A stretch of DNA of 64,000 bases from an uncultured Candidatus Poseidoniales archaeon (GCA_963968165.1 CAXAFE010000010.1:471-64470), one strand, 5' to 3'; positions 1-64,000 are shown, counted from the first letter of the stretch. Notes: generated from the sequence alone by a model not told the origin. Program-made: numbers and translations.

Positions 1-9
1 GTTGATGTA

Positions 10-735
10 ATGGCAATTAACCTAGATCCAGGTGCTGAAAGAGTCCATTATGATCCAGAATTTGACGTTAGAGATTTAGTATCATTGTCAGATGTCATGA
101 GCGAATACGATTTAGGGCCAAATGGGGCACAAATATTAGCTGCAGACTTAGTCGCATCTCAAGCAGAAGATGTATTTGAAGAAATAGAAGGATTATCGGG
201 AGATATGTTGATAGTAGATACTCCAGGTCAGGTAGAATTATTCGCATTTAGAGAAGCATCTAGCCATTTAGTAGAAGTTTTGGGTCAAGGTAGAGCATGT
301 TTAGTTTTCTTGTTTGATCCTATGCTATCTCGGACTCCTAGTGGTTTTGTTTCTCAGATGCTACTATCCTCCATAGTTCATTTCAGATTAGGTCTTCCAA
401 CTGCAAACTTTCTATCCAAGACTGATTTACTAGAGCCGGATGAATTGCAAAAGATTTTGGATTGGGGAGATAATTTAGATATTTTAGAAGTTGCATTGTA
501 TGAAGAATCCGAACAACAGTCGCATGATGTAAAATCCGGGAGTCAAAGAGCGGAATTTGCAATAGGTCAATTAAGAATGATGCAGAATGCGGCAATTCAA
601 CCCGGACTAATTCCATTATCTAGTGAGGTAGAAGATGGTTTGGCTGATGTACTGACATTTGCTCAAAGCATATTTGGCGGAATGGCCGATACAAGAGATG
701 GATTTGCAGGAGATATAGAAAATGAGCGATCATGA
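10..735 (+). CDS. GPN-loop GTPase (ATP/GTP-binding protein), 5'-truncated by window edge
   Basis: NLDPG, LGPNGA (GPN loop), DTPGQVE and SKTD motifs. The P-loop is absent and the frame stays open to the window start. Confidence 0.9.
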   Translation: MAINLDPGAERVHYDPEFDVRDLVSLSDVMSEYDLGPNGAQILAADLVASQAEDVFEEIEGLSGDMLIVDTPGQVELFAFREASSHLVEVLGQGRACLVFLFDPMLSRTPSGFVSQMLLSSIVHFRLGLPTANFLSKTDLLEPDELQKILDWGDNLDILEVALYEESEQQSHDVKSGSQRAEFAIGQLRMMQNAAIQPGLIPLSSEVEDGLADVLTFAQSIFGGMADTRDGFAGDIENERS

Positions 736-1681
736 GAATAAAAGAGACTTATTATCAATAAATGATTTTAGAGAAGAATTACCAAACCTAATTGATTGGG
801 CAATTAGAATAAAAAATGGTGAAGGGATAGTTGATGAGTTTAAGCCTCTAGAAGGGATGACAATAGGTTCAATATACGAAAAACCATCAACAAGAACTAG
901 AGTTTCATTTGAAGTAGGAGTGAATAAATTAGGTGGACAACCGCTTACATTACTATCAAATGACATTCAATTAGGAAAAAGTGAATCAATAGCAGATACG
1001 GCAGCAGTTCTGTCCCGTTATCTAGATGGCATGACATATAGATGCTTTAAACACGAAGATGTGACAGACTTAGCGAAATATTCCACTATACCTGTGATAA
1101 ACGCACTTTCAGATCTCCATCACCCTTGTCAAGCTGCTGCTGATTTAATGACAATAACGGAGCACAAAAAAAAGGTAAATGGACATATTTCATGGGTCGG
1201 AGATGGAAATAATGTTTTTCATGATCTATTATTAGCAAGTGTATCTATGGGACATGATGTCACTTATGCGACTCCTATTGGCTATGAGCCCAATACTGAA
1301 ATATTGAAGAGCGCACAAAAAATTGCACAAGATACAGGTGCGAATATATTGGGTACTAATGACCCAATTGAGGCAGTTACAGATGCTGGAGTCGTTTATA
1401 CAGATATATTTGTTTCAATGGGTGAAGAACATATGAAAAATAAATTTGAAGCCTTTGAAGGATTCCAAATAAATGATGATTTAGTATCTAAAGCTGACCC
1501 TGACTACCTATTCATGCATTGTCTACCGGCGCATAGGGGTGAAGAAGTTACAAATAATGTAATTGACTCTAAGAATAGTGTAGTTTTTGACCAAGCAGAA
1601 AATAGAATGTGGGCTCAAATGTCTCTTCTAACTTTTATGTGTAATGAAAATGCATGGCATACATTTAATGAACTTTATTAA
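722..1681 (+). CDS. argF: Ornithine carbamoyltransferase
   Basis: STRTR carbamoyl-phosphate motif, HPCQ, SMG and HCLP motifs. Confidence 0.95.
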   Translation: MSDHENKRDLLSINDFREELPNLIDWAIRIKNGEGIVDEFKPLEGMTIGSIYEKPSTRTRVSFEVGVNKLGGQPLTLLSNDIQLGKSESIADTAAVLSRYLDGMTYRCFKHEDVTDLAKYSTIPVINALSDLHHPCQAAADLMTITEHKKKVNGHISWVGDGNNVFHDLLLASVSMGHDVTYATPIGYEPNTEILKSAQKIAQDTGANILGTNDPIEAVTDAGVVYTDIFVSMGEEHMKNKFEAFEGFQINDDLVSKADPDYLFMHCLPAHRGEEVTNNVIDSKNSVVFDQAENRMWAQMSLLTFMCNENAWHTFNELY

Positions 1682-2586
1682 ATTAATGAGGAAACAAGGA
1701 ATCCCCCAATACACATAAATAATGATTTTTTTAACAACTGTTGTGCTTGAAAGTCTTGAGATAATGCTAGCTTTGTTTTAACTTGTAGTAGAAGGAAAAT
1801 TGCTGGAATAGTAAAAATAAGATGGTTCGGATTAAATATTTCTATTGCAAATGGCATAATTATGGAAATTAAAGTAACTAATGAAATTCCATATGCAATT
1901 ATTCTAGTTTTTTCTGGGCCAATTTTCATGGCCAATGTATTCCTTCCTTCATCTCCGTCCATGTCTTGTACATCTTTTATGATTTCTCTAGAAAGATTGT
2001 AAAGAAATCCGATGATTGCGATTGATATGACTCGGATATTGAAAGGCTGATACACTCCTGCAGAGCCCAATAGTACTACCAATGAAACTGATGCACTAAT
2101 AGCAATATTTCCAGGTAATCCACGATTTTTTAAGTTCATACTATACTTTGAAGATGATTCATAATTTATTAATAGGAATACTGCCAAAATCCAGATTATT
2201 ATAGAAGGAGACCATTTACTTAATCCATTTAATGATAAATTTGCAAAATATGATGCTAAAACCATCGATAATATTGAAGCAGCCATCATCACCATGATTC
2301 CAATTTTTGCAGAATCTAGAGATATAGAATTTGATGGTAGTGGTTTCCTTGGCTTATTCAATTTATCTATATCATAATCGAGATAATCATTTAGAGCATT
2401 CCAAGATGCCATAAAAAAGAATACTGAAATTGCTTGTAATAATGTTATATAAAGGTAATTACCAGTTGGAAAATATTCAAGAGCCATGATTGAGCCAAGT
2501 AAAACTCCTATAATTCCACTGATATTATTTCCTAGACGGAAAAGTATAGCCCAATTTTTAAGATTGTTAGTTTTTCCCACAGTCAT
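1678..2586 (-). CDS. UbiA-family prenyltransferase, likely digeranylgeranylglyceryl-phosphate synthase
   Basis: NDYLDYDIDKLNKPRKPLPS and REIIKDVQDMDGD Asp-rich motifs; multiple TM helices. Confidence 0.85.
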   Translation of the reverse strand: MTVGKTNNLKNWAILFRLGNNISGIIGVLLGSIMALEYFPTGNYLYITLLQAISVFFFMASWNALNDYLDYDIDKLNKPRKPLPSNSISLDSAKIGIMVMMAASILSMVLASYFANLSLNGLSKWSPSIIIWILAVFLLINYESSSKYSMNLKNRGLPGNIAISASVSLVVLLGSAGVYQPFNIRVISIAIIGFLYNLSREIIKDVQDMDGDEGRNTLAMKIGPEKTRIIAYGISLVTLISIIMPFAIEIFNPNHLIFTIPAIFLLLQVKTKLALSQDFQAQQLLKKSLFMCIGGFLVSSLI

Positions 2587-2610
2587 CCGGAGAAGATTGA
2601 GAACTTTACG

Positions 2611-2868
2611 TTATTGGGTCATAATGGGTTCGGTAATTTTGCTTAATCCCCAAACGCAAACAGTATATACGCTACCCCTAAACTGCCCTCTCGTATGACC
2701 AATTTTATCAAATCTAATATCTTTTGCTAGGATATTTCCTACTTGATTCATAGTTGCCCCCCATCGAAAACGGCTATTTAGATGATCAAAAATTTCCACA
2801 GTATTTGCAGTTTCGTTTTCCATGAGAAATGTCCTAACTTCTTCTCGTAACCTGCGAGTACCTGACAT
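2611..2868 (-). CDS. Small winged-helix-like protein (DUF3860-like)
   Basis: 85 aa, basic; TVEIFDHLN...GATMNQVGNILAKD...VCVW pattern. Its ATG overlaps the upstream TGA. Confidence 0.65.
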   Translation of the reverse strand: MSGTRRLREEVRTFLMENETANTVEIFDHLNSRFRWGATMNQVGNILAKDIRFDKIGHTRGQFRGSVYTVCVWGLSKITEPIMTQ

Positions 2869-3158
2869 CAGAATACCTCCACGTGATCAATATTTGAAGA
2901 CTGGAATCTTTTCCTTAATCCGTCCCAGCCGTTAGCATTGATAGAAATAGGTAAAGTTTGTTTTTCCATTGGTTTCCAACAATCATCGATATTTTTTGGG
3001 ATTAATCCATTATGATTGACTAAAATTCCATCATAAGAATTAAAATAAGTAGCATCAACATTGTTAGTTTGAATTAATGTTTCGAGTGGGACAATCCTAC
3101 ATGGTGCGATTCTTTTTCTGTAAATAATTTTGTTATGTACATATTTTGATTGATTCAT
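2868..3158 (-). CDS. Hypothetical protein (~96 aa)
   Basis: Stop overlaps the next start (TGATG). ATG at 3158 is preferred over the ORF-track start at 3233. Confidence 0.55.
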   Translation of the reverse strand: MNQSKYVHNKIIYRKRIAPCRIVPLETLIQTNNVDATYFNSYDGILVNHNGLIPKNIDDCWKPMEKQTLPISINANGWDGLRKRFQSSNIDHVEVF

Positions 3159-3278
3159 AGTACTATGTAATGTGTTCAACATATTAACCAAAGTATGAGA
3201 GAGTATGGTGAATGTGAAAGTGAACAGTATCATTTTTTACATTGTTTTCATAAACATGTGTGATTCCGAAAGAGTATT

Positions 3279-3356
3279 GCTCGTGTGGTGTAGTTCGGCC
3301 CATCATGTCGCCCTCTCGAGGCGACGACCCGGGTTCAAATCCCGGCACGAGCACCA
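3279..3356 (+). tRNA. tRNA-Glu (CTC)
   Basis: Acceptor GCTCGTG/CACGAGC, anticodon arm TCGCC-CT-CTC-GA-GGCGA, GGTTCAAATCC T-arm, terminal ACCA. Confidence 0.97.
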
Positions 3357-3396
3357 ATAATATAATTATTAATTGTAAATAATACGCAGATTAAAG

Positions 3397-6180
3397 TCAT
3401 GTAAATACACTTTTACTATGCAATTCTCCCCTAGGTGAAAGATTTTGTTCTAAAGCCTGACGAACTTTTTTTCTTCCTTCTTCATTATACCCGTAAACAA
3501 CTTCTCCTGGGCTTACCTCAAAATTCCAATATTCTTGGAATATTAATGCATCTTCTTTGTTTTGAGCTAATTTTTTAGGTATAGAATGGTACATTACTAA
3601 TGAGTTTTTCTTTTTTCTAAAGTATTTCCCAAATACTTCAGGAAGTAATTTACTTATCCAAGTATCATTAAGAGTTTTTACTTGTCTTGGAATCATATAT
3701 CTTGGATTATCTAAGGGCCCCAATACTTGAGCCATGGCTTCTATAAATATCTTACATTCATCCTCAGTTGTATCTTCGAGATATGCCCTAACCCAGCCTC
3801 CTCCTCTATCTCCTCCTGATACTTTAAAGCCTCTTTTGAGGAATCCTGAAGTCCTCAAGGCCCCTGAGACCGCATTCGCAATTGCAAGTATTAATGATTC
3901 ATCATTCCATACTGGCTGTTCGAATGCAACACTTAATATGGGCCAGCCTCCAGAAAATCCACCATTCATTTTAAATTCCATTGCTTCAATTGGGACTTCA
4001 TTAAATGGCTCACCGATTTTCCACAAATTTCTTGTTCTTTCTCTATTTTGTGCCCTTTTTAACATATCTTCATTAAATGCATCTAGAGTTTCAGAAATTC
4101 CTTTGGGGCGTACTTCTGTGAAGGCTGCATGAACATGACCAACCCCTTTTTCTATCGCACTGTCATCACATACTCCATACAATCTTGAGTGTTTTCTTTT
4201 GAAACGGTCATAATCCTCAAATCCTTTACTAAATTCTTCTGCTAAACATACAATATCCCAATTATTAGCAACCTTATTTGGATTATGTTTATCCAGTCGG
4301 AATGATCTTCCCCTTAATTGATTAATACTCATGCTTGTTGTCACCGTTGTTAAATCAATTAAAACATTGATTCTGCTTGCATCCCAACCTTCTCCAAGAA
4401 GTCCCCGTGTTCCTACCAAACATTTTGTTACTCCATCTTGAAACATTTCAGTTACCATCTCAGTATAATATCGTGGTTTCCATTGCGATCCTATGCCCCT
4501 TATTTCATGAAATTCTTCTCTTTCTACATCTTCTAGTCTAATATCAAGTTTTCTTTCTTTAATCCATTTTTCAAATCTAGGCATGATTATTTCAAAGAGG
4601 TCATCATCGATGAGCACTGTGGAGCCAGTCATCAAAACGGGATTTAAAATATCTGTCGATTCATCTTCCAATAATGCACGGAATGCTGCAATTGCACCTC
4701 CTGCATTTTTATCAAGTGCACCCTTTACAATCGCTGTGGCAGAAGTTTTTTCAAAATCAGTAACAATCACTGCCCGTATATCAGGGCCTAATATTTGCAT
4801 TTCAGCTGATAAAATATTCTTTAATGCATCATATTTTGCTGAAGCGTAGGCCATCACACGGCCCACAGGAGATGTACAAGGCCTAATCCCTGTTTCAGTT
4901 ACTTGATGGCCAAGCATCCTCAATCTTTGTTTGGCTATTTCTGCTAATTCGTGATCTTTGACATTCTTAGATCGCATTAATCCATGTCTGATATACCTAT
5001 CCAATAAAGGAATTATGATAGAATAATTGTTCATATTGAGATCCAATAATTTTTGTTCTGGTTTAGGTATTTTGGAAGGTAGATTAATTTCTTTTGAAAG
5101 TAAATATAGTCTTGAATTATTGGCTAATACCTCATCTCTTCTTACAAAATTAATCCAATTTTTTGCAGGACCGCCAGGTAATAAGAGATTTTCTAAAACT
5201 TTTGTTAACCAAATATCTAGTTTTGGAACCTGATTAATAGACTCTACAGAGCCGGTACTAATATCTCTAATTAATTCATCAAACTGCTTATCAACATTAG
5301 CAATATATATTAATTCTTCAGCATTTGGCCTTACAAAATATGCTAAATCTTGATAAGGAGATAAATTAGAATCTCTCACTAAAGCGGGGACCGGTACTTC
5401 ATAATCCACTTTACCAAAAAAATCCATATATCTTTCAGCATCATTTTGATTAATAGAGCCCATATCCGGAGGGGTTGCAGTAAGGCCCAAGACAATTGGA
5501 TTTCCAAAGTATTTTCTTATTTCAACGAGGATTCGCCCCCAATGCCCCAATAAGTGATGGCATTCATCAAGAATAATCAAGCCAATTCCTACTTTAGCAA
5601 GATTTTCCAGATTTTTTTTTGAAGATTCATGTAAAATCCATAAGGCATTCCCATGAGTTGTAAAATCATCTCTGACTTTTTTACGATAGTAACTTAATCT
5701 TCCATTATAGTAATTTGGATTATTCTCTTTGAGATCACCAATCCACCATTCAGCAGTTTCTAAATTGTCAGCCTCCTTATTTAGAATTAATTTATTTTTC
5801 CATAATTCTATGGCAGTTTCATTTAGATTTTCATCTGCTCTTTTTGGGAGTGTCAATGACTGGTATGTCAATGAAGTGAGGAGCCCGGGCGATTTAGGAT
5901 CCGTACCAATCAAGTCCCCCTTGGTGTCTAAATTGAACAGTTCTCTTGCTCTTGCGATCCACTGTGCTTGAATAGCAGAATTTGGGCTTAAGACTAATGT
6001 TGGTAGCCTGACTAAATCTGACCAAGTATACAAACCAAGTACAGTTTTTCCAGACCCGGGAGGAGCCACTATATGCAAATCTCTTTCATTAGAATCTAAT
6101 TGTTTACGAATTATATTAGAAGAGGCAATCTGTGAAGGTCTTAATTTTCCTAGAAAACCAATCTGCCCGAATTGCTCCAT
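3397..6180 (-). CDS. Superfamily 2 DEAD/DEAH-box (ResIII-like) helicase
   Basis: APPGSGKT, DECHH, GLTATP, LLGEGWD and QLRGR motifs. Start moved to MEQFGQ at 6180. Confidence 0.9.
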   Translation of the reverse strand: MEQFGQIGFLGKLRPSQIASSNIIRKQLDSNERDLHIVAPPGSGKTVLGLYTWSDLVRLPTLVLSPNSAIQAQWIARARELFNLDTKGDLIGTDPKSPGLLTSLTYQSLTLPKRADENLNETAIELWKNKLILNKEADNLETAEWWIGDLKENNPNYYNGRLSYYRKKVRDDFTTHGNALWILHESSKKNLENLAKVGIGLIILDECHHLLGHWGRILVEIRKYFGNPIVLGLTATPPDMGSINQNDAERYMDFFGKVDYEVPVPALVRDSNLSPYQDLAYFVRPNAEELIYIANVDKQFDELIRDISTGSVESINQVPKLDIWLTKVLENLLLPGGPAKNWINFVRRDEVLANNSRLYLLSKEINLPSKIPKPEQKLLDLNMNNYSIIIPLLDRYIRHGLMRSKNVKDHELAEIAKQRLRMLGHQVTETGIRPCTSPVGRVMAYASAKYDALKNILSAEMQILGPDIRAVIVTDFEKTSATAIVKGALDKNAGGAIAAFRALLEDESTDILNPVLMTGSTVLIDDDLFEIIMPRFEKWIKERKLDIRLEDVEREEFHEIRGIGSQWKPRYYTEMVTEMFQDGVTKCLVGTRGLLGEGWDASRINVLIDLTTVTTSMSINQLRGRSFRLDKHNPNKVANNWDIVCLAEEFSKGFEDYDRFKRKHSRLYGVCDDSAIEKGVGHVHAAFTEVRPKGISETLDAFNEDMLKRAQNRERTRNLWKIGEPFNEVPIEAMEFKMNGGFSGGWPILSVAFEQPVWNDESLILAIANAVSGALRTSGFLKRGFKVSGGDRGGGWVRAYLEDTTEDECKIFIEAMAQVLGPLDNPRYMIPRQVKTLNDTWISKLLPEVFGKYFRKKKNSLVMYHSIPKKLAQNKEDALIFQEYWNFEVSPGEVVYGYNEEGRKKVRQALEQNLSPRGELHSKSVFT

Positions 6181-6320
6181 ATATACTTCACAACCATTCA
6201 CTGTAAAGAAATTATTCTCATAAACGTATGTAAATAATTTATAAAAGAGATAAATATACATATATTTTTTTAATTTAGAGAAACATTATTAATTAAATAA
6301 TCTTAGATTAGCGGAGGTAT

Positions 6321-7223
6321 ATGGAATCCGGCCGTAGAGATATGCGACTAAGTACTATAGTCGTGGTAAGCGCACTAATAATTACCACATTGATGGTAGC
6401 GGCAACTCAGACAAACTCTGTTATTATAAATGGGTATTCGGCTATAATTTACTGTGCCGTCATCGCCATTGGCGTCCAGTGGCTTGCATGGTTGCCGGCA
6501 TCAATTAAAAAAACTGAAAGCTTTTATGATATAGTAGGTGGCTTTACTTATTTGGCAATTGTGGTTTTTAGTCTGTGGGCAGGGTCACAAAGTGAAACGC
6601 CAAGTTTAAGAGAATTAATCATTAGTTCACTTGTAATAATCTGGTCATTACGCTTGTCGAGTTTTCTCTTTATTCGCATCCATCGGGCAGGCAAAGACGG
6701 CAGATTTGATGACTTGAAAACTTCCCCAATTAGATTCATAATCCCGTGGACCCTACAAGGATTATGGGTTTTTCTTACCATGAATGTAGTTATAGTAATT
6801 AATAGCCAGTCTGGTCAGGCACCCCCATTAGGAATATGGGATAGTATAGGAATGATTTTTTGGATTTTAGGATTTGGAATTGAAGTAGTTTCTGATCGAC
6901 AAAAAATAGCGTTCAATGCCGACCCTCAAAATAGTGGTAAATGGATAGATCATGGCCTATGGTCAATTTCCAGACATCCCAATTATCTAGGAGAAATAAT
7001 TTTATGGCTGGGAATTGCTTGTTTTGGAATCACTTGTTTAACAGGATTTGAAAGAATGGCATGGATTTCTCCTATTTTTGTATTTTTACTTCTTACCAAA
7101 GTTAGTGGAATTCCAATATTAGATAAGAGAGGTATGGCCAAATGGGGAGATAATCCAAAATATATGGAATACAGAAGTAATACTCCTGAACTTTTTCCAA
7201 GTATAGGAATTTTTAATCGTTGA
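6321..7223 (+). CDS. DUF1295 / steroid 5-alpha-reductase-like membrane protein
   Basis: WSLRLSSFLFIRI..GKDGRF, GLWSISRHPNYLGE and SGIPILD motifs. Confidence 0.88.
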   Translation: MESGRRDMRLSTIVVVSALIITTLMVAATQTNSVIINGYSAIIYCAVIAIGVQWLAWLPASIKKTESFYDIVGGFTYLAIVVFSLWAGSQSETPSLRELIISSLVIIWSLRLSSFLFIRIHRAGKDGRFDDLKTSPIRFIIPWTLQGLWVFLTMNVVIVINSQSGQAPPLGIWDSIGMIFWILGFGIEVVSDRQKIAFNADPQNSGKWIDHGLWSISRHPNYLGEIILWLGIACFGITCLTGFERMAWISPIFVFLLLTKVSGIPILDKRGMAKWGDNPKYMEYRSNTPELFPSIGIFNR

Positions 7224-7265
7224 ATTGAGATATTTATTTTTTCAGAAACTGTATATAAACTATAA

Positions 7266-7646
7266 ATGGGGAATAATATGTCATCTGGGAATAAAAGTAA
7301 TTATTGTACAGTTTGTAAGAAGATGGGGGAGACGAAATGGCATCAATTATCTAGTTCTAACATTGGCCTAGACAGTAATTTTAATCAATTATTTTCATAT
7401 CCAACTAATAGAATTGAGCTTTGTAATATTTGCGATAATAAATCTAAATCTTTGAAAGGACAAGAAAATAAGAATTTAGAGAAATATAAACTACTTGATA
7501 AGACTAGTAAGAAGCAGAAATCAAATGAGGGGAAAATTCTAGCTAAACAAAAATTCCGAGAAGGGAAGTTTCGTGATCAAAAGGTACATTTAGAAAGAAG
7601 AGGTAAACAAGAAAGGATAACGTCTAAAAAGAGAAAATTACAGTAA
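7266..7646 (+). CDS. Small Zn-binding protein, degenerate HNH-like, basic C-terminus
   Basis: CTVC...TKWH...NRIELCNIC; Lys/Arg-rich tail. Confidence 0.5.
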   Translation: MGNNMSSGNKSNYCTVCKKMGETKWHQLSSSNIGLDSNFNQLFSYPTNRIELCNICDNKSKSLKGQENKNLEKYKLLDKTSKKQKSNEGKILAKQKFREGKFRDQKVHLERRGKQERITSKKRKLQ

Positions 7647-7804
7647 TTTATCATACTTAAAGTGCGTAAATGACTTAATATGTATGTGAAAAATTCAATT
7701 TTGTAAGTTAAATAAAAAGAAAGACTGAATGTAGTTAAGAATATTATTCGAGTATTTTATTGATGTATATTATACAATGCTAAAGAACATTATCAATATA
7801 TATT

Positions 7805-8467
7805 TTAACTTGGCAATACTTCTAATAATACTGCGAAGTAATGGCAAATACTACCAGCAAGCACAAATATATGCCAAATAGCATGGTTAAATGGGATACT
7901 TTGCCACAAGTAGAATCCAACTCCTACTGAGTAGAAAATTCCTCCTAGAATGACTAAAATCATACCTGATTGACCAATTGAATCAAATAATGGTTTTATG
8001 CCAATGACTACAAGCCAGCCCATAATTAAATATGGCTTAACTGAGATATAATTTGGAACATTAATGTTAATAATTCTAAGAGTTATTCCGACTATTGCAC
8101 AACTCCAAATTATAATAAATAATGATATGCCGACCCATCCCCTAAGATTTACTAAAACGAAGGGCGTATACGATCCAGCAATCATAAAATATATCCCGAT
8201 ATGATCCGCAATTCTCATACGATGTTTAGAAACAGGATTAGTAAAAATATGATATAAAGTCGAAAAGAAGTAACAACTGATCATGGAAACGCCAAATGCT
8301 ACGCTTGACAATAATTTCCACAAATCTTTTGTTTGGCTGGCTTCGATAAAGAGGAAATAAGAACCAACGATGGCAAGGATAAATCCTAATCCATGAGTGA
8401 TAGCATTTGCTATCTCTTCGTTTGGGGGATATGGTAAAACGTACAAGTTATCTATATTTTCTCCCAA
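7805..8467 (-). CDS. Hemolysin III / PAQR (TrhA/YqfA-like) membrane protein
   Basis: EEIANAITHG, STLYH, DHIGIYFMIAGSYTPF and HAIWHIFV motifs. Probable TTG start at 8467 after AGGAG. Confidence 0.92.
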   Translation of the reverse strand: MGENIDNLYVLPYPPNEEIANAITHGLGFILAIVGSYFLFIEASQTKDLWKLLSSVAFGVSMISCYFFSTLYHIFTNPVSKHRMRIADHIGIYFMIAGSYTPFVLVNLRGWVGISLFIIIWSCAIVGITLRIININVPNYISVKPYLIMGWLVVIGIKPLFDSIGQSGMILVILGGIFYSVGVGFYLWQSIPFNHAIWHIFVLAGSICHYFAVLLEVLPS

Positions 8468-8845
8468 CTTCTTTTTCTCCTTTTGACATAAATAAATTAT
8501 AAATTCACTAAATCTATATGAATAAATATGGCTAATTTGTAAAATGGTATGTCCAGTGGTATTAAACATTGATTAAAAAAAGTTCTCACTTATTAAAATC
8601 CTAAGTCATTCCTACTATTCTGATTAATTAATTTTCTAGAGATTTACGTTTTAAAATTATTATATGTTTCATACGTCCCTTATATTTTAAAATAGGGACA
8701 GTAGAATAAAGTAACATCATCACAAATCGATGAATAGTGATACTCCGACATGCATTCTATGTTGGTTTTACCTATGAAATACATAACTCATCTAAACATT
8801 TGAATAATATGGCAGTATTTATTATATTTGTACTAATTAGATAAA

Positions 8846-9556
8846 TTAAGAAGATTCAGGTAATTCAACTTTTCCAGATATCATCAATCCACCAATTATG
8901 ACATGAGTAATGATAGTCAAAGGGAAAATTACGTTAAAGAAATCTGGAATATTCAAAATAGGTGCGGCGAGTAATAATGTCCCTAAGGGCATCAATGCTG
9001 GGAGAACAAAATCCATTGCACTCTCTGGTCTTTTGGTTGTAAAAGCAACAAAACCAATAATTATTAAAGAGATTCCCCAAGTTACTGGAGACATTTGCCA
9101 TGCCACTCCTCCAGCATCAAATGCATTGTTCAATGTGTCTTGTTGGTCAGCATCATCCACAAATGCATTTACTACGGCACCAGCAGAACTATCCAAGTCC
9201 GCGTCAGCGTAGTTAATGACGGAAACATTACTGCCCATCCCCATAACAAATGCTATCATAGACCCTATGATTAACATGCTACCAACTGTAAGTAGTTGCT
9301 TATTCATACCTGAGGAATTTTCTATCATTTCAGAGTTTAGAAGGTATAATCCTCCAAACATTACCATAACACCAAGTGATGCTATAATAAGAAGAGGCAT
9401 CAAAGAGTCTGCTTCGTCAACTAGTGATTGTGTACCACGGGATCCAATATAATCTGCTGCAGGCCAGGCAAAAAATGCCCCCAACAGCAATATCGGCCCC
9501 ACAACTAGCATGTACGGCGTTAAACTTGTTTCATTGTCATTAGACATAGTCTCCAC
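8846..9556 (-). CDS. Hypothetical integral membrane protein (~6 TM)
   Basis: Alternating hydrophobic helices with an acidic central loop. Confidence 0.75.
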   Translation of the reverse strand: METMSNDNETSLTPYMLVVGPILLLGAFFAWPAADYIGSRGTQSLVDEADSLMPLLIIASLGVMVMFGGLYLLNSEMIENSSGMNKQLLTVGSMLIIGSMIAFVMGMGSNVSVINYADADLDSSAGAVVNAFVDDADQQDTLNNAFDAGGVAWQMSPVTWGISLIIIGFVAFTTKRPESAMDFVLPALMPLGTLLLAAPILNIPDFFNVIFPLTIITHVIIGGLMISGKVELPESS

Positions 9557-9694
9557 TGATTATAATAATTATATAATAATTGTGGAGTATTATTTCAAAT
9601 AAATTGGAAAAACGACCCTTTATCATTTTTCAGGGATTGAAAAAAACATATTTATTTAGACAATTATTCATATGCGATGGTAATACACCGTTAA

Positions 9695-10462
9695 TTGATG
9701 GAGATACTGAGTAGCGATAATTTACCAAATGAATTAGAATACAGAATTATTCCATTGTTTGTACTAGATTCATTTTTAATGCCCGGAGATAGTATGATGA
9801 TGAGGGTCTTTGAGCCAAGGTATAAACAAATGCTAGATGATACTTCTATAGATTCATTGCCATATGGGCACGTTGTGGCAAATCCCGCGCTTCCATTAAT
9901 GAAAGGTTGGTCAGCACCATATGATATTGGTACGTTGGTTGATGTAAATGAATTAGAAGAAAATGGTTCAAATTTATTATATGGAGCCATAGGAGGAGGA
10001 AGATTCAGAATTATTAAAATAATACCTCCAGAACTAGAGAATATTGATTTTGGAGGAATTTTTCCCTCGGTATTTGATTTAGAACAAAAATATTCGGAAA
10101 CTAAACCTACAGGAAAATTATATTTAAGAGCTGTTATTGAAATTATTCCTGAATTAGTTGGTAAAGATAATGAATCAAAATGGGATAATTTAATATCTTT
10201 ATGGGAATCCTATATTCTACAAATCGCTGAAATTACAGGCGTTGGTGAAGATGATTATAAATTCGCTAGTGAGTTAAAGGCGGAATTTACAGAGGAAACT
10301 GAAGATAATATTTGGAGATTGGCTGCATTAGTTGTTGATAGTGTCGAAGGTCAATTAGAATGTTTAAAATCGGAATATAAAAAAGAAGTCTTGAGCATAA
10401 TAGAATCGCATATTCAAAACAAGATGAAAATAATTAAATTCTTTCGCGAATCCAATGAATAG
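9695..10462 (+). CDS. Stand-alone LON peptidase substrate-binding-domain protein
   Basis: IPLFVL..FLMPGD..MRVFEPRYKQML..IGTL..G.GRFRI; no AAA or protease domain. Confidence 0.85.
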   Translation: MMEILSSDNLPNELEYRIIPLFVLDSFLMPGDSMMMRVFEPRYKQMLDDTSIDSLPYGHVVANPALPLMKGWSAPYDIGTLVDVNELEENGSNLLYGAIGGGRFRIIKIIPPELENIDFGGIFPSVFDLEQKYSETKPTGKLYLRAVIEIIPELVGKDNESKWDNLISLWESYILQIAEITGVGEDDYKFASELKAEFTEETEDNIWRLAALVVDSVEGQLECLKSEYKKEVLSIIESHIQNKMKIIKFFRESNE

Positions 10463-10543
10463 AAAATAATTAATATTAGAAAAATAATTTTGTATAATTC
10501 ATAACAATCTTAAGTCTCAATACATTGGATTATTAAGGTTCTA

Positions 10544-11596
10544 ATGCGAGTTGAGCAAGATGTTAAGTTGACTTTTGATGATGTTTTGATAAGACCTAAG
10601 CGCAGTACGCTTGTTTCGCGATCCGATGTAAATCTAGAACGTGAATTTAGTTTTAGACATTCTACTGATATTTGGACAGGAGTACCAATAGTCTCCGCTA
10701 ATATGGATACTACTGGACTTTTTTCAGTTTCTAAAGTACTTCAAGAACATAAAATGTTAACTTGTACTCAAAAATTTTATTCCACTAAAGATTTCTCTGC
10801 AGCATGGAAAGATGGAATAAAGCCAGAATTTATCGCTGTTACGTGCGGTTCTACAGATAGTAGTTTTGAATTAGTTAAAAGGAAGGTTGCAACAAATAAG
10901 AATTTGAGAATGATTTGTATAGATGTTGCAAATGGGTATAGAGAAATTTTTCTAGAATTTGTAAAAAAAGTCAGGGAAGAGTTCCCTACTAAGATAATCA
11001 TAGCAGGAAATGTCGCTACTAGGGAAATGACTGAGGCATTGATTCTTGCTGGCGCGGACATAGTCAAGGTTGGAATTGGCCCGGGTTCCGTTTGTACAAC
11101 TAGGAAGGTTGCCGGAGTCGGATATCCCCAATTATCTGCTATTTCTGAATGTGCGGATGCGGCCCACGGTCTTTTGGGCCACGTCATGGCCGATGGAGGT
11201 TGTTCTTCCCCGGGAGATGTAGCAAAGGCCTTTGCCGCAGGCGCCGACTTTGTAATGCTAGGAGGGATGTTTGCTGGCCATGATGAATCTGGAGGAGAGA
11301 TAGTTAAAGGAAGTAATGGTAGAATGTATAAATCATTTTATGGTATGTCTTCATCTAAGGCAATGGAAACTCATTATGGAGAAGTAGCTAAACATAGGGC
11401 CCCTGAAGGTAAGGAAGTTAGGGTCCCTTACAGAGGGCCTATGGAAGATACCATACAATCTATTCTTGGTGGATTACGATCTGCATGCTCGTATGTAGGC
11501 GCCAGAAGAATCAAAGATTTACCTAAATGTACTACTTTTATCAGAGTAACCCAAACTACAAACGAAGTATATCAAAGATTCAATGTTGAAGAATGA
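10544..11596 (+). CDS. guaC: GMP reductase
   Basis: [34 protein letters not shown]-terminal TTFIRV; no CBS domains. Confidence 0.93.
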
Positions 11597-11597
11597 T

Positions 11598-12083
11598 TTA
11601 GATATCCAGTACTACTTGAGCTACCCATCCGGGTCCTTCGAAATCAGGTATATCATCACTGACTCCAGGCATAATTTCAGACTTTTTTATTTCTCTAAAA
11701 AATAATTCATGCATAGTAACAGCTTTAATCTCAATTTCTCGTGTTATATAATTTGAGTCGACCCATGAAACTTGTGCATCTATTGATGATTTTGAGATCA
11801 TAAATGAAACATCTACTAACCACTGGTCTTCTGTCATTCCCCTATACAGAACTTCCTCAAGCCACCTTACCATTCCTCTCTCAACGTCCGATTTCACAAG
11901 AGGGATAGACCAATGCCCATTATGTATTATCATAGATTTAACATCATAATCTTGATCATTAGACAATTGAATGGATTGGAGACCTAGTGTCATCTCTCTC
12001 ATTAATTCCGAGGGATTATTAGAAAATGCCCTAATTCCTATATCTGCAGTAGTAGGGAGTATCCACCATGACATACTATACAC
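11598..12083 (-). CDS. Archease (RtcB cofactor)
   Basis: TADIGIRA N-terminus, EIKAVTMH, C-terminal VVLDI. Confidence 0.88.
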   Translation of the reverse strand: MYSMSWWILPTTADIGIRAFSNNPSELMREMTLGLQSIQLSNDQDYDVKSMIIHNGHWSIPLVKSDVERGMVRWLEEVLYRGMTEDQWLVDVSFMISKSSIDAQVSWVDSNYITREIEIKAVTMHELFFREIKKSEIMPGVSDDIPDFEGPGWVAQVVLDI

Positions 12084-12115
12084 TCCTATGAGAGGAAACT
12101 AACAATTGATAAAAA

Positions 12116-15100
12116 TTAATTATAATTATCACATAGTTCACCTTGAGAGGGGAAACTAGTTGGGTCTTTCGGATTAGTATTCCATTTATTTTCACATTTA
12201 TTTATATAACCATCTCCATCAGAATCAATTGTAGCATCTGAAGCATCAAGTGGGTCGAAATTGAAAAAGAATTCCCAGCCAGACCACATACCATCGTCGT
12301 CTTGATCTTGATGGAAAACCTCGGAACCATCGGACCAGCCATCGGGACAACTGCTGCCATCAGCACAAAGATCAGAATCACTTAGTATTGGATTAGTCCC
12401 ATTTTGATACTCTTCATAATTAGTAAAATTTTCTAAATCGTTATAAAACGTTACACCGACACCGTTTGGGTCTATATGACATTCTGAATCTTGCGGATTT
12501 GCCCATCCTGGGCAATATCTATTTAACAAATATGTTCTATTCAAACCATCATTATCAAAGTCTTCTTGCCCATCATTAACTCCATCTAAGTCAGAGTCAG
12601 GCATTCTAGGGTCCATTGGACCTCTTGAACCCAGAGCACTTAACGAATTATTATCAACTAGACCTAAACTAAGTGCTTGTTCTGTTTTAGAAACCTCCCA
12701 TCCATCTGGGAGCATGTCGCCATCAGTATCATGATCAACAGGATTTGTATTCCATCTATCTGGTGCTTCTAATGAATTTTGAAGAGTATCATTATCAATA
12801 TCATAAATAGAGTCCGATAAAATACTAGATGGATTCAGTGCCCAGCGACCTTGCTCAGGGATTGAAAATCCAGATAAGTTCATCTCAGAAAGAAAGTATT
12901 TTGGATCCATTATGCCATCTCCATTTCGATCTCCAGATGTCGAAAATCCAGTATTAAAATTAGTCCAAACCCAACCTCCTGGTCCTAAGCCACATTCTAT
13001 CATTGAATCGCAATTTGGAGGTAACCATGATGATGTGGAAATCCAAAGGCTGTGGCTGTTAGTATTTTGTTGAACAGAGAATATTTGCATTTCCCATCCA
13101 TCGGGTTGACCATCTCCATCCGTATCATTGTTCAATGGACTTGTTGGACTTTGCCATGGTCTAGGTATGTAAAGTACCTCTCCGCCATCATTTAGTCCAT
13201 CATCATCAGTATCTGCATTGTTTGCATGCGTTACATATGTATCTGAACCATCAATCACCTCTTCACCATCCTCCAGACCATCATTATCTGTATCGAAAGC
13301 GGATGCATTAGTAAAATAATGAACTGTTGAGCCATTGATTTCAATGTAGTGGCCAGTTATAGCTTCCCTATAGTCCTCCAATCCATCATTATCTGTATCT
13401 CTGTCTGTAGCATTCGTAAAAGTTACATAGTACTCCATTGAATCATTGAGTCCATCATTATCGCTATCATATGTACCAGGATCGCTACGTACAATTACAT
13501 CACGTACCCCATTATCAACGATTCTTATTATCCATCCCATAACTTCTATGCCATCTAGTAAGCCATCACCATCTGTATCAGAATTTAGTGGATCTGTGGA
13601 CCTACTATCGAGAATTCCATCGAAGTTTCGATCCCTAGCATTATATTCATCGAGATTAGTGAAACGTTCATTATTTTCTATGACCACAATCAAATCTTGT
13701 AATCTACTGGTAATTTCATCTCCAACTTCAATGTTGATATAGTAAACCCATCCTTCCGTTTGAGTTTTTATTGGAATATTTACATAGTTACCTTCTTGTA
13801 CAGTTCGAACCCACAAGACAGTCCTATTCTCTTGAACGAAATCCCCCAATTCTACATTAATTGAGTGTATGGTAGTAACGCCAAGCATTTCTGAGTACCT
13901 AACTCCGCCGTCATTATCTAAATCATATCCATCGAAATCTGGATCATCATCTGCATTACTACCATCAGTTGGATGAATTCCGTTCAGATATTCCCAACCA
14001 TCAGGCATGTCATCATTATCGGTATCAGCATCTAAAGGATTAGTAAAATTTGATTCACCCCATGCATAAGAAACTTCAAATTCTTCAACATTATTTAATC
14101 CATCATTATCGTTGTCCCCATATGCGTCTGTGGCGTTTGAGGGATTGAGTAATTCATTGTAGCAATACTCAAAACCATCAGGCATACCATCTCCATCGGT
14201 ATCCCAATCACCAGGACCATTAAGCCTACCATCGCCATCCATATCTTGTTCGAACCATGTTAAGTCTCCTTCTGCTTCCATTTGATCAGTATAAGGGGCA
14301 TCTATAGTAAGAGTTCCAAAAACAGGAATACCGCAATGTACACCAAGGTTTATTTCTCCGAATGCAATTTCATATCGATCATCTATCAAGTCATTATCGC
14401 TATCTTCTGCTAATGGATTTGTATCATAACTTTCCTCGACATAATTTCTCAAACTATCTGGTTGTGGTTGTTCTAAATCGAGAACAGCATCACAGGAGTG
14501 TCCGAATTGATTACCCATCTCATCCCATTTATCTTTCCCTATGTCTTGTTCTATTTCAGCCCTAACGGTTGCTGTTAGTAAATCACAGTCCCAATTACCA
14601 TCCAAAGGATCCAGTAGTGTTATTGGCCCTTGAGCGGTAATTATTTCGTATTTATATCTAGATTCCCAGTTATCATTTAACCCATCCCCGTCACTATCCT
14701 TTAAATTAGGATTAGTTCCTAATACTGACTCTTCTAGATTTGTTAATCCATCTCTATCTGGATCACCCAAAGGCCCATTATCGGGATTTGGAAAGGTTTC
14801 GTTTTGTTCACCTGTCTCTTGTTCAGTATCCACTGAATTTATAGGTATATCTTGACAATCTCCTTGTTGAATCGATGAATCACCAAAAGAAATACATGGC
14901 TCCCCCGTATCTAAAGGATCGAGTCCATTATCTATTTCCCATCCATCATCTAAACCATCACCATCAGTATCAGCTTGTTGCCAATTTGTACCATAAAGAG
15001 TTTGTTCCATCCTATCGGGAATGCCATCTCCGTCCCAATCGCAGCCTACTGTGGCTACATCTTCCGGGCATTGTTTGGGATTTTCATCTTCAGTCAAAAG

Positions 15101-15235
15101 TATATCATCAACCGCAGAGTCAAAACCCCCAGCATCAGTATTAGAGATTGCGGCTCCAACTATAGTGTAAACTCCCGCTAAACACAATGTTGCTGCAATT
15201 GCAGCGACTGCATATTGATTATGATTTAATGCCAT
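12116..15235 (-). CDS. Large membrane-anchored/secreted Ca-binding protein with many DxDxDG (bacterial TSP3-like) repeats
   Basis: N-terminal hydrophobic helix; recurring T(N/D)PxxxD(T/S)DxDG(L/M)xDGxE repeats. Start MALNH at 15235 preferred. Confidence 0.85.
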   Translation of the reverse strand: MALNHNQYAVAAIAATLCLAGVYTIVGAAISNTDAGGFDSAVDDILLTEDENPKQCPEDVATVGCDWDGDGIPDRMEQTLYGTNWQQADTDGDGLDDGWEIDNGLDPLDTGEPCISFGDSSIQQGDCQDIPINSVDTEQETGEQNETFPNPDNGPLGDPDRDGLTNLEESVLGTNPNLKDSDGDGLNDNWESRYKYEIITAQGPITLLDPLDGNWDCDLLTATVRAEIEQDIGKDKWDEMGNQFGHSCDAVLDLEQPQPDSLRNYVEESYDTNPLAEDSDNDLIDDRYEIAFGEINLGVHCGIPVFGTLTIDAPYTDQMEAEGDLTWFEQDMDGDGRLNGPGDWDTDGDGMPDGFEYCYNELLNPSNATDAYGDNDNDGLNNVEEFEVSYAWGESNFTNPLDADTDNDDMPDGWEYLNGIHPTDGSNADDDPDFDGYDLDNDGGVRYSEMLGVTTIHSINVELGDFVQENRTVLWVRTVQEGNYVNIPIKTQTEGWVYYINIEVGDEITSRLQDLIVVIENNERFTNLDEYNARDRNFDGILDSRSTDPLNSDTDGDGLLDGIEVMGWIIRIVDNGVRDVIVRSDPGTYDSDNDGLNDSMEYYVTFTNATDRDTDNDGLEDYREAITGHYIEINGSTVHYFTNASAFDTDNDGLEDGEEVIDGSDTYVTHANNADTDDDGLNDGGEVLYIPRPWQSPTSPLNNDTDGDGQPDGWEMQIFSVQQNTNSHSLWISTSSWLPPNCDSMIECGLGPGGWVWTNFNTGFSTSGDRNGDGIMDPKYFLSEMNLSGFSIPEQGRWALNPSSILSDSIYDIDNDTLQNSLEAPDRWNTNPVDHDTDGDMLPDGWEVSKTEQALSLGLVDNNSLSALGSRGPMDPRMPDSDLDGVNDGQEDFDNDGLNRTYLLNRYCPGWANPQDSECHIDPNGVGVTFYNDLENFTNYEEYQNGTNPILSDSDLCADGSSCPDGWSDGSEVFHQDQDDDGMWSGWEFFFNFDPLDASDATIDSDGDGYINKCENKWNTNPKDPTSFPSQGELCDNYN

Positions 15236-15308
15236 TAAAAACACCCGCCCCCTACTTGTGGACAACCCTTTGGGTTTGAGTTCGGCTATAATGTTTGACA
15301 GCACACGA

Positions 15309-16436
15309 TTATGAATTATCATCTATTTCCATATGTGTTGAAATAATTTTTACAAAATAATTATCAATTGATCTGGTAAGAATTAACTTACCATTCCTGC
15401 CATAAGCTCTTTCCCAGCATCCCAATAAGATTCCACATGTAATTGAGGGATGGAAGACTGAATCTAGGGAGAGTAATATTCCATTTTCCGAATCACAGTA
15501 TTTTGCATTGGTAATTTTTCCTAAGCCCGTTCTTTGTAAATGTCTGGCCCCAATATTTTTCCAATCTTCAGGCTCCCTGATCATTATATGAAAAGAGTCA
15601 GAGTAAAATTGTTCCCTTGCTGAATCCGCTGCTGCTGACCACCATAATGATTCATTTTTATCTCCTATATCCCATGAATAATTATTACTTCTTAGAAATT
15701 TTACTGTATTTAAATATGGAATAGAAAGTTGAATGAATCTTTCAAAAATATCATTCGAAACTATGATTTTATTAGAATTATTAATGGACCAATTACCTGC
15801 TGGACTAATGGTCAATATTTCCCACCATTCAGCATTATTAACAATTGAATATTTATGGAAATCCTCTATAAAATTACCATTGTAAAGTGGTGAAGGGAAT
15901 GTATCCAATATCGGCGTTAATGTTAGCAATACATGAGATTCAGAATCAACCCAACTGGATTTAAATCTCTTATTTGTCATGTATTCCCATATAGCCGATA
16001 GGTAACCAATAGCAATGTTTAGATTCGTATAATTTTGGATTAATATTTTTATATCTCCACTGTCTTCATCAAAGAAGGAAAAATCACCTAGACCTTTTTC
16101 AAAAAAATCTAATTTAATGGTTTTCCAATTATCTATATTATTATTTTTGGGTTTTTTGATAATATTGGAAACAAGGAAAAATTCCATGGCCTCAGATGAG
16201 GCGTGAATTAATCTCTTTCCCATTACTGTTTCCAGTCTTTCTTCTAAACCTAAAAACCATTTTTCAAACCATAAAGAACCCACAATCCAAACCGGTTCGC
16301 CAAGACTTTTTGAATCTAAAATTAGTCCATTTGAATAATGGGGCCATCTTGATTTAATATCCTGTATCTCGAAACCAAATTTATTTTTCTTTCTCAATAA
16401 AAAATCAAATATTGAAAATATATTCATTAAAATCAC
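15309..16436 (-). CDS. Hypothetical protein with two V4R-like repeats
   Basis: Two similar halves: KGLGDF...IAIGYLSAIWE and TGLGKI...ITCGILLGCWERAYG. Confidence 0.6.
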   Translation of the reverse strand: MILMNIFSIFDFLLRKKNKFGFEIQDIKSRWPHYSNGLILDSKSLGEPVWIVGSLWFEKWFLGLEERLETVMGKRLIHASSEAMEFFLVSNIIKKPKNNNIDNWKTIKLDFFEKGLGDFSFFDEDSGDIKILIQNYTNLNIAIGYLSAIWEYMTNKRFKSSWVDSESHVLLTLTPILDTFPSPLYNGNFIEDFHKYSIVNNAEWWEILTISPAGNWSINNSNKIIVSNDIFERFIQLSIPYLNTVKFLRSNNYSWDIGDKNESLWWSAAADSAREQFYSDSFHIMIREPEDWKNIGARHLQRTGLGKITNAKYCDSENGILLSLDSVFHPSITCGILLGCWERAYGRNGKLILTRSIDNYFVKIISTHMEIDDNS

Positions 16437-17632
16437 ATAAGAAATTCTGAAATTCTATTGAAAGCAATATTCAATATTTCTATTGGAGGTAGGCAAACCA
16501 TTCTGAAATGGCCACTTCCAAACTCTGGAGAAAATCCTGATCCATGAACAACTAAAACATGTTTTTCATGTAATAGGTCTAGCACAAAATTCTTATCATC
16601 ATTTGATAATTCTGGCTTAGTAATCTTTACAAATAAATAAAATGCAGCTCCTGGAGATTCACATTCTATACCTTCAATTTGAGAAATTCTTGTCAAACAA
16701 TAATCGAGTCTTTCTTTCACAATTAATCTATGATTATTTAACCATGATTTATCTCCTTCAAGTGCTGCAAGATATCCATATTGTGCCGGTGTAGATGCAC
16801 AAAGTCTGCTACGTAATAGTTTTTCAATACCATCTCTTACGAGTAATAAAGTATTTTTTGGGTCGTAAATTGACATATATCCCACTCTCCATCCGGGTGC
16901 AAAATAAACCTTTGAAACTCCATTTAATGTTATTACGGGCGTACTCCTCGAACGAGATGCAACAGATACCATTTTGCCAGTAAAATCTAATCCATCGTAA
17001 ATTTCATCAGATATAATAGTGCATTCTGGCCATTCTTCAGCAATTTTCAATAATAAATCAATTTCATCTTTTGTAGCAACATTTCCAGTTGGATTATTAG
17101 GATTTATTAGAACCAATAATTTAACATTTGAATTCATTTTACTCCTAATGTCCTCTATATCTATTTTCCAGCCATCAGATGATTTAAGGCCATATTCAAT
17201 GGTAGTTGCTCCATACATCTGAGGATATGCCATGTAAGGAGGATAATGGGGGCCTGGAGCAAGTACCTCATCTCCTTCTTGCAGAAAAGTGGCAAAAATG
17301 ATTTGTAATGCTTCGGTTACTCCGTGGGTAACATATACATCATCCGGAGAGCAGTTCCAACCCTTGGATAATTCACTCTTTGAGATAGCATTTCTTAGTT
17401 CTGAGATTCCATATGAAGGGCCATAACCGTTATCCTGCCTGTCAAGGGCATCTTTGAATGCTGCAATCATATGTGGAGGAGTTGGGAGCCCTTCATATGC
17501 CAGTGGATCACCAATATTTAGTCTGATAATTTCATGCCCTTTGGACTCAAGTTCAATTGCAGGTACAACAACATCACGAATTGCATATTCTATTTTGGAT
17601 GCTCTTGGTGAGACTTCGACTTGTCGTTCCAT
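16433..17632 (-). CDS. Class I/II PLP aminotransferase (alanine aminotransferase-like)
   Basis: IEYAIRD, LNIGDP, INPNNPTG, SDEIYD and GVSKVYFAPGWRVG (PLP Lys). Confidence 0.9.
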   Translation of the reverse strand: MERQVEVSPRASKIEYAIRDVVVPAIELESKGHEIIRLNIGDPLAYEGLPTPPHMIAAFKDALDRQDNGYGPSYGISELRNAISKSELSKGWNCSPDDVYVTHGVTEALQIIFATFLQEGDEVLAPGPHYPPYMAYPQMYGATTIEYGLKSSDGWKIDIEDIRSKMNSNVKLLVLINPNNPTGNVATKDEIDLLLKIAEEWPECTIISDEIYDGLDFTGKMVSVASRSRSTPVITLNGVSKVYFAPGWRVGYMSIYDPKNTLLLVRDGIEKLLRSRLCASTPAQYGYLAALEGDKSWLNNHRLIVKERLDYCLTRISQIEGIECESPGAAFYLFVKITKPELSNDDKNFVLDLLHEKHVLVVHGSGFSPEFGSGHFRMVCLPPIEILNIAFNRISEFLM

Positions 17633-17702
17633 GTACTCGCGGGCAATACCATAAACATCAAATGTACTGAAAAAAGATAATTTTCTTTTGTTTATAATTA
17701 GA

Positions 17703-20582
17703 TTAATTCAATCGTAAAATCTTCCGGGCATGAGATAAAGAATCAGGTACTCCTTTGGCATTCGAACCGCCACCCTGAGCAAAGGACGGTTTTCCTCCTC
17801 CACCTCCATTTATAAATTTAGAAATTTCATTTAATATTTCAATAGAATTATGGCGTTGAGAAGCCAAAGAATTTTCAGTACAAGCGACTATTAATTTTGC
17901 ACCTTCATCCTGGCTGCCAATAACTGCTAGAGTTGGATTTTTAGGATCTCGTGTCAATTCAGCAAGCATATTCATCATCTGCTTTGAGCCTCCAGATATC
18001 TCCATAACTACATATCTTACGCCATCCAATATTTTAGATTCATTATCAGATCCATTGGTTCTTAGATTTATTATTTCTCCCTCCAGCTCTTCGATCTTTT
18101 TTTGTTGTGATTTCCACTCTTCAAAAAAGCGAGAAACTGTTCTTGGAAGGTCTTCAGGGTTAACACCTAAAACATCTGAAGTATCACTCAATAATTTTTC
18201 TTGTAATCGTGCATGTTCGCGCGCTGTATCTCCGGCCACGACCTGCAGACGCTCTACCCCATCTTGGACTTGACTGGAGCGGATAATACGTAAATCACCA
18301 ATTTCACCGATATTATCATGATGCGTACCGCCACATGCTTGAGTATCAAAATCTTTTATTTTTATTATTCTAATCTTGTTTTGTTTTGGTGGTCCACCCT
18401 GATATATGTCAAAACCAAAGGATTTATCTGCTTCTTCTCTAGTAAGCACCAATTTTTCAACATTAAAATTATTTGATATGAGTTCATTGACCCGATCTTC
18501 GATTTTATCAAGCATCGACCTATCAATGCGGGAGTGATGAGTAACATCAATTCTGGCGTATTTCGATCCTTTATTTGAGCCGGCTTGCCATATGTGTGGC
18601 CCCAATAATTCTCTAGTTGCTCCTCCGACTAAATGAATCCCAGTATGATGGTCCATCAATTGTTTTCGTCTTGCCCATTTTACACATCCTTTTGTAACAT
18701 CATTTTTCATAAAATGATCTGTGAAATGTAACACTACACCATTACTAATTTTAGTATCTAAAACATTAATTTCAATTCCATTCTGATTTAAAGTACCTTG
18801 GTCGCCTAATTGTCCACCGCCTTCGGGATAAAATAGAGTTTTATCTAGAATAACTACATGATTGGGAATCATCAATACTTCATTAGAAAAATTAAATGAT
18901 TGCAAATGGGAGTTTGTTAGTTTAAAACAGGATATTACTTTTGCATCGAAATTAACTTTATTTGTATCTTCATAATAGTCCAGTGAAGTTTTAGGAACGT
19001 CAGATAATTCCTTCAACTTAGAAGGATTTTTTCTATTTTTAGATGCATTTTTTGTCATCATGGCATTTCTTGATGCCATATCTGCTGAGAAGCCGACACG
19101 AACACATAAATTATTCCAACCTAATGTGTTGGCTATTGAAATTGTCATATCTGGATTTAGCCCTCTCTCTTCAGATAAACGGAATAATATTTCATCGGGG
19201 AGTTCTGCATCATCTTTTGAGATATTTTTTAGTGCGGTCCTAACAGCAGATTCCCCTTTTCTTAACATCTCGTAATATCTCATTTCTTCTAATTCTAGAA
19301 TATCACATATTCCATCATATGACTGTACAAAAGTATTGATATTAAGGTAGGTATCTATGTGTCTAATCCCTAATTCTGTAAGACTTATATCTACTCCAAT
19401 ACTATCTCTCATTCGACAAACCCGTCTAGCAAGCATTCTAACCAAATATCCAGCTTTTGTATTGCTAGGTACTAATCCATCACCGAGCATATTACATATT
19501 GCATGCATATGATCTGGTATTGCATAAATTGAAGACAATGGTTCTGTGAGTTTTTTTAAGTCATTGATTGATATTATAAATCCTAAATCTACAAGTCTCG
19601 ATATCAATATATCATATAATGAATCTACATCAGTCCCAACATCAATATTGAGAATGCCCGATAAACGAGATATTTCTCCTAAAAGCCGATTTAAGTCCAA
19701 ATCCAGATTTAAAGAATTTATAATTCCTTCATAGCCAGAAATTTCTTTTAGCCAATTCACAGTTTCGGGATATATAGCTTCGTAAATATTTGGAGTTCCT
19801 GCTGCCGCCCAGCAAAATCTTTCTAGACCGTACCCTGTGTCTATTATTTGTAATTCCATTTCCCTATATTTTATTCCTTTGATTTCTATATTTCCTTCAT
19901 CATGCTCTTCTAAATTCATGAAAACGAGTGTTGCTAATTCTAAACCACCAACAATTACTTCAAGCGCTGGGCCGGCATTACCACCTCCTGACCATGGATT
20001 TTCAACGTATGTAATATCAGATGGAGGAATTCCAAATGTCTTGACCAGCATATCATCACATAAACGTACACATTGATCTATCCAGTATACTACATCATCA
20101 TCTTTTGGCCTATTGAAAGCATGATGTGCCATCATTTCAAAGGTTGAGAGATGCCTTCCTGAACGACCTACTGCTGCAACATCAGTCAACCTAATACAAG
20201 GTTGACTAATTGTTAATGGATTTGCAGGAGGTAGGACCTGTCCACTAGTGACATGTGGCTGAAAATCGGCTATACTTGCGATTGTCAGATGGATATCATC
20301 ACGCCATCTAGCAATTACTGGGTAAGGAGATATTACCTTATGCCCTCTATCTTCGAAATATGAAAGAAAAGTTTTTCTCATCGCATCTTTTAGTTCCTTT
20401 CCTTTCATCGGATATCCTTTGATAATTGGATTATCGATAAATGTATATGGATCTGATGTCGAGTCACCACATGTAATTCTGTCATTATCCCTAGTCCAAA
20501 ATTTTAGATTAGTAACCAAACATTTTTTCTGATGATGTCCTGATTCATCCCAAAATGGAATATCTACATCTCCAAATGACAT
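17703..20582 (-). CDS. alaS: Alanyl-tRNA synthetase (archaeal type)
   Basis: VIARWRDD..TIASIADFQP, DTGYGLER, editing HHTGIH and QACGGTH, C-terminal GGGGKPSFAQGGG. Confidence 0.97.
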   Translation of the reverse strand: MSFGDVDIPFWDESGHHQKKCLVTNLKFWTRDNDRITCGDSTSDPYTFIDNPIIKGYPMKGKELKDAMRKTFLSYFEDRGHKVISPYPVIARWRDDIHLTIASIADFQPHVTSGQVLPPANPLTISQPCIRLTDVAAVGRSGRHLSTFEMMAHHAFNRPKDDDVVYWIDQCVRLCDDMLVKTFGIPPSDITYVENPWSGGGNAGPALEVIVGGLELATLVFMNLEEHDEGNIEIKGIKYREMELQIIDTGYGLERFCWAAAGTPNIYEAIYPETVNWLKEISGYEGIINSLNLDLDLNRLLGEISRLSGILNIDVGTDVDSLYDILISRLVDLGFIISINDLKKLTEPLSSIYAIPDHMHAICNMLGDGLVPSNTKAGYLVRMLARRVCRMRDSIGVDISLTELGIRHIDTYLNINTFVQSYDGICDILELEEMRYYEMLRKGESAVRTALKNISKDDAELPDEILFRLSEERGLNPDMTISIANTLGWNNLCVRVGFSADMASRNAMMTKNASKNRKNPSKLKELSDVPKTSLDYYEDTNKVNFDAKVISCFKLTNSHLQSFNFSNEVLMIPNHVVILDKTLFYPEGGGQLGDQGTLNQNGIEINVLDTKISNGVVLHFTDHFMKNDVTKGCVKWARRKQLMDHHTGIHLVGGATRELLGPHIWQAGSNKGSKYARIDVTHHSRIDRSMLDKIEDRVNELISNNFNVEKLVLTREEADKSFGFDIYQGGPPKQNKIRIIKIKDFDTQACGGTHHDNIGEIGDLRIIRSSQVQDGVERLQVVAGDTAREHARLQEKLLSDTSDVLGVNPEDLPRTVSRFFEEWKSQQKKIEELEGEIINLRTNGSDNESKILDGVRYVVMEISGGSKQMMNMLAELTRDPKNPTLAVIGSQDEGAKLIVACTENSLASQRHNSIEILNEISKFINGGGGGKPSFAQGGGSNAKGVPDSLSHARKILRLN

Positions 20583-20683
20583 TATACAACAACTTCCAAT
20601 ACCTGCGAATTAACAATTAGTCTTGAAGGCAGTGCCTAATAACTCCCCGACGAGTTGAAAGGGAGGGCATCTGACGTTAGGGC

Positions 20684-22156
20684 ATGGAGGGAGAATGGAG
20701 AAGATATTTGGAACAATATGGGCCTGGTAAAATGCGTATCAGAAAGCATGGAAGAATGTTGACAGACGCAATAATGATTACTGATGAAAATCATATCAAA
20801 GAACACAAGGACGATAGGTCTCCAAATCAAGTAATTAATACTGCATCTCTTCCTGGGATTATAGGTAATGCTTGGGCTATGGCAGATTGGCATTTTGGAT
20901 ATGGGTTTCCAATAGGCGGAGTTGTGGCTACCGATACAGAATATGGTGAACAAGGTGGTTCCATATCACCTGGAGGAGTTGGATTTGATATCAACTGTGG
21001 AGTACGACTATGTTCTTTAGATATTGACATTAATGATGTTGACATTAAAAATCTATCAAATCAATTAGCTAAGGCCATACCATCTGGTGCAACTCGAAAG
21101 GGAGGGGCTCAGTTAGACAATACAAAACTAGAATCTATATTATCAGAAGGTGCAGGTGCGGCGGTTAATCTCGGATGGGGAGAATCAAGAGACCTACAAA
21201 ATATCGAATCAAATGGATTTCTTGATTCACAGAATAGAAATCTAAGTGAAAGAGCAATGAAAAGAGGGATGAGTGCTTTAGGCACATTGGGTTCAGGAAA
21301 TCATTTTTTGGAATTACAATTTGTGGATAAAATAGTTGATGAAACTGCTGCCAAATCTTTCGGATTAAGAAAGGGCCAGATTACTGCAATGATTCATACT
21401 GGCTCAAGAGGATTAGGTCATCAAGTATGTTCTGAGCATGTAAATTCTATTGAATCCAATTATGAAAAAAAGGGAAAAATGTGGCATTCACCAAAATGGG
21501 ATATTGAAATAGCAGATAGACAATTGGCAGCCGCGCCAATATATAGTAAGGAAGGGCAGGATTATGTAGATTCTATGAATGCTGCAGGTAATTATGCATT
21601 TGCAAATAGGTCTGCCCTAACACAGAGGCTTAGAACTGCGCTTCGGGAAATTCTAGGAAGAGATAGTGATGTTCAGTTGATATATGATGTTAGTCATAAT
21701 ATAGCAAAGATTGAGGATCATCAAGTACATGGAAAGAATTGCAAGTGTTGTGTCCATAGAAAAGGGGCGACAAGGGCATTAGGAGGAGATCATGTAGAAT
21801 TGGCTAATCGCTTCTCAGGAATAGGTCAACCGGTTTTAGTCCCTGGAGATATGGGAACTGCATCTTGGGTATTAGCAGGCCCTAAGAAAGGTTCCAATGA
21901 GGCATTCTCATCCTCTTGTCACGGAGCAGGAAGACGGTTATCTAGAACCGCTGCACGGAATTCTATTGACTCAGAACAATTAAAAAAGAATCTAGAGGAA
22001 AAGGGAATTTATGTTAATGTGAAAACACCTAACGTTCTCTCCGAAGAAGCACCAGAGGCGTATAAGAATGTTGACGAAGTAATAGATTTGACTCACAAAG
22101 CAGAATTGGCTAGACCTGTCGCAAGATTGAAGCCCTTTGCAGTCATAAAGGGGTAG
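20684..22156 (+). CDS. rtcB: RNA-splicing ligase RtcB
   Basis: GYGFPIGGV, GFDINCG, GSGNHFLE, HTGSRG, HRKGATRA, HGAGR and EEAPEAYK motifs. Confidence 0.97.
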   Translation: MEGEWRRYLEQYGPGKMRIRKHGRMLTDAIMITDENHIKEHKDDRSPNQVINTASLPGIIGNAWAMADWHFGYGFPIGGVVATDTEYGEQGGSISPGGVGFDINCGVRLCSLDIDINDVDIKNLSNQLAKAIPSGATRKGGAQLDNTKLESILSEGAGAAVNLGWGESRDLQNIESNGFLDSQNRNLSERAMKRGMSALGTLGSGNHFLELQFVDKIVDETAAKSFGLRKGQITAMIHTGSRGLGHQVCSEHVNSIESNYEKKGKMWHSPKWDIEIADRQLAAAPIYSKEGQDYVDSMNAAGNYAFANRSALTQRLRTALREILGRDSDVQLIYDVSHNIAKIEDHQVHGKNCKCCVHRKGATRALGGDHVELANRFSGIGQPVLVPGDMGTASWVLAGPKKGSNEAFSSSCHGAGRRLSRTAARNSIDSEQLKKNLEEKGIYVNVKTPNVLSEEAPEAYKNVDEVIDLTHKAELARPVARLKPFAVIKG

Positions 22157-22160
22157 TAAT

Positions 22161-22784
22161 ATGAAAGCAAATATACCTGACTACTGGGAAGTTGGAAAGA
22201 AATATTTAATTGAAAATGATTTAAAATTAAGTAAAATAATTATGTTTTATGAGGACCCTCCCCTGCAAACCAAAGATGATATGTTTATGACCTTGATACG
22301 TTCTATTGTGGGACAACAAATCTCAGTGAAGGCTGCAGATACAGTTTGGGGGAGATTAATGGATGAAATTAAAGTAATTTCGCCAGATAATATATCTTCT
22401 AAAGAAAATGAAAAACTTCAAAGTTGTGGCCTTTCACATCGAAAGGTCGAATATATTAAAGGAGTATCAAGTGTATGGATAAAGGAATATGAGGACATAG
22501 ATTGGGAAGTTTTGGGTGATGAAGAGGTCATAGAAAAACTCACTAGACTCAAAGGAGTTGGAGTATGGACCGCAGAAATGATATTAATTTTTACATTATT
22601 AAGACCTGATATATTTCCTATGGGAGATATTGGGGCCATTAGAGCATTAGAGAATATATATTTTGAAGGGCGTAAGATAAGTAAATCCGAACTTAAGACG
22701 CACACTGAACAATGGGCACCATGGAGGACTATTGCAACCTGGTATCTTTGGCGAAGTATAGATCCGGAACCTGTGCAGTATTGA
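22161..22784 (+). CDS. alkA: DNA-3-methyladenine glycosylase (AlkA/HhH-GPD family)
   Basis: SIVGQQIS, LKGVGVWTAEM, FPMGD and WAPWRT motifs. Confidence 0.9.
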   Translation: MKANIPDYWEVGKKYLIENDLKLSKIIMFYEDPPLQTKDDMFMTLIRSIVGQQISVKAADTVWGRLMDEIKVISPDNISSKENEKLQSCGLSHRKVEYIKGVSSVWIKEYEDIDWEVLGDEEVIEKLTRLKGVGVWTAEMILIFTLLRPDIFPMGDIGAIRALENIYFEGRKISKSELKTHTEQWAPWRTIATWYLWRSIDPEPVQY

Positions 22785-22958
22785 TTACATGCAGTATCCA
22801 CGTCTAGGGTGATCCGCTATCGAATTAGCAGCACCGTTTTGTACTCCATCAGCTTCTTCCATTATAATCGTAAGTAAAGTATTAACTAATGATTTTAAAT
22901 CATCCAATTCATCTCTTAAATCATCAACAGTCCTAACTTCGTCATTATTTGTGTGCAT
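22785..22958 (-). CDS. Small acidic coiled-coil protein (57 aa), not in ORF track
   Basis: Read manually: MHTNNDEVRTVDDLRDELDDLKSLVNTLLTIIMEEADGVQNGAANSIADHPRRGYCM*. Its stop abuts the alkA stop. Confidence 0.75.
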   Translation of the reverse strand: MHTNNDEVRTVDDLRDELDDLKSLVNTLLTIIMEEADGVQNGAANSIADHPRRGYCM

Positions 22959-23084
22959 CCCAATCCCATCCAGAAAGATTTCTCTCTCTATTCTCTTCTT
23001 GTTGTTCTATAGTCTATAAATGATAGAGGTCAATTAGGTGACAAAGAAGCGATAATAATAGTAAATTAATAACTCGAAATAGAT

Positions 23085-26000
23085 TTATTCATAATCATCA
23101 TCATCATCATCATCATAATAGTCCTCTCCCCTGCCTCTCATAACGAAGGCAATAATTCCAATTATTGATAAAATGACCATTCCAGATCCGATTAACCACA
23201 TTGTTGAACCTCCATCTTGGACTTGATTAGATGCCGCGACATTTATGCCTTTTATTTCTTGGTTCAAACCATTTAAATTATCAAAATCTCCATCAACGAC
23301 TATTACCAATAAAGGTTGACCTGTTTGCCATGTCTCATATTTGAACTCTGCAAGTATACTTGAACTTGAGGATGTGAGTTCTAATTCTATATCACCATTA
23401 GTTGCTGTTGTGACAGAAGGCCTCCATTGGCCATCACTTGTTTGTTCCCACAGCCCCAATGAAAATTCTCCATCTATTTTTCCTGGATTTTCCCAATATG
23501 TCACTATGTTCAAAATATCTCCTATTTGGGGGAATTTGGTAGGAGTAGTAATTTCTCTAGTATATTGGCCCATGAATTCCATAACTCTAAGAGTTGCCAC
23601 TCTGGGAGATTCTTCACTTCCCAGCCCTATTATATCATTACCAGCTTTATCATCGGAATTTATCCAAAGTGCTATTTGATCTCCGACCTGGAAGGTTATA
23701 TCGATTAATGGTGTAAAATCAACTCTTGACTGGTAGATAGTCACGCCATCATTTGAAGAAATATATGATAAAATTCCCGAATCTCCTGTACCAGTGATTT
23801 TTTGTCCTCCTCTTCTAAATTCCCAAGAAATTTGAAGGGGTCCTTCCTCCATTCCAATCTCATCTAAAATTGAAATTGTAACTAATGCTTCATCCATGAC
23901 ATCTGTCCCAATAATAGTAAAAGAAGAATCTGGGTATATATCTTGATTAAATAATGCACTAGGAGAGCCACTGTCTACTGTGAGATAAGTATCAGAATTA
24001 GTGACAGAAGTACCTAATCCTTGGATATTAATAACTTCAGTAAATATTGGCATAGTTGGATTTAGTGGAGCCCTAGAAGGCAACATAACTGATGCCTCAA
24101 ATGAACCATTAGAAGAAATCGAAGATAATGAAGATCTTTCCTCGGTACCATAGATAATTGAAACCTTGACTTCTGTGGCCTCGTCGACAGATGATAATTT
24201 ATGGCCTGATCCTGCATAATAAAGATGCCCTGAAACTGAGAATTCGTCGCCCTGTTTAAGGTATAATATATCAGTCGAAGAAGATGATAATGGCACAGTT
24301 AAATCTATTATATCTGATGGAATAGCTATTACCCTATTATCTAACTTCCAAGAAAGTGCACTTAAAACTGGAGATTCTGCTACAGTCATCAGATTATCAT
24401 CTATTGTAATTCTGGGTTTACAATCCGAGGTATCATCATCCCATGGAAAATCCCATGATAATTTGAAACCTAATTTTAATTTTGTGACAGAATTAGTAAT
24501 TTTTTCAGTTTGGAACCCTACTGGCGTAGTCATACTATCCTCAGGTGACCATAAAGTTCCTGACCATGGCTCATAGGTAAAAAGGCCTAAATTAGTCCCA
24601 TAACCGCACAACATTATTGTTATGTTATCTAACGTAATTAATCCATTGGCGTCATCTATTTGAACTGAAAAGGTATGTAATATTTCTGGGAGAAGATAAT
24701 AGTCGACATTATCTTGCGTCTTTCTATCTAAATCAAAAGCAGAATTCTGTCCTTGACCCAGCCCTATGCTGTCGCCAGCAAACTGAGTTGGTTCGTCTAC
24801 TGCGATTACTACACTGGCCCAAGAATTAGTTGCTCCTGGTCCACCACCAGTCCCCCCTTCTTGATAGTTTAGACCTGCCCAATCTGTACCTTCCAGATAG
24901 AGATGGATTGGCTCATTGTCAAGTGAGGAAACATCAATACCAATAAATTGAACTTGTTGTTGACCTGTCAAGCCAGGAGATAAGGATTGTGTTTGTGACT
25001 GGTATTCGTCTTCTGAGGCTAGTCCATTACCATCATAATCATCTATTCCCGTTCTCCAATATTTCAAAGTTATTGAATCGCCTCTTGCTTCATTTTCACT
25101 TACAGTTACGTACGCCCTGAATGGAGTAGTGGGGTCACTTACCATTCCATCAGCAAATTGTAAGCCGATCGGCGTATTAACTTGAATAGGGCCAGCAATA
25201 GGTGGATGTGTATCTACTAAGACATCTATTGGAGTAGGTTGACCAGTTACATCTTCTGCTCCATTTGAACTTGAAGGTCCTACGGCCAGTATTACTGGCG
25301 AAATTGATAACATAGATATATCTGATGGAGTAGAAACTTGGCCAAAGAATTCGCCCTCATCTCCAGTTTCCAATAGTATGATATTTCCAGATATATTTAA
25401 TCCGACAGAAAAATCAGAACTTTCGGGACGATGACTGGATGAATCCTGAAACCTTACATTTCCTGAAATATTCAGTAACCCCTCCTCCAGGATTGGAAAT
25501 GGATACAGCAGGTTATCGTAAATATTTGATATAAGTCTTCCATTATGATCGAATATATTGAAATTATCAATTTGTATATCATTTTCAACTGCTTGTGCAC
25601 CAGATTTACCACTTGATGCCTGAGCAGGCCAAATTGTATTACCATCTTCGTCATTGGCCCTTGCGGTCCATAAAATGGAATCTACGTCATCCCAATTCCA
25701 AGTAACATCAAAAATCCAATGAACAACAATGTCTTCATAGCCATCTACTCCGGACGTGTGTTCAATATAACTAGCATATGTATCTAATATTACATTTTCA
25801 GACCCAGAATATTGTGAAAAGGTAATTGATTGTCCGCCAATCCCCCATGATTGATCCACACTATTTTCTAACTTGAATTTGACAGCATTGCCATCTGATG
25901 CCAATCCTTCCAAGGTTATATCTAAAAGATTTGAATTATCATATAAGTGATGATGTGATGTAATTATTTCAACAGATTTACCATCAGGATAGAGGGTATT

Positions 26001-29000
26001 TGGGACATTAAATTCCCTATTTGTGATTATAAAATCATATAGAATATTTCCATCAATAGATATTGATCCGCTATCTGCAGTAAGCGAAACCGGTATATCA
26101 ACTTCTTGATAGTCTGGATTTTCAGTCATCATTGATTGATGATACGATGAAATCATACCTTCTAAACCGGATACATTCTCAAAAATAGTATATCCAACTC
26201 CTAATCCCGATACTGAGATAGTTTGGGCAAAATTTGTATTCAATTCTACCGATATATCTTTCCAAATTCTACCGGTATCTACATCCGTGTGAGTTGGATT
26301 AGTCAACACAATTCCGGAAATTTGTGAAGAAGAAAAAGTGTTGTAAAATATATCAGTATTTGATGGCATGGACTGAGCCGCACCAGCAATAGCAATCGTG
26401 ACAGGTCCATTGAATCCGTCGTAATCAGAAGAAACTGAAATTGTTCCTGCATTGACATATGCATCAGCAGGTATCCTAAATATTAGAGTTTCAGAATTTG
26501 ATCCATCCAAATCTATTATTTTACTTCTAATTGGTACATCTGAACTAGAATCTACAAAGGTTGATTGCCACCCATAATGTCCATACGAGTTACCTTGTAA
26601 AAAGGACCACTCAGGACTACCATCATTCAAAACATCAATCACGGGATTAGATGCAGGTGCTGCAAAAATTGAAGATATAGTCATTCTATCTATCCAAGCA
26701 TTAGTCGGTAAACTAACGGACAACCCAAATCCGGACTGAGGAGTAGAAAATGTCACTCCTCCTCCTCTGGAAGTAGAACCTAGGATTGAGCCAAATTTAT
26801 TTAAAACTGTGATAGTAACGCTGCTAGATATGTTACCACCTACATTTATTGCCTTGATAGGTCTCGATGAAGGCATAAAATCTGAAATCAAAGTTCCAGA
26901 GATTGTGGTTGCATTTAGTAGACCATCGATGACCTTTACTCCTGAACTAAATTCCCATCCATTTCCTCCAGAATCCGCATTTAAGAATCTCTTTCCTCCG
27001 ACACTTATTTTCTTGATAGAGGGAGTTGCTTCTTTGTCGGATGTAAATAAATTTACTTTTAGTTTTACTTGAGAATGAGTTGTAGAATCTATCCCAGACA
27101 ATGCAAAAGGGAATGAAATATTATCAAATCCTGGAATTACTAGCCCTGTAGAAAAGTCTATTATTTCTCCGGTGACAGATGTATTATCAGGTATTATGGC
27201 ATCGATATCTACCATACCTAAATTAAACTGATCAAATTCTGATATAGAAAAGGCTGGACTCAACCATGCTCCAGGTTCACCATAATTGGCTATTTTAACA
27301 CCTGCATTATCAATGAACCAACCTCCATATGCAACATATGAATCTGAGCCCATTGAAAATTTAAATTGAACAGTATCTCCTTGATAGTTCAACAAGCTGG
27401 CTTGCATATTTTTCATACCTCCTGACTGAGATGATTGTGAAGCAAATGTATCATAACCGTATAAATTATGATAGTTGTAACTAACTTGGCTATCATACCA
27501 ATTTCCAGGATCAAAATGTTGCCATGAACCTCCATTGACTTTGATAAATACTGCCCCTCCATCCCAATTAGGTTCCATAGCCGCCCAATGATCGAACATC
27601 AAAAACGCATTACCATTCGCAGGAATATCATACACAGGAGATGTTAGTTTGGCTTCAGTGATTCCGCCATCATAAATTCCTGTAAAAGCAATTCCATAAC
27701 AATAAGGAAATGAGGTGGCTGCTGATGGCCCTGAGTTGGAACCAATTTTATTAAGTGTCCATTTACACGTATTTGCACTACAAGAACTGGAGCCTGCTGT
27801 TGATCTAGTCCAACCTGGTGCGTCCGAAACAGACGGTGCACTTGCTGTTGAATCTTCAAAATTCATCATTATTTCTTGATTACCACGTAATAATGTATAG
27901 TGAGCCCAATCATCAGGAACTGATCCAATTGCAGAATGAGACATTGTTGAGGAAGTTTCAAAATCATCCAAAAATAAATTTGAACCACTATTGTCCACCA
28001 CCCTTAGTTCATCCACTGTTAATCCTTCGCGAGAATCTAATGTTCCGCCATAATCAGTATAATAATTTGTATTAACAACTATTCTAAGATAGACTGTATC
28101 TTGATTAAGGAATGAATTAGGTATGTCTAATGAAATAGTTCTCAAACGTCCACTTTGGTCCCCATATTCCACACCATTGTTGGCTGTATATCCAGTACCT
28201 GGGATAGCTCCTGACCTATCTGAGCAGTCCGAAGTTGTTGCTGGATTAGTTGAAGATATATCATACCATGTAATTTGATTCAATGAGACCTCTACGCATG
28301 CATTATCGTTAGCAGCACCTTCTAAATCCCATTCCATATCTATTTCAATCTTAGATGTACTATTGGAACCGGTTAGATCAATTATTCTCTCGAGAGCCCC
28401 ATAAGCATTTGCAGAATAGTAACAAGTATTAGCTGTTTGAGTATAGCAACCATGATGCCATGCACCGTAATTTACTCCGTCGTTATTAAAACGAATATTG
28501 TCGATAAACCAACCTGGCCTTTCATTCTCAGCATCGGGGTGAGTCCAAATATGGAATCTGAATTGTAATTTATCTGATGTCTCATTTACTAATGATTCTA
28601 AATCGAATGTATCTGATACCCAACCGCTATATGTTTCAGATGCAAAAACAGGAATAGCTCCGGCAGGTGCACCATTTGGATTTGGTCCATCAGTAGACAT
28701 AGTGCTAGGATATCCTGATTCAGGAGATAGATAGTTCCAATCACTCCAAGAGGTGCTATCTTTTACTCTGTATTCTACCCAGGCTCCGTCTCCATCACCA
28801 GAAGAAGTACTATCCACATGGTACCAGTGATCGAATGATAGGTAGTAATTTTCTATATCGTCATAATATGGCACATTAACTTCTGGAAGTAAGAATGAAC
28901 TGTCAGTTCCGGCAGGTAATGGTGAACCTGGCATAGTTCCAATTGCGACGACGCCACTAGATGCTGAGGAAGGTATGACTCCATAACTCATATTTTTTTG

Positions 29001-30236
29001 ATTACCATAATTAGTCCCATTCAATGGCGTAAAAGTTGTTGCCTCCCAAGTTTTATAGGTATTACAAAGGTATTCTGTATTTTGAATCTCATCGGTTCCA
29101 AGATTACGATTGCCATTATAATCAAGTCCACTTTTGACAATAAATCCACCTTGAAAACAATTTTCATTTCCACTATTTATTGGGTCAATATCTAACTCAT
29201 ATTCAAAATAAGCACCAAGATTTGCAGTAATTGAAGCTCCTGATCCAGAAGAATCACTAATAATAATTGTAGGGCTACTGGTATAATTTGAACCTTCATC
29301 TGTAATTTCCAAAGAATGAATTACTCCAGTAGATTCCAGAACCGCAAATAGATTAGCCCCACTACCGGAACCAGATATTGAAAACAGAATTGTATCGCTG
29401 GTTGTATAACCAGAACCCGAATCATCGATTGTTATGCCATCAATTGCACCATTACTGTCTACTGAGGATATTGATGCGTTTGCATCATAACCCTCGCATT
29501 GGCAACCTATTGTTAGAGAATCGCTTGTTGAGTACCCTGAACCACCATTATTGATAGATACGGAATCAACTCCTGAACTAATTTCATAAGTTCCGCTAAA
29601 TCCAGAACCTTCACCCCCAGTAGCTGATAGGTTGCCACTGTAGTAACCCTCACCTCCAGCATTGATTTCTAATTCTTGGATAGTATCATTCTTGGAGAAA
29701 GTATCGCAGTAGTACAAGGTATCTAATATCTCATCATCATCCAAAGCGACGTCAAAATCATCATCAAAGCCATGGGACAACACTTGAGCATTCTGCCCAT
29801 TACATTCAGAGACACCAGTTTGTGGACTTAATGTATAGACGTGCCTCCATCCTGGAGAATATTTATATTTGGAGTTCATGATTACGGATATATCTCCAAC
29901 ATCGAAACTGCTGATATTTGATCTAGTTCCGTCATCCTCGATTGTCAAATGTTCATTTTCATTAAGAAATGTCCCATAGAGTGTTCCTGCGGAAAAATCT
30001 GATCCATCCCATAGAATTCCAGTGTCCGATGAAGTAGCCATAGTTTCATCTGTGATATGCAACCATCCATCCATAACAGTAGAATTTCCCGGTAATTCAA
30101 ATCCTGTGATAGTTATAGAACTTCCATTTGAATTCAAGTTATTAGAAGCACCCCAATTAGAAACTCCTGCGTTTGCAAAAGGTGCAAACATCATCAATAC
30201 TACGAGAATTAAAGCCGGTCTCTTGGAGTTATGCAT
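23085..30236 (-). CDS. Giant (2383 aa) cell-surface protein
   Basis: Signal peptide; GSGY-type repeats; several jelly-roll/MAM-like modules (FDHW...DG..VE...GWFIDN); C-terminal TM helix with acidic tail. Confidence 0.85.
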   Translation of the reverse strand: MHNSKRPALILVVLMMFAPFANAGVSNWGASNNLNSNGSSITITGFELPGNSTVMDGWLHITDETMATSSDTGILWDGSDFSAGTLYGTFLNENEHLTIEDDGTRSNISSFDVGDISVIMNSKYKYSPGWRHVYTLSPQTGVSECNGQNAQVLSHGFDDDFDVALDDDEILDTLYYCDTFSKNDTIQELEINAGGEGYYSGNLSATGGEGSGFSGTYEISSGVDSVSINNGGSGYSTSDSLTIGCQCEGYDANASISSVDSNGAIDGITIDDSGSGYTTSDTILFSISGSGSGANLFAVLESTGVIHSLEITDEGSNYTSSPTIIISDSSGSGASITANLGAYFEYELDIDPINSGNENCFQGGFIVKSGLDYNGNRNLGTDEIQNTEYLCNTYKTWEATTFTPLNGTNYGNQKNMSYGVIPSSASSGVVAIGTMPGSPLPAGTDSSFLLPEVNVPYYDDIENYYLSFDHWYHVDSTSSGDGDGAWVEYRVKDSTSWSDWNYLSPESGYPSTMSTDGPNPNGAPAGAIPVFASETYSGWVSDTFDLESLVNETSDKLQFRFHIWTHPDAENERPGWFIDNIRFNNDGVNYGAWHHGCYTQTANTCYYSANAYGALERIIDLTGSNSTSKIEIDMEWDLEGAANDNACVEVSLNQITWYDISSTNPATTSDCSDRSGAIPGTGYTANNGVEYGDQSGRLRTISLDIPNSFLNQDTVYLRIVVNTNYYTDYGGTLDSREGLTVDELRVVDNSGSNLFLDDFETSSTMSHSAIGSVPDDWAHYTLLRGNQEIMMNFEDSTASAPSVSDAPGWTRSTAGSSSCSANTCKWTLNKIGSNSGPSAATSFPYCYGIAFTGIYDGGITEAKLTSPVYDIPANGNAFLMFDHWAAMEPNWDGGAVFIKVNGGSWQHFDPGNWYDSQVSYNYHNLYGYDTFASQSSQSGGMKNMQASLLNYQGDTVQFKFSMGSDSYVAYGGWFIDNAGVKIANYGEPGAWLSPAFSISEFDQFNLGMVDIDAIIPDNTSVTGEIIDFSTGLVIPGFDNISFPFALSGIDSTTHSQVKLKVNLFTSDKEATPSIKKISVGGKRFLNADSGGNGWEFSSGVKVIDGLLNATTISGTLISDFMPSSRPIKAINVGGNISSSVTITVLNKFGSILGSTSRGGGVTFSTPQSGFGLSVSLPTNAWIDRMTISSIFAAPASNPVIDVLNDGSPEWSFLQGNSYGHYGWQSTFVDSSSDVPIRSKIIDLDGSNSETLIFRIPADAYVNAGTISVSSDYDGFNGPVTIAIAGAAQSMPSNTDIFYNTFSSSQISGIVLTNPTHTDVDTGRIWKDISVELNTNFAQTISVSGLGVGYTIFENVSGLEGMISSYHQSMMTENPDYQEVDIPVSLTADSGSISIDGNILYDFIITNREFNVPNTLYPDGKSVEIITSHHHLYDNSNLLDITLEGLASDGNAVKFKLENSVDQSWGIGGQSITFSQYSGSENVILDTYASYIEHTSGVDGYEDIVVHWIFDVTWNWDDVDSILWTARANDEDGNTIWPAQASSGKSGAQAVENDIQIDNFNIFDHNGRLISNIYDNLLYPFPILEEGLLNISGNVRFQDSSSHRPESSDFSVGLNISGNIILLETGDEGEFFGQVSTPSDISMLSISPVILAVGPSSSNGAEDVTGQPTPIDVLVDTHPPIAGPIQVNTPIGLQFADGMVSDPTTPFRAYVTVSENEARGDSITLKYWRTGIDDYDGNGLASEDEYQSQTQSLSPGLTGQQQVQFIGIDVSSLDNEPIHLYLEGTDWAGLNYQEGGTGGGPGATNSWASVVIAVDEPTQFAGDSIGLGQGQNSAFDLDRKTQDNVDYYLLPEILHTFSVQIDDANGLITLDNITIMLCGYGTNLGLFTYEPWSGTLWSPEDSMTTPVGFQTEKITNSVTKLKLGFKLSWDFPWDDDTSDCKPRITIDDNLMTVAESPVLSALSWKLDNRVIAIPSDIIDLTVPLSSSSTDILYLKQGDEFSVSGHLYYAGSGHKLSSVDEATEVKVSIIYGTEERSSLSSISSNGSFEASVMLPSRAPLNPTMPIFTEVINIQGLGTSVTNSDTYLTVDSGSPSALFNQDIYPDSSFTIIGTDVMDEALVTISILDEIGMEEGPLQISWEFRRGGQKITGTGDSGILSYISSNDGVTIYQSRVDFTPLIDITFQVGDQIALWINSDDKAGNDIIGLGSEESPRVATLRVMEFMGQYTREITTPTKFPQIGDILNIVTYWENPGKIDGEFSLGLWEQTSDGQWRPSVTTATNGDIELELTSSSSSILAEFKYETWQTGQPLLVIVVDGDFDNLNGLNQEIKGINVAASNQVQDGGSTMWLIGSGMVILSIIGIIAFVMRGRGEDYYDDDDDDDYE

Positions 30237-30350
30237 GGTACTCTGTATATTAGGTAGATTATCAAGTTAATTACTTAAAAAGTCAGTTTATGTATTTGAA
30301 TTACATGAAATGAATAGTCATAGTATAAAACTGATAAAAATAATCATAAT

Positions 30351-30425
30351 TGGAGCCACTGGGGAGAATTGAACTCCCGACCTTCCCATTACCAATGGGA
30401 TGCTATACCCCTAAGCCACAGTGGC
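30351..30425 (-). tRNA. tRNA-Thr (GGT)
   Basis: Reverse complement GCCACTG...TCCCA-TT-GGT-AA-TGGGA...GTTCAATTC...CAGTGGC-T-CCA. Confidence 0.96.
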
Positions 30426-30534
30426 GATGTACACTCGTGCCACAATTTCGATTTAATGACTGCGTAAGGAGAGTCAAAAGTCAAATCTCAATAGCAACAG
30501 CCTCAAAATGTAAACAACTCTCGGATGTAAAGAA

Positions 30535-30620
30535 GCCGAGATCGCATAGCCTGGTATTGCGCATGACTGGAAATCATGTGGGATTTTCCCTCGGGAGTTC
30601 AAATCTCTCTCTCGGCGCCA
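30535..30620 (+). tRNA. tRNA-Ser (GGA)
   Basis: GCCGAGA/TCTCGGC acceptor, CATGA-CT-GGA-AA-TCATG anticodon arm, long variable arm, terminal GCCA. Confidence 0.96.
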
Positions 30621-30698
30621 TAAATTAATACCTCAAAAAAAGTAATTTATGTGCAAATATACACGCATCTTAATTCAGCATTGATGACACGGTAGGTT

Positions 30699-31862
30699 AT
30701 GGAGGAGGAGAAAACGCCTAGTAGTGAAGATGGGAAAATAATAGAAGAGATTAGGCTAAGTGAAATAAAATTAGAATATAATCTATCAGATTTTAATAGA
30801 AAACTATCTCCTCTCGATGAAATTAGGAGAGGAATAATCTTTCAGGTTAGGATGATGAATAATTCATGGGGAATTAAAGAATTAACGATTGTAATTCTTG
30901 CATTTATGGCATATGTATTGGGATCTTGGGATATCGGCATTGGAGAGTTATCGCAGGGAGGTGATTTCAATAGAGTTGGAATATTCGGTAATGATAGTGG
31001 ATTTTTACAAATATCTGATTTTACTCTAATGTTATCCCTACTATCAATTATTTGTTGGATTGGAATTATAATTTCGATGTGGTCAGAATATCCCATTATG
31101 AGAGAGAATTTAGCATATTTACTAATAGGATCATTTGCAGTACAGTATGGATATATGTCAACACATGCAAAAAATCCATCTTTTCCATTCAATTCTAATT
31201 TTACTGATTTAGGTGGAATTATAATTGGGAATGTAATATTGTTTTTCTTGGCCATCATAGTAGTCCATAGGGCGGTAAGAGAGACTAGGGACATACATGT
31301 GCAGGAAAGGCATGCACATCCCGATCCAAGAGTTGTTGAAAAATCGTGGGAAGATCACAGCCTCAAGGCGTGGGATTTTGAAATGGGAATTTTAATTTTT
31401 ACCATTAATCTAATGTCATGGGCTGGATCACATGCCGTAGCAAGTAGAATGAATATGGAAAATGAGAGTCTTAATTACTTACTCATAGTCATATATGTAA
31501 TTTCAGGAATTGTGTCTGTTTTAGTTCTCTTAGTAATTATATGGTTTCCACATCTTATGTTAGGAGAAGTTGAAGATAGGATTCAATCGGTCAGGGCAAG
31601 AGAGGTTGCCGGAGAAAATATTGAGATTGCACCTATTGTTGAACAGGGAACATGCCCTATTTGCGGAGTCGAGACCGCATCGAAAAAATTCTCATCTGGA
31701 AAAATTGAGGTACCTTGTTTAGAAAAATCTTGCAAAGGAAAAGGAAGAATTGGAAATGATTGCGAAACATGTGGAGTGAAATTACCTACCAGATTAAAAT
31801 GTAATAGTTGTAATTCAAATACTCCGATAGACAGTCATTTTGAAAATCAGGAATCTTGGTGA
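30699..31862 (+). CDS. Membrane protein with C-terminal multi-zinc-ribbon region
   Basis: About 6 TM helices followed by CPIC, CLEKSC, CETC and CNSC. Confidence 0.75.
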   Translation: MEEEKTPSSEDGKIIEEIRLSEIKLEYNLSDFNRKLSPLDEIRRGIIFQVRMMNNSWGIKELTIVILAFMAYVLGSWDIGIGELSQGGDFNRVGIFGNDSGFLQISDFTLMLSLLSIICWIGIIISMWSEYPIMRENLAYLLIGSFAVQYGYMSTHAKNPSFPFNSNFTDLGGIIIGNVILFFLAIIVVHRAVRETRDIHVQERHAHPDPRVVEKSWEDHSLKAWDFEMGILIFTINLMSWAGSHAVASRMNMENESLNYLLIVIYVISGIVSVLVLLVIIWFPHLMLGEVEDRIQSVRAREVAGENIEIAPIVEQGTCPICGVETASKKFSSGKIEVPCLEKSCKGKGRIGNDCETCGVKLPTRLKCNSCNSNTPIDSHFENQESW

Positions 31863-31898
31863 GTCATTTATCAATTCAAATGTGTAGGTGGGAATTAA

Positions 31899-33014
31899 AT
31901 GGAAATTGATGATTACGAAAAAGAAAGTGAATCGGCATTTTACCTAATCACTTCTTTAGTTGCAATTCTTATTTCTTTATTGGTAGTTTCAGTTTCTTTC
32001 GTATATATCTGGCCTAGTATTGAGAATATTAGTTCAGGAGGTCCATCAGGGGCATTGATAATTTGGGAAGATGAATATAGAGAGATTTCAGGATTAAATA
32101 ACGTTGAGAATCTGAATGGTGATGGTGTTAGTATTTGCATAGTTGATTCGGGCATAGATATGGGGCATCCTGGATTTGAAGGTTTAGAAATTACAAAATG
32201 GAATGATTTTGTGAATAATCAAGCTACACCATATGATGACGAGGGCCACGGTACTGCAATGGCAGGAATAATAGTTGCTAGGAATGGTTTACAAGGAAAC
32301 GCACAAGGTGTGACTTTATTGGTTGCAAAGGCTATCGATGAACAAGGAACTGGCAATGATCAGACCATATCTCAATCTGTTGATTGGTGTGTTGATAATG
32401 GAGCACACATAATATCATTAAGTCTAGGAGGTGAACAGGGATTTGGTGCTGGTTTTTTTACTACTGATGCACTAGAACAATCAGTAGAAAATGCGATGGA
32501 TTCTGGAGTTTTCATTGTAGCTGCGGCCGGTAATGATGGAGAAGATGATGATGGAGACGTTGAATCTCCAGGATCTGTAGAAGATGTAATTTGTGTTGGA
32601 GGAGTAACTAGGGAAGGCAATATATGGTCAGGGAGTTCCATAGGAGATAATGATGGAAGATTATGGCCAAATCCGATATTTCCCAGAAATAACCCCGATA
32701 TGAAGCCTGAAATAATTGCACCTAGTCATGAAGTACCAATCCTAATGGCTGGTGGAATTGGCAATAATAATTGGTGGGGTTGGTCAAGTGGAACTTCTGC
32801 TGCGACCGCATGGGCCTCAGGTTCGTTGGCGCTTCTTTTGGAAGAATTCCCAGAATTACAGAGCCAAAATTCTAATGGCAGAGATGCCATTGAGGAAGTC
32901 AAAAATCTACTATCTGAAAATTCAAAAATGAAAGAGAATCAAAATGGGCATGATGATTACTATGGTTATGGTATAATGAGGATTGATTTGTTAATTGATT
33001 CCAAATCTTCATAA
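31899..33014 (+). CDS. Membrane-anchored S8 (subtilisin-like) serine peptidase
   Basis: Triad VDSG, HGTAMAG, GTSAAT; AAAGND oxyanion motif; N-terminal TM helix. Confidence 0.92.
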   Translation: MEIDDYEKESESAFYLITSLVAILISLLVVSVSFVYIWPSIENISSGGPSGALIIWEDEYREISGLNNVENLNGDGVSICIVDSGIDMGHPGFEGLEITKWNDFVNNQATPYDDEGHGTAMAGIIVARNGLQGNAQGVTLLVAKAIDEQGTGNDQTISQSVDWCVDNGAHIISLSLGGEQGFGAGFFTTDALEQSVENAMDSGVFIVAAAGNDGEDDDGDVESPGSVEDVICVGGVTREGNIWSGSSIGDNDGRLWPNPIFPRNNPDMKPEIIAPSHEVPILMAGGIGNNNWWGWSSGTSAATAWASGSLALLLEEFPELQSQNSNGRDAIEEVKNLLSENSKMKENQNGHDDYYGYGIMRIDLLIDSKSS

Positions 33015-33036
33015 AAATTTTCTGGAAGTAATTATT

Positions 33037-33825
33037 CTACATGGATTTACGAAGAACTACCAAGGTCCCTCCTGTAAGTTCGACAAAACCCAAAGAATTG
33101 TAAGTACTAAATTCTTTTATTGAGCTTATCCATCTGTTGAATCTAGTCACTTTTTCTTGTGCCTTACTCATATCTTTACCAGAAATTATATCTCCCACAT
33201 CCCCAGTTGGGACTTCGGGTTCTTGAACAATTACTATACCGCCGGGAGAAAGTAAATTTAGAGAAGATGATAGTGCATGAATACGCTCATCTTCTGGCAG
33301 ATCTATAATTATCAAATCAACAGGTAATGGAATAGAAAGAAATGGAGTACTATCTGATGAAGCTGCATTTGCAGCAAACCATGATGAACTTTCTGCTACA
33401 ATTTCTGACCAAGGATTTACAATTACTTTAGCCCATTTATCTGCATCATACCTACTAATTAAACGATTTATGATTATACTAAATTTACCACCCTCCTCAA
33501 TTATAGTAAATGATTCTGGACATAAATCATGTTCTTTTACTGAGGATTCTTGAGTCCATAAATCCAATAGCCATGCGGAAAGATGTCCGATTCCTCCACC
33601 AATAAGAATGACATTTTTCGCAGGAATTCTTGAACATATGTCTCGAATCCTTGCCCTTATTGATCTAGATAATGGTCTTAAGCCCATATGAATCATTTGT
33701 TCACCTATATTTGCTGCAACCTCAGGCTCATCTGAGCCCCTAGTTTCATCTTCAGAAAGTAACCTATCGAACATCTCTTTCTCAGACATTTGCGGTAAAC
33801 CAAAACCTCCGCCACCCACATCCAT
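33037..33825 (-). CDS. Divergent class I SAM-dependent methyltransferase-like protein
   Basis: NVILIGGGIG (motif I-like), VDLIIID and LLSPGGIVI. Confidence 0.6.
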   Translation of the reverse strand: MDVGGGGFGLPQMSEKEMFDRLLSEDETRGSDEPEVAANIGEQMIHMGLRPLSRSIRARIRDICSRIPAKNVILIGGGIGHLSAWLLDLWTQESSVKEHDLCPESFTIIEEGGKFSIIINRLISRYDADKWAKVIVNPWSEIVAESSSWFAANAASSDSTPFLSIPLPVDLIIIDLPEDERIHALSSSLNLLSPGGIVIVQEPEVPTGDVGDIISGKDMSKAQEKVTRFNRWISSIKEFSTYNSLGFVELTGGTLVVLRKSM

Positions 33826-33862
33826 ATTAACCGCTAGTAATTCAACTATTCAATTATCACTA

Positions 33863-34501
33863 TTGGATGGTTTGAATAGAAGTGAGTTATCCGCGAATGA
33901 TATGGGTGAACAGTATGATGATGATGATGTATCAGATGTAGCAAATTGTCCGGTATGTCTTGACATGACAGAGCATGATGTACTAAAAAGAACCAAGAAA
34001 GGAAAAGGAGAAGATATTTTAGCTAAATGTTTAGATTGTAATGATGTGCATCTATTACAATTGAGACCACCTTTGCCGATTTCTGTCAATACTACATTCT
34101 CAGAAGGAAAAATCAGTCAATCCGGAGTTATTGAAGTTGATAGTGATGAAGTAATAGCTGTTGGAGAAATATTTCAACATGATGGTGCTGATTGGGAAAT
34201 AACTAGAATTGATGATAAGATATCTAGGCCTAAAAAGAAACTTATTGCATGTGAAATATATGCAATGTGGGCAATAAGAACGGATAAGAAAATTATAAAA
34301 ATTACCATGACAGATGATGATTTTAGTAAGTCTTCAACCATTGAATCAAGTCCTGAAAAGATATTTTCATGCGGAACAATAATAGAAATTGATGAGAAAC
34401 GATGGAGGATAAGAGCAATTCACACAGGAAAGGGGCGAACTCTTAGAGGAAAGAGGGAAGCATCTGAAATAAAAAGAATCTATTTACATTCACCAGAATA
34501 A
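33863..34501 (+). CDS. Archaeal Zn-finger protein (HVO_0476-like)
   Basis: CPVC..TEHDVLK..KCLDC..VH; ends with ASEIKRIY. Confidence 0.8.
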   Translation: MDGLNRSELSANDMGEQYDDDDVSDVANCPVCLDMTEHDVLKRTKKGKGEDILAKCLDCNDVHLLQLRPPLPISVNTTFSEGKISQSGVIEVDSDEVIAVGEIFQHDGADWEITRIDDKISRPKKKLIACEIYAMWAIRTDKKIIKITMTDDDFSKSSTIESSPEKIFSCGTIIEIDEKRWRIRAIHTGKGRTLRGKREASEIKRIYLHSPE

Positions 34502-34502
34502 T

Positions 34503-35477
34503 TTATCTTTTGTTTGTCCATGGTAATAAGAAAGCTTTAGCTACATGCATAGCTATTTCTGGATTTTCTCTTAAACGGCGCATGCTATATTCATACCATC
34601 GGGACCCGTATGGGACATAAATTCTGGTTAAATGTCCTTCATGGGCTAATTTACGTCTTTTATCTCCTCTGACGCCGAGAAGAAATTGGAATTCATATCC
34701 ATTGCCTTTTCCATTGGATTTTGAATTAGAGTTTTTCCTAGGATCAATTAAATTTGGTCCCATACCTTGTTTTTCTAAAGATTCTAGGCTGTGCGTTAGA
34801 ACGGGATCATCATGTGAGGCAATAGCAGTATAGGCACCATTCTCCAACATTAAATCTATACAGAAATTAGTTGCATTAACAATATCCTGATAACTGGTAT
34901 GGGCTATTTGTTCAGATTCTAAATATATTCCTTTACATATCCTGAAATCTGAATACATATTGATTTTAGAACATATTGTCAATATATCGTTTTCAGTTCT
35001 AAATAATCTTGCCTGAAGCACAGTTCCAACATTCTTTAGGCCTGCGTCGTGCATATCATATACTAAATCAATAGTTGATTGGGTAACTCTATGATCTTCC
35101 ATATCAAGTCGAACAAAGATGTTATTTTTGGATGCTTTTTTTAGTAGTTCTTTAAGATTTAAATGCGCTCTATCTTTATCTATCAATAAACCCAATGCAG
35201 TTGGTTTAATTGAGATATTGGCATCTATTTTATTATCAATAATTGCATCTAATACTGCATTATACTCGTTGACGAAAAAAGATGCTTCGTCCATATTAAC
35301 TATTTCTTCACCAAGAACATCAATGGTAAAACAAGTATTTTTGGAACGTAGATTGTCCATTACGATTATAGCATCTTCTAGTTTATCTCCTGCAACATAT
35401 CTTTTAGATATCCATCGTACAAAAAATCTTGGAACGAACGGGAGAATTAAAACAATACCTCGGCCGAGTATCCTCAT
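34503..35477 (-). CDS. Monofunctional proline dehydrogenase
   Basis: RYVAG, IDVLGE, RLDMED, RICKGIY, IASHD, RIYVPYG and RRLRENP motifs. Confidence 0.93.
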   Translation of the reverse strand: MRILGRGIVLILPFVPRFFVRWISKRYVAGDKLEDAIIVMDNLRSKNTCFTIDVLGEEIVNMDEASFFVNEYNAVLDAIIDNKIDANISIKPTALGLLIDKDRAHLNLKELLKKASKNNIFVRLDMEDHRVTQSTIDLVYDMHDAGLKNVGTVLQARLFRTENDILTICSKINMYSDFRICKGIYLESEQIAHTSYQDIVNATNFCIDLMLENGAYTAIASHDDPVLTHSLESLEKQGMGPNLIDPRKNSNSKSNGKGNGYEFQFLLGVRGDKRRKLAHEGHLTRIYVPYGSRWYEYSMRRLRENPEIAMHVAKAFLLPWTNKR

Positions 35478-36454
35478 TAATTCCCTCCAAGGATACTAGA
35501 ACTTTTATTATTTTGGAGAAGAAGAATTTGTTTAGCTCTGTAAACAGGAATATTTTCATTATGTAAGTAGGAAATAATAGCATTCCTCTGCCATGATTTA
35601 AATGATTTACGATCTAAATATACAAAAATTTTCCCACCCGGAAATGCTTTTTTTGTTGCATTTATTGCATTTAAAATCGCAAATTGCCAAGGACCTGAGG
35701 GGTCTTTTTCATTAGTTTTTACGTCGAATTGCAATGAATAGTTTGCTAGAACATGGCCCAACCAAATATTTGTATTTGAAATAATTGACTTATGCCGTGG
35801 CGCGTAATGGCCGCCTCCAATACCCAGCATAACATCTCCATCTCCAGCCCAAACCCCAATAGGTTCATTTCCATCCAAGCCTAAGCATTTAGAAATAGTG
35901 AGAGCCCATACTGTAGCAGCATCTTTACGAATCCATTCCGATTCTGTAGAACCTATTTCAATATACAAGGTTGGTTTAGTTAAAGATGGGCCATGATGTG
36001 TCGTTTCTATAGTAATATCAAACTCTCTATCTAATCCATTTTCGGTAGCTATTATCTTTAATATTTTAAATAAGCTAGAAAATCTAGGCGACGGGGGTAC
36101 GACTTCTCCATTTATCCCTCCGGAGGAACCCGCTTCTCCAAGGGGCAGTATTCCTGGAAGTCCTATCGCATGAACAGATAATGCTGGAATTTCTGATTTT
36201 GAAACATGTCTAGACAAAATTAGAACTTCATCTACAATCTTGTTTACGTATTTTTCATGTATCATATCAACATTATCTGCATAAATATGATTTCTATCAT
36301 CGATTAATAGCATATGGACCTGGCGAAATTTATGTTCAAACAGAATTCCATGAGATAATTTTTTGGGTTTTGACCATGATCCCAATAATAAGATTTCATT
36401 ATGTAAATTCATAGATGCGGTGTCCTTTGTAGAACATACCAGCAGTGAGACCAT
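35477..36454 (-). CDS. dtdA: D-aminoacyl-tRNA deacylase (archaeal DTD2/GEK1)
   Basis: LSRH, LSVH, ETTHHGPS, YIEIGSTE and GGGHYAP motifs. Start at 36454 follows AGGAG. Confidence 0.92.
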   Translation of the reverse strand: MVSLLVCSTKDTASMNLHNEILLLGSWSKPKKLSHGILFEHKFRQVHMLLIDDRNHIYADNVDMIHEKYVNKIVDEVLILSRHVSKSEIPALSVHAIGLPGILPLGEAGSSGGINGEVVPPSPRFSSLFKILKIIATENGLDREFDITIETTHHGPSLTKPTLYIEIGSTESEWIRKDAATVWALTISKCLGLDGNEPIGVWAGDGDVMLGIGGGHYAPRHKSIISNTNIWLGHVLANYSLQFDVKTNEKDPSGPWQFAILNAINATKKAFPGGKIFVYLDRKSFKSWQRNAIISYLHNENIPVYRAKQILLLQNNKSSSILGGN

Positions 36455-36525
36455 ACAACTCCTATGAACCATAGAATTCAAACTTGACGGAAGCACATTC
36501 AAAGAGGGAGTGCGAATGGAGTATT

Positions 36526-37449
36526 ATGGTTAGTATTGAGTTGGACTTCACCCCTTCAATGGTTAATAGGAATAATTCTACTTCGGTTATAATTGGAAAT
36601 TCAGGAGAATTGATTAAATTAGATAAAAAACTAATAAAAAAGGAAAGAATGTCTAAGCCGTTTCCAACACCAATAGTTTCAGGAGTAATTTTTGATGACA
36701 TATGGGTCGGTATTTGGTTTGATAGAGAACTAAGGGATGCGAGGATGGCCGCGTTAAGTTTGAATGATGTTTGGTCAGATGGAATTGGAAGAGACGTGCT
36801 GAGGCTTAATTCATCATTAGATGACAATAAAATAATACCAGAATGTGCAATTTGGCAAAAAATACTGACTTCTGAACCTATGGCCCTATCTAAAATAGGG
36901 GAAAATATAGTATTTGCAATGATGAATAAAGGAATATATATGATTGATAAAAATGGAACAGAATTATGGAGAGAACACTATCCAATTTGGCCAGAAATTA
37001 ATATTCCACAAGATAGAAATCCAATTGTGAAAATAATTGAGGGAGATAATGGAATTATAATTTGGTCAGCCGGCGGAGGGATAATGGAATTAGATGATGA
37101 AAGGAATCTTAAAAGAAGTAGTTTCATAAAATTTAAAGATAAGATTACAGATATTAAATACGATAAAAAAGGAGGATGGTTTATCATTTTACATGGTAAA
37201 TCTATAGCCTTAATGCAAAATTTAGATCAGATACCAGTTGAAATCAAAACCCCAGGTCCAGTTATGGATGCCTGTTTCATGGAAAATGAATGGAAATGGA
37301 CTGGTTGGAGACACGATGGATCAGTAATTTTATCAGAATCAGGAGTTATTGAAAAATATTCTAATAAGATACGAGAAAATATCGGGATACACATTCATGA
37401 TGGCAAAATTATTACTAATGAAGGTGAATTAGAGAATCATTCTTCTTGA
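36526..37449 (+). CDS. Hypothetical protein (beta-rich)
   Basis: Long ORF divergent from dtdA; no recognisable motif. Confidence 0.7.
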   Translation: MVSIELDFTPSMVNRNNSTSVIIGNSGELIKLDKKLIKKERMSKPFPTPIVSGVIFDDIWVGIWFDRELRDARMAALSLNDVWSDGIGRDVLRLNSSLDDNKIIPECAIWQKILTSEPMALSKIGENIVFAMMNKGIYMIDKNGTELWREHYPIWPEINIPQDRNPIVKIIEGDNGIIIWSAGGGIMELDDERNLKRSSFIKFKDKITDIKYDKKGGWFIILHGKSIALMQNLDQIPVEIKTPGPVMDACFMENEWKWTGWRHDGSVILSESGVIEKYSNKIRENIGIHIHDGKIITNEGELENHSS

Positions 37450-37637
37450 TCGAGCCCTTTATATTTTTTCGGTGGATCGGAATAACCGCATTTTCCACAA
37501 ACTTTCCTATCGCTATGAATGCCAAGGAATACTCCTGGGCCACAAATTGGACAGAATTCTCCTTTTCTTACTAGAGAATCTCCCTCTACAGAATATTTAG
37601 AATGTTTTGATTGAGGATTTGGACTTCCATCTGGCAT
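37437..37637 (-). CDS. rps27ae: 30S ribosomal protein S27ae (eS31)
   Basis: CPICGPGVFL..H.DR..CGKCGY. Confidence 0.95.
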   Translation of the reverse strand: MPDGSPNPQSKHSKYSVEGDSLVRKGEFCPICGPGVFLGIHSDRKVCGKCGYSDPPKKYKGLDQEE

Positions 37638-37930
37638 TATTCATCAGCTCCAGCTTCAGTTACCTTATGGCGGTTCTTGACATATTCAGGTTCAATACTT
37701 GTATCTTTTTCTGATGAGTAAATTAATGCTAAACCAGTTGTTTTTGGCATACCGAACCTTGTATTTACATTTTTTATGTAAATCAATTCTTTCTTGCATC
37801 CTGGTTCTAATTTAACCACTGAGTTTATCATTTCAGCAAGAGATGGAGTTGGTGAATTTTCATGATTTAATGTGAATTGTATTTCCACTCTATTAAGTAG
37901 CGGGTTCTCTTTTCTATTAATTATTTCCAA
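37637..37930 (-). CDS. rps24e: 30S ribosomal protein S24e
   Basis: KENPLLNRVEI, TPS, TRFG..TTG.A.IY; conserved operon position. Confidence 0.93.
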   Translation of the reverse strand: MEIINRKENPLLNRVEIQFTLNHENSPTPSLAEMINSVVKLEPGCKKELIYIKNVNTRFGMPKTTGLALIYSSEKDTSIEPEYVKNRHKVTEAGADE

Positions 37931-37941
37931 ACTATCATCTC

Positions 37942-38145
37942 CTAACGAATATTAACTTTTAATGCATAATTTCCTGGTGCAGAAACATTTAATCTTTTTG
38001 CTATTTCCGAGCGAGACGGATGTAGAATTACAACAAAGCCTTGCCAGTCAGTTGTCACTGGTGCGTTGGGGCAGTGATTGCACTGCCCTATTCCATCATC
38101 CAAAATTCTATTACACTCGCCGCATGCAAATGGTATTTTGGCCAT
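37942..38145 (-). CDS. spt4: Transcription elongation factor Spt4 (RpoE'')
   Basis: ACGEC...CNHC...TDWQG.V...SEIAKRL...PG.YALKV. Confidence 0.93.
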   Translation of the reverse strand: MAKIPFACGECNRILDDGIGQCNHCPNAPVTTDWQGFVVILHPSRSEIAKRLNVSAPGNYALKVNIR

Positions 38146-38146
38146 T

Positions 38147-38695
38147 TTAATCACTCTCTGAAAGCCAGTCGAAACAACCTAGACCATCCATTTTACAATT
38201 TAAACCTATTTTACTTGATCTTGGGTCATTTTGGTTGATGGCCTTTGAAACTATTCTTGATCTGACGAATGAACCTTCGCTAAGTGATTTTCCTGTTTGG
38301 GCTCCTTCGATACGCCGGATCCCTAAATTTACTTGTATAGGTTCATCAAGAATCTGTGATTTATGCAATAATGCTTCGATTGGCCCTATTCTTACGAACG
38401 CGCCATATTCTGAGACTTCCGACACCGCTCCATCGACGACTTCGTTATTTTCCATTGTAAAAACTAATGCCTTAAATTTCACACTTTGGTAAATTGCTCC
38501 ATCACCATGGATTATTTTACCCCTACCTACTGTCTCATGATTGAATGTAACTAATGTATATTGTTCATTTTCATCAAATCGCCCTTCGAATGCCTCATGT
38601 GCAAGTTCGTCAATATGCTCCTCTAATTTGCGTCCTCGGCGAATATATTCTGCAGGGATACGAATAGTATCTTCTCTAGTTACGAGTCTGTACAT
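38147..38695 (-). CDS. rpo7: DNA-directed RNA polymerase subunit Rpo7 (E')
   Basis: GKIIHGDGA, S1 domain YGAFVRIGPIEALLHKSQI, KIGL...GLG. Confidence 0.95.
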   Translation of the reverse strand: MYRLVTREDTIRIPAEYIRRGRKLEEHIDELAHEAFEGRFDENEQYTLVTFNHETVGRGKIIHGDGAIYQSVKFKALVFTMENNEVVDGAVSEVSEYGAFVRIGPIEALLHKSQILDEPIQVNLGIRRIEGAQTGKSLSEGSFVRSRIVSKAINQNDPRSSKIGLNCKMDGLGCFDWLSESD

Positions 38696-38706
38696 TTTCT
38701 AAACCT

Positions 38707-38799
38707 CCAACTTGAGCACCCCTCTAAATTAGGCCAGAAGGTAAGAGGAAAATCCTCTCGTCCCTCATCGGCTTTGCCTCTAGAGGAGAGGTCAGTTGG
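38707..38799 (-). promoter_or_regulatory. Putative structured 5' leader (long hairpin) of the rpo7 operon
   Basis: Nested inverted repeats CCAACT/AGTTGG, CCTCTA/TAGAGG and AGAGGA/TCCTCT, plus G-U-extended stems on the minus strand. The 3' arm overlaps the GGAGG Shine-Dalgarno. Confidence 0.6.
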
Positions 38800-38939
38800 G
38801 CTGAGCGACCGGCACATCTCGTATAAGCACAACGGATGATAAGATAATTTGGGTTTCTGAATAACATACGCATACACTTCTCTACACAAACGTATAGTGC
38901 GAATGTTCAAGAAGATTTGGAAGCCCATGATAATTTCTA

Positions 38940-41900
38940 ATGGTGGTGCGTACTATAGGGCGTCAACTCGAAAACAGTAAAAAATCATTATTAATTGTAA
39001 TGGTTTTAGTACTAGTTACTATATCTCCTTTGATTCACAACCAACACTCCACATCCGATATAAGGCCTGATAAAATAAATTGGGATACATCCGATAATTC
39101 CATTCAAATTTGGTCTGATGGAGGTCAAGTATGGCCTCAATTTGGAAGAACTGGAGATAGAATAGGAGATATTTTACCTCATAGCCCAGACGGCGGTGCT
39201 GGTTTTCAACATCCAGATGATTCATCAGAACTAATGTCAATAGTAAGTCCTGAAATAAATTGGGAATATGGAGATTATGAAATTGGAAATGATGCATTGG
39301 CGACTCCCATTGCTAATCTTGAAAATTCCATATCGAAAGATATTGAGGCGAATGAGAGATGTGGTGGTTCCTCGTTATTTATTATAATAATTCAAACTCA
39401 AGATGTCTCTGGTACTGATCACAGCATTCTAAAAATAATAGAAGGAGAAGATTCGGATTTAGCATGGCAAGTAGATTTGGGTGCTACTGAAACCATAAAA
39501 GCATCGCCAGTAGTTTTGGACATTGATGGAGACAACAAGCAAGAAATAATAATTGCATATGATGCTGGAGGATCAGTATTCGTTGAAGCATGGTCTCCAA
39601 GATTAACGTGTACGGTTACTGGATGGGCTCCCGGAGGTAATTCTGCTGAACTTTTATGGACTTGGAGTGATGATAATCTAATGATAAGTAGTGAAGAAGG
39701 CCCATATTCAAGTAATTTATTGGGAGGGCATAAGCCTACTACACAACCATTGTTGGCCGATTTAGATTTAGATGGAGATGCAGAACTCATACTGACATTA
39801 ATTGATGAAATAACTGATGAACCAGTAGTTCTTGCCCTTCCATTACCTACTAGCGGAGTTCCCAATCCAATATGGCAAGTAAGTTTGGATAAAGGTAGCC
39901 ACCCTTCGGATCCGTCATTTGCATTAACTGATGATGATACGGGTTACATATTACTTACGACAATTGAGGCTAATAGCGGAGGAATGTGGGTATGGAAAAT
40001 AGAATCAGATACGGGAGATTCAAGTTGGAGTGGAGGATTGAATCTAAATAATATCGATGGAGATAATGATGTACCTCACATAAGATTACCGGGTCCGATA
40101 ATTGCAAATTTAGATTCGGATGATGTCCCTGAAATGATAATAACAATACCAACCGATGCCGATGGTTCGGGAAGTGCCGATGGTGCAGAATATATAGGGA
40201 TGGAGATTAGTGATGGAGAAGAAATTTGGAGTTTTAATGCAGTAAATGGATATGCAGATGCCCCTCCAACAGTGATTGATACAGATAATGATGATATTTA
40301 TGATAGAGTATGTTGGGTAACATGGTGGCAAACAACTACTGCTAGACATGGAGAATTGGGATGTCATGATGTAAGTGGAATAATACCCAATCAAATTTGG
40401 AACAGAGATTTAGAGCAAAGTAGTGGCACTCCGAACGATGAAATAGCTGTTAGTGCAGCGACTTGGATGGATATAGATGGGGAAGGAGAGCAAGAAATAA
40501 TCGTTGCTTTTGGACGAACCTTGTGGGCCTTTGATGGCGAGGAAGGAACTAGTTCTGCAATTAATACTGAATGGTCGGATGAAATAGCGTTAAGCCATAG
40601 GACCTGGTCAACACCTTCACTAGCAGATATAGATGGAGACGCGACTCTTGATGTAGTAATTGGCAGTATGGTCATATCGAATGGACTGGCAGATATTAGG
40701 CCATTAATCGATGAAAGGAGTATAGAATTTAATCCTAATGCCCCTGATCCAGGAGAAAAGGTAACAATAACCGCTTTCTTTGAAAATGCAGGGACAAAGA
40801 TTACTGAGGAAGGCATAGATGCTATACTATATGCAGATGGAGAAGAAATTGGAAGGTATCGATCAGGGAATATGCAACCAATAGATCCAACTGGCCCCGG
40901 ATCTTTCTCTAGTTTTGATGTTGAATGGGAAGGAGAATTGGGAGACCATATATTTGAACTTCAATTAGACCCATATAGAAATATTTCACAATCGCGTTAT
41001 GACAACGATAATCAATCTAGAACGCTTTCAATCATACCAACATATAACGCCTCATTTGAAATTCAAACTAATCCAATTAGAATTAATCCAGGAGAGAGCG
41101 GAATTGCCATACCTACAATCAGATCTACGGGAAGGCTCGCGGGGATCTGGAGTATCGATATCGACGCCAGTAACCTTCCTCAGGGCTGGACATGGGAGAC
41201 GGTATCAGAAAATGAATTAACTAATATAGAAATAGAGTCAGGAAATATATGGAAGCCGGAAATAGTAATCAATGCCCCCCTTGAGGCCTTAGGTTCAGAT
41301 TCTGGATATTTGATATTGAAACTATCACTCGACCAAGACGCAAATATAAGTGTTGAAGCAACCATACCTATCGAGGCCAATAGAACAAGAGGTCTATCTC
41401 TGAGGGGCCCAGATGGAACGTCATTTAGTGAAGGGCATGGGCTACTAGGAGAATTTGCATCCGCCTGGCTAATGATAGAAAACGTAGGAAATGCTGTAGA
41501 AAATCAAATAACTATTTCCTGGGATAATACTGCATGGGGATCAGAATTAAAATTATTTAATTCGGCAAATATTGAACAATCGGCATTAATACTTGACCCT
41601 GGCGAATCTAAAGAAATGTCAGCAAGATTGATGGTGCCAAATGATGCTGCTTACGAAGAAGTGGTAACAACTCCTTTGATGATGTGTGTCGGAAGTGGAG
41701 AAGAGGAAATATGTCAAACTATATTTTTAGATTTTATTGCATCAAGAATAGTTATTGAAAATAATCATTTGAGATCAGTACCTTCAAATGAATTGATGTG
41801 GACTCTGAGTGCAGATATTCCAAATGATAGGGATGCAATTAACTGGTCCTTAGTAGATATAGGGATGGCAATAAGTGGTTGGAATTGGTATTCAGACGAG

Positions 41901-44627
41901 AATATAAGCATTATTGATGGAATCATATCTATTCAAGGCAACCCTGGGACTAGAGTAAATGGAAATATATACTTAGACTTACCTGAAGACTCTCATCCTA
42001 TGTATCATAGATTCTCTAAAACAGGCAATATTCCTGGATTATCTATGGATTTTTCAATAGAGATTTTACAAATTTATAGAGCGTCTTTGAGCATAATTTC
42101 CCCTGTAGAAATGCCAAGTTATATCGAAATAGGAGAGGAAAAAATAGTCATACTTAGGCTTGAAAATCAAGGAAATGGAGAAGATTCATTTCAACTATCC
42201 TACAAACTAATTCTGAATGAAAATATCTCTACAGATCCCGGGATAATGGTGACTTTCTCGAATAACCCACTAAGTCTTGAAGCAGGGAGTCTAAGATCGA
42301 TTCCTGTAAGTATAATTCTTCCCCCTTCTACTCCGGCGAAGGTAGATATAAATATAGAAATAATAATGAAATCATCCGGGAATATTTCAATTATTGATTC
42401 TAAAAATCTAATAATACAGGCAAAGCAGAATCATGTTTGGGAAATAGATGCACAAATCAATCAAGAACTTATTAATGGTAATGAATATACTATAATTCCT
42501 GGTGAAAGAATACAAATTGACATAAATGCTAAAAATTTAGGTAACATGTTAGATGATATAGAACTAATAAGTTCAACAAATATACAACTAGTAAATGGAG
42601 ATCAATCAATTGGGTGGAGTGTTGGCGGAGATTTTAGATACGGAGTTTTAGTAAATGAATCAATTGAATTAAAATTAAATGTCACAATACCTAAAACTGC
42701 GTTAGTTGGCTCTACGATGAATGTTGAAACAATTATAATGGCTAATACAGATGAAATAGAGAGGTTTTCATTTAATGTAGGTGTCGAACATATTTCAGGA
42801 TGGTCAATTTTAGCAAGAGATGCTGATTTAGAAATTGAAAAAAATGGTTCCGGAGTAGATTTAACAATAATACAATTAGGAAATTTGGAGACTAGACCAT
42901 ATATTTCAGTTTTGATCGTAGGAGAAGATGGTTGGATTGTTGAAGTACCAGCTGAAATATCACCAATAATTCCTGGAGGAGAAATTTCATTAATGCTGAA
43001 TATTACGCCCCCCTCATCAGCCCAATATGGAAAATCAGTAGAATTAAATGTTAGAGTTCGTGAAGGAGACTCTAGTTCAATTACTGAAATAACACTACCA
43101 ATCAGAGTGGCTGCAGTGTATAATTTTACTATGACAGAATATGATGATTGGATAGTATCTCCTTCTGGAGGTTATCCACTTGTTTCATTGAATAATTTGG
43201 GAAATTCACCTACAACTATATCACTTCAGATTTTGAGTCTACCCCAAAATTGGACAGTATTAGGTCCCGATAAAGTCGTTCTTGCCACTAATGAAGAAGT
43301 TGGTTTACCATTAAAATTAGTTCCATCTCAATACTGGGACGGAAGCGTAAGGACAATTAGAATATTGGCTAATGATAACAAAGGCAATCAACAAGAAATA
43401 ATCATTGATACTAAATTCAATGAATATTCCTGGGGCAGTTCACCTTTTATTAATTCGTATACTAACGATGATGCATTGGTCCATATTATGAATATTGATG
43501 AATTGGAAGACACAGTAATTGATGACGAGGGAAATATTTTGAAATGGATTGAACAGGGTTGGATTTTGACAACGGAATTAGAAGGTTTTATTTATGGAAA
43601 TATAACAATAAACCAGATTAATAAATTACCTTTTATTGTAAAATCTTTTGACATAAATAAAAGGGCAATTTCGTGTGAAATCTCAGGAGATTTTGGAGAT
43701 GTTCATTCTTCATGCACTATAGCACCAAATAATGTTAGTTTTTCATATTCGATCCTCTTAACAGATGACAAAGGAGATATTATTGACTATGGATATGGAT
43801 TTTTGAATAATATTGATACAAATATGATGATAAATATGAGTTCTGAAAGTTGGGAGCCTGAGCCTGGAATGAGATATCTAAACCTAAGAATTTTGGACTC
43901 CAAAGGGAATCAAATAGTTGAATATGAAAAGAATTTTGAAATTAGAAAAAGTAATTGGAATATAGGCTTGAATTCAGTTGATTTAGTAGGAACAGGTGAG
44001 GATCAAATGATAGAAATTACAGCAGAGAGATACGGTCATAGTCAATTATTGGATGCTGATTGTACCATAGAATTAACACAGGGAGATTTGAAAATACGTC
44101 AAAAAATTGATATGAGTACAAGAGTAATACTCACTCCGAAACCAAAGTTTGAAAGGCCTCTAGAGATTCAAGATGGTTCTGAGATTACTGTTATAATAGG
44201 CTGCTTATTTCCTTGGGATTTAGATGCTAATCAAGCAGATAATGAGATAAGAAAGGTTCTAACAGGAGGTGCTATTGATAATGAAAGAACAATTGTTACT
44301 TCCTTAAGTATGATTACCGCATTTGCAATAATCGCATTATCTGCGACTATATCGTGGATATTGAAAAATCGAAGAGAGATGAGAGAATTTGAGGAAATGG
44401 CTGAAAATGCTATAAAAAATAAATTAAGATCCGAAAGTAAAATAAAAGAAATTGATAAAATAAAATCAGAAGCCCCAAAAATAGAGGAATTATCAACTTC
44501 TGATTCTGAAGATGATAACATTGCACTGCTAGAAGTAAAGAAAAATAATGATGATGTTGAAAATAATAGGGATGAGCACTTAGATGAATTCGAGCGTAGG
44601 TTGAAGCGTATTCGCCGTGACGCCTGA
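38940..44627 (+). CDS. Large surface protein: FG-GAP/PQQ-like beta-propeller, CARDB and COG1470-like Ig repeats, C-terminal TM anchor
   Basis: Signal/anchor helix, WPQFG, repeated DxDGDxxxE, VTITAFFENAG..LDP..NDN, repeated (V/L/I)xNxGN modules. Confidence 0.82.
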   Translation: MVVRTIGRQLENSKKSLLIVMVLVLVTISPLIHNQHSTSDIRPDKINWDTSDNSIQIWSDGGQVWPQFGRTGDRIGDILPHSPDGGAGFQHPDDSSELMSIVSPEINWEYGDYEIGNDALATPIANLENSISKDIEANERCGGSSLFIIIIQTQDVSGTDHSILKIIEGEDSDLAWQVDLGATETIKASPVVLDIDGDNKQEIIIAYDAGGSVFVEAWSPRLTCTVTGWAPGGNSAELLWTWSDDNLMISSEEGPYSSNLLGGHKPTTQPLLADLDLDGDAELILTLIDEITDEPVVLALPLPTSGVPNPIWQVSLDKGSHPSDPSFALTDDDTGYILLTTIEANSGGMWVWKIESDTGDSSWSGGLNLNNIDGDNDVPHIRLPGPIIANLDSDDVPEMIITIPTDADGSGSADGAEYIGMEISDGEEIWSFNAVNGYADAPPTVIDTDNDDIYDRVCWVTWWQTTTARHGELGCHDVSGIIPNQIWNRDLEQSSGTPNDEIAVSAATWMDIDGEGEQEIIVAFGRTLWAFDGEEGTSSAINTEWSDEIALSHRTWSTPSLADIDGDATLDVVIGSMVISNGLADIRPLIDERSIEFNPNAPDPGEKVTITAFFENAGTKITEEGIDAILYADGEEIGRYRSGNMQPIDPTGPGSFSSFDVEWEGELGDHIFELQLDPYRNISQSRYDNDNQSRTLSIIPTYNASFEIQTNPIRINPGESGIAIPTIRSTGRLAGIWSIDIDASNLPQGWTWETVSENELTNIEIESGNIWKPEIVINAPLEALGSDSGYLILKLSLDQDANISVEATIPIEANRTRGLSLRGPDGTSFSEGHGLLGEFASAWLMIENVGNAVENQITISWDNTAWGSELKLFNSANIEQSALILDPGESKEMSARLMVPNDAAYEEVVTTPLMMCVGSGEEEICQTIFLDFIASRIVIENNHLRSVPSNELMWTLSADIPNDRDAINWSLVDIGMAISGWNWYSDENISIIDGIISIQGNPGTRVNGNIYLDLPEDSHPMYHRFSKTGNIPGLSMDFSIEILQIYRASLSIISPVEMPSYIEIGEEKIVILRLENQGNGEDSFQLSYKLILNENISTDPGIMVTFSNNPLSLEAGSLRSIPVSIILPPSTPAKVDINIEIIMKSSGNISIIDSKNLIIQAKQNHVWEIDAQINQELINGNEYTIIPGERIQIDINAKNLGNMLDDIELISSTNIQLVNGDQSIGWSVGGDFRYGVLVNESIELKLNVTIPKTALVGSTMNVETIIMANTDEIERFSFNVGVEHISGWSILARDADLEIEKNGSGVDLTIIQLGNLETRPYISVLIVGEDGWIVEVPAEISPIIPGGEISLMLNITPPSSAQYGKSVELNVRVREGDSSSITEITLPIRVAAVYNFTMTEYDDWIVSPSGGYPLVSLNNLGNSPTTISLQILSLPQNWTVLGPDKVVLATNEEVGLPLKLVPSQYWDGSVRTIRILANDNKGNQQEIIIDTKFNEYSWGSSPFINSYTNDDALVHIMNIDELEDTVIDDEGNILKWIEQGWILTTELEGFIYGNITINQINKLPFIVKSFDINKRAISCEISGDFGDVHSSCTIAPNNVSFSYSILLTDDKGDIIDYGYGFLNNIDTNMMINMSSESWEPEPGMRYLNLRILDSKGNQIVEYEKNFEIRKSNWNIGLNSVDLVGTGEDQMIEITAERYGHSQLLDADCTIELTQGDLKIRQKIDMSTRVILTPKPKFERPLEIQDGSEITVIIGCLFPWDLDANQADNEIRKVLTGGAIDNERTIVTSLSMITAFAIIALSATISWILKNRREMREFEEMAENAIKNKLRSESKIKEIDKIKSEAPKIEELSTSDSEDDNIALLEVKKNNDDVENNRDEHLDEFERRLKRIRRDA

Positions 44628-45270
44628 GGCAGAGTTGGTCCCTTTGAGTCGATATATTCAGCCTAGTGCGTTTTATACTTTTGATCCCATTAGAATAGAT
44701 GTGGATGATATTATAAATTCAATTGAAAAAAGCATGGATGGCGAACATGAAGAATTAATAGAAATTATGGGAGAAAATAATGCATTATCTAATCTTAAAC
44801 AAGGAAAAAAATCAAATTACGATAGGGCTACAACATTATTTGTATCAATTTTAGACTGGCAAGAGAATGGAAGTGCCCCAATCCCATTGGATAGAGATAA
44901 TGTAAAAGAAAGAATTGGTAGATTTCCAACATCTGATGGAAATTCTATAAAATACTTATTAGATAATACTTCTGATGAAGATCACGAAAGTAAATTACAT
45001 GAACTATTGATTAAATTAATGAAAGGTTTATTGCCAGAAAATTTAGGTTACAAGGAATATGACAAGGGGGTAGCCGGATTGGAACTAATGGGTTGGATTA
45101 ATTCGGATGAAGTCTCGGAACTTAAAAATACTATACAAAAAGGAAGATGGATTGTTTCAGCTAAAGAACCATATGATGGAGGAGTACAAGAAATATTTCG
45201 AAATTTGGTCAAGTTATTAAAGTCGGCGGAAAGACGTAATTGTGGAATTTTGATGCGCAAGCATTCTTAG
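44617..45270 (+). CDS. Hypothetical protein
   Basis: 217-aa ORF with GTG start overlapping the upstream stop. Confidence 0.7.
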   Translation: MTPEAELVPLSRYIQPSAFYTFDPIRIDVDDIINSIEKSMDGEHEELIEIMGENNALSNLKQGKKSNYDRATTLFVSILDWQENGSAPIPLDRDNVKERIGRFPTSDGNSIKYLLDNTSDEDHESKLHELLIKLMKGLLPENLGYKEYDKGVAGLELMGWINSDEVSELKNTIQKGRWIVSAKEPYDGGVQEIFRNLVKLLKSAERRNCGILMRKHS

Positions 45271-45272
45271 AT

Positions 45273-46184
45273 CTAAAAGGTTAAACCGGTTAATCTCTCA
45301 TACATATTTGAATATAAGTTGGCCGTTTCTGAGATGATATTAACAGGCAATTCAGGAATTGGTGGTTCCTCATTACCATTCTTTCTAGCTTCATAAAGAA
45401 CATCATGATGACCGGTGGCTAAGTAATGCTCTCTAACAAATTCTTTTGATAATTGAATAATTTCTCCTTCACCATATGATTTTGCATCCCACCATCTATC
45501 TTCATCTAAAGTCCCAAAAGAATCAACTAATACTGGCACCCTATTCTTTCCTAGCGCAAATTCCTTTTTCCCATCAACATGTATTAATCCCCTTGATGCG
45601 GCTTCAGTATTTATGATATCATCAATTTTTAGAACTATCTCCATTATATTATCAAATTCAGCATCAGTTAGGTTTGAGATAAATAATGCTTCCTTCCTAT
45701 CTAAAAGGCGATCAAAAGCTTCAAACTTTGTAGAAACCTCAAGATATGGCTTTGGTAGTTTTATACCTTCGTGTAATTTGGTACCAGGCTCAAAACCAAA
45801 CTCTTCTGCAGGGGCATCTCCTCTCTCGTACCTCCTCCATCCCGAACCAGCTAAATAGTGCCTACATATTACTTCTAGTGGGATAAATACATTTTCGGCG
45901 TCTCTTGGAATTGCCCCTGGTTCTCTAATTACATTGAATTTACGAGCAAGAATCCTATCTGGAGCGTTGACTTCTATGACATGGGTTTCACAAATGCCAG
46001 CATCTTCGACCATACTAAACCAATGCGCAGAGGTACGGTTTAGTGATTCGCCCTTTCTTGGTATTAAACTAGGAATGATTTGATCGAATACGCTAATCTG
46101 ATCAGTATATCTAAATTCAATTATATCTGGATCATCAGTACTCCACACTTGCTTTACTTTTCCTTGGTATATTAACTCGCCCAT
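45273..46184 (-). CDS. purC: SAICAR synthase
   Basis: YQGKVK, TDQISVFD, IPLEVICRHYLAGS, VDGKKEF, DEDRWW and SKEFVR motifs. Confidence 0.95.
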   Translation of the reverse strand: MGELIYQGKVKQVWSTDDPDIIEFRYTDQISVFDQIIPSLIPRKGESLNRTSAHWFSMVEDAGICETHVIEVNAPDRILARKFNVIREPGAIPRDAENVFIPLEVICRHYLAGSGWRRYERGDAPAEEFGFEPGTKLHEGIKLPKPYLEVSTKFEAFDRLLDRKEALFISNLTDAEFDNIMEIVLKIDDIINTEAASRGLIHVDGKKEFALGKNRVPVLVDSFGTLDEDRWWDAKSYGEGEIIQLSKEFVREHYLATGHHDVLYEARKNGNEEPPIPELPVNIISETANLYSNMYERLTGLTF

Positions 46185-46254
46185 AAACCTCTGAAATGAA
46201 ATAGGGAAATTAACATTACTGACGAATCGTCTCAGGAAAAATATTTAATTATCA

Positions 46255-48654
46255 ATGCAAGGGTTCTATATCCTTACTCCTAATCGGAATTTAGTGAATG
46301 AAATGTATAGGCAGGTCTTTGATTCGAAAGAATCGAAAAAAAAGTACATTAAACGTATTATATTAGTATTTTCATTAACATTATTGTTATTATGTTCGGG
46401 AGTTGTGCAGGCACAGAGTAGTAAGAAAAGTGGTTGGGAAATTATTGAATCTAATACTGAAGTTGATATTACTAATATCATATCTACGATAGGTGAGAAC
46501 GTTTGGTCATTTGGAAATAATGGTCTGATGATGAAAAGTATCGACAAAGGAAAAAACTGGAATATTCTTGACAATGTGACTAATGAAGACATAATGTCCT
46601 CAGATTACTCAAATGGGATATTAGTTTTTGTTGGTAAAAATGGAACTGTTTTTCAGAAAGGTACTAATGATTTATGGGAAAATATATCTATCATAGATTC
46701 TTCTATGGATTTGAAAGGAGTTGCAATATCATCGGAGGATTTGATATATGTAATAGGTGATAAAAATTCATTGTGGAAGTATGATAATAAAATTTGGGAA
46801 AATATTTCAAATGATAATCTAATGAATTATAACTCAATATCATTTATTGATAGTAATGATGGCCTTAATGGAGTTATAGTAGGAGATAGGGGATTGATCC
46901 TAACTACATTAGATAGCGGATATAATTGGAATTTAATAGAGCCCCCAGAATCAATAAAGAATTCAAATATCATTTCTGTCGAATTATATAGCGAGTCCAA
47001 GGCTTATGCGACAACTGAAGATGGATACATCTTGGTATCTAGAAATTTAGACACGAGCATAGGATTTGAATGGGATTTAGTATTAGATGAGAGGTTACCT
47101 ATTGGAGCCGCTAGAATTGAAAATATAGATGTAATAAATTCAATAAAAATTATAGTAACAGGTACAAACAATTATGTTGCAACCAGTAAAGATGGTGGCA
47201 ATACATTTGAAAGGCATAACTTGTCATTATTGCCTTCAGAGGGAGAGTTGGTTATTCGTGATATAGAAATGATAGATGGTTTTTGTGGCATAATTACTGG
47301 TAATTATGGATTAATTTTGATTACAGCAGATAACGAATATGGATGCACAGAAGGCCTAGATCAGTCAGTTGGTTTTGAAATAGAAGAATTCAATAAATTT
47401 GGCACATTTGTAGAAAAATATGCTCCATGGATGTTGGATGGATTAATAGCAACTATGAAAATAGTAGGATTTGGAATTTTATTTGGATTTATTATTGGCA
47501 TATTTTTAGCAATGTGTAAAACTGCCCCAACCTCTCTGAAGGATATGATTGAAAGTCATTTGGAAAATGTTATTTTTATCTCATGGATTATGATTCCATT
47601 TTGTATTTTGATTTCAAGATACTATGCTAGTCTGAAGATCGGGTTAGTATCATTTTTAATATTATTAATAGCTTTGAAAATATTAAAGATCTATTTAAAG
47701 AATAATAAATTAAAACAATTGTCTGATCAGGAAGGTTTCTTTGGAATAATAATTCCCCAATCTAAAAGATTATTTTGGACGCGTATATTAGGACTCTCTT
47801 TGATGATTGGAATACCCGATACTGGAATTATCAGAATAAGAGGAGGTATTTTAATGATAATAGAATCTATAGATTCATTTATGTCATTAGGATTAAATGG
47901 ATTTGAATATGTTTATTCACCTGTGGGTGATCCTATTGCTTTTTCATACTTGATAATGGGTTTTGGTTTGTTAATACCCGGAATATTGTTATCAACAACT
48001 AATGGTAAATATTCAGATATATTTATTCCATTCTTAAATAATAAAAAAATAAAGTTTAAACCTTGGGAAATAAGACCTTTGAATTCTCTTGCTACTTTGT
48101 ATACTGATATGTTTCGAAATACACCTTTGGTAGTACAATTTCTATTTTTGCACTTTGGAATTGAAATTGGAAAAAGATTAGAGCAATCTGGAAGTGACAT
48201 GTTTCAAGGTATACCATATTTAGCCGATATTTTTAGTGACAGGATTTACCTGAGTGCAATATGTGCTCTTGCGATGAATTCAGGAGCATATCAATGCGAA
48301 ACATTGAGAGGCGCTATCGCTGCAATTCCTTCTGGACAAATGGAAGCGGGAAGAAGTATTGGATTAACTTATTTACAAACAATGCGCTTGATAATATTAC
48401 CTCAATCGATAAGAATATGCATTCCTCCTCTCGGTAATGAAATGGTAAATTTAGTTCTAAACTCATCATTGGCCATGGTAATAGGCTACACTGAATTAAC
48501 TAGGCAAGGAAAATTAATCAATGCAATAACATTCCAAATTACTTGGACTTGGGGGATGGTAATGATTTCATATTTTATAGTAACATGGGCATTAGCAATG
48601 GTACTTAGAAGGATCGAGGTAAAAACACGTATCCCAGGATTGGGGATTGTATAG
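46255..48654 (+). CDS. Polar amino-acid ABC permease fused to an N-terminal Ycf48/BNR-like beta-propeller
   Basis: Blades such as VGDRGLILTTLDSGYNW, SIDKGKNW and SKDGGNTF; permease motifs FRNTPLVVQ, AYQCETLRGAI, GQMEAGRSIGL, IILPQ and NSSL. Confidence 0.88.
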   Translation: MQGFYILTPNRNLVNEMYRQVFDSKESKKKYIKRIILVFSLTLLLLCSGVVQAQSSKKSGWEIIESNTEVDITNIISTIGENVWSFGNNGLMMKSIDKGKNWNILDNVTNEDIMSSDYSNGILVFVGKNGTVFQKGTNDLWENISIIDSSMDLKGVAISSEDLIYVIGDKNSLWKYDNKIWENISNDNLMNYNSISFIDSNDGLNGVIVGDRGLILTTLDSGYNWNLIEPPESIKNSNIISVELYSESKAYATTEDGYILVSRNLDTSIGFEWDLVLDERLPIGAARIENIDVINSIKIIVTGTNNYVATSKDGGNTFERHNLSLLPSEGELVIRDIEMIDGFCGIITGNYGLILITADNEYGCTEGLDQSVGFEIEEFNKFGTFVEKYAPWMLDGLIATMKIVGFGILFGFIIGIFLAMCKTAPTSLKDMIESHLENVIFISWIMIPFCILISRYYASLKIGLVSFLILLIALKILKIYLKNNKLKQLSDQEGFFGIIIPQSKRLFWTRILGLSLMIGIPDTGIIRIRGGILMIIESIDSFMSLGLNGFEYVYSPVGDPIAFSYLIMGFGLLIPGILLSTTNGKYSDIFIPFLNNKKIKFKPWEIRPLNSLATLYTDMFRNTPLVVQFLFLHFGIEIGKRLEQSGSDMFQGIPYLADIFSDRIYLSAICALAMNSGAYQCETLRGAIAAIPSGQMEAGRSIGLTYLQTMRLIILPQSIRICIPPLGNEMVNLVLNSSLAMVIGYTELTRQGKLINAITFQITWTWGMVMISYFIVTWALAMVLRRIEVKTRIPGLGIV

Positions 48655-48662
48655 GTGGTCAA

Positions 48663-49397
48663 ATGTCTGAAGAAGTTTTAATTGTTGAGAATATGCATAA
48701 AGTATATCCAGGTGGAGTACATGCCGTAAAGGGGATTTCATTCAAGGTGAACGAGGGAGAATCGGTTGCAATAATTGGATCATCCGGTAGTGGTAAATCA
48801 ACTGTATTGAGATGTATCAATAGGTTGATTGAGCCAACAGAGGGGATAATTAAATTGAAAGGAGAGCAAATAAACACTCCCGTAGCAGATGTAAATGAGA
48901 TTAGATCGAGAATAGGGATGGTTTTTCAGTCATTTGAATTATTTGCCCACTTAAAAGTATTACAAAATATTACATTGGGCCTGATTCATGTAAGGGGCAT
49001 GAGTACTGAAGAAGCAGAAAAAATAGCTCTAGAAGTATTAGAAAGAGTAGAAATGTTAGATAGGAAAGATGCTTATCCCGGAAATCTTTCAGGAGGACAA
49101 AAACAGAGAGTAGCGATTGCAAGAGCACTGGCGATGAAACCTGAAATATTACTATTTGATGAACCTACCAGCGCCCTGGACCCGGAATTAATAGGATCTG
49201 TGCTAGAAAATATTCGATCGTTGGCAAATGAAGGAATGACAATGATAATTGTAACTCATGAAATAGGATTTGCGAGAGATGTTGCTAATAGGATAATATA
49301 TATGGATGAGGGAATTATTGCTGAAGTAGGAAGTTCAGAAATTATAGATAACCCTCAAACAGAGAGAATGAAAAAATTTCTTTCAACTTGGGACTAA
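48663..49397 (+). CDS. Polar amino-acid ABC transporter ATP-binding protein (GlnQ-like)
   Basis: GSSGSGKS, LSGGQKQRVAIARAL, DEPTSALDPE and VTHE motifs. Confidence 0.95.
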   Translation: MSEEVLIVENMHKVYPGGVHAVKGISFKVNEGESVAIIGSSGSGKSTVLRCINRLIEPTEGIIKLKGEQINTPVADVNEIRSRIGMVFQSFELFAHLKVLQNITLGLIHVRGMSTEEAEKIALEVLERVEMLDRKDAYPGNLSGGQKQRVAIARALAMKPEILLFDEPTSALDPELIGSVLENIRSLANEGMTMIIVTHEIGFARDVANRIIYMDEGIIAEVGSSEIIDNPQTERMKKFLSTWD

Positions 49398-50668
49398 CAT
49401 GGGTCCGTAGACACTGACCAAGATTCTGTTGTTCCTCCACCATTCCCAGGTGCAGTTTCTAAAACATAATTATAATATGACGTATCGGTGACTACTAGTT
49501 GATCTGTCCATGCAGAATTTTGAGTAACCTCTACAACGAAGTAATAGCATCCGTGCTCTGACTCCTCCCATTGATCTTTTGGAACGTATTTAATTTCAGA
49601 AAAATCAGGATGATTTATTGATCCTTCTAGAGGTAATTCTGATCCAAAATCACCTATTACATATTTTCCTGAACCAAATTCACCAGAGTTAGAATTCCAT
49701 TCTGCTTGAGCAAATGGATCTAATGGGCTGCCAGTTACGCTAACATCAGGATAATCTATGGCTATTTTTCCATCTTCGTAGTATAATGTAGCAGACAAAT
49801 TATAATCGGCTAACGGTAAACTTGCTGGACGACTATTAGATTTTAATCCAGACCAAGAGACTAACGATACTCCAATTACACAATTATCATATGAACCACA
49901 ATCATCTGAACTTTCGCTAATAACTGCACTTGTCTGCCCTTGAACATCATCAATTGTTCTTGATAGATGATTTGAATCCAATATAGCAGACATAGATATG
50001 CCATTAACGGTTATTTCCATTATGTAATTTGTTGAGGGTAGGGCATTACCAACATAAAAGTCCGAAATAGTTAAAATTAATTTTCCATAATCTCCATAAC
50101 CATCTGATTTATCAATTTTTAGTTCCATAGTCTGAGACCAAGTTCCAATCATAATACCTGCATCAACTGGTGATGAGGAACCTCCATTTTGTCGGATTTT
50201 AATTTCTAAATTATTTCCATCATCAGTAATTTCTATATCTCCTATTGACATATCGCCTACTAAGACCGATCCAAGAATTATTGGTAAAAGAATCATAGAT
50301 AAATACGACGTTGCAACAATTACAGCAGGAATAACTTTGACGCCCGGTCCGCCGACACTAATTGGCGTGCCTATTCCTAAAAATATCCATACTGCAATCA
50401 AAGAAATAACAGAAACAAAAGACATTATTGCAGTAATTGGAAAGGTATCGGGAATAATATAAATTCCAAACCACATTATTATTATTATTGGAAGTAAACC
50501 ACCGATTCCTAAGGCAGCAATAATTTTCTGAATGGATATTACATCATTATTAGTAGATTTGGGGATTACAGCATCTTCCAGTATTCCAGACGAAACTTGG
50601 ACATCTGAAGAATTATCATTATTTTCTTGTTGTTCTAACGCTTTCTGAAGAAGACCGCCTGTACTCAT
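49394..50668 (-). CDS. Hypothetical membrane protein (3 TM plus extracellular beta-rich domain)
   Basis: Hydrophobic N-terminal region; acidic C-terminal domain with Cys pairs. Confidence 0.72.
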   Translation of the reverse strand: MSTGGLLQKALEQQENNDNSSDVQVSSGILEDAVIPKSTNNDVISIQKIIAALGIGGLLPIIIIMWFGIYIIPDTFPITAIMSFVSVISLIAVWIFLGIGTPISVGGPGVKVIPAVIVATSYLSMILLPIILGSVLVGDMSIGDIEITDDGNNLEIKIRQNGGSSSPVDAGIMIGTWSQTMELKIDKSDGYGDYGKLILTISDFYVGNALPSTNYIMEITVNGISMSAILDSNHLSRTIDDVQGQTSAVISESSDDCGSYDNCVIGVSLVSWSGLKSNSRPASLPLADYNLSATLYYEDGKIAIDYPDVSVTGSPLDPFAQAEWNSNSGEFGSGKYVIGDFGSELPLEGSINHPDFSEIKYVPKDQWEESEHGCYYFVVEVTQNSAWTDQLVVTDTSYYNYVLETAPGNGGGTTESWSVSTDPC

Positions 50669-50757
50669 TTAATATGCCCCGCATTTGAATCCACAATTAA
50701 GTTAGGTTATCAACCCGTTGATGGATATCGCCTAGCAATGTAGAATAATTGGTGATT

Positions 50758-51699
50758 TTAAAACAACCGAGAATCGAAGGGCTCTAGCAAAGAATCGTCA
50801 TTTTCTTCTTCTCTAAACGTGTTATTTCTACCTGCAAGCGCTACTGCTGCTAAGGCTGTTATCATCATAGTTCCAGTCAACTCAAAACCCGGAAGATAAA
50901 TTCCTCGGATGTAAATAGTCATACTTTGGACCTGATAATTAGGTATACCTTCTGTTCTCACTGAAAACTCAGAAGTAGCTTTAAATTGTAAATTGTAATA
51001 TTGATCTGTCCACCCTTGATTCTTGGGAGTTCGCATTTGAACTCTAAATTTAGTTGGAGGAGCAAGTGAATCAATTTCATCTGTGAGTAATGGGATACTT
51101 AGTTGGAAGCCTGCGTCGTTCAATTCATCATAATTTTGAATTTCTACATTAAATTTATCCCTCGCATTCCCATCGTTATAAACATCAAATTGAAGCATAT
51201 AGTCTACTTTTGGCCTTAATTGTAAGAACGCTAATTCAGCACCAACTCTCAGTCTACTAAACTGTTTGTAGACAGCCAATACTTTACTTTCAACTGGCTC
51301 AGACACTCCAGATACAGGACCACCTCCCCATGTGACTACTTCTGCAGTTATCGTAACAACTTGCTGCCCTTCTGGGGCACGTAGTTCGGCCCTAAGTGCA
51401 ACCTCAAAACTCGCTGTTGAACCACCAGATACAGATTTAGAACCAGGTCCTGCGACGCCTAAAATACCTCCTGAGTAAGTTAGTTTAACGGTTTCTGAAA
51501 ATGTAGTGGGATTCTGTAGTGAACAGTATACTATACTTGTTCGAGTAGAACCAGGGAAAACATCTATTGGAGTTGGTTGTTGACAATCCAAGGAAACTTC
51601 AGGAGAAGTTTGTGCTTGTACCATAGCAACACCAGATAATGTACTGAGGAAATAGACACCAATTAGCATCACAGCAGTTCTAAACGAGGAACTCATCAC
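50758..51699 (-). CDS. Surface protein, choice-of-anchor-T-like, with PGF-CTERM-like sorting signal
   Basis: Signal peptide; two Ig-like modules (VYNDGNARDKF); C-terminal LPGFE + hydrophobic helix + R. Confidence 0.7.
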   Translation of the reverse strand: MMSSSFRTAVMLIGVYFLSTLSGVAMVQAQTSPEVSLDCQQPTPIDVFPGSTRTSIVYCSLQNPTTFSETVKLTYSGGILGVAGPGSKSVSGGSTASFEVALRAELRAPEGQQVVTITAEVVTWGGGPVSGVSEPVESKVLAVYKQFSRLRVGAELAFLQLRPKVDYMLQFDVYNDGNARDKFNVEIQNYDELNDAGFQLSIPLLTDEIDSLAPPTKFRVQMRTPKNQGWTDQYYNLQFKATSEFSVRTEGIPNYQVQSMTIYIRGIYLPGFELTGTMMITALAAVALAGRNNTFREEENDDSLLEPFDSRLF

Positions 51700-51774
51700 C
51701 CTTTGGCTTTCCCGAACCTTATTTTATACTTCTGATGATATGTACGTAAAACAATCAATTTTTGTAAATTATTT

Positions 51775-51851
51775 TGGTGGACCCGACCGGATTTGAACCG
51801 ATGGCCACTCGGTTATGAGCCGAGCGCTCTAACCAACTGAGCTACGGGTCC
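51775..51851 (-). tRNA. tRNA with CAT anticodon, probably tRNA-Ile2 (agmatidine type)
   Basis: Reverse complement GGACCCG...CTCGG-CT-CAT-AA-CCGAG...CGGGTCC-A-CCA. It lacks initiator features (A1-U72, three consecutive G-C anticodon pairs), and the arm resembles archaeal Ile2. Confidence 0.9.
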
Positions 51852-51996
51852 TATAGCCCTCGCCCAGCACCAAATGTCATGAACTTTATCTTTTTCATAA
51901 TTGAGATAGGACTTGAGTTTACGATAGTTTTCATCTACATTCAACTGTAATATTTATCCATGTAAACGTTCCGGATTGACCGAAGGGTGTAAAAAA

Positions 51997-54765
51997 ATGA
52001 GTGAACAATTAAGTGTAAAAAATATAGCGATTGGTTGTATTGTGATTGGATTATTGCTTCCAATGATTAATTTAACAGTTATTTCAGGAATGGCTACAGA
52101 TGGAGTAATTTCAGGAGTTGGAGATAAGATGGCTGATGACAGAGATGAATTAACAGATTGGGAAGATCCAGATTGGCTTGTGACTACTAGTGAAAGATCT
52201 TATTTTGCAAATTCTATAACTAATGTTGATGAATTAGAGGCAGGAGATATTCCTGAACTTGAGAAAATGGGACCATTTATTTATACAGTTACAACCACCA
52301 AAGACATAATAAATTTTGATGAAATAAATGGAGTAATTACTTATTCGGAATATGATAGTTTTGATTGGTGTTCAGATTGTACTTGGACTGATGATCAAGG
52401 AGTTGAACACCAGTCAATAAATGGGACAACCGACGTGACTCAAGTCAATATTTTATACAATACTCAGCTTATAGCAGGTCTCGCCACAGGAATAGACTAT
52501 GGAGGTATTTTTGCAAAAGCAGGATTTGCAAATAATATGATTAATTTTGAATTACAAAATAAGGCCCCAAGTATTTGGTCTGCTAATGATATTTCACTTG
52601 CCGTTGCTGGACTTGGAGGCATTGCAGTATTAGATGAATCATATGCTAGCTGGAATGCTTCTTCGATGGCAGGAATGATGACTCCAAATTTCACTTCGTC
52701 GGCTTCTTTCATTATGGAAGAAGCAGTGTCAGATACTGGTGTATGTATAGCACTAACATGTGAAATTGGTCCGGTACTAGTTGCGGGAATGGGGGCGCCG
52801 AGTGCTGAAGTGACTGCTAATAGATCTGTATTATATGGATACTCTGATGTTATAGAACCAGAATTGACTCATATAGACTGGGCAGTATATGCTCTCGCAG
52901 CTACTACTTTCAGTAACCATGGTGGCGGTGCTAATTTGTCTGAAGTTGATAATTTGAAAGAAAGATTGGCGGCAGTAACAGAATCAACATTAGGTAGTCC
53001 CGTAAATATTAATAATCCGGCTGCACTAGATTACATCTTATTTGGTATTAATGAAGATACAGGTAATGCAGCAGGTCTTTTGACTGAAACTGATTTCTTT
53101 GGAATCCCCTTAAATGGAGTTGCTTTGTTCCTTTTAGGTGCATCTGGAAATGCATTTGATGCAATGGTAGAATATGGAGTAGGATTAGGAGATTTGCTCA
53201 GCTTGGTAGACTATTCGGGAAGATGGTTAGCATATGATAATCCTTTGATTGGTACTCCAAGTGATTTTTCAATGATATTAGTTGGCGACAGTGGTACATT
53301 AAATGGTGATCAATGGTGGTTGGAATCATTTGGAGGTAATGAGCCGATTGCTAATGGTTATTTGAGCATAGGATTGAATAGAGCAGATTTAGAAGGTACG
53401 ATAGACATGTCCGCAGATAAAGCAAATGAAATCTTATATACTGGTGAATATTCTTTGACAGGTAGTTTCGCGACTGAATTTATGTACGGAGAACTTAGTG
53501 GATTATCTCTTCCGAGATCTTCAACAGGGCCAGTTGCAGGAGGAGTTCAAGCAGTTTGGGATAATGCGTACGTCGCATCATTATATGAAATATCAGAACC
53601 TGAAGCTAATGCACTAAGAAGCTGGGTAATTGATTTTATGTTCCCGTCAGTAGTTCCAGCATTACTAAATTTCCAATATGGTGCTACTCCATATACCACA
53701 CAACCCATGAATAATTGGCTATATGGTTGGGACGATGCAGTTCTTGCAGGATTGGGAAGATTTAGTTGGGTAACATTAGAAACTAATGAGACGTATTTTG
53801 GTTCAGTTTCTGATGATAATCCCAATGGAATTTCAACAGGAGATTATACAGTATACCAAATGAGTACAGGAACAGGGGCGAATAATGCTGATAACATGGA
53901 ACATGGATTGCTTAGAGGATACATTAATTCAGATGGGAATGGATTATGTGACTTTAAATTCGATGATTTGGGAGAAGTAGAGTATCTTGTTGCTTGTGAA
54001 GCAAATGAAACCTATGGCATGACAGAATATTTACCTTGGAGAGCCCCTCATAATGAAGCGGCTACCTATGGCTTATTATCAGATAATGTTGGAAATACTA
54101 ACACTGTTTGGGCAGGAACTATTGGAGGAATCGCTGATGCAGAAGAATCTTTTAATGTCAATTTAGTAGGTTATGCAATTGCAGAAAGTGTAGTTGGTGA
54201 TGAAGTAACGTACAAAAATATTCCAATGGTTGAACATAGCGTCATTCTTGATCCTGCTGAAAATCAAATTCAAGGCAAATTGATTGGAAGTGGTACATTT
54301 GTAGATGCAATGCCAGGGGCTTTACCTGTTTATTTTGCATCTGAAGTAGATATAAAAGTTGAACCAATAACTAATGTAGCAATGTATGGAAAATCAACAT
54401 CTTCATTTGTGTTCGACTACAGAGGTCCAGGGAGTATCGATCCTGACTTTAATGCAGAATACATGAAAACAGTATTTGAAATCCATACTTTTAGTGAAAT
54501 ATCCGACGAAGATGCTGAATCATTCAAGGGGACAGTATTAGATCACACAGGACCACTTTTCTGGAAGAATGTAGTAACAGGAAAAGATGCACGTGAGGAT
54601 ACCGAACTTGAAGCACTAACTACGGTAGCATATGTCTCGGCTGCAATGTATGTTGGGGGACTAGCATTAGTAATGTTTGGAGCCGTAAGAATTGGAAAGT
54701 TAGCTGGCAATGATGAAACAGCATACCAGGTTTCCGATTCGAACGCATCAGATATTGAGGAATAA
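51997..54765 (+). CDS. CD36/scavenger-receptor-class-B-like membrane protein with large insertion
   Basis: TM helices at both termini; colinear blocks [53 protein letters not shown] and [11 protein letters not shown]. ATG at 51997. Confidence 0.75.
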   Translation: [922 protein letters not shown]

Positions 54766-54825
54766 ATTTAATTTAATAATTTATACTATCATAACCTTGA
54801 TTTGAAGCACTTCATCTTGCGAGCT

Positions 54826-55893
54826 ATGGTGCCGAGGCTACGTCATGTAGATCAGATGAGAGCTATTGCTGTTTTGTTCATGGTAGAAGTACACACAGCA
54901 GCAATATTACCTCCTCAAGGAATATCCGAGGGACATCCCATGGCATTCGTAGCGGCGGCATTTGGAGGTATGGCAGCACCTATGTTTGTGACACTTTCAG
55001 GATGGGGAATATACAAAAGTGGATTAAAGAGACATACTCTATTAGAAAAAAAATGGTTAAAATGGATATTACCAAGATTTATTTTATTATTTATTTGTCA
55101 GATACTAGTAAATTTAGCACTTAATATTGATAGAGGTGGAAGATTTTATTGGCACACCCCAGGAGTCTTGACATTACTCGCATTGGCCACAATATTGACA
55201 CCACTAATTATTACTATATCAACTAGATTAAGGAGCTTAATGATGATTATAATGATACTTTCACCTATCTTTTTGGGAGAATATAATGGCATGAATTGGT
55301 CATGGGATCATAGAGTCGGGTCAATTGATTTTTTTGATTGGATGCAGAGATTATTTTGGAATGGAACATATCCATTAATCCCCTGGTTGAGTTACATATT
55401 TCTGGGTTCATTGATATACGATTTTAAGAATAATTTACATTCAAGAGATAGACTAATAAAAATTGGACTATTGATTACAATCCTTACATTTCTCATCTCC
55501 ATTTTACAAAAAAGGGCATGGGCGTTAACTTCAGGAGATGCAGTGTTAACATTTTTCCCAGCAAGTACTTCATTTTTGATTGTTTCAGGAACAATGGTAT
55601 TGATAATTATGAAAATACTTGAAGGAGAAGAGCCGAGGGGCGGATTTTCTCGCTTTGAAAATAAACTATCATCATTAGAAGCTGTGGGAAAGATAACATT
55701 AACAATTTATGTTCTACATTTTTTAGTTCTCGGGGCCGCGGCATTCGTTATGGATGGAAGACCTAGGTTGGATATTATTACTGCTTTTTCTATCACCATA
55801 TTACATACATTGTCATGGATACCTTTTGCAAATTGGCATCAAAAGAATATTTCTAAAATATCTTTTGAGAATCTATTAAGGAAAATAAGCTAA
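54826..55893 (+). CDS. DUF1624 / heparan-alpha-glucosaminide N-acetyltransferase-like membrane protein
   Basis: RLRHVDQMRAIAVLFMVEVH, AAPMFVTLSG, YPLIPW..YIFLG and G.ITLTIYVLH motifs. Confidence 0.82.
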   Translation: MVPRLRHVDQMRAIAVLFMVEVHTAAILPPQGISEGHPMAFVAAAFGGMAAPMFVTLSGWGIYKSGLKRHTLLEKKWLKWILPRFILLFICQILVNLALNIDRGGRFYWHTPGVLTLLALATILTPLIITISTRLRSLMMIIMILSPIFLGEYNGMNWSWDHRVGSIDFFDWMQRLFWNGTYPLIPWLSYIFLGSLIYDFKNNLHSRDRLIKIGLLITILTFLISILQKRAWALTSGDAVLTFFPASTSFLIVSGTMVLIIMKILEGEEPRGGFSRFENKLSSLEAVGKITLTIYVLHFLVLGAAAFVMDGRPRLDIITAFSITILHTLSWIPFANWHQKNISKISFENLLRKIS

Positions 55894-55897
55894 AAAA

Positions 55898-58800
55898 TTA
55901 AGTGTCCGTGATCCAACTTATTGGGCCAAACCAAACGCTATTGCCTCCATTAGTAGCTTCTATTCTGGCATGATAAGTTGTTCCTGAATCTAGTTCCGAT
56001 AATTGATATGATTCATAACCAATATTTGGCGTAGCCAAAGTTACATTGTTCGACCACCCTGTTGGTTGCTCCCCTCCATCATTTTCACCATAATGTAATA
56101 TTAAGCTGGTATTAGTACCATTATCATAAGTTTCCCAATTTAAATTTGCAGATGTTTCACCTATATCGTCAATGTAAATATTCCTAATTAACGTAGAATA
56201 TACATAATATTCGCCTCTCAAAGGATCATCAACCCATATTGGATATTGATTCAAGGTATCAAATGTCTCTTGATTTAAAGGGAATCCCCACGCTTCAAAA
56301 TAAGGAGCTAAATTATATTCAGTAGAATTTGATATATGCATAACCCATGAATTAAATTTTTCAATATCTCCACTGGGAACTTCAGCTGGTGGTAATTCAT
56401 AATAAATTGATAATGTATCAGTAAAAGGTGTCCACCCCCACTTCTCCTTGATAATTAAATGAGTATCAAGAGCCACCCAGACCGACCAATTGTTAATATT
56501 TGAACCATCATTAAAATATTCACTCATTCTCAAATGCCTTTGATCAGAATCTGTTGCACTATGGCCAGATATTCCAACTAGTTCTTCCATTAAATATACG
56601 CTAGCAAAATTACAGGTTGTTTCTGTATTTCCAGGTAATGTAGATGGCATCCATTGGTGATTATGCCCTAATTCATGAAACATTCCCCAATCTCCATTTT
56701 CTCCAATATAAGATAAGTCAAGTACATCAGGGACGCTCAAATCGTGAGCCATAAATGGGTAGCCAGAATGCATCCATCCTACAGATATTTGTGCATCGAA
56801 AACCGCCCTTTCAATTCTTGGCCACGGAGTAAATCCGTATAATTCATGCTCCATGGCTAGAGCTTCGTCCCACCATTCCATTAATTCATCAGGGTTATCA
56901 AGATTCCTAATTTCCTCACTTGGAACTGTCATGATGAATAAATCGCTACCTATCTCTGCCCATGGAGCTGGAGCATCTCTAATTTCTTGTATCCAATTTG
57001 TCATATTTGTTATTTCATTATTAAAATATGGTGCTTTGATTGCATTGGAAATCATAATGTCAAATTTCCCTAATTCTGAACCCGCATCAAGGCTGATATA
57101 AATCAAACCTCCGAATGAATTACCAACTTCCAAGGTAGTATTATCAATATACCAATATCTAATTATATTAGGAAATCTATGCAATTGGCTTTTTTCCCAA
57201 AGATTATCAGAATGCGCGCCTATCAATATTGATACTCCTTGGTTTACGTAAGATTCATTTAATGAAATTGAAATTACTTCTCCTGGTCCTGCATATAGTC
57301 CTGTTGACATCCTTATGGGAGAACGTGCTCCAGAATAGCCAAAGTTAGTTGGTAAACCTGATTGATTTCCATCAATATTAATTATTTTAGATATCCTAGT
57401 TATATTTTCAGGTATTATTCCTGGAAATTCTACATGACTTGGGTGGATAGGTAGTTCTCTGGCTGGTAAATTTTGCGTCAATGCATCCTCAACCCTTAGC
57501 AATACATCGGCAATGGGATCTTCTCCCATATTGTATCCAATATTTTCCCATAGAGTACCGTATTCAATTGTAGTCCAACCTGTTGAATTGACAGTTTTTC
57601 TCAATTGCCTCCAGAAATTATCAAAATCCAGTGAAACTACTCCTGTGCAAATAGATAAAGTATTATCAATTATAATTGCTTCATTATCACTTACACTGAC
57701 GCTATTCAGGCGGTTGTTCATTATTGCCTCAATGGCAGCATATGGACGGGAAAATTCATGAGGCGTTTTACTTAAATCTACGCTATTGTAGCCCCATGCA
57801 TTTGATATAAATAATCCAGTTATTTGGGCAATTTTATTTCCAGGGTAGTTATGTGCTAAGTCAGTGTTAGAATAAGACCAATACCATGCATGGCCGCCCA
57901 TTATTAAACCGCCTCCTTCTAGTAAAAACTTAGTTATATTATCATTATCAGAATGTGAATGACCATTCCAGAATTCATCTAATAAACAGTCTATCTGAGA
58001 TAAATCTTCGGGAGTTACATCTAAGACAACATTATGTCCATCATTTTCTAGTTCGTCTTGGAATGATTCAAAACCGGTACCATAAGCTATTCCTACATCA
58101 GCATTTTCTCCACATACCCAGTTCACGGCCCTAAGAGAAAAAATTGTTTCTTGGGAACCTCCTCCAGTGACCCAACCTTCATGTCCATATCCTATCATTT
58201 TACCTCTGCCTACATGGCTACCAGAGATTACAGGGATATCATTCGTATATCCTCCCTCGGTAAAGCCAATAGGAAAGGACCATTGGCCAATTGGTAGAAT
58301 CGGTGAAGGCCATCCCTCCCAGTCGGTTTGGCCCATTCCATTCAATAAGTCAAATTGATCAGCAGATAAATCATGAATCGCCAACCATAATTGAGATGTG
58401 AAGGATCCTCCGGAGTTATTTGACCATACTGTATACTCTTGCCAGTCACTTCTTGAATTGGGGATTCCTTCAATAGAACCATTTGGCATCATCATAATTC
58501 CATTTGGTAGTTTTGGAAAAACTTCCCAGGTATCTATCGTAGGACCATTATTATGAGGTTTTATCAATATAGAAGTATTCGATGCAAAAACATAATCTCC
58601 GTCTATCCATGAAATATTATTAGGAATTTGGTTAGATATCCTGATATTTATTTCTGTAGAATTGGTTCCTCCTGAATTATTTGCCCATACCTCATATTTT
58701 ATCCATTCTTGTTCAATTAATGCATTACCACTTATTTCTCCATTAGTATAATTAAAAATTAGACCTGTGGGTAAACTTGGATTTATTTGCCACATTGTAG

Positions 58801-59899
58801 GTGTTCCACCCTGCCATGATGGAGCAAAAATTTGAATACTTTCATCTATAGACAATTGTAAATTTACAAATTGATAAGCAATATTTTTAACAGGTAAATC
58901 CAGTATTTCTATCCAGATATCTGTAGAAACTGAACCTTTAGAATTAGATGCATTGATTACATATTTTTTAAAATCTTGAATATAAATAGGTTTACCCTCC
59001 ACTGAACCATCAGAGTTGATAAATCTAAGTCCTGGTGGTAATGTAGGCTCTATGGTCCAATTATCTACTTCTCCTCCATTTATTGAAGGCGATATTAGTA
59101 CATATTCATTTTTTTTAAGAGAATAATTTTCGGCTGGAAATTCTAGATATGAAGGAACTTCTGGTTGCGAAGCTAATCTAATACTTGTAAAGGATTCTCC
59201 CCCTTTATTTGAAATAGTTATAATATAATCAAGGTCAAATTCGAATTCCGTAATACCATTAATGGAACCATTTGAATTTAATATTAATCCACTTGGGAGT
59301 GAAGGAAATATATTCCAATTTTCAGGAGTTCCTCCCTGTAGCTTCGGAGCATCAAGGGTACAAATTTTTCCAATTGTACAAATATACTTTAGGGCACTAT
59401 ATTCTATAGATTTGGGAGAATTTGGGAGTATTTCAATATCCAATGTAGTTGTCGACAGGCCTGCATTATTACTCGCAATTATCGTATATCTAGATATATC
59501 CTTTGAGAACATAGGATTTCCAGTTATTACTCCTGAATTTTCATTCAAATTGAAACCTAATGGAAGTGGAGGATTGACTTGCCATAATTCTGGGCCGTCT
59601 CCAATAAAGCTAGGAGTTAAGGCTTGCATTTCCATACCCACTGATAATATGATAGATTTTTCACCATAATTAAGATTTTCAGGCCTTAGCATTATTCTAC
59701 AATTATTGCCTGTAAATACTTCTTTAGACGAGCAATCATCTTCTAAAATTATAGTTTTTAAACACTTAATATGAGTCGGATATATTTCGCAATCTATGGC
59801 TATATCATTATTCGAATCTTCTTGATTTGAGAGTCCTGTACACCCCGCTGTTAGCATCAAAGTGACAACAAGTATTGTTGAATTGAATCTTGTTGACAT
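55898..59899 (-). CDS. M60-family metallopeptidase lipoprotein with five putative-Ig (He_PIG) repeats and a C-terminal FN3-like domain
   Basis: Lipobox-like LTAGC; five PxLPxG(L/F/I) repeats; STGLYA, APWAEI, MHSGYP, WGMFHELGHNHQ and TETTCN. Confidence 0.9.
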   Translation of the reverse strand: MSTRFNSTILVVTLMLTAGCTGLSNQEDSNNDIAIDCEIYPTHIKCLKTIILEDDCSSKEVFTGNNCRIMLRPENLNYGEKSIILSVGMEMQALTPSFIGDGPELWQVNPPLPLGFNLNENSGVITGNPMFSKDISRYTIIASNNAGLSTTTLDIEILPNSPKSIEYSALKYICTIGKICTLDAPKLQGGTPENWNIFPSLPSGLILNSNGSINGITEFEFDLDYIITISNKGGESFTSIRLASQPEVPSYLEFPAENYSLKKNEYVLISPSINGGEVDNWTIEPTLPPGLRFINSDGSVEGKPIYIQDFKKYVINASNSKGSVSTDIWIEILDLPVKNIAYQFVNLQLSIDESIQIFAPSWQGGTPTMWQINPSLPTGLIFNYTNGEISGNALIEQEWIKYEVWANNSGGTNSTEINIRISNQIPNNISWIDGDYVFASNTSILIKPHNNGPTIDTWEVFPKLPNGIMMMPNGSIEGIPNSRSDWQEYTVWSNNSGGSFTSQLWLAIHDLSADQFDLLNGMGQTDWEGWPSPILPIGQWSFPIGFTEGGYTNDIPVISGSHVGRGKMIGYGHEGWVTGGGSQETIFSLRAVNWVCGENADVGIAYGTGFESFQDELENDGHNVVLDVTPEDLSQIDCLLDEFWNGHSHSDNDNITKFLLEGGGLIMGGHAWYWSYSNTDLAHNYPGNKIAQITGLFISNAWGYNSVDLSKTPHEFSRPYAAIEAIMNNRLNSVSVSDNEAIIIDNTLSICTGVVSLDFDNFWRQLRKTVNSTGWTTIEYGTLWENIGYNMGEDPIADVLLRVEDALTQNLPARELPIHPSHVEFPGIIPENITRISKIINIDGNQSGLPTNFGYSGARSPIRMSTGLYAGPGEVISISLNESYVNQGVSILIGAHSDNLWEKSQLHRFPNIIRYWYIDNTTLEVGNSFGGLIYISLDAGSELGKFDIMISNAIKAPYFNNEITNMTNWIQEIRDAPAPWAEIGSDLFIMTVPSEEIRNLDNPDELMEWWDEALAMEHELYGFTPWPRIERAVFDAQISVGWMHSGYPFMAHDLSVPDVLDLSYIGENGDWGMFHELGHNHQWMPSTLPGNTETTCNFASVYLMEELVGISGHSATDSDQRHLRMSEYFNDGSNINNWSVWVALDTHLIIKEKWGWTPFTDTLSIYYELPPAEVPSGDIEKFNSWVMHISNSTEYNLAPYFEAWGFPLNQETFDTLNQYPIWVDDPLRGEYYVYSTLIRNIYIDDIGETSANLNWETYDNGTNTSLILHYGENDGGEQPTGWSNNVTLATPNIGYESYQLSELDSGTTYHARIEATNGGNSVWFGPISWITDT

Positions 59900-59946
59900 A
59901 AATTATCCTAGAACGATATACGATAAAAGAATATCGAATTAAATGA

Positions 59947-61224
59947 TCATATTCCAGGGTACGCCAAATTAGGTTCAAAGCAATAATTAACATTTTGAAA
60001 ATTAGACTTAAACTCTTTTATGTCACTCTTAATATTTTTGGGATCTTCTTTCTTAATTAATGCCCTAGAAAAGAAACTTGCTATATCCTTCATATCATAT
60101 TTTGACATACCTAAGCGAGTTAATTCGGGTGTCCCCAACCTTAAACCACTTGGAGACAAAGCCTTTGTATCTCCCGGCAACATATTCATATTAGTGATGA
60201 TTCCAGATTTTTCTAATATTGATGCTGCATCCTTTCCTGCTCCAGAATCTATTTCTCCATGCCTAGTTAGTACTTGATGACTGGCGGTATACCCTCTATC
60301 TTCAGCAAGAACTTCGAAGCCCTCTTCTGCCAGATATTGTGCTAGAGATTTTGCATTTGAAATTATATCCTTAGCATAATCATCACCGAATTCTTCGAAT
60401 TCCGATAAAGCGACACATTTGCCAGCAACATGGTGGAGGTGATAGGAAGAACAGACTCCTGGGAAAATTCCATTGTTTAATTTTCTTTGAAATTTAGGAT
60501 CATCTGTATCGGACAAAAGAAAACCTCCTTGAGGGCCGGGGAATGTTTTGTGACTGCTTCCAGTCATTACATCGGCTCCTTCTTTTAGAGGATCTTGAAA
60601 TTGATTACCTGCAATTAATCCCAAGACGTGGGCCCCATCATAAAGTACCTTTGCGCCACCTTCATGTGCCGCATCTGAGAGTTCTTTCAGCGGAGTAGGA
60701 AATAGGAATACAGATTGCCCGAATAGAGCTAGATTAGGTTGAGTTTTTCTTATCAGACTCAATGATGCATCAATATCGGGTTCCATCCGTTCTTCATTCC
60801 ATGGATAAGTTGTGAGATTGAGCCCCCTCATACCTACTGCGCCCATTTGGGCATGAGATATATGGCCGCCATCTGCAGTAGATACTGCAGTGATATTTTG
60901 TCCTGGTTTTGTCAAAGCTTTTAATGCCCCCAAATTAGAATTGGTACCAGAAGTTGATTGAATATTGGCAAATTTACAATTAAATACTCTTTTTGCTGTT
61001 TCAATTCCTATTTCCTCAATCGTATCAAAATCTTCACATCCTTGATAATATCTTCTTCCAGGTAGGCCTTCTGCATATCTGCCATGTAAATCCGAATTAC
61101 AGGCTTTTCTGACCAGAGGACTCAAAATATTTTCACTTGCTATCATCGGGATACTATCTCGATAATGTCGGCCTGAATTATTTACAGATTGAATAATTTC
61201 ACTAATGGCATTCTCTCTTTCCAT
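59947..61224 (-). CDS. glyA: Serine hydroxymethyltransferase
   Basis: IASEN, RYAEG..RYYQG, GGHISH, GSSHKTFPGPQGG and SGLRLGT motifs. Confidence 0.96.
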   Translation of the reverse strand: MERENAISEIIQSVNNSGRHYRDSIPMIASENILSPLVRKACNSDLHGRYAEGLPGRRYYQGCEDFDTIEEIGIETAKRVFNCKFANIQSTSGTNSNLGALKALTKPGQNITAVSTADGGHISHAQMGAVGMRGLNLTTYPWNEERMEPDIDASLSLIRKTQPNLALFGQSVFLFPTPLKELSDAAHEGGAKVLYDGAHVLGLIAGNQFQDPLKEGADVMTGSSHKTFPGPQGGFLLSDTDDPKFQRKLNNGIFPGVCSSYHLHHVAGKCVALSEFEEFGDDYAKDIISNAKSLAQYLAEEGFEVLAEDRGYTASHQVLTRHGEIDSGAGKDAASILEKSGIITNMNMLPGDTKALSPSGLRLGTPELTRLGMSKYDMKDIASFFSRALIKKEDPKNIKSDIKEFKSNFQNVNYCFEPNLAYPGI

Positions 61225-61299
61225 AACTTCCCATCGAAAGACGGTAAATGATATTGACTATCATTAAACTTCAAAAATGAATAACTAGTCGTTTTAATA

Positions 61300-61497
61300 A
61301 TGGTCGATAATTCGCGAGAATACAAAATCCTCGATAAAAAGCTTCAGTGCCTAATTTGCAATAATACGAATTTCATGATTGAATCTGCACAAATAAATGG
61401 AACTATTGCTAATTTTTTAGGAATTGGAAAAAATAATACTTCAATTACAGGATATATTTGTGATAAATGCGGCCATATCATGCCATTCATTAAATGA
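61300..61497 (+). CDS. Small zinc-ribbon protein
   Basis: LQCLICNNTNF...YICDKCGHIMPF. Confidence 0.7.
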   Translation: MVDNSREYKILDKKLQCLICNNTNFMIESAQINGTIANFLGIGKNNTSITGYICDKCGHIMPFIK

Positions 61498-61546
61498 TAA
61501 CATGCTTAAAAAATATACAAAAATATACCATTAAAGTAATTTTTAG

Positions 61547-61622
61547 TGGCGCCGACAGCAGGACTCGAACCTGCGACCTGTGGATTAACAGTCCACCGCT
61601 CCACCAACTAAGCTATGTCGGC
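61547..61622 (-). tRNA. tRNA-Asn (GTT)
   Basis: Reverse complement GCCGACA...GTGGA-CT-GTT-AA-TCCAC...GGTTCGAGTCC...TGTCGGC-G-CCA. Confidence 0.97.
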
Positions 61623-61664
61623 CTGACCCTTGCGCTTGCTAATTCATTCATGAATGAATCGGAA

Positions 61665-62609
61665 TCATTCCCACTCAATTGTACCTGGAGGTTTATGAGT
61701 GATATCATATACAACTCTATTTACTTGCCCTTTCAATTTATTAGTTATCTCAGTGCTTATTTCACCTAATACTTCATGAGGTATGTTGGAGTACCTTGCA
61801 CTCATTCCATCTAAACTAGACACTGCCCTTACAACTATTGTCTCACCATGTACCCTTACATCTCCATGCACACCTACGCTTCTCACTGGAAGAAGGGCAG
61901 CAAAATATTGCCATGGTAGGTCGCATCTTCCCAAAGATGCAGCTTTTTCTAGATTTTTTTCTACTATATCACATGCCTCACGACACGCTTCAACTCTTTC
62001 TCGAGTCAGGTTACCAAGAACTCTGACTGCTAGTCCTGGCCCTGGAAAAGGTTGTCTTTCACTAGATTTAATTTCTAACTCTCTTGCAATTTTACGTACC
62101 TCGTCTTTGTAAAACTCCCTTAATGGCTCTACAATTATTAAATCAACATCATCAGGTAAACCGCCAACATTATGATGAGATTTGATGACATCCCTATCAC
62201 CACCTCCTGATTCTATCCAATCTGGTGCAATTGTGCCTTGAACTAAATATTTAGCACCGCAAATCTTTTGTTCATCTTCAAAAACTCGAATGAATTGTTC
62301 TCCTATTACTTTCCTTTTCTGTTCTGGATCGGAAACATTTTCCAGAGCCGCAAAGAATTTCTTTGACGCATCTACAATTTTGATTTCTATTCCCATTTCA
62401 TTAAACATATTTTGAACATCGTCAGATTCATCTTTACGCATGAATCCAGTATCAACATAGACGCATTTCAGTAAACTACCAACTGCTTTGTGGGCTAAAA
62501 CTGCCGCAACAGTGCTATCAATACCTCCTGAGCAAGCTATTATTGCAGTATCATCAATTTTTGTTTGAAGGGCATGGATTGCCTCATCTATTAGGATGTC
62601 AATTTTCAA
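61665..62609 (-). CDS. guaAB: GMP synthase subunit B (ATP pyrophosphatase)
   Basis: SGGIDS, QGTIAPDWIES, IKSHHNVGGLP, PFPGPGL and KPPGTIEWE; no glutaminase domain. Confidence 0.95.
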   Translation of the reverse strand: MKIDILIDEAIHALQTKIDDTAIIACSGGIDSTVAAVLAHKAVGSLLKCVYVDTGFMRKDESDDVQNMFNEMGIEIKIVDASKKFFAALENVSDPEQKRKVIGEQFIRVFEDEQKICGAKYLVQGTIAPDWIESGGGDRDVIKSHHNVGGLPDDVDLIIVEPLREFYKDEVRKIARELEIKSSERQPFPGPGLAVRVLGNLTRERVEACREACDIVEKNLEKAASLGRCDLPWQYFAALLPVRSVGVHGDVRVHGETIVVRAVSSLDGMSARYSNIPHEVLGEISTEITNKLKGQVNRVVYDITHKPPGTIEWE

Positions 62610-62614
62610 TCAAA

Positions 62615-63088
62615 TCATTCCCTTAATTTAGCATCATCCAATAAAACTTGACTTGCCCTATTTTCTCTATATTGAATTATTTCTGAAGCAATTTCCGAAT
62701 CAATTAGAGCTAACATCTGACCTGCTAAAATTGCTGCGTTATCTCCTCTACCGACTCCGACAGTAGCAACAGGCATTCCTGGTGGCATCTGAACAATCGA
62801 CAAAAGACTATCATACGGGACCGCCCCTCCTACTGGGACTCCTATTACTGGCAAACTTGTCATTGAGGCTATGACTCCAGGTAAAGCAGCAGCCATTCCG
62901 GCCATACCAATGAAAACCTTACATCCGTCTTTAATCGCAGTTTCAACAACGAATTCTAGATGCTTGGGCGTCCTGTGGGCAGAAGCAATATGTACTGAGT
63001 AATTTATTTTTAGAGTTGATAATATAGAAGTACATTTATCGCAAACGGGCATATCTGATTTTGATCCTAGTATGATGCAAACATCCAT
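62615..63088 (-). CDS. purE: AIR carboxylase / N5-CAIR mutase
   Basis: GSKSD, SAHRTP, AGMAAALPG, PVIGVP and SIVQMPPGMPVATVG motifs. Confidence 0.95.
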   Translation of the reverse strand: MDVCIILGSKSDMPVCDKCTSILSTLKINYSVHIASAHRTPKHLEFVVETAIKDGCKVFIGMAGMAAALPGVIASMTSLPVIGVPVGGAVPYDSLLSIVQMPPGMPVATVGVGRGDNAAILAGQMLALIDSEIASEIIQYRENRASQVLLDDAKLRE

Positions 63089-63142
63089 GGCATCCCGAGC
63101 GTAAAGAGGTTCAAATGCTTACCGTTAAATTGTTAGAAACGT

Positions 63143-63994
63143 TTATTCTTCTTCGCCGGGAACTAGAAATCTCTTAGGCCAGGATTTACTAATAATTGGG
63201 AATGGATTTTCTAGTAAATTATTGAGTAATAAATTTTCTTCATTTCGTTTAAAAAATGGATCCTGAATAAATCCTGTCTTGTGAACATAGGCAATAGATA
63301 TAAATTCAAATTTACTTCTACGAATTCCAGATACTACTAATGAACCATCGCTGCAAACTGCTCTTGCAATCACTCCTACTCTCCATATATTGCTCTCTAT
63401 TATCCAATCTTCACTTAAATTCGCGCCATTCCAGTTTTTTTTATCTACTGGGATTAAAAATCTAGATGGAGGTATTTTCATCATTTCCTGAGTTAACATA
63501 AATGTCCTATACATCGCAATACAAAAAATAGAATATGAGATCCAACCAATTCTAGGTTCAATGATAATGTGAACTGGAAATATAATAATGCCCAGAAATA
63601 ATAAATTCCAATCTATTGGCAAACTTAGAAAATCATTAATGTGCGAGGATTGCGAATCCCGTGAGTCAAATAAAGGATAAACAATTAGAAACCAAGACAC
63701 TAAAAAGAAAACCAAAGATACTACTTGATCATCTGGTGTTTTCCCAGGTATAGCCAATGGTATAATAGTAAGTATGAGAAAAAAAGGGGCCCAAGCCATT
63801 GGAAATAGTAGTTTATGAGCTAATGGCTTCAGCCTTTGCCTAATCCACCCATTATTTCCAAGCCTAGGAGTTGTATAGGTCCATTTATTATTCGGTATTA
63901 GTTCACCTTTTCTATAATCAGGTGGTAATTCATTTTCTAGGCCCCACCATTGAGGGTCTCCTAGTAGCCAATACCCGTCTAAGGTGGCATCCAT
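63143..63994 (-). CDS. Hypothetical membrane protein (~4 TM)
   Basis: Central hydrophobic helices; no recognised motif. Confidence 0.7.
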   Translation of the reverse strand: MDATLDGYWLLGDPQWWGLENELPPDYRKGELIPNNKWTYTTPRLGNNGWIRQRLKPLAHKLLFPMAWAPFFLILTIIPLAIPGKTPDDQVVSLVFFLVSWFLIVYPLFDSRDSQSSHINDFLSLPIDWNLLFLGIIIFPVHIIIEPRIGWISYSIFCIAMYRTFMLTQEMMKIPPSRFLIPVDKKNWNGANLSEDWIIESNIWRVGVIARAVCSDGSLVVSGIRRSKFEFISIAYVHKTGFIQDPFFKRNEENLLLNNLLENPFPIISKSWPKRFLVPGEEE

Positions 63995-64000
63995 ATGCTC

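Follow-up and report, generated by a model that had tools for sequence, protein, structure and literature searches.

The window, which is the whole 64,000-nucleotide stretch of archaeal DNA analysed here, contains a gene in which a seven-bladed Ycf48-like beta-propeller is fused to a polar-amino-acid ABC permease, and this propeller-permease fusion is a real, conserved design. The gene is followed by that of an ABC ATPase. The features of the locus are listed below, with positions counted from the first letter of the window.

46255..48654, + strand: fused gene, propeller and polar-amino-acid ABC permease (single uninterrupted ORF, 799 aa; Pfam PSII_BNR and BPD_transp_1)
46255..46419, + strand: N-terminal tail and signal-like hydrophobic helix (residues 1-55, helix 35-53, then VQA/QS)
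46420..47340, + strand: seven-bladed Ycf48-like beta-propeller (residues 56-362; AlphaFold2, Foldseek, PDB sequence matches and Asp-boxes)
47341..47535, + strand: short tether, conserved amphipathic lead-in (GFEIEEFNKFGTF) and core membrane helix 1 (residues 363-427; modelled helix 382-423)
47536..48066, + strand: lineage-variable insertion with about four predicted extra membrane helices (residues 428-604, between core helices 1 and 2)
48067..48651, + strand: core permease helices 2-5 with EAA coupling loop and IPGLG tail (residues 605-799; BPD_transp_1; GlnP model positions 51-218)
48343..48402, + strand: EAA loop EAGRSIGLTYLQTMRLIILP (residues 697-716; motif EAA-x3-G-x9-I-x-LP; columns invariant or nearly so)
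48663..49397, + strand: GlnQ-like ABC ATPase, 244 aa (8 nt between the permease stop codon and the ATG)

The order of the protein, from a signal-like helix through the propeller to a permease with an intact EAA loop, had been proposed in a preliminary description of this DNA and was borne out by the ORF, the Pfam matches, the EAA motif and the AlphaFold2 and Foldseek results. Pfam detected PSII_BNR at residues 178-292 (39.4 bits, cut-off 27) and BPD_transp_1 at residues 608-784 (58.2 bits, gathering score 26.4). Hydropathy across residues 35-53 is 2.38, and residues 1-34 contain 8 K+R. A putative cleavage site follows the signal-like helix at VQA/QS, and the propeller is predicted to lie outside the cell.

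The source genome is a draft in 48 contigs, and this was the only circumstance found that could favour a chimeric assembly, or two genes taken as one. Against such an artefact, 15 of the 20 protein clusters from a homologue search had the same architecture, as did 9 of the 17 more distant representatives that were scanned and 84 of the 301 Poseidoniia genomes sampled. The fusion frames were 613-1018 aa long, with internal stops in only two among the matches listed in the genome survey. Moreover, a 2039-nt contig from an independent metagenome DNA run spans positions 46491-48529 gaplessly, across both domain junctions. In view of this recurrence in many genomes and of the junction-spanning contig, the artefact explanation was rejected; we consider its probability negligible. 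The fusion is also not peculiar to a single assembly, as the preliminary description had allowed it might be. A 204-nt contig from an RNA library matched positions 48352-48553 with zero differences, in a run that contained no more than 0.05 of the sampled words and for which DNA carry-over is possible.

The genomes with the fusion belong to six genera of Marine Group IIb (MGIIb) and to part of Marine Group III (MGIII), and relatives are named as Thalassarchaeaceae or Poseidoniales archaea. It was absent from the sister family (0 of 141 genomes). The fusion and SBP_bac_3 domains co-occur in the same genera, and both were missing from all 141 sister-family genomes. Outside Poseidoniia, the 301-genome phylum sample gave two weak propeller matches (G436 and G384), the former to PSII_BNR only, without a permease, and the latter in a 1308-aa frame. 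No paper describing a propeller-permease fusion was found in the open-access PubMed Central and bioRxiv literature.

The AlphaFold2 model has seven blades of four strands each within residues 61-364, and its pLDDT is 80-91 over residues 61-260. The N-terminal domain was thus modelled as a propeller and not as a standard periplasmic-binding fold, and Foldseek's top ten PDB matches were all Ycf48 (E 1.1e-14 to 5.8e-13; target-normalised TM 0.71-0.76); sequence identity in these alignments was about 16%. By sequence, too, the propeller matched nothing but Ycf48 in the PDB (E 3e-4). Three strict S/T-x-D/N-x-G-x-x-W/F/Y Asp-boxes are present, at residues 95, 218 and 311, together with two degenerate ones. 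The Ycf48 equivalog of NCBIfam (NF010237) was not reached (55.5 bits vs 326), and an NCBIfam glycosylhydrolase family gave a weak match (24.7 bits, cut-off 175). Matches in the ESM Atlas were Ycf48-type clusters; because all scored under 0.9, they were taken as leads only. The model leaves the orientation of the propeller to the membrane undefined (pLDDT under 50 at residues 372-377, pTM 0.46).

In an alignment of 29 sequences, neither a conserved catalytic set nor three conserved arginines were found in the propeller, and no conserved polar pocket was found either; conservation falls mostly on Gly, Trp, Asp-box and strand residues. Only columns 135, 249, 298 and 312 are conserved as basic, with 249 as the sole conserved R/K column. 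A six-arginine patch of the Ycf48 type was not found in these 29 propellers, which have 2-9 Arg each and net charges of -14 to -43 (-25 in the window). Loop conservation was equal on both faces of the propeller (0.45-0.49, Gly/Trp columns set aside), and a search for a functional face by loop-class conservation showed no evident interface patch beyond R/K249 and K298. The suggestion of the preliminary description that the propeller may be a capture domain is at odds with the lack of a conserved pocket-like or catalytic residue set in this alignment.

The best NCBIfam permease matches of the fusion protein were all of polar-amino-acid types (GlnP 115.2 bits, cut-off 303; cystine 114.3, cut-off 300; EhuC 104). 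Every permease equivalog cut-off was missed, and the HEQRo 3-TM domain TIGR01726 fell just below its own (42.0 vs 42.2). The permease core is interrupted by an insertion of ~177 residues, overlooked in the preliminary description, which separates core helices 1 and 2 and splits the N-terminal part of the NCBIfam permease models. It has hydropathy peaks at residues 436-454, 462-480 and 561-579, and helices at residues 428-456, 460-484, 502-518 and 560-580 in the AlphaFold2 model. MGIII forms lack the insertion or have fewer than 45 aa of it, and other forms reach about 290 aa; in P0071, a short form, helix 1 runs straight into helix 2. The mean identity of the insertion is 35.5%, against 74.4% for the region of core helices 2-5. 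The lead-in and helix 1 contain invariant residues in the 29-sequence alignment (G396, I403, G411, F412, G415, K422 and T423), as does the C-terminal tail (I793, P794, G795, L796 and G797), and the EAA loop is invariant or nearly so in the same 29 sequences.

The presence of a GlnQ-like ATPase 8 bp downstream, noted earlier, was confirmed: the protein scored 134.8 bits to ABC_tran (Pfam) and 285.5 bits to GlnQ (NCBIfam), the latter under the 379-bit equivalog cut-off. In each of the 11 related loci, the fusion gene is succeeded by an ORF of 234-276 aa, and ABC_tran was detected in all seven that were scanned. Because the related loci have one permease gene and then one ATPase-type ORF, a homodimeric permease would fit. 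No conserved peptidase gene was found near the fusion gene in the neighbourhoods of the scanned loci.

In relatives, the fusion is accompanied by a gene for a family-3 (SBP_bac_3) binding protein. This gene lies directly upstream, in divergent orientation, in all 10 MGIII genomes with the fusion; an SBP_bac_3 neighbour was seen at loci L013, L015, L016 and L025. A dedicated binding protein was matched full-length in 16 of 121 sampled MGIIb genomes, and its gene was adjacent in all 15 for which the coordinates of the fusion are known. This protein is a circular permutant with a C-terminal helix as its anchor. Aligned with AncQR in swapped order, its residues 175-288 correspond to 9-116 and its residues 30-141 to 117-232, and its best solved matches over the whole domain were AncQR, ArtJ and GlnH (glutamine/arginine-type). 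No full-length dedicated protein was found in the 12 genomes of the window's genus, g1 (11 and the window's own), nor in genera g6 and g9. Every fusion-bearing genus has SBP_bac_3 domains elsewhere in the genome.

The preliminary description had placed the propeller where a solute-binding domain would normally be. This holds for its position, since the domain precedes the permease and a short tether links the two. That the design began with the propeller standing in for a binding domain is not supported, given the 10 of 10 MGIII and 16 of 121 sampled MGIIb genomes that keep a family-3 gene. Since relatives keep this gene next to the fusion, the propeller appears to have arisen as an add-on to a binding-protein-dependent importer; by origin it would be an accessory addition and not a replacement receptor.

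The earlier observation that the window has no solute-binding protein gene extends to its whole contig, on which no SBP_bac_3 match was found; the only matches in the genome are on contigs C21 and C30. The search for an orphan SBP_bac_3 gene, as had been suggested, thus yielded two carriers: C30 encodes an AapJ-like lipoprotein, and C21/C26 a LivK-like one. In the latter, a permuted family-3 domain heads a three-domain protein of roughly 1070 aa. The join of C21 and C26 rests on a 55-nt end overlap and is backed by an intact orthologue of 1071 aa from the same genus, which contains SBP_bac_3 and two Peripla_BP_6 domains. The family-3 domain on C21 shares 41% identity with the dedicated binding protein of MGIII and only 19-25% with those of MGIIb. 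The gene of the C21/C26 lipoprotein heads a branched-chain-type (Liv) operon, and the lipoprotein may serve the Liv system only.

The propeller was intact in all 32 fusion genes fetched, from four genera. Its within-genus identity was 58.3% and 60.8% without the dedicated binding-protein gene and 61.9% with it; in genus g4 the corresponding values were 79.8% and 77.9%. Because the groups differ in depth, this is a weak comparison with regard to relaxed constraint. Judged from these sequences, the propeller is likely under constraint, being kept intact at 58-62% within-genus identity with or without the binding-protein gene. Compared with the permease core, it diverges at two to five times the rate. 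The propeller is kept at similar identity in g1, g6 and g9, where the dedicated binding protein was not found full-length, so that its role cannot be tied to this one protein.

As a whole, we favour, at slightly better than an even chance, an importer fed by a separate family-3 protein, with the propeller as a non-catalytic accessory ectodomain that would serve as a docking platform. The system would belong to the polar-amino-acid family of type I ABC importers and is most likely built of two propeller-permeases and two GlnQ-like ATPases. The signal-like helix would place the propeller outside the cell, where a tether of ~15 residues would link it to membrane helix 1. The five-helix core is expected to couple to the ATPase through the EAA loop, and in the window's lineage the ~four extra helices would sit in the cytoplasmic loop after helix 1. 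The substrate is probably a free polar L-amino acid, brought by the separate family-3 binding protein rather than by the propeller. In relatives this would be the permuted protein encoded next door, presumably held at the membrane via its C-terminal helix. In the window's genus the dedicated gene seems to be gone; the likeliest partner would be the permuted family-3 domain of the C21/C26 lipoprotein, with the AapJ-like lipoprotein on C30 as the alternative candidate.

The strongly acidic propeller may keep the membrane-tethered binding protein over the permease dimer, by analogy with the MalF P2 loop that holds maltose-binding protein, or with Ycf48 on the outer face of D1. Among the options of the preliminary description, we prefer that of a scaffold for a distant binding protein as a putative role. 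As precedents, Ycf48 is described as working on the outer face of D1 (PMC10403576), and a Ycf48-like BNR protein as showing cofitness with an RND-type exporter (bioRxiv 10.1101/072470). A predicted complex of the MGIII propeller (L100 residues 40-356) and its neighbouring binding protein (residues 27-292) had a score of 0.07, with the mark at 0.32; run without controls, it weighs neither way. Points against docking are the equal conservation of the two faces, the undefined orientation, the fast divergence of the propeller, its retention in genera where the dedicated binding protein was not found full-length, and the Liv-operon setting of the proposed partner.

The propeller could instead act on its own transporter. 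It would then be a built-in module of the Ycf48 kind for assembly, stabilisation or gating, seated on the outside of the permease dimer, where it might, for instance, aid dimer assembly in a wall-less envelope or cap an idle docking site. The short tether is in line with this, as is the retention of the propeller whether or not a dedicated binding-protein gene is present. The closest fold is that of Ycf48, which binds the outer (lumenal) surface of D1 during assembly (PMC10403576). However, the six-arginine patch with which Ycf48 contacts D1 is missing (2-9 Arg, one R/K column at 249, net charge -14 to -43), and fast divergence would be odd for a domain fitted to a highly conserved core. We regard an action on the transporter itself as unlikely. 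Still much less probable is an enzyme, or an enzyme scaffold, that frees substrate beside the permease, such as a glycosidase akin to sialidases, or a docking point for surface peptidases. Propellers with Asp-boxes are known from sialidases and other glycosidases, and the three strict Asp-boxes and the weak glycosylhydrolase match (24.7 bits vs 175) point in this direction. Against it, the propeller has no conserved catalytic set or arginine triad in the alignment (basic columns only 135, 249, 298 and 312), its best structural and sequence matches are to the non-enzymatic Ycf48, and a conserved neighbouring peptidase gene was not found.

It is also conceivable that the propeller captures substrate where the dedicated gene is missing, and delivers it to the permease or passes it to a binding protein. 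Fused binding domains in GlnPQ-type importers sit N-terminal of the permease, as the propeller does on its short tether, and in g1 (0 of 12), g6 and g9 the fusion and the ATPase are intact and conserved where the dedicated protein was not found full-length. But the propeller is older than the loss of the binding protein, as MGIII (10 of 10) and part of MGIIb carry both, and SBP_bac_3 domains remain elsewhere in all fusion-bearing genera. A conserved polar pocket is absent, the conserved columns being mostly Gly, Trp, Asp-box and strand residues. Moreover, binding proteins signal to type I importers by an open-to-closed motion, to which a rigid propeller has no obvious counterpart. In favour of capture, there is a precedent in the propeller AztD, which is reported to hand its ligand to the ABC binding protein AztC (PMC6689063). 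We consider capture improbable, and equally so the related proposal that in g1, g6 and g9 the propeller is now the working receptor, either by its own capture or by recruiting a binding domain on a large multi-domain lipoprotein shared with a second, unrelated ABC importer. If true, substrate delivery in a type I ABC importer would here pass via a beta-propeller.

In the surface ocean, Marine Groups II and III count among the most abundant archaea, and the heterotrophy presumed for them centres on taking up amino acids. In Thalassarchaeaceae, transcripts of amino-acid binding proteins were among the highest (PMC9723583). A conserved, unstudied ectodomain on the permease means that, for these archaea, the textbook scheme with its binding protein, permease and ATPase leaves something out. 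The fusion is a natural case in which a type I importer has, tethered at its docking face, a fold other than that of a binding protein, and it is accompanied by a circularly permuted, C-terminally anchored binding protein.

With the polar-amino-acid (PAAT) importers (TC 3.A.1.3; GlnHPQ, HisJQMP2, Art(QN)2-ArtJ) the system has in common the BPD_transp_1 core, the EAA loop and the adjacent GlnQ-like ATPase. The relatives of the fusion are likewise paired with a family-3 binding protein (best matches AncQR, ArtJ and GlnH), whose gene is adjacent in 10 of 10 MGIII and 16 of 121 MGIIb genomes, with none adjacent in the window. In contrast to these importers, the fusion adds the propeller ectodomain, the helix-bearing insertion of ~177 residues after helix 1 and the invariant IPGLG tail; it misses all NCBIfam equivalog cut-offs, and the binding protein of the relatives is permuted and C-terminally anchored. 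In GlnPQ of Lactococcus lactis (6h30), binding domains are fused to the permease N-terminus. The fusion resembles it in having a signal sequence, an extracytoplasmic domain, a short tether and one permease and one ATPase gene, but the fused domain is here a Ycf48-like propeller, and a PF00497 (SBP_bac_3) match is absent from the protein. The MalF P2 loop of MalFGK2-E, which clasps maltose-binding protein, is likewise an additional extracytoplasmic domain within an ABC importer permease. However, P2 is an internal loop of ~180 residues with another fold, and its contact with the binding protein has been shown, whereas the contact proposed here is inferred.

Sialidase-like glycosidases share the Asp-box repeats (three strict and two degenerate in the propeller). 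The arginine triad and nucleophile pair that are their catalytic features were, in contrast, not found in the propeller, and its conserved polar columns are mostly Asp-box or strand residues. Ycf48/HCF136 is a photosystem II assembly factor of oxygenic phototrophs; Thalassarchaeaceae and Poseidoniales archaea are not known to have photosystem II. Seven blades, a PSII_BNR match above the cut-off and the best structural and only PDB sequence matches link the propeller to this factor. It differs in its fusion to a transporter in a heterotrophic archaeon, in its score (55.5 vs 326 bits) and identity (about 16%), and in being without the conserved six-arginine patch by which Ycf48 is reported to bind D1 (PMC10403576). 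Another Ycf48-like family is that of the COG4447 BNR proteins, which in Proteobacteria are encoded with RND-type exporters, DUF1302 and DUF1329 (bioRxiv 10.1101/072470). There, too, a propeller is tied to a membrane transporter in a non-photosynthetic host, but those are separate bacterial proteins and the transporter is an exporter of another superfamily.

The part of the window under study consists of two adjacent genes, as follows.

46255..48654, + strand: propeller-permease fusion gene, a single uninterrupted ORF of 799 aa
48663..49397, + strand: GlnQ-like ATPase gene, an ORF of 244 aa, 8 nt past the fusion stop codon

The fusion protein starts with a basic tail, followed by a hydrophobic helix (residues 35–53) with VQA/QS at its end, in agreement with the signal-like helix that the preliminary description placed before the propeller. 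The first core helix of the permease (residues 403–421) comes straight after the propeller. The permease with an intact EAA loop and the GlnQ-like ATPase 8 bp downstream, both claimed in the same description, were found as well: Pfam detected BPD_transp_1 in the fusion protein (58.2 bits, cut-off 26.4) and ABC_tran in the 244-aa protein (134.8 bits), the loop is intact at residues 697–716, and the ATPase was nearest to GlnQ in NCBIfam (285.5 bits). All top NCBIfam permease matches were polar-amino-acid types (GlnP, cystine, EhuC, HisM and ArtM/Q), each missing its equivalog cut-off. All family members share an invariant C-terminal tail past the last membrane helix, K-T/S-R/K-I-P-G-L-G (window 48628–48651, residues 792–799), which is predicted to be cytoplasmic and might reach the ATPase.

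The alignment to the NCBIfam permease models begins only at residue 605. In the shortest relative, the short-form protein P0071 (589 aa), helix 1 continues directly into the YTDxFRNTPL segment; in the window protein, ~177 residues separate the two. The insertion has hydropathy peaks at 436–454, 462–480 and 561–579 and an additional predicted helix at 502–518, and ranges across the family from none up to about 290 residues. It is the least conserved region of the protein, with a mean identity over the family of 35.5% (propeller 38.8%, permease core 74.4%). A second polar-amino-acid ABC system of this genome, AapQ/AapM/AapP-like (C3:810-5442, locus L110), has permeases enlarged to 765 and 529 aa through extra hydrophobic stretches, which recalls this insertion.

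The N-terminal domain was matched by PSII_BNR (Pfam, 39.4 bits, cut-off 27) and contains three strict Asp-boxes. An AlphaFold2 model based on an alignment of 29 family sequences had a mean pLDDT of 71 and a pTM of 0.46; the propeller was modelled with confidence (pLDDT 80–91 over residues 61–260) as seven four-stranded blades. The first ten Foldseek matches of the model in the PDB were Ycf48 chains (E 1.1e-14 to 5.8e-13; TM 0.71–0.76, normalised to target), with generic seven-bladed propellers ranking after them, and Ycf48 was the only PDB match by sequence (E about 3e-4). As Ycf48 leads both searches, the domain is a Ycf48-like propeller and has no periplasmic-binding fold, which would have spoken against the Ycf48/BNR propeller first proposed. 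According to an excerpt of PMC10403576, Ycf48 binds D1 through a patch of six arginines. Ycf48 orthology was rejected for the propeller, which scored 55.5 bits against an equivalog cut-off of 326 and lacks the six-arginine patch. The 29 propellers contain 2–9 arginines each, with a single conserved R/K column, and their net charge is −14 to −43.

The fusion is genuine and specific to its clade, and an artefact is excluded. A gapless contig of 2039 nt from an independent DNA run covers 46491–48529. Of 20 clusters obtained with the whole protein as query, 15 contain both domains; so do 9 of 17 scanned representatives at greater distance, which were recovered by querying with only the propeller. 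Among 80 loci in species-representative genomes, 15 have a match reaching past the permease core or are truncated at a contig end, and every one of these lies in a Poseidoniales/Thalassarchaeaceae MAG or in one MGIII (Marine Group III) MAG; the remaining 65 are permeases of bacteria, whose match starts no earlier than residue 547. The propeller part was present in 84 of 301 sampled Poseidoniia genomes, so that the fusion is not unique to this assembly. In the family of the window, belonging to Marine Group IIb (MGIIb), it occurred in 73 of 113 genomes and was nearly all-or-none per genus (g1, the window's genus, 3/4; g4 15/15; g6 17/18; g7 9/9; g9 18/18; g13 11/13), being absent from seven other genera in this sample. 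It was absent from the sister family within this order (0/141). Family f4, equated with MGIII because its loci share a binding protein with a MAG titled MGIII, had it in 10 of 43 genomes. Outside Poseidoniia, the 301-genome phylum sample gave only two weak propeller matches, and the permease was absent from the one examined. No description of a propeller-permease fusion was found in the open-access literature.

Upstream of the fusion gene, synteny is conserved.

38940-44627, + strand: giant FG-GAP/CARDB-type surface protein, 1895 aa
44617-45270, + strand: protein of roughly 207–217 aa without family match
45273-46184, − strand: purC

Downstream, many relatives carry a Glu/Leu/Phe/Val dehydrogenase and an HD-domain protein; the window has two proteins without family matches at this position. 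At 51976-54765 (+) lies a predicted membrane or surface protein of 929 aa with a CD36 family match at its N-terminus (residues 61–134, 37 bits, cut-off 26.5), shared by a syntenic 896-aa protein in locus L012. CD36-like proteins are best known as lipid scavenger receptors of eukaryotes.

A search of the window for SBP_bac_3 gave no match, in accordance with the claim that it holds no solute-binding protein gene. All 10 fusion-bearing MGIII genomes have an SBP_bac_3 gene (about 320 aa) directly upstream on the opposite strand, as do the MGIIb loci L013, L015 and L016. Full-length matches to the L013 protein were obtained in 16 of 121 sampled MGIIb genomes (g7 9, g4 4, g13 3), with the gene adjoining the fusion gene in 15 of 15 genomes with known fusion coordinates; none was obtained in g1 (11 genomes and the window's own), g6 or g9. 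Compared with solved proteins of the glutamine/arginine type, this dedicated binding protein shows a circular permutation (residues 175–288 align to AncQR 9–116, and 30–141 to AncQR 117–232); its C-terminal end consists of an acidic linker followed by a hydrophobic helix. The proteins of L025:785-1750(−), L100:1458-2423(−; MGIII), L013:4941-5915(−) and relatives are permuted versus solved class-F amino-acid binding proteins, the C-terminal acidic linker and membrane helix replacing an N-terminal lipid anchor. Environmental homologues number 775 clusters at E ≤ 0.001. Given the SBP_bac_3 genes beside the fusion in MGIII and part of MGIIb, the propeller appears to have originated on an importer that depended on a binding protein, and the gene linked to it was probably lost subsequently in several lineages, including that of the window. 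The earlier suggestion that the propeller takes the place of a binding domain holds for its position, N-terminal of the permease, and is not supported as to its origin, since relatives keep an adjacent SBP_bac_3 gene.

Elsewhere in the genome, where the preliminary description had proposed to look for an orphan gene, SBP_bac_3 is indeed present on two contigs, C30 and C21. C30 encodes an orphan AapJ-like lipoprotein (537 aa), which plausibly serves the C3 system; no binding-protein gene lies beside the latter. On C21, a lipoprotein gene with a family-3 part runs off the contig end; the C21 start overlaps the C26 end by 55 nt, and the frame goes on in C26.

C21:3-860 and C26:5744-8113 (loci L001, L091), − strand: ~1070-aa lipoprotein, permuted SBP_bac_3 and two LivK-like Peripla_BP_6 domains
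L092:1089-4304, − strand: intact orthologue in a same-genus genome, 1071 aa, SBP_bac_3 and two Peripla_BP_6 domains

The gene heads an operon with a fused LivHM-like permease (1239 aa) and two ATPases. Its family-3 part has 41% identity to the MGIII dedicated protein and just 19–25% to the MGIIb ones, and frames of 1030–1100 aa matching the same domain recur across fusion-bearing MGIIb genera. Two ABC importers might thereby share one tethered protein, whose binding domains fall into two different classes. Because a Liv-type permease is not expected to be served by a family-3 domain, we infer that the C21/C26 domain is the likeliest partner of the propeller-permease.

Sequence divergence of the propeller is two to five times as fast as that of the permease core. 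The domain was nonetheless intact in all 32 genes fetched, and its identity within genera was similar with or without a dedicated binding-protein gene. An enzymatic role is unlikely, as the family sequences have no conserved catalytic residue set; the propeller has no conserved face either. Only a short tether, ill-defined in the model, links it to helix 1. Substrate capture by the propeller seems quite improbable. An action on its own transporter, stabilising or gating it, we regard as doubtful. The MalF P2 loop is an analogue for holding a binding protein at a permease. Ycf48 acts at the outer surface of a membrane protein (excerpt of PMC10403576), and a Ycf48-like protein shows cofitness with an RND-type exporter (excerpt of bioRxiv 10.1101/072470). 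By analogy with these three, the propeller would most likely serve as a platform on which a membrane-tethered binding protein docks or is held.

By its core features the system belongs to the superfamily of GlnPQ/Art(QN)2-type importers, and it would work like them. It differs from that type in its additional propeller ectodomain, its helix insertion and its IPGLG tail and, in relatives of the window system, in a permuted, anchored binding protein.
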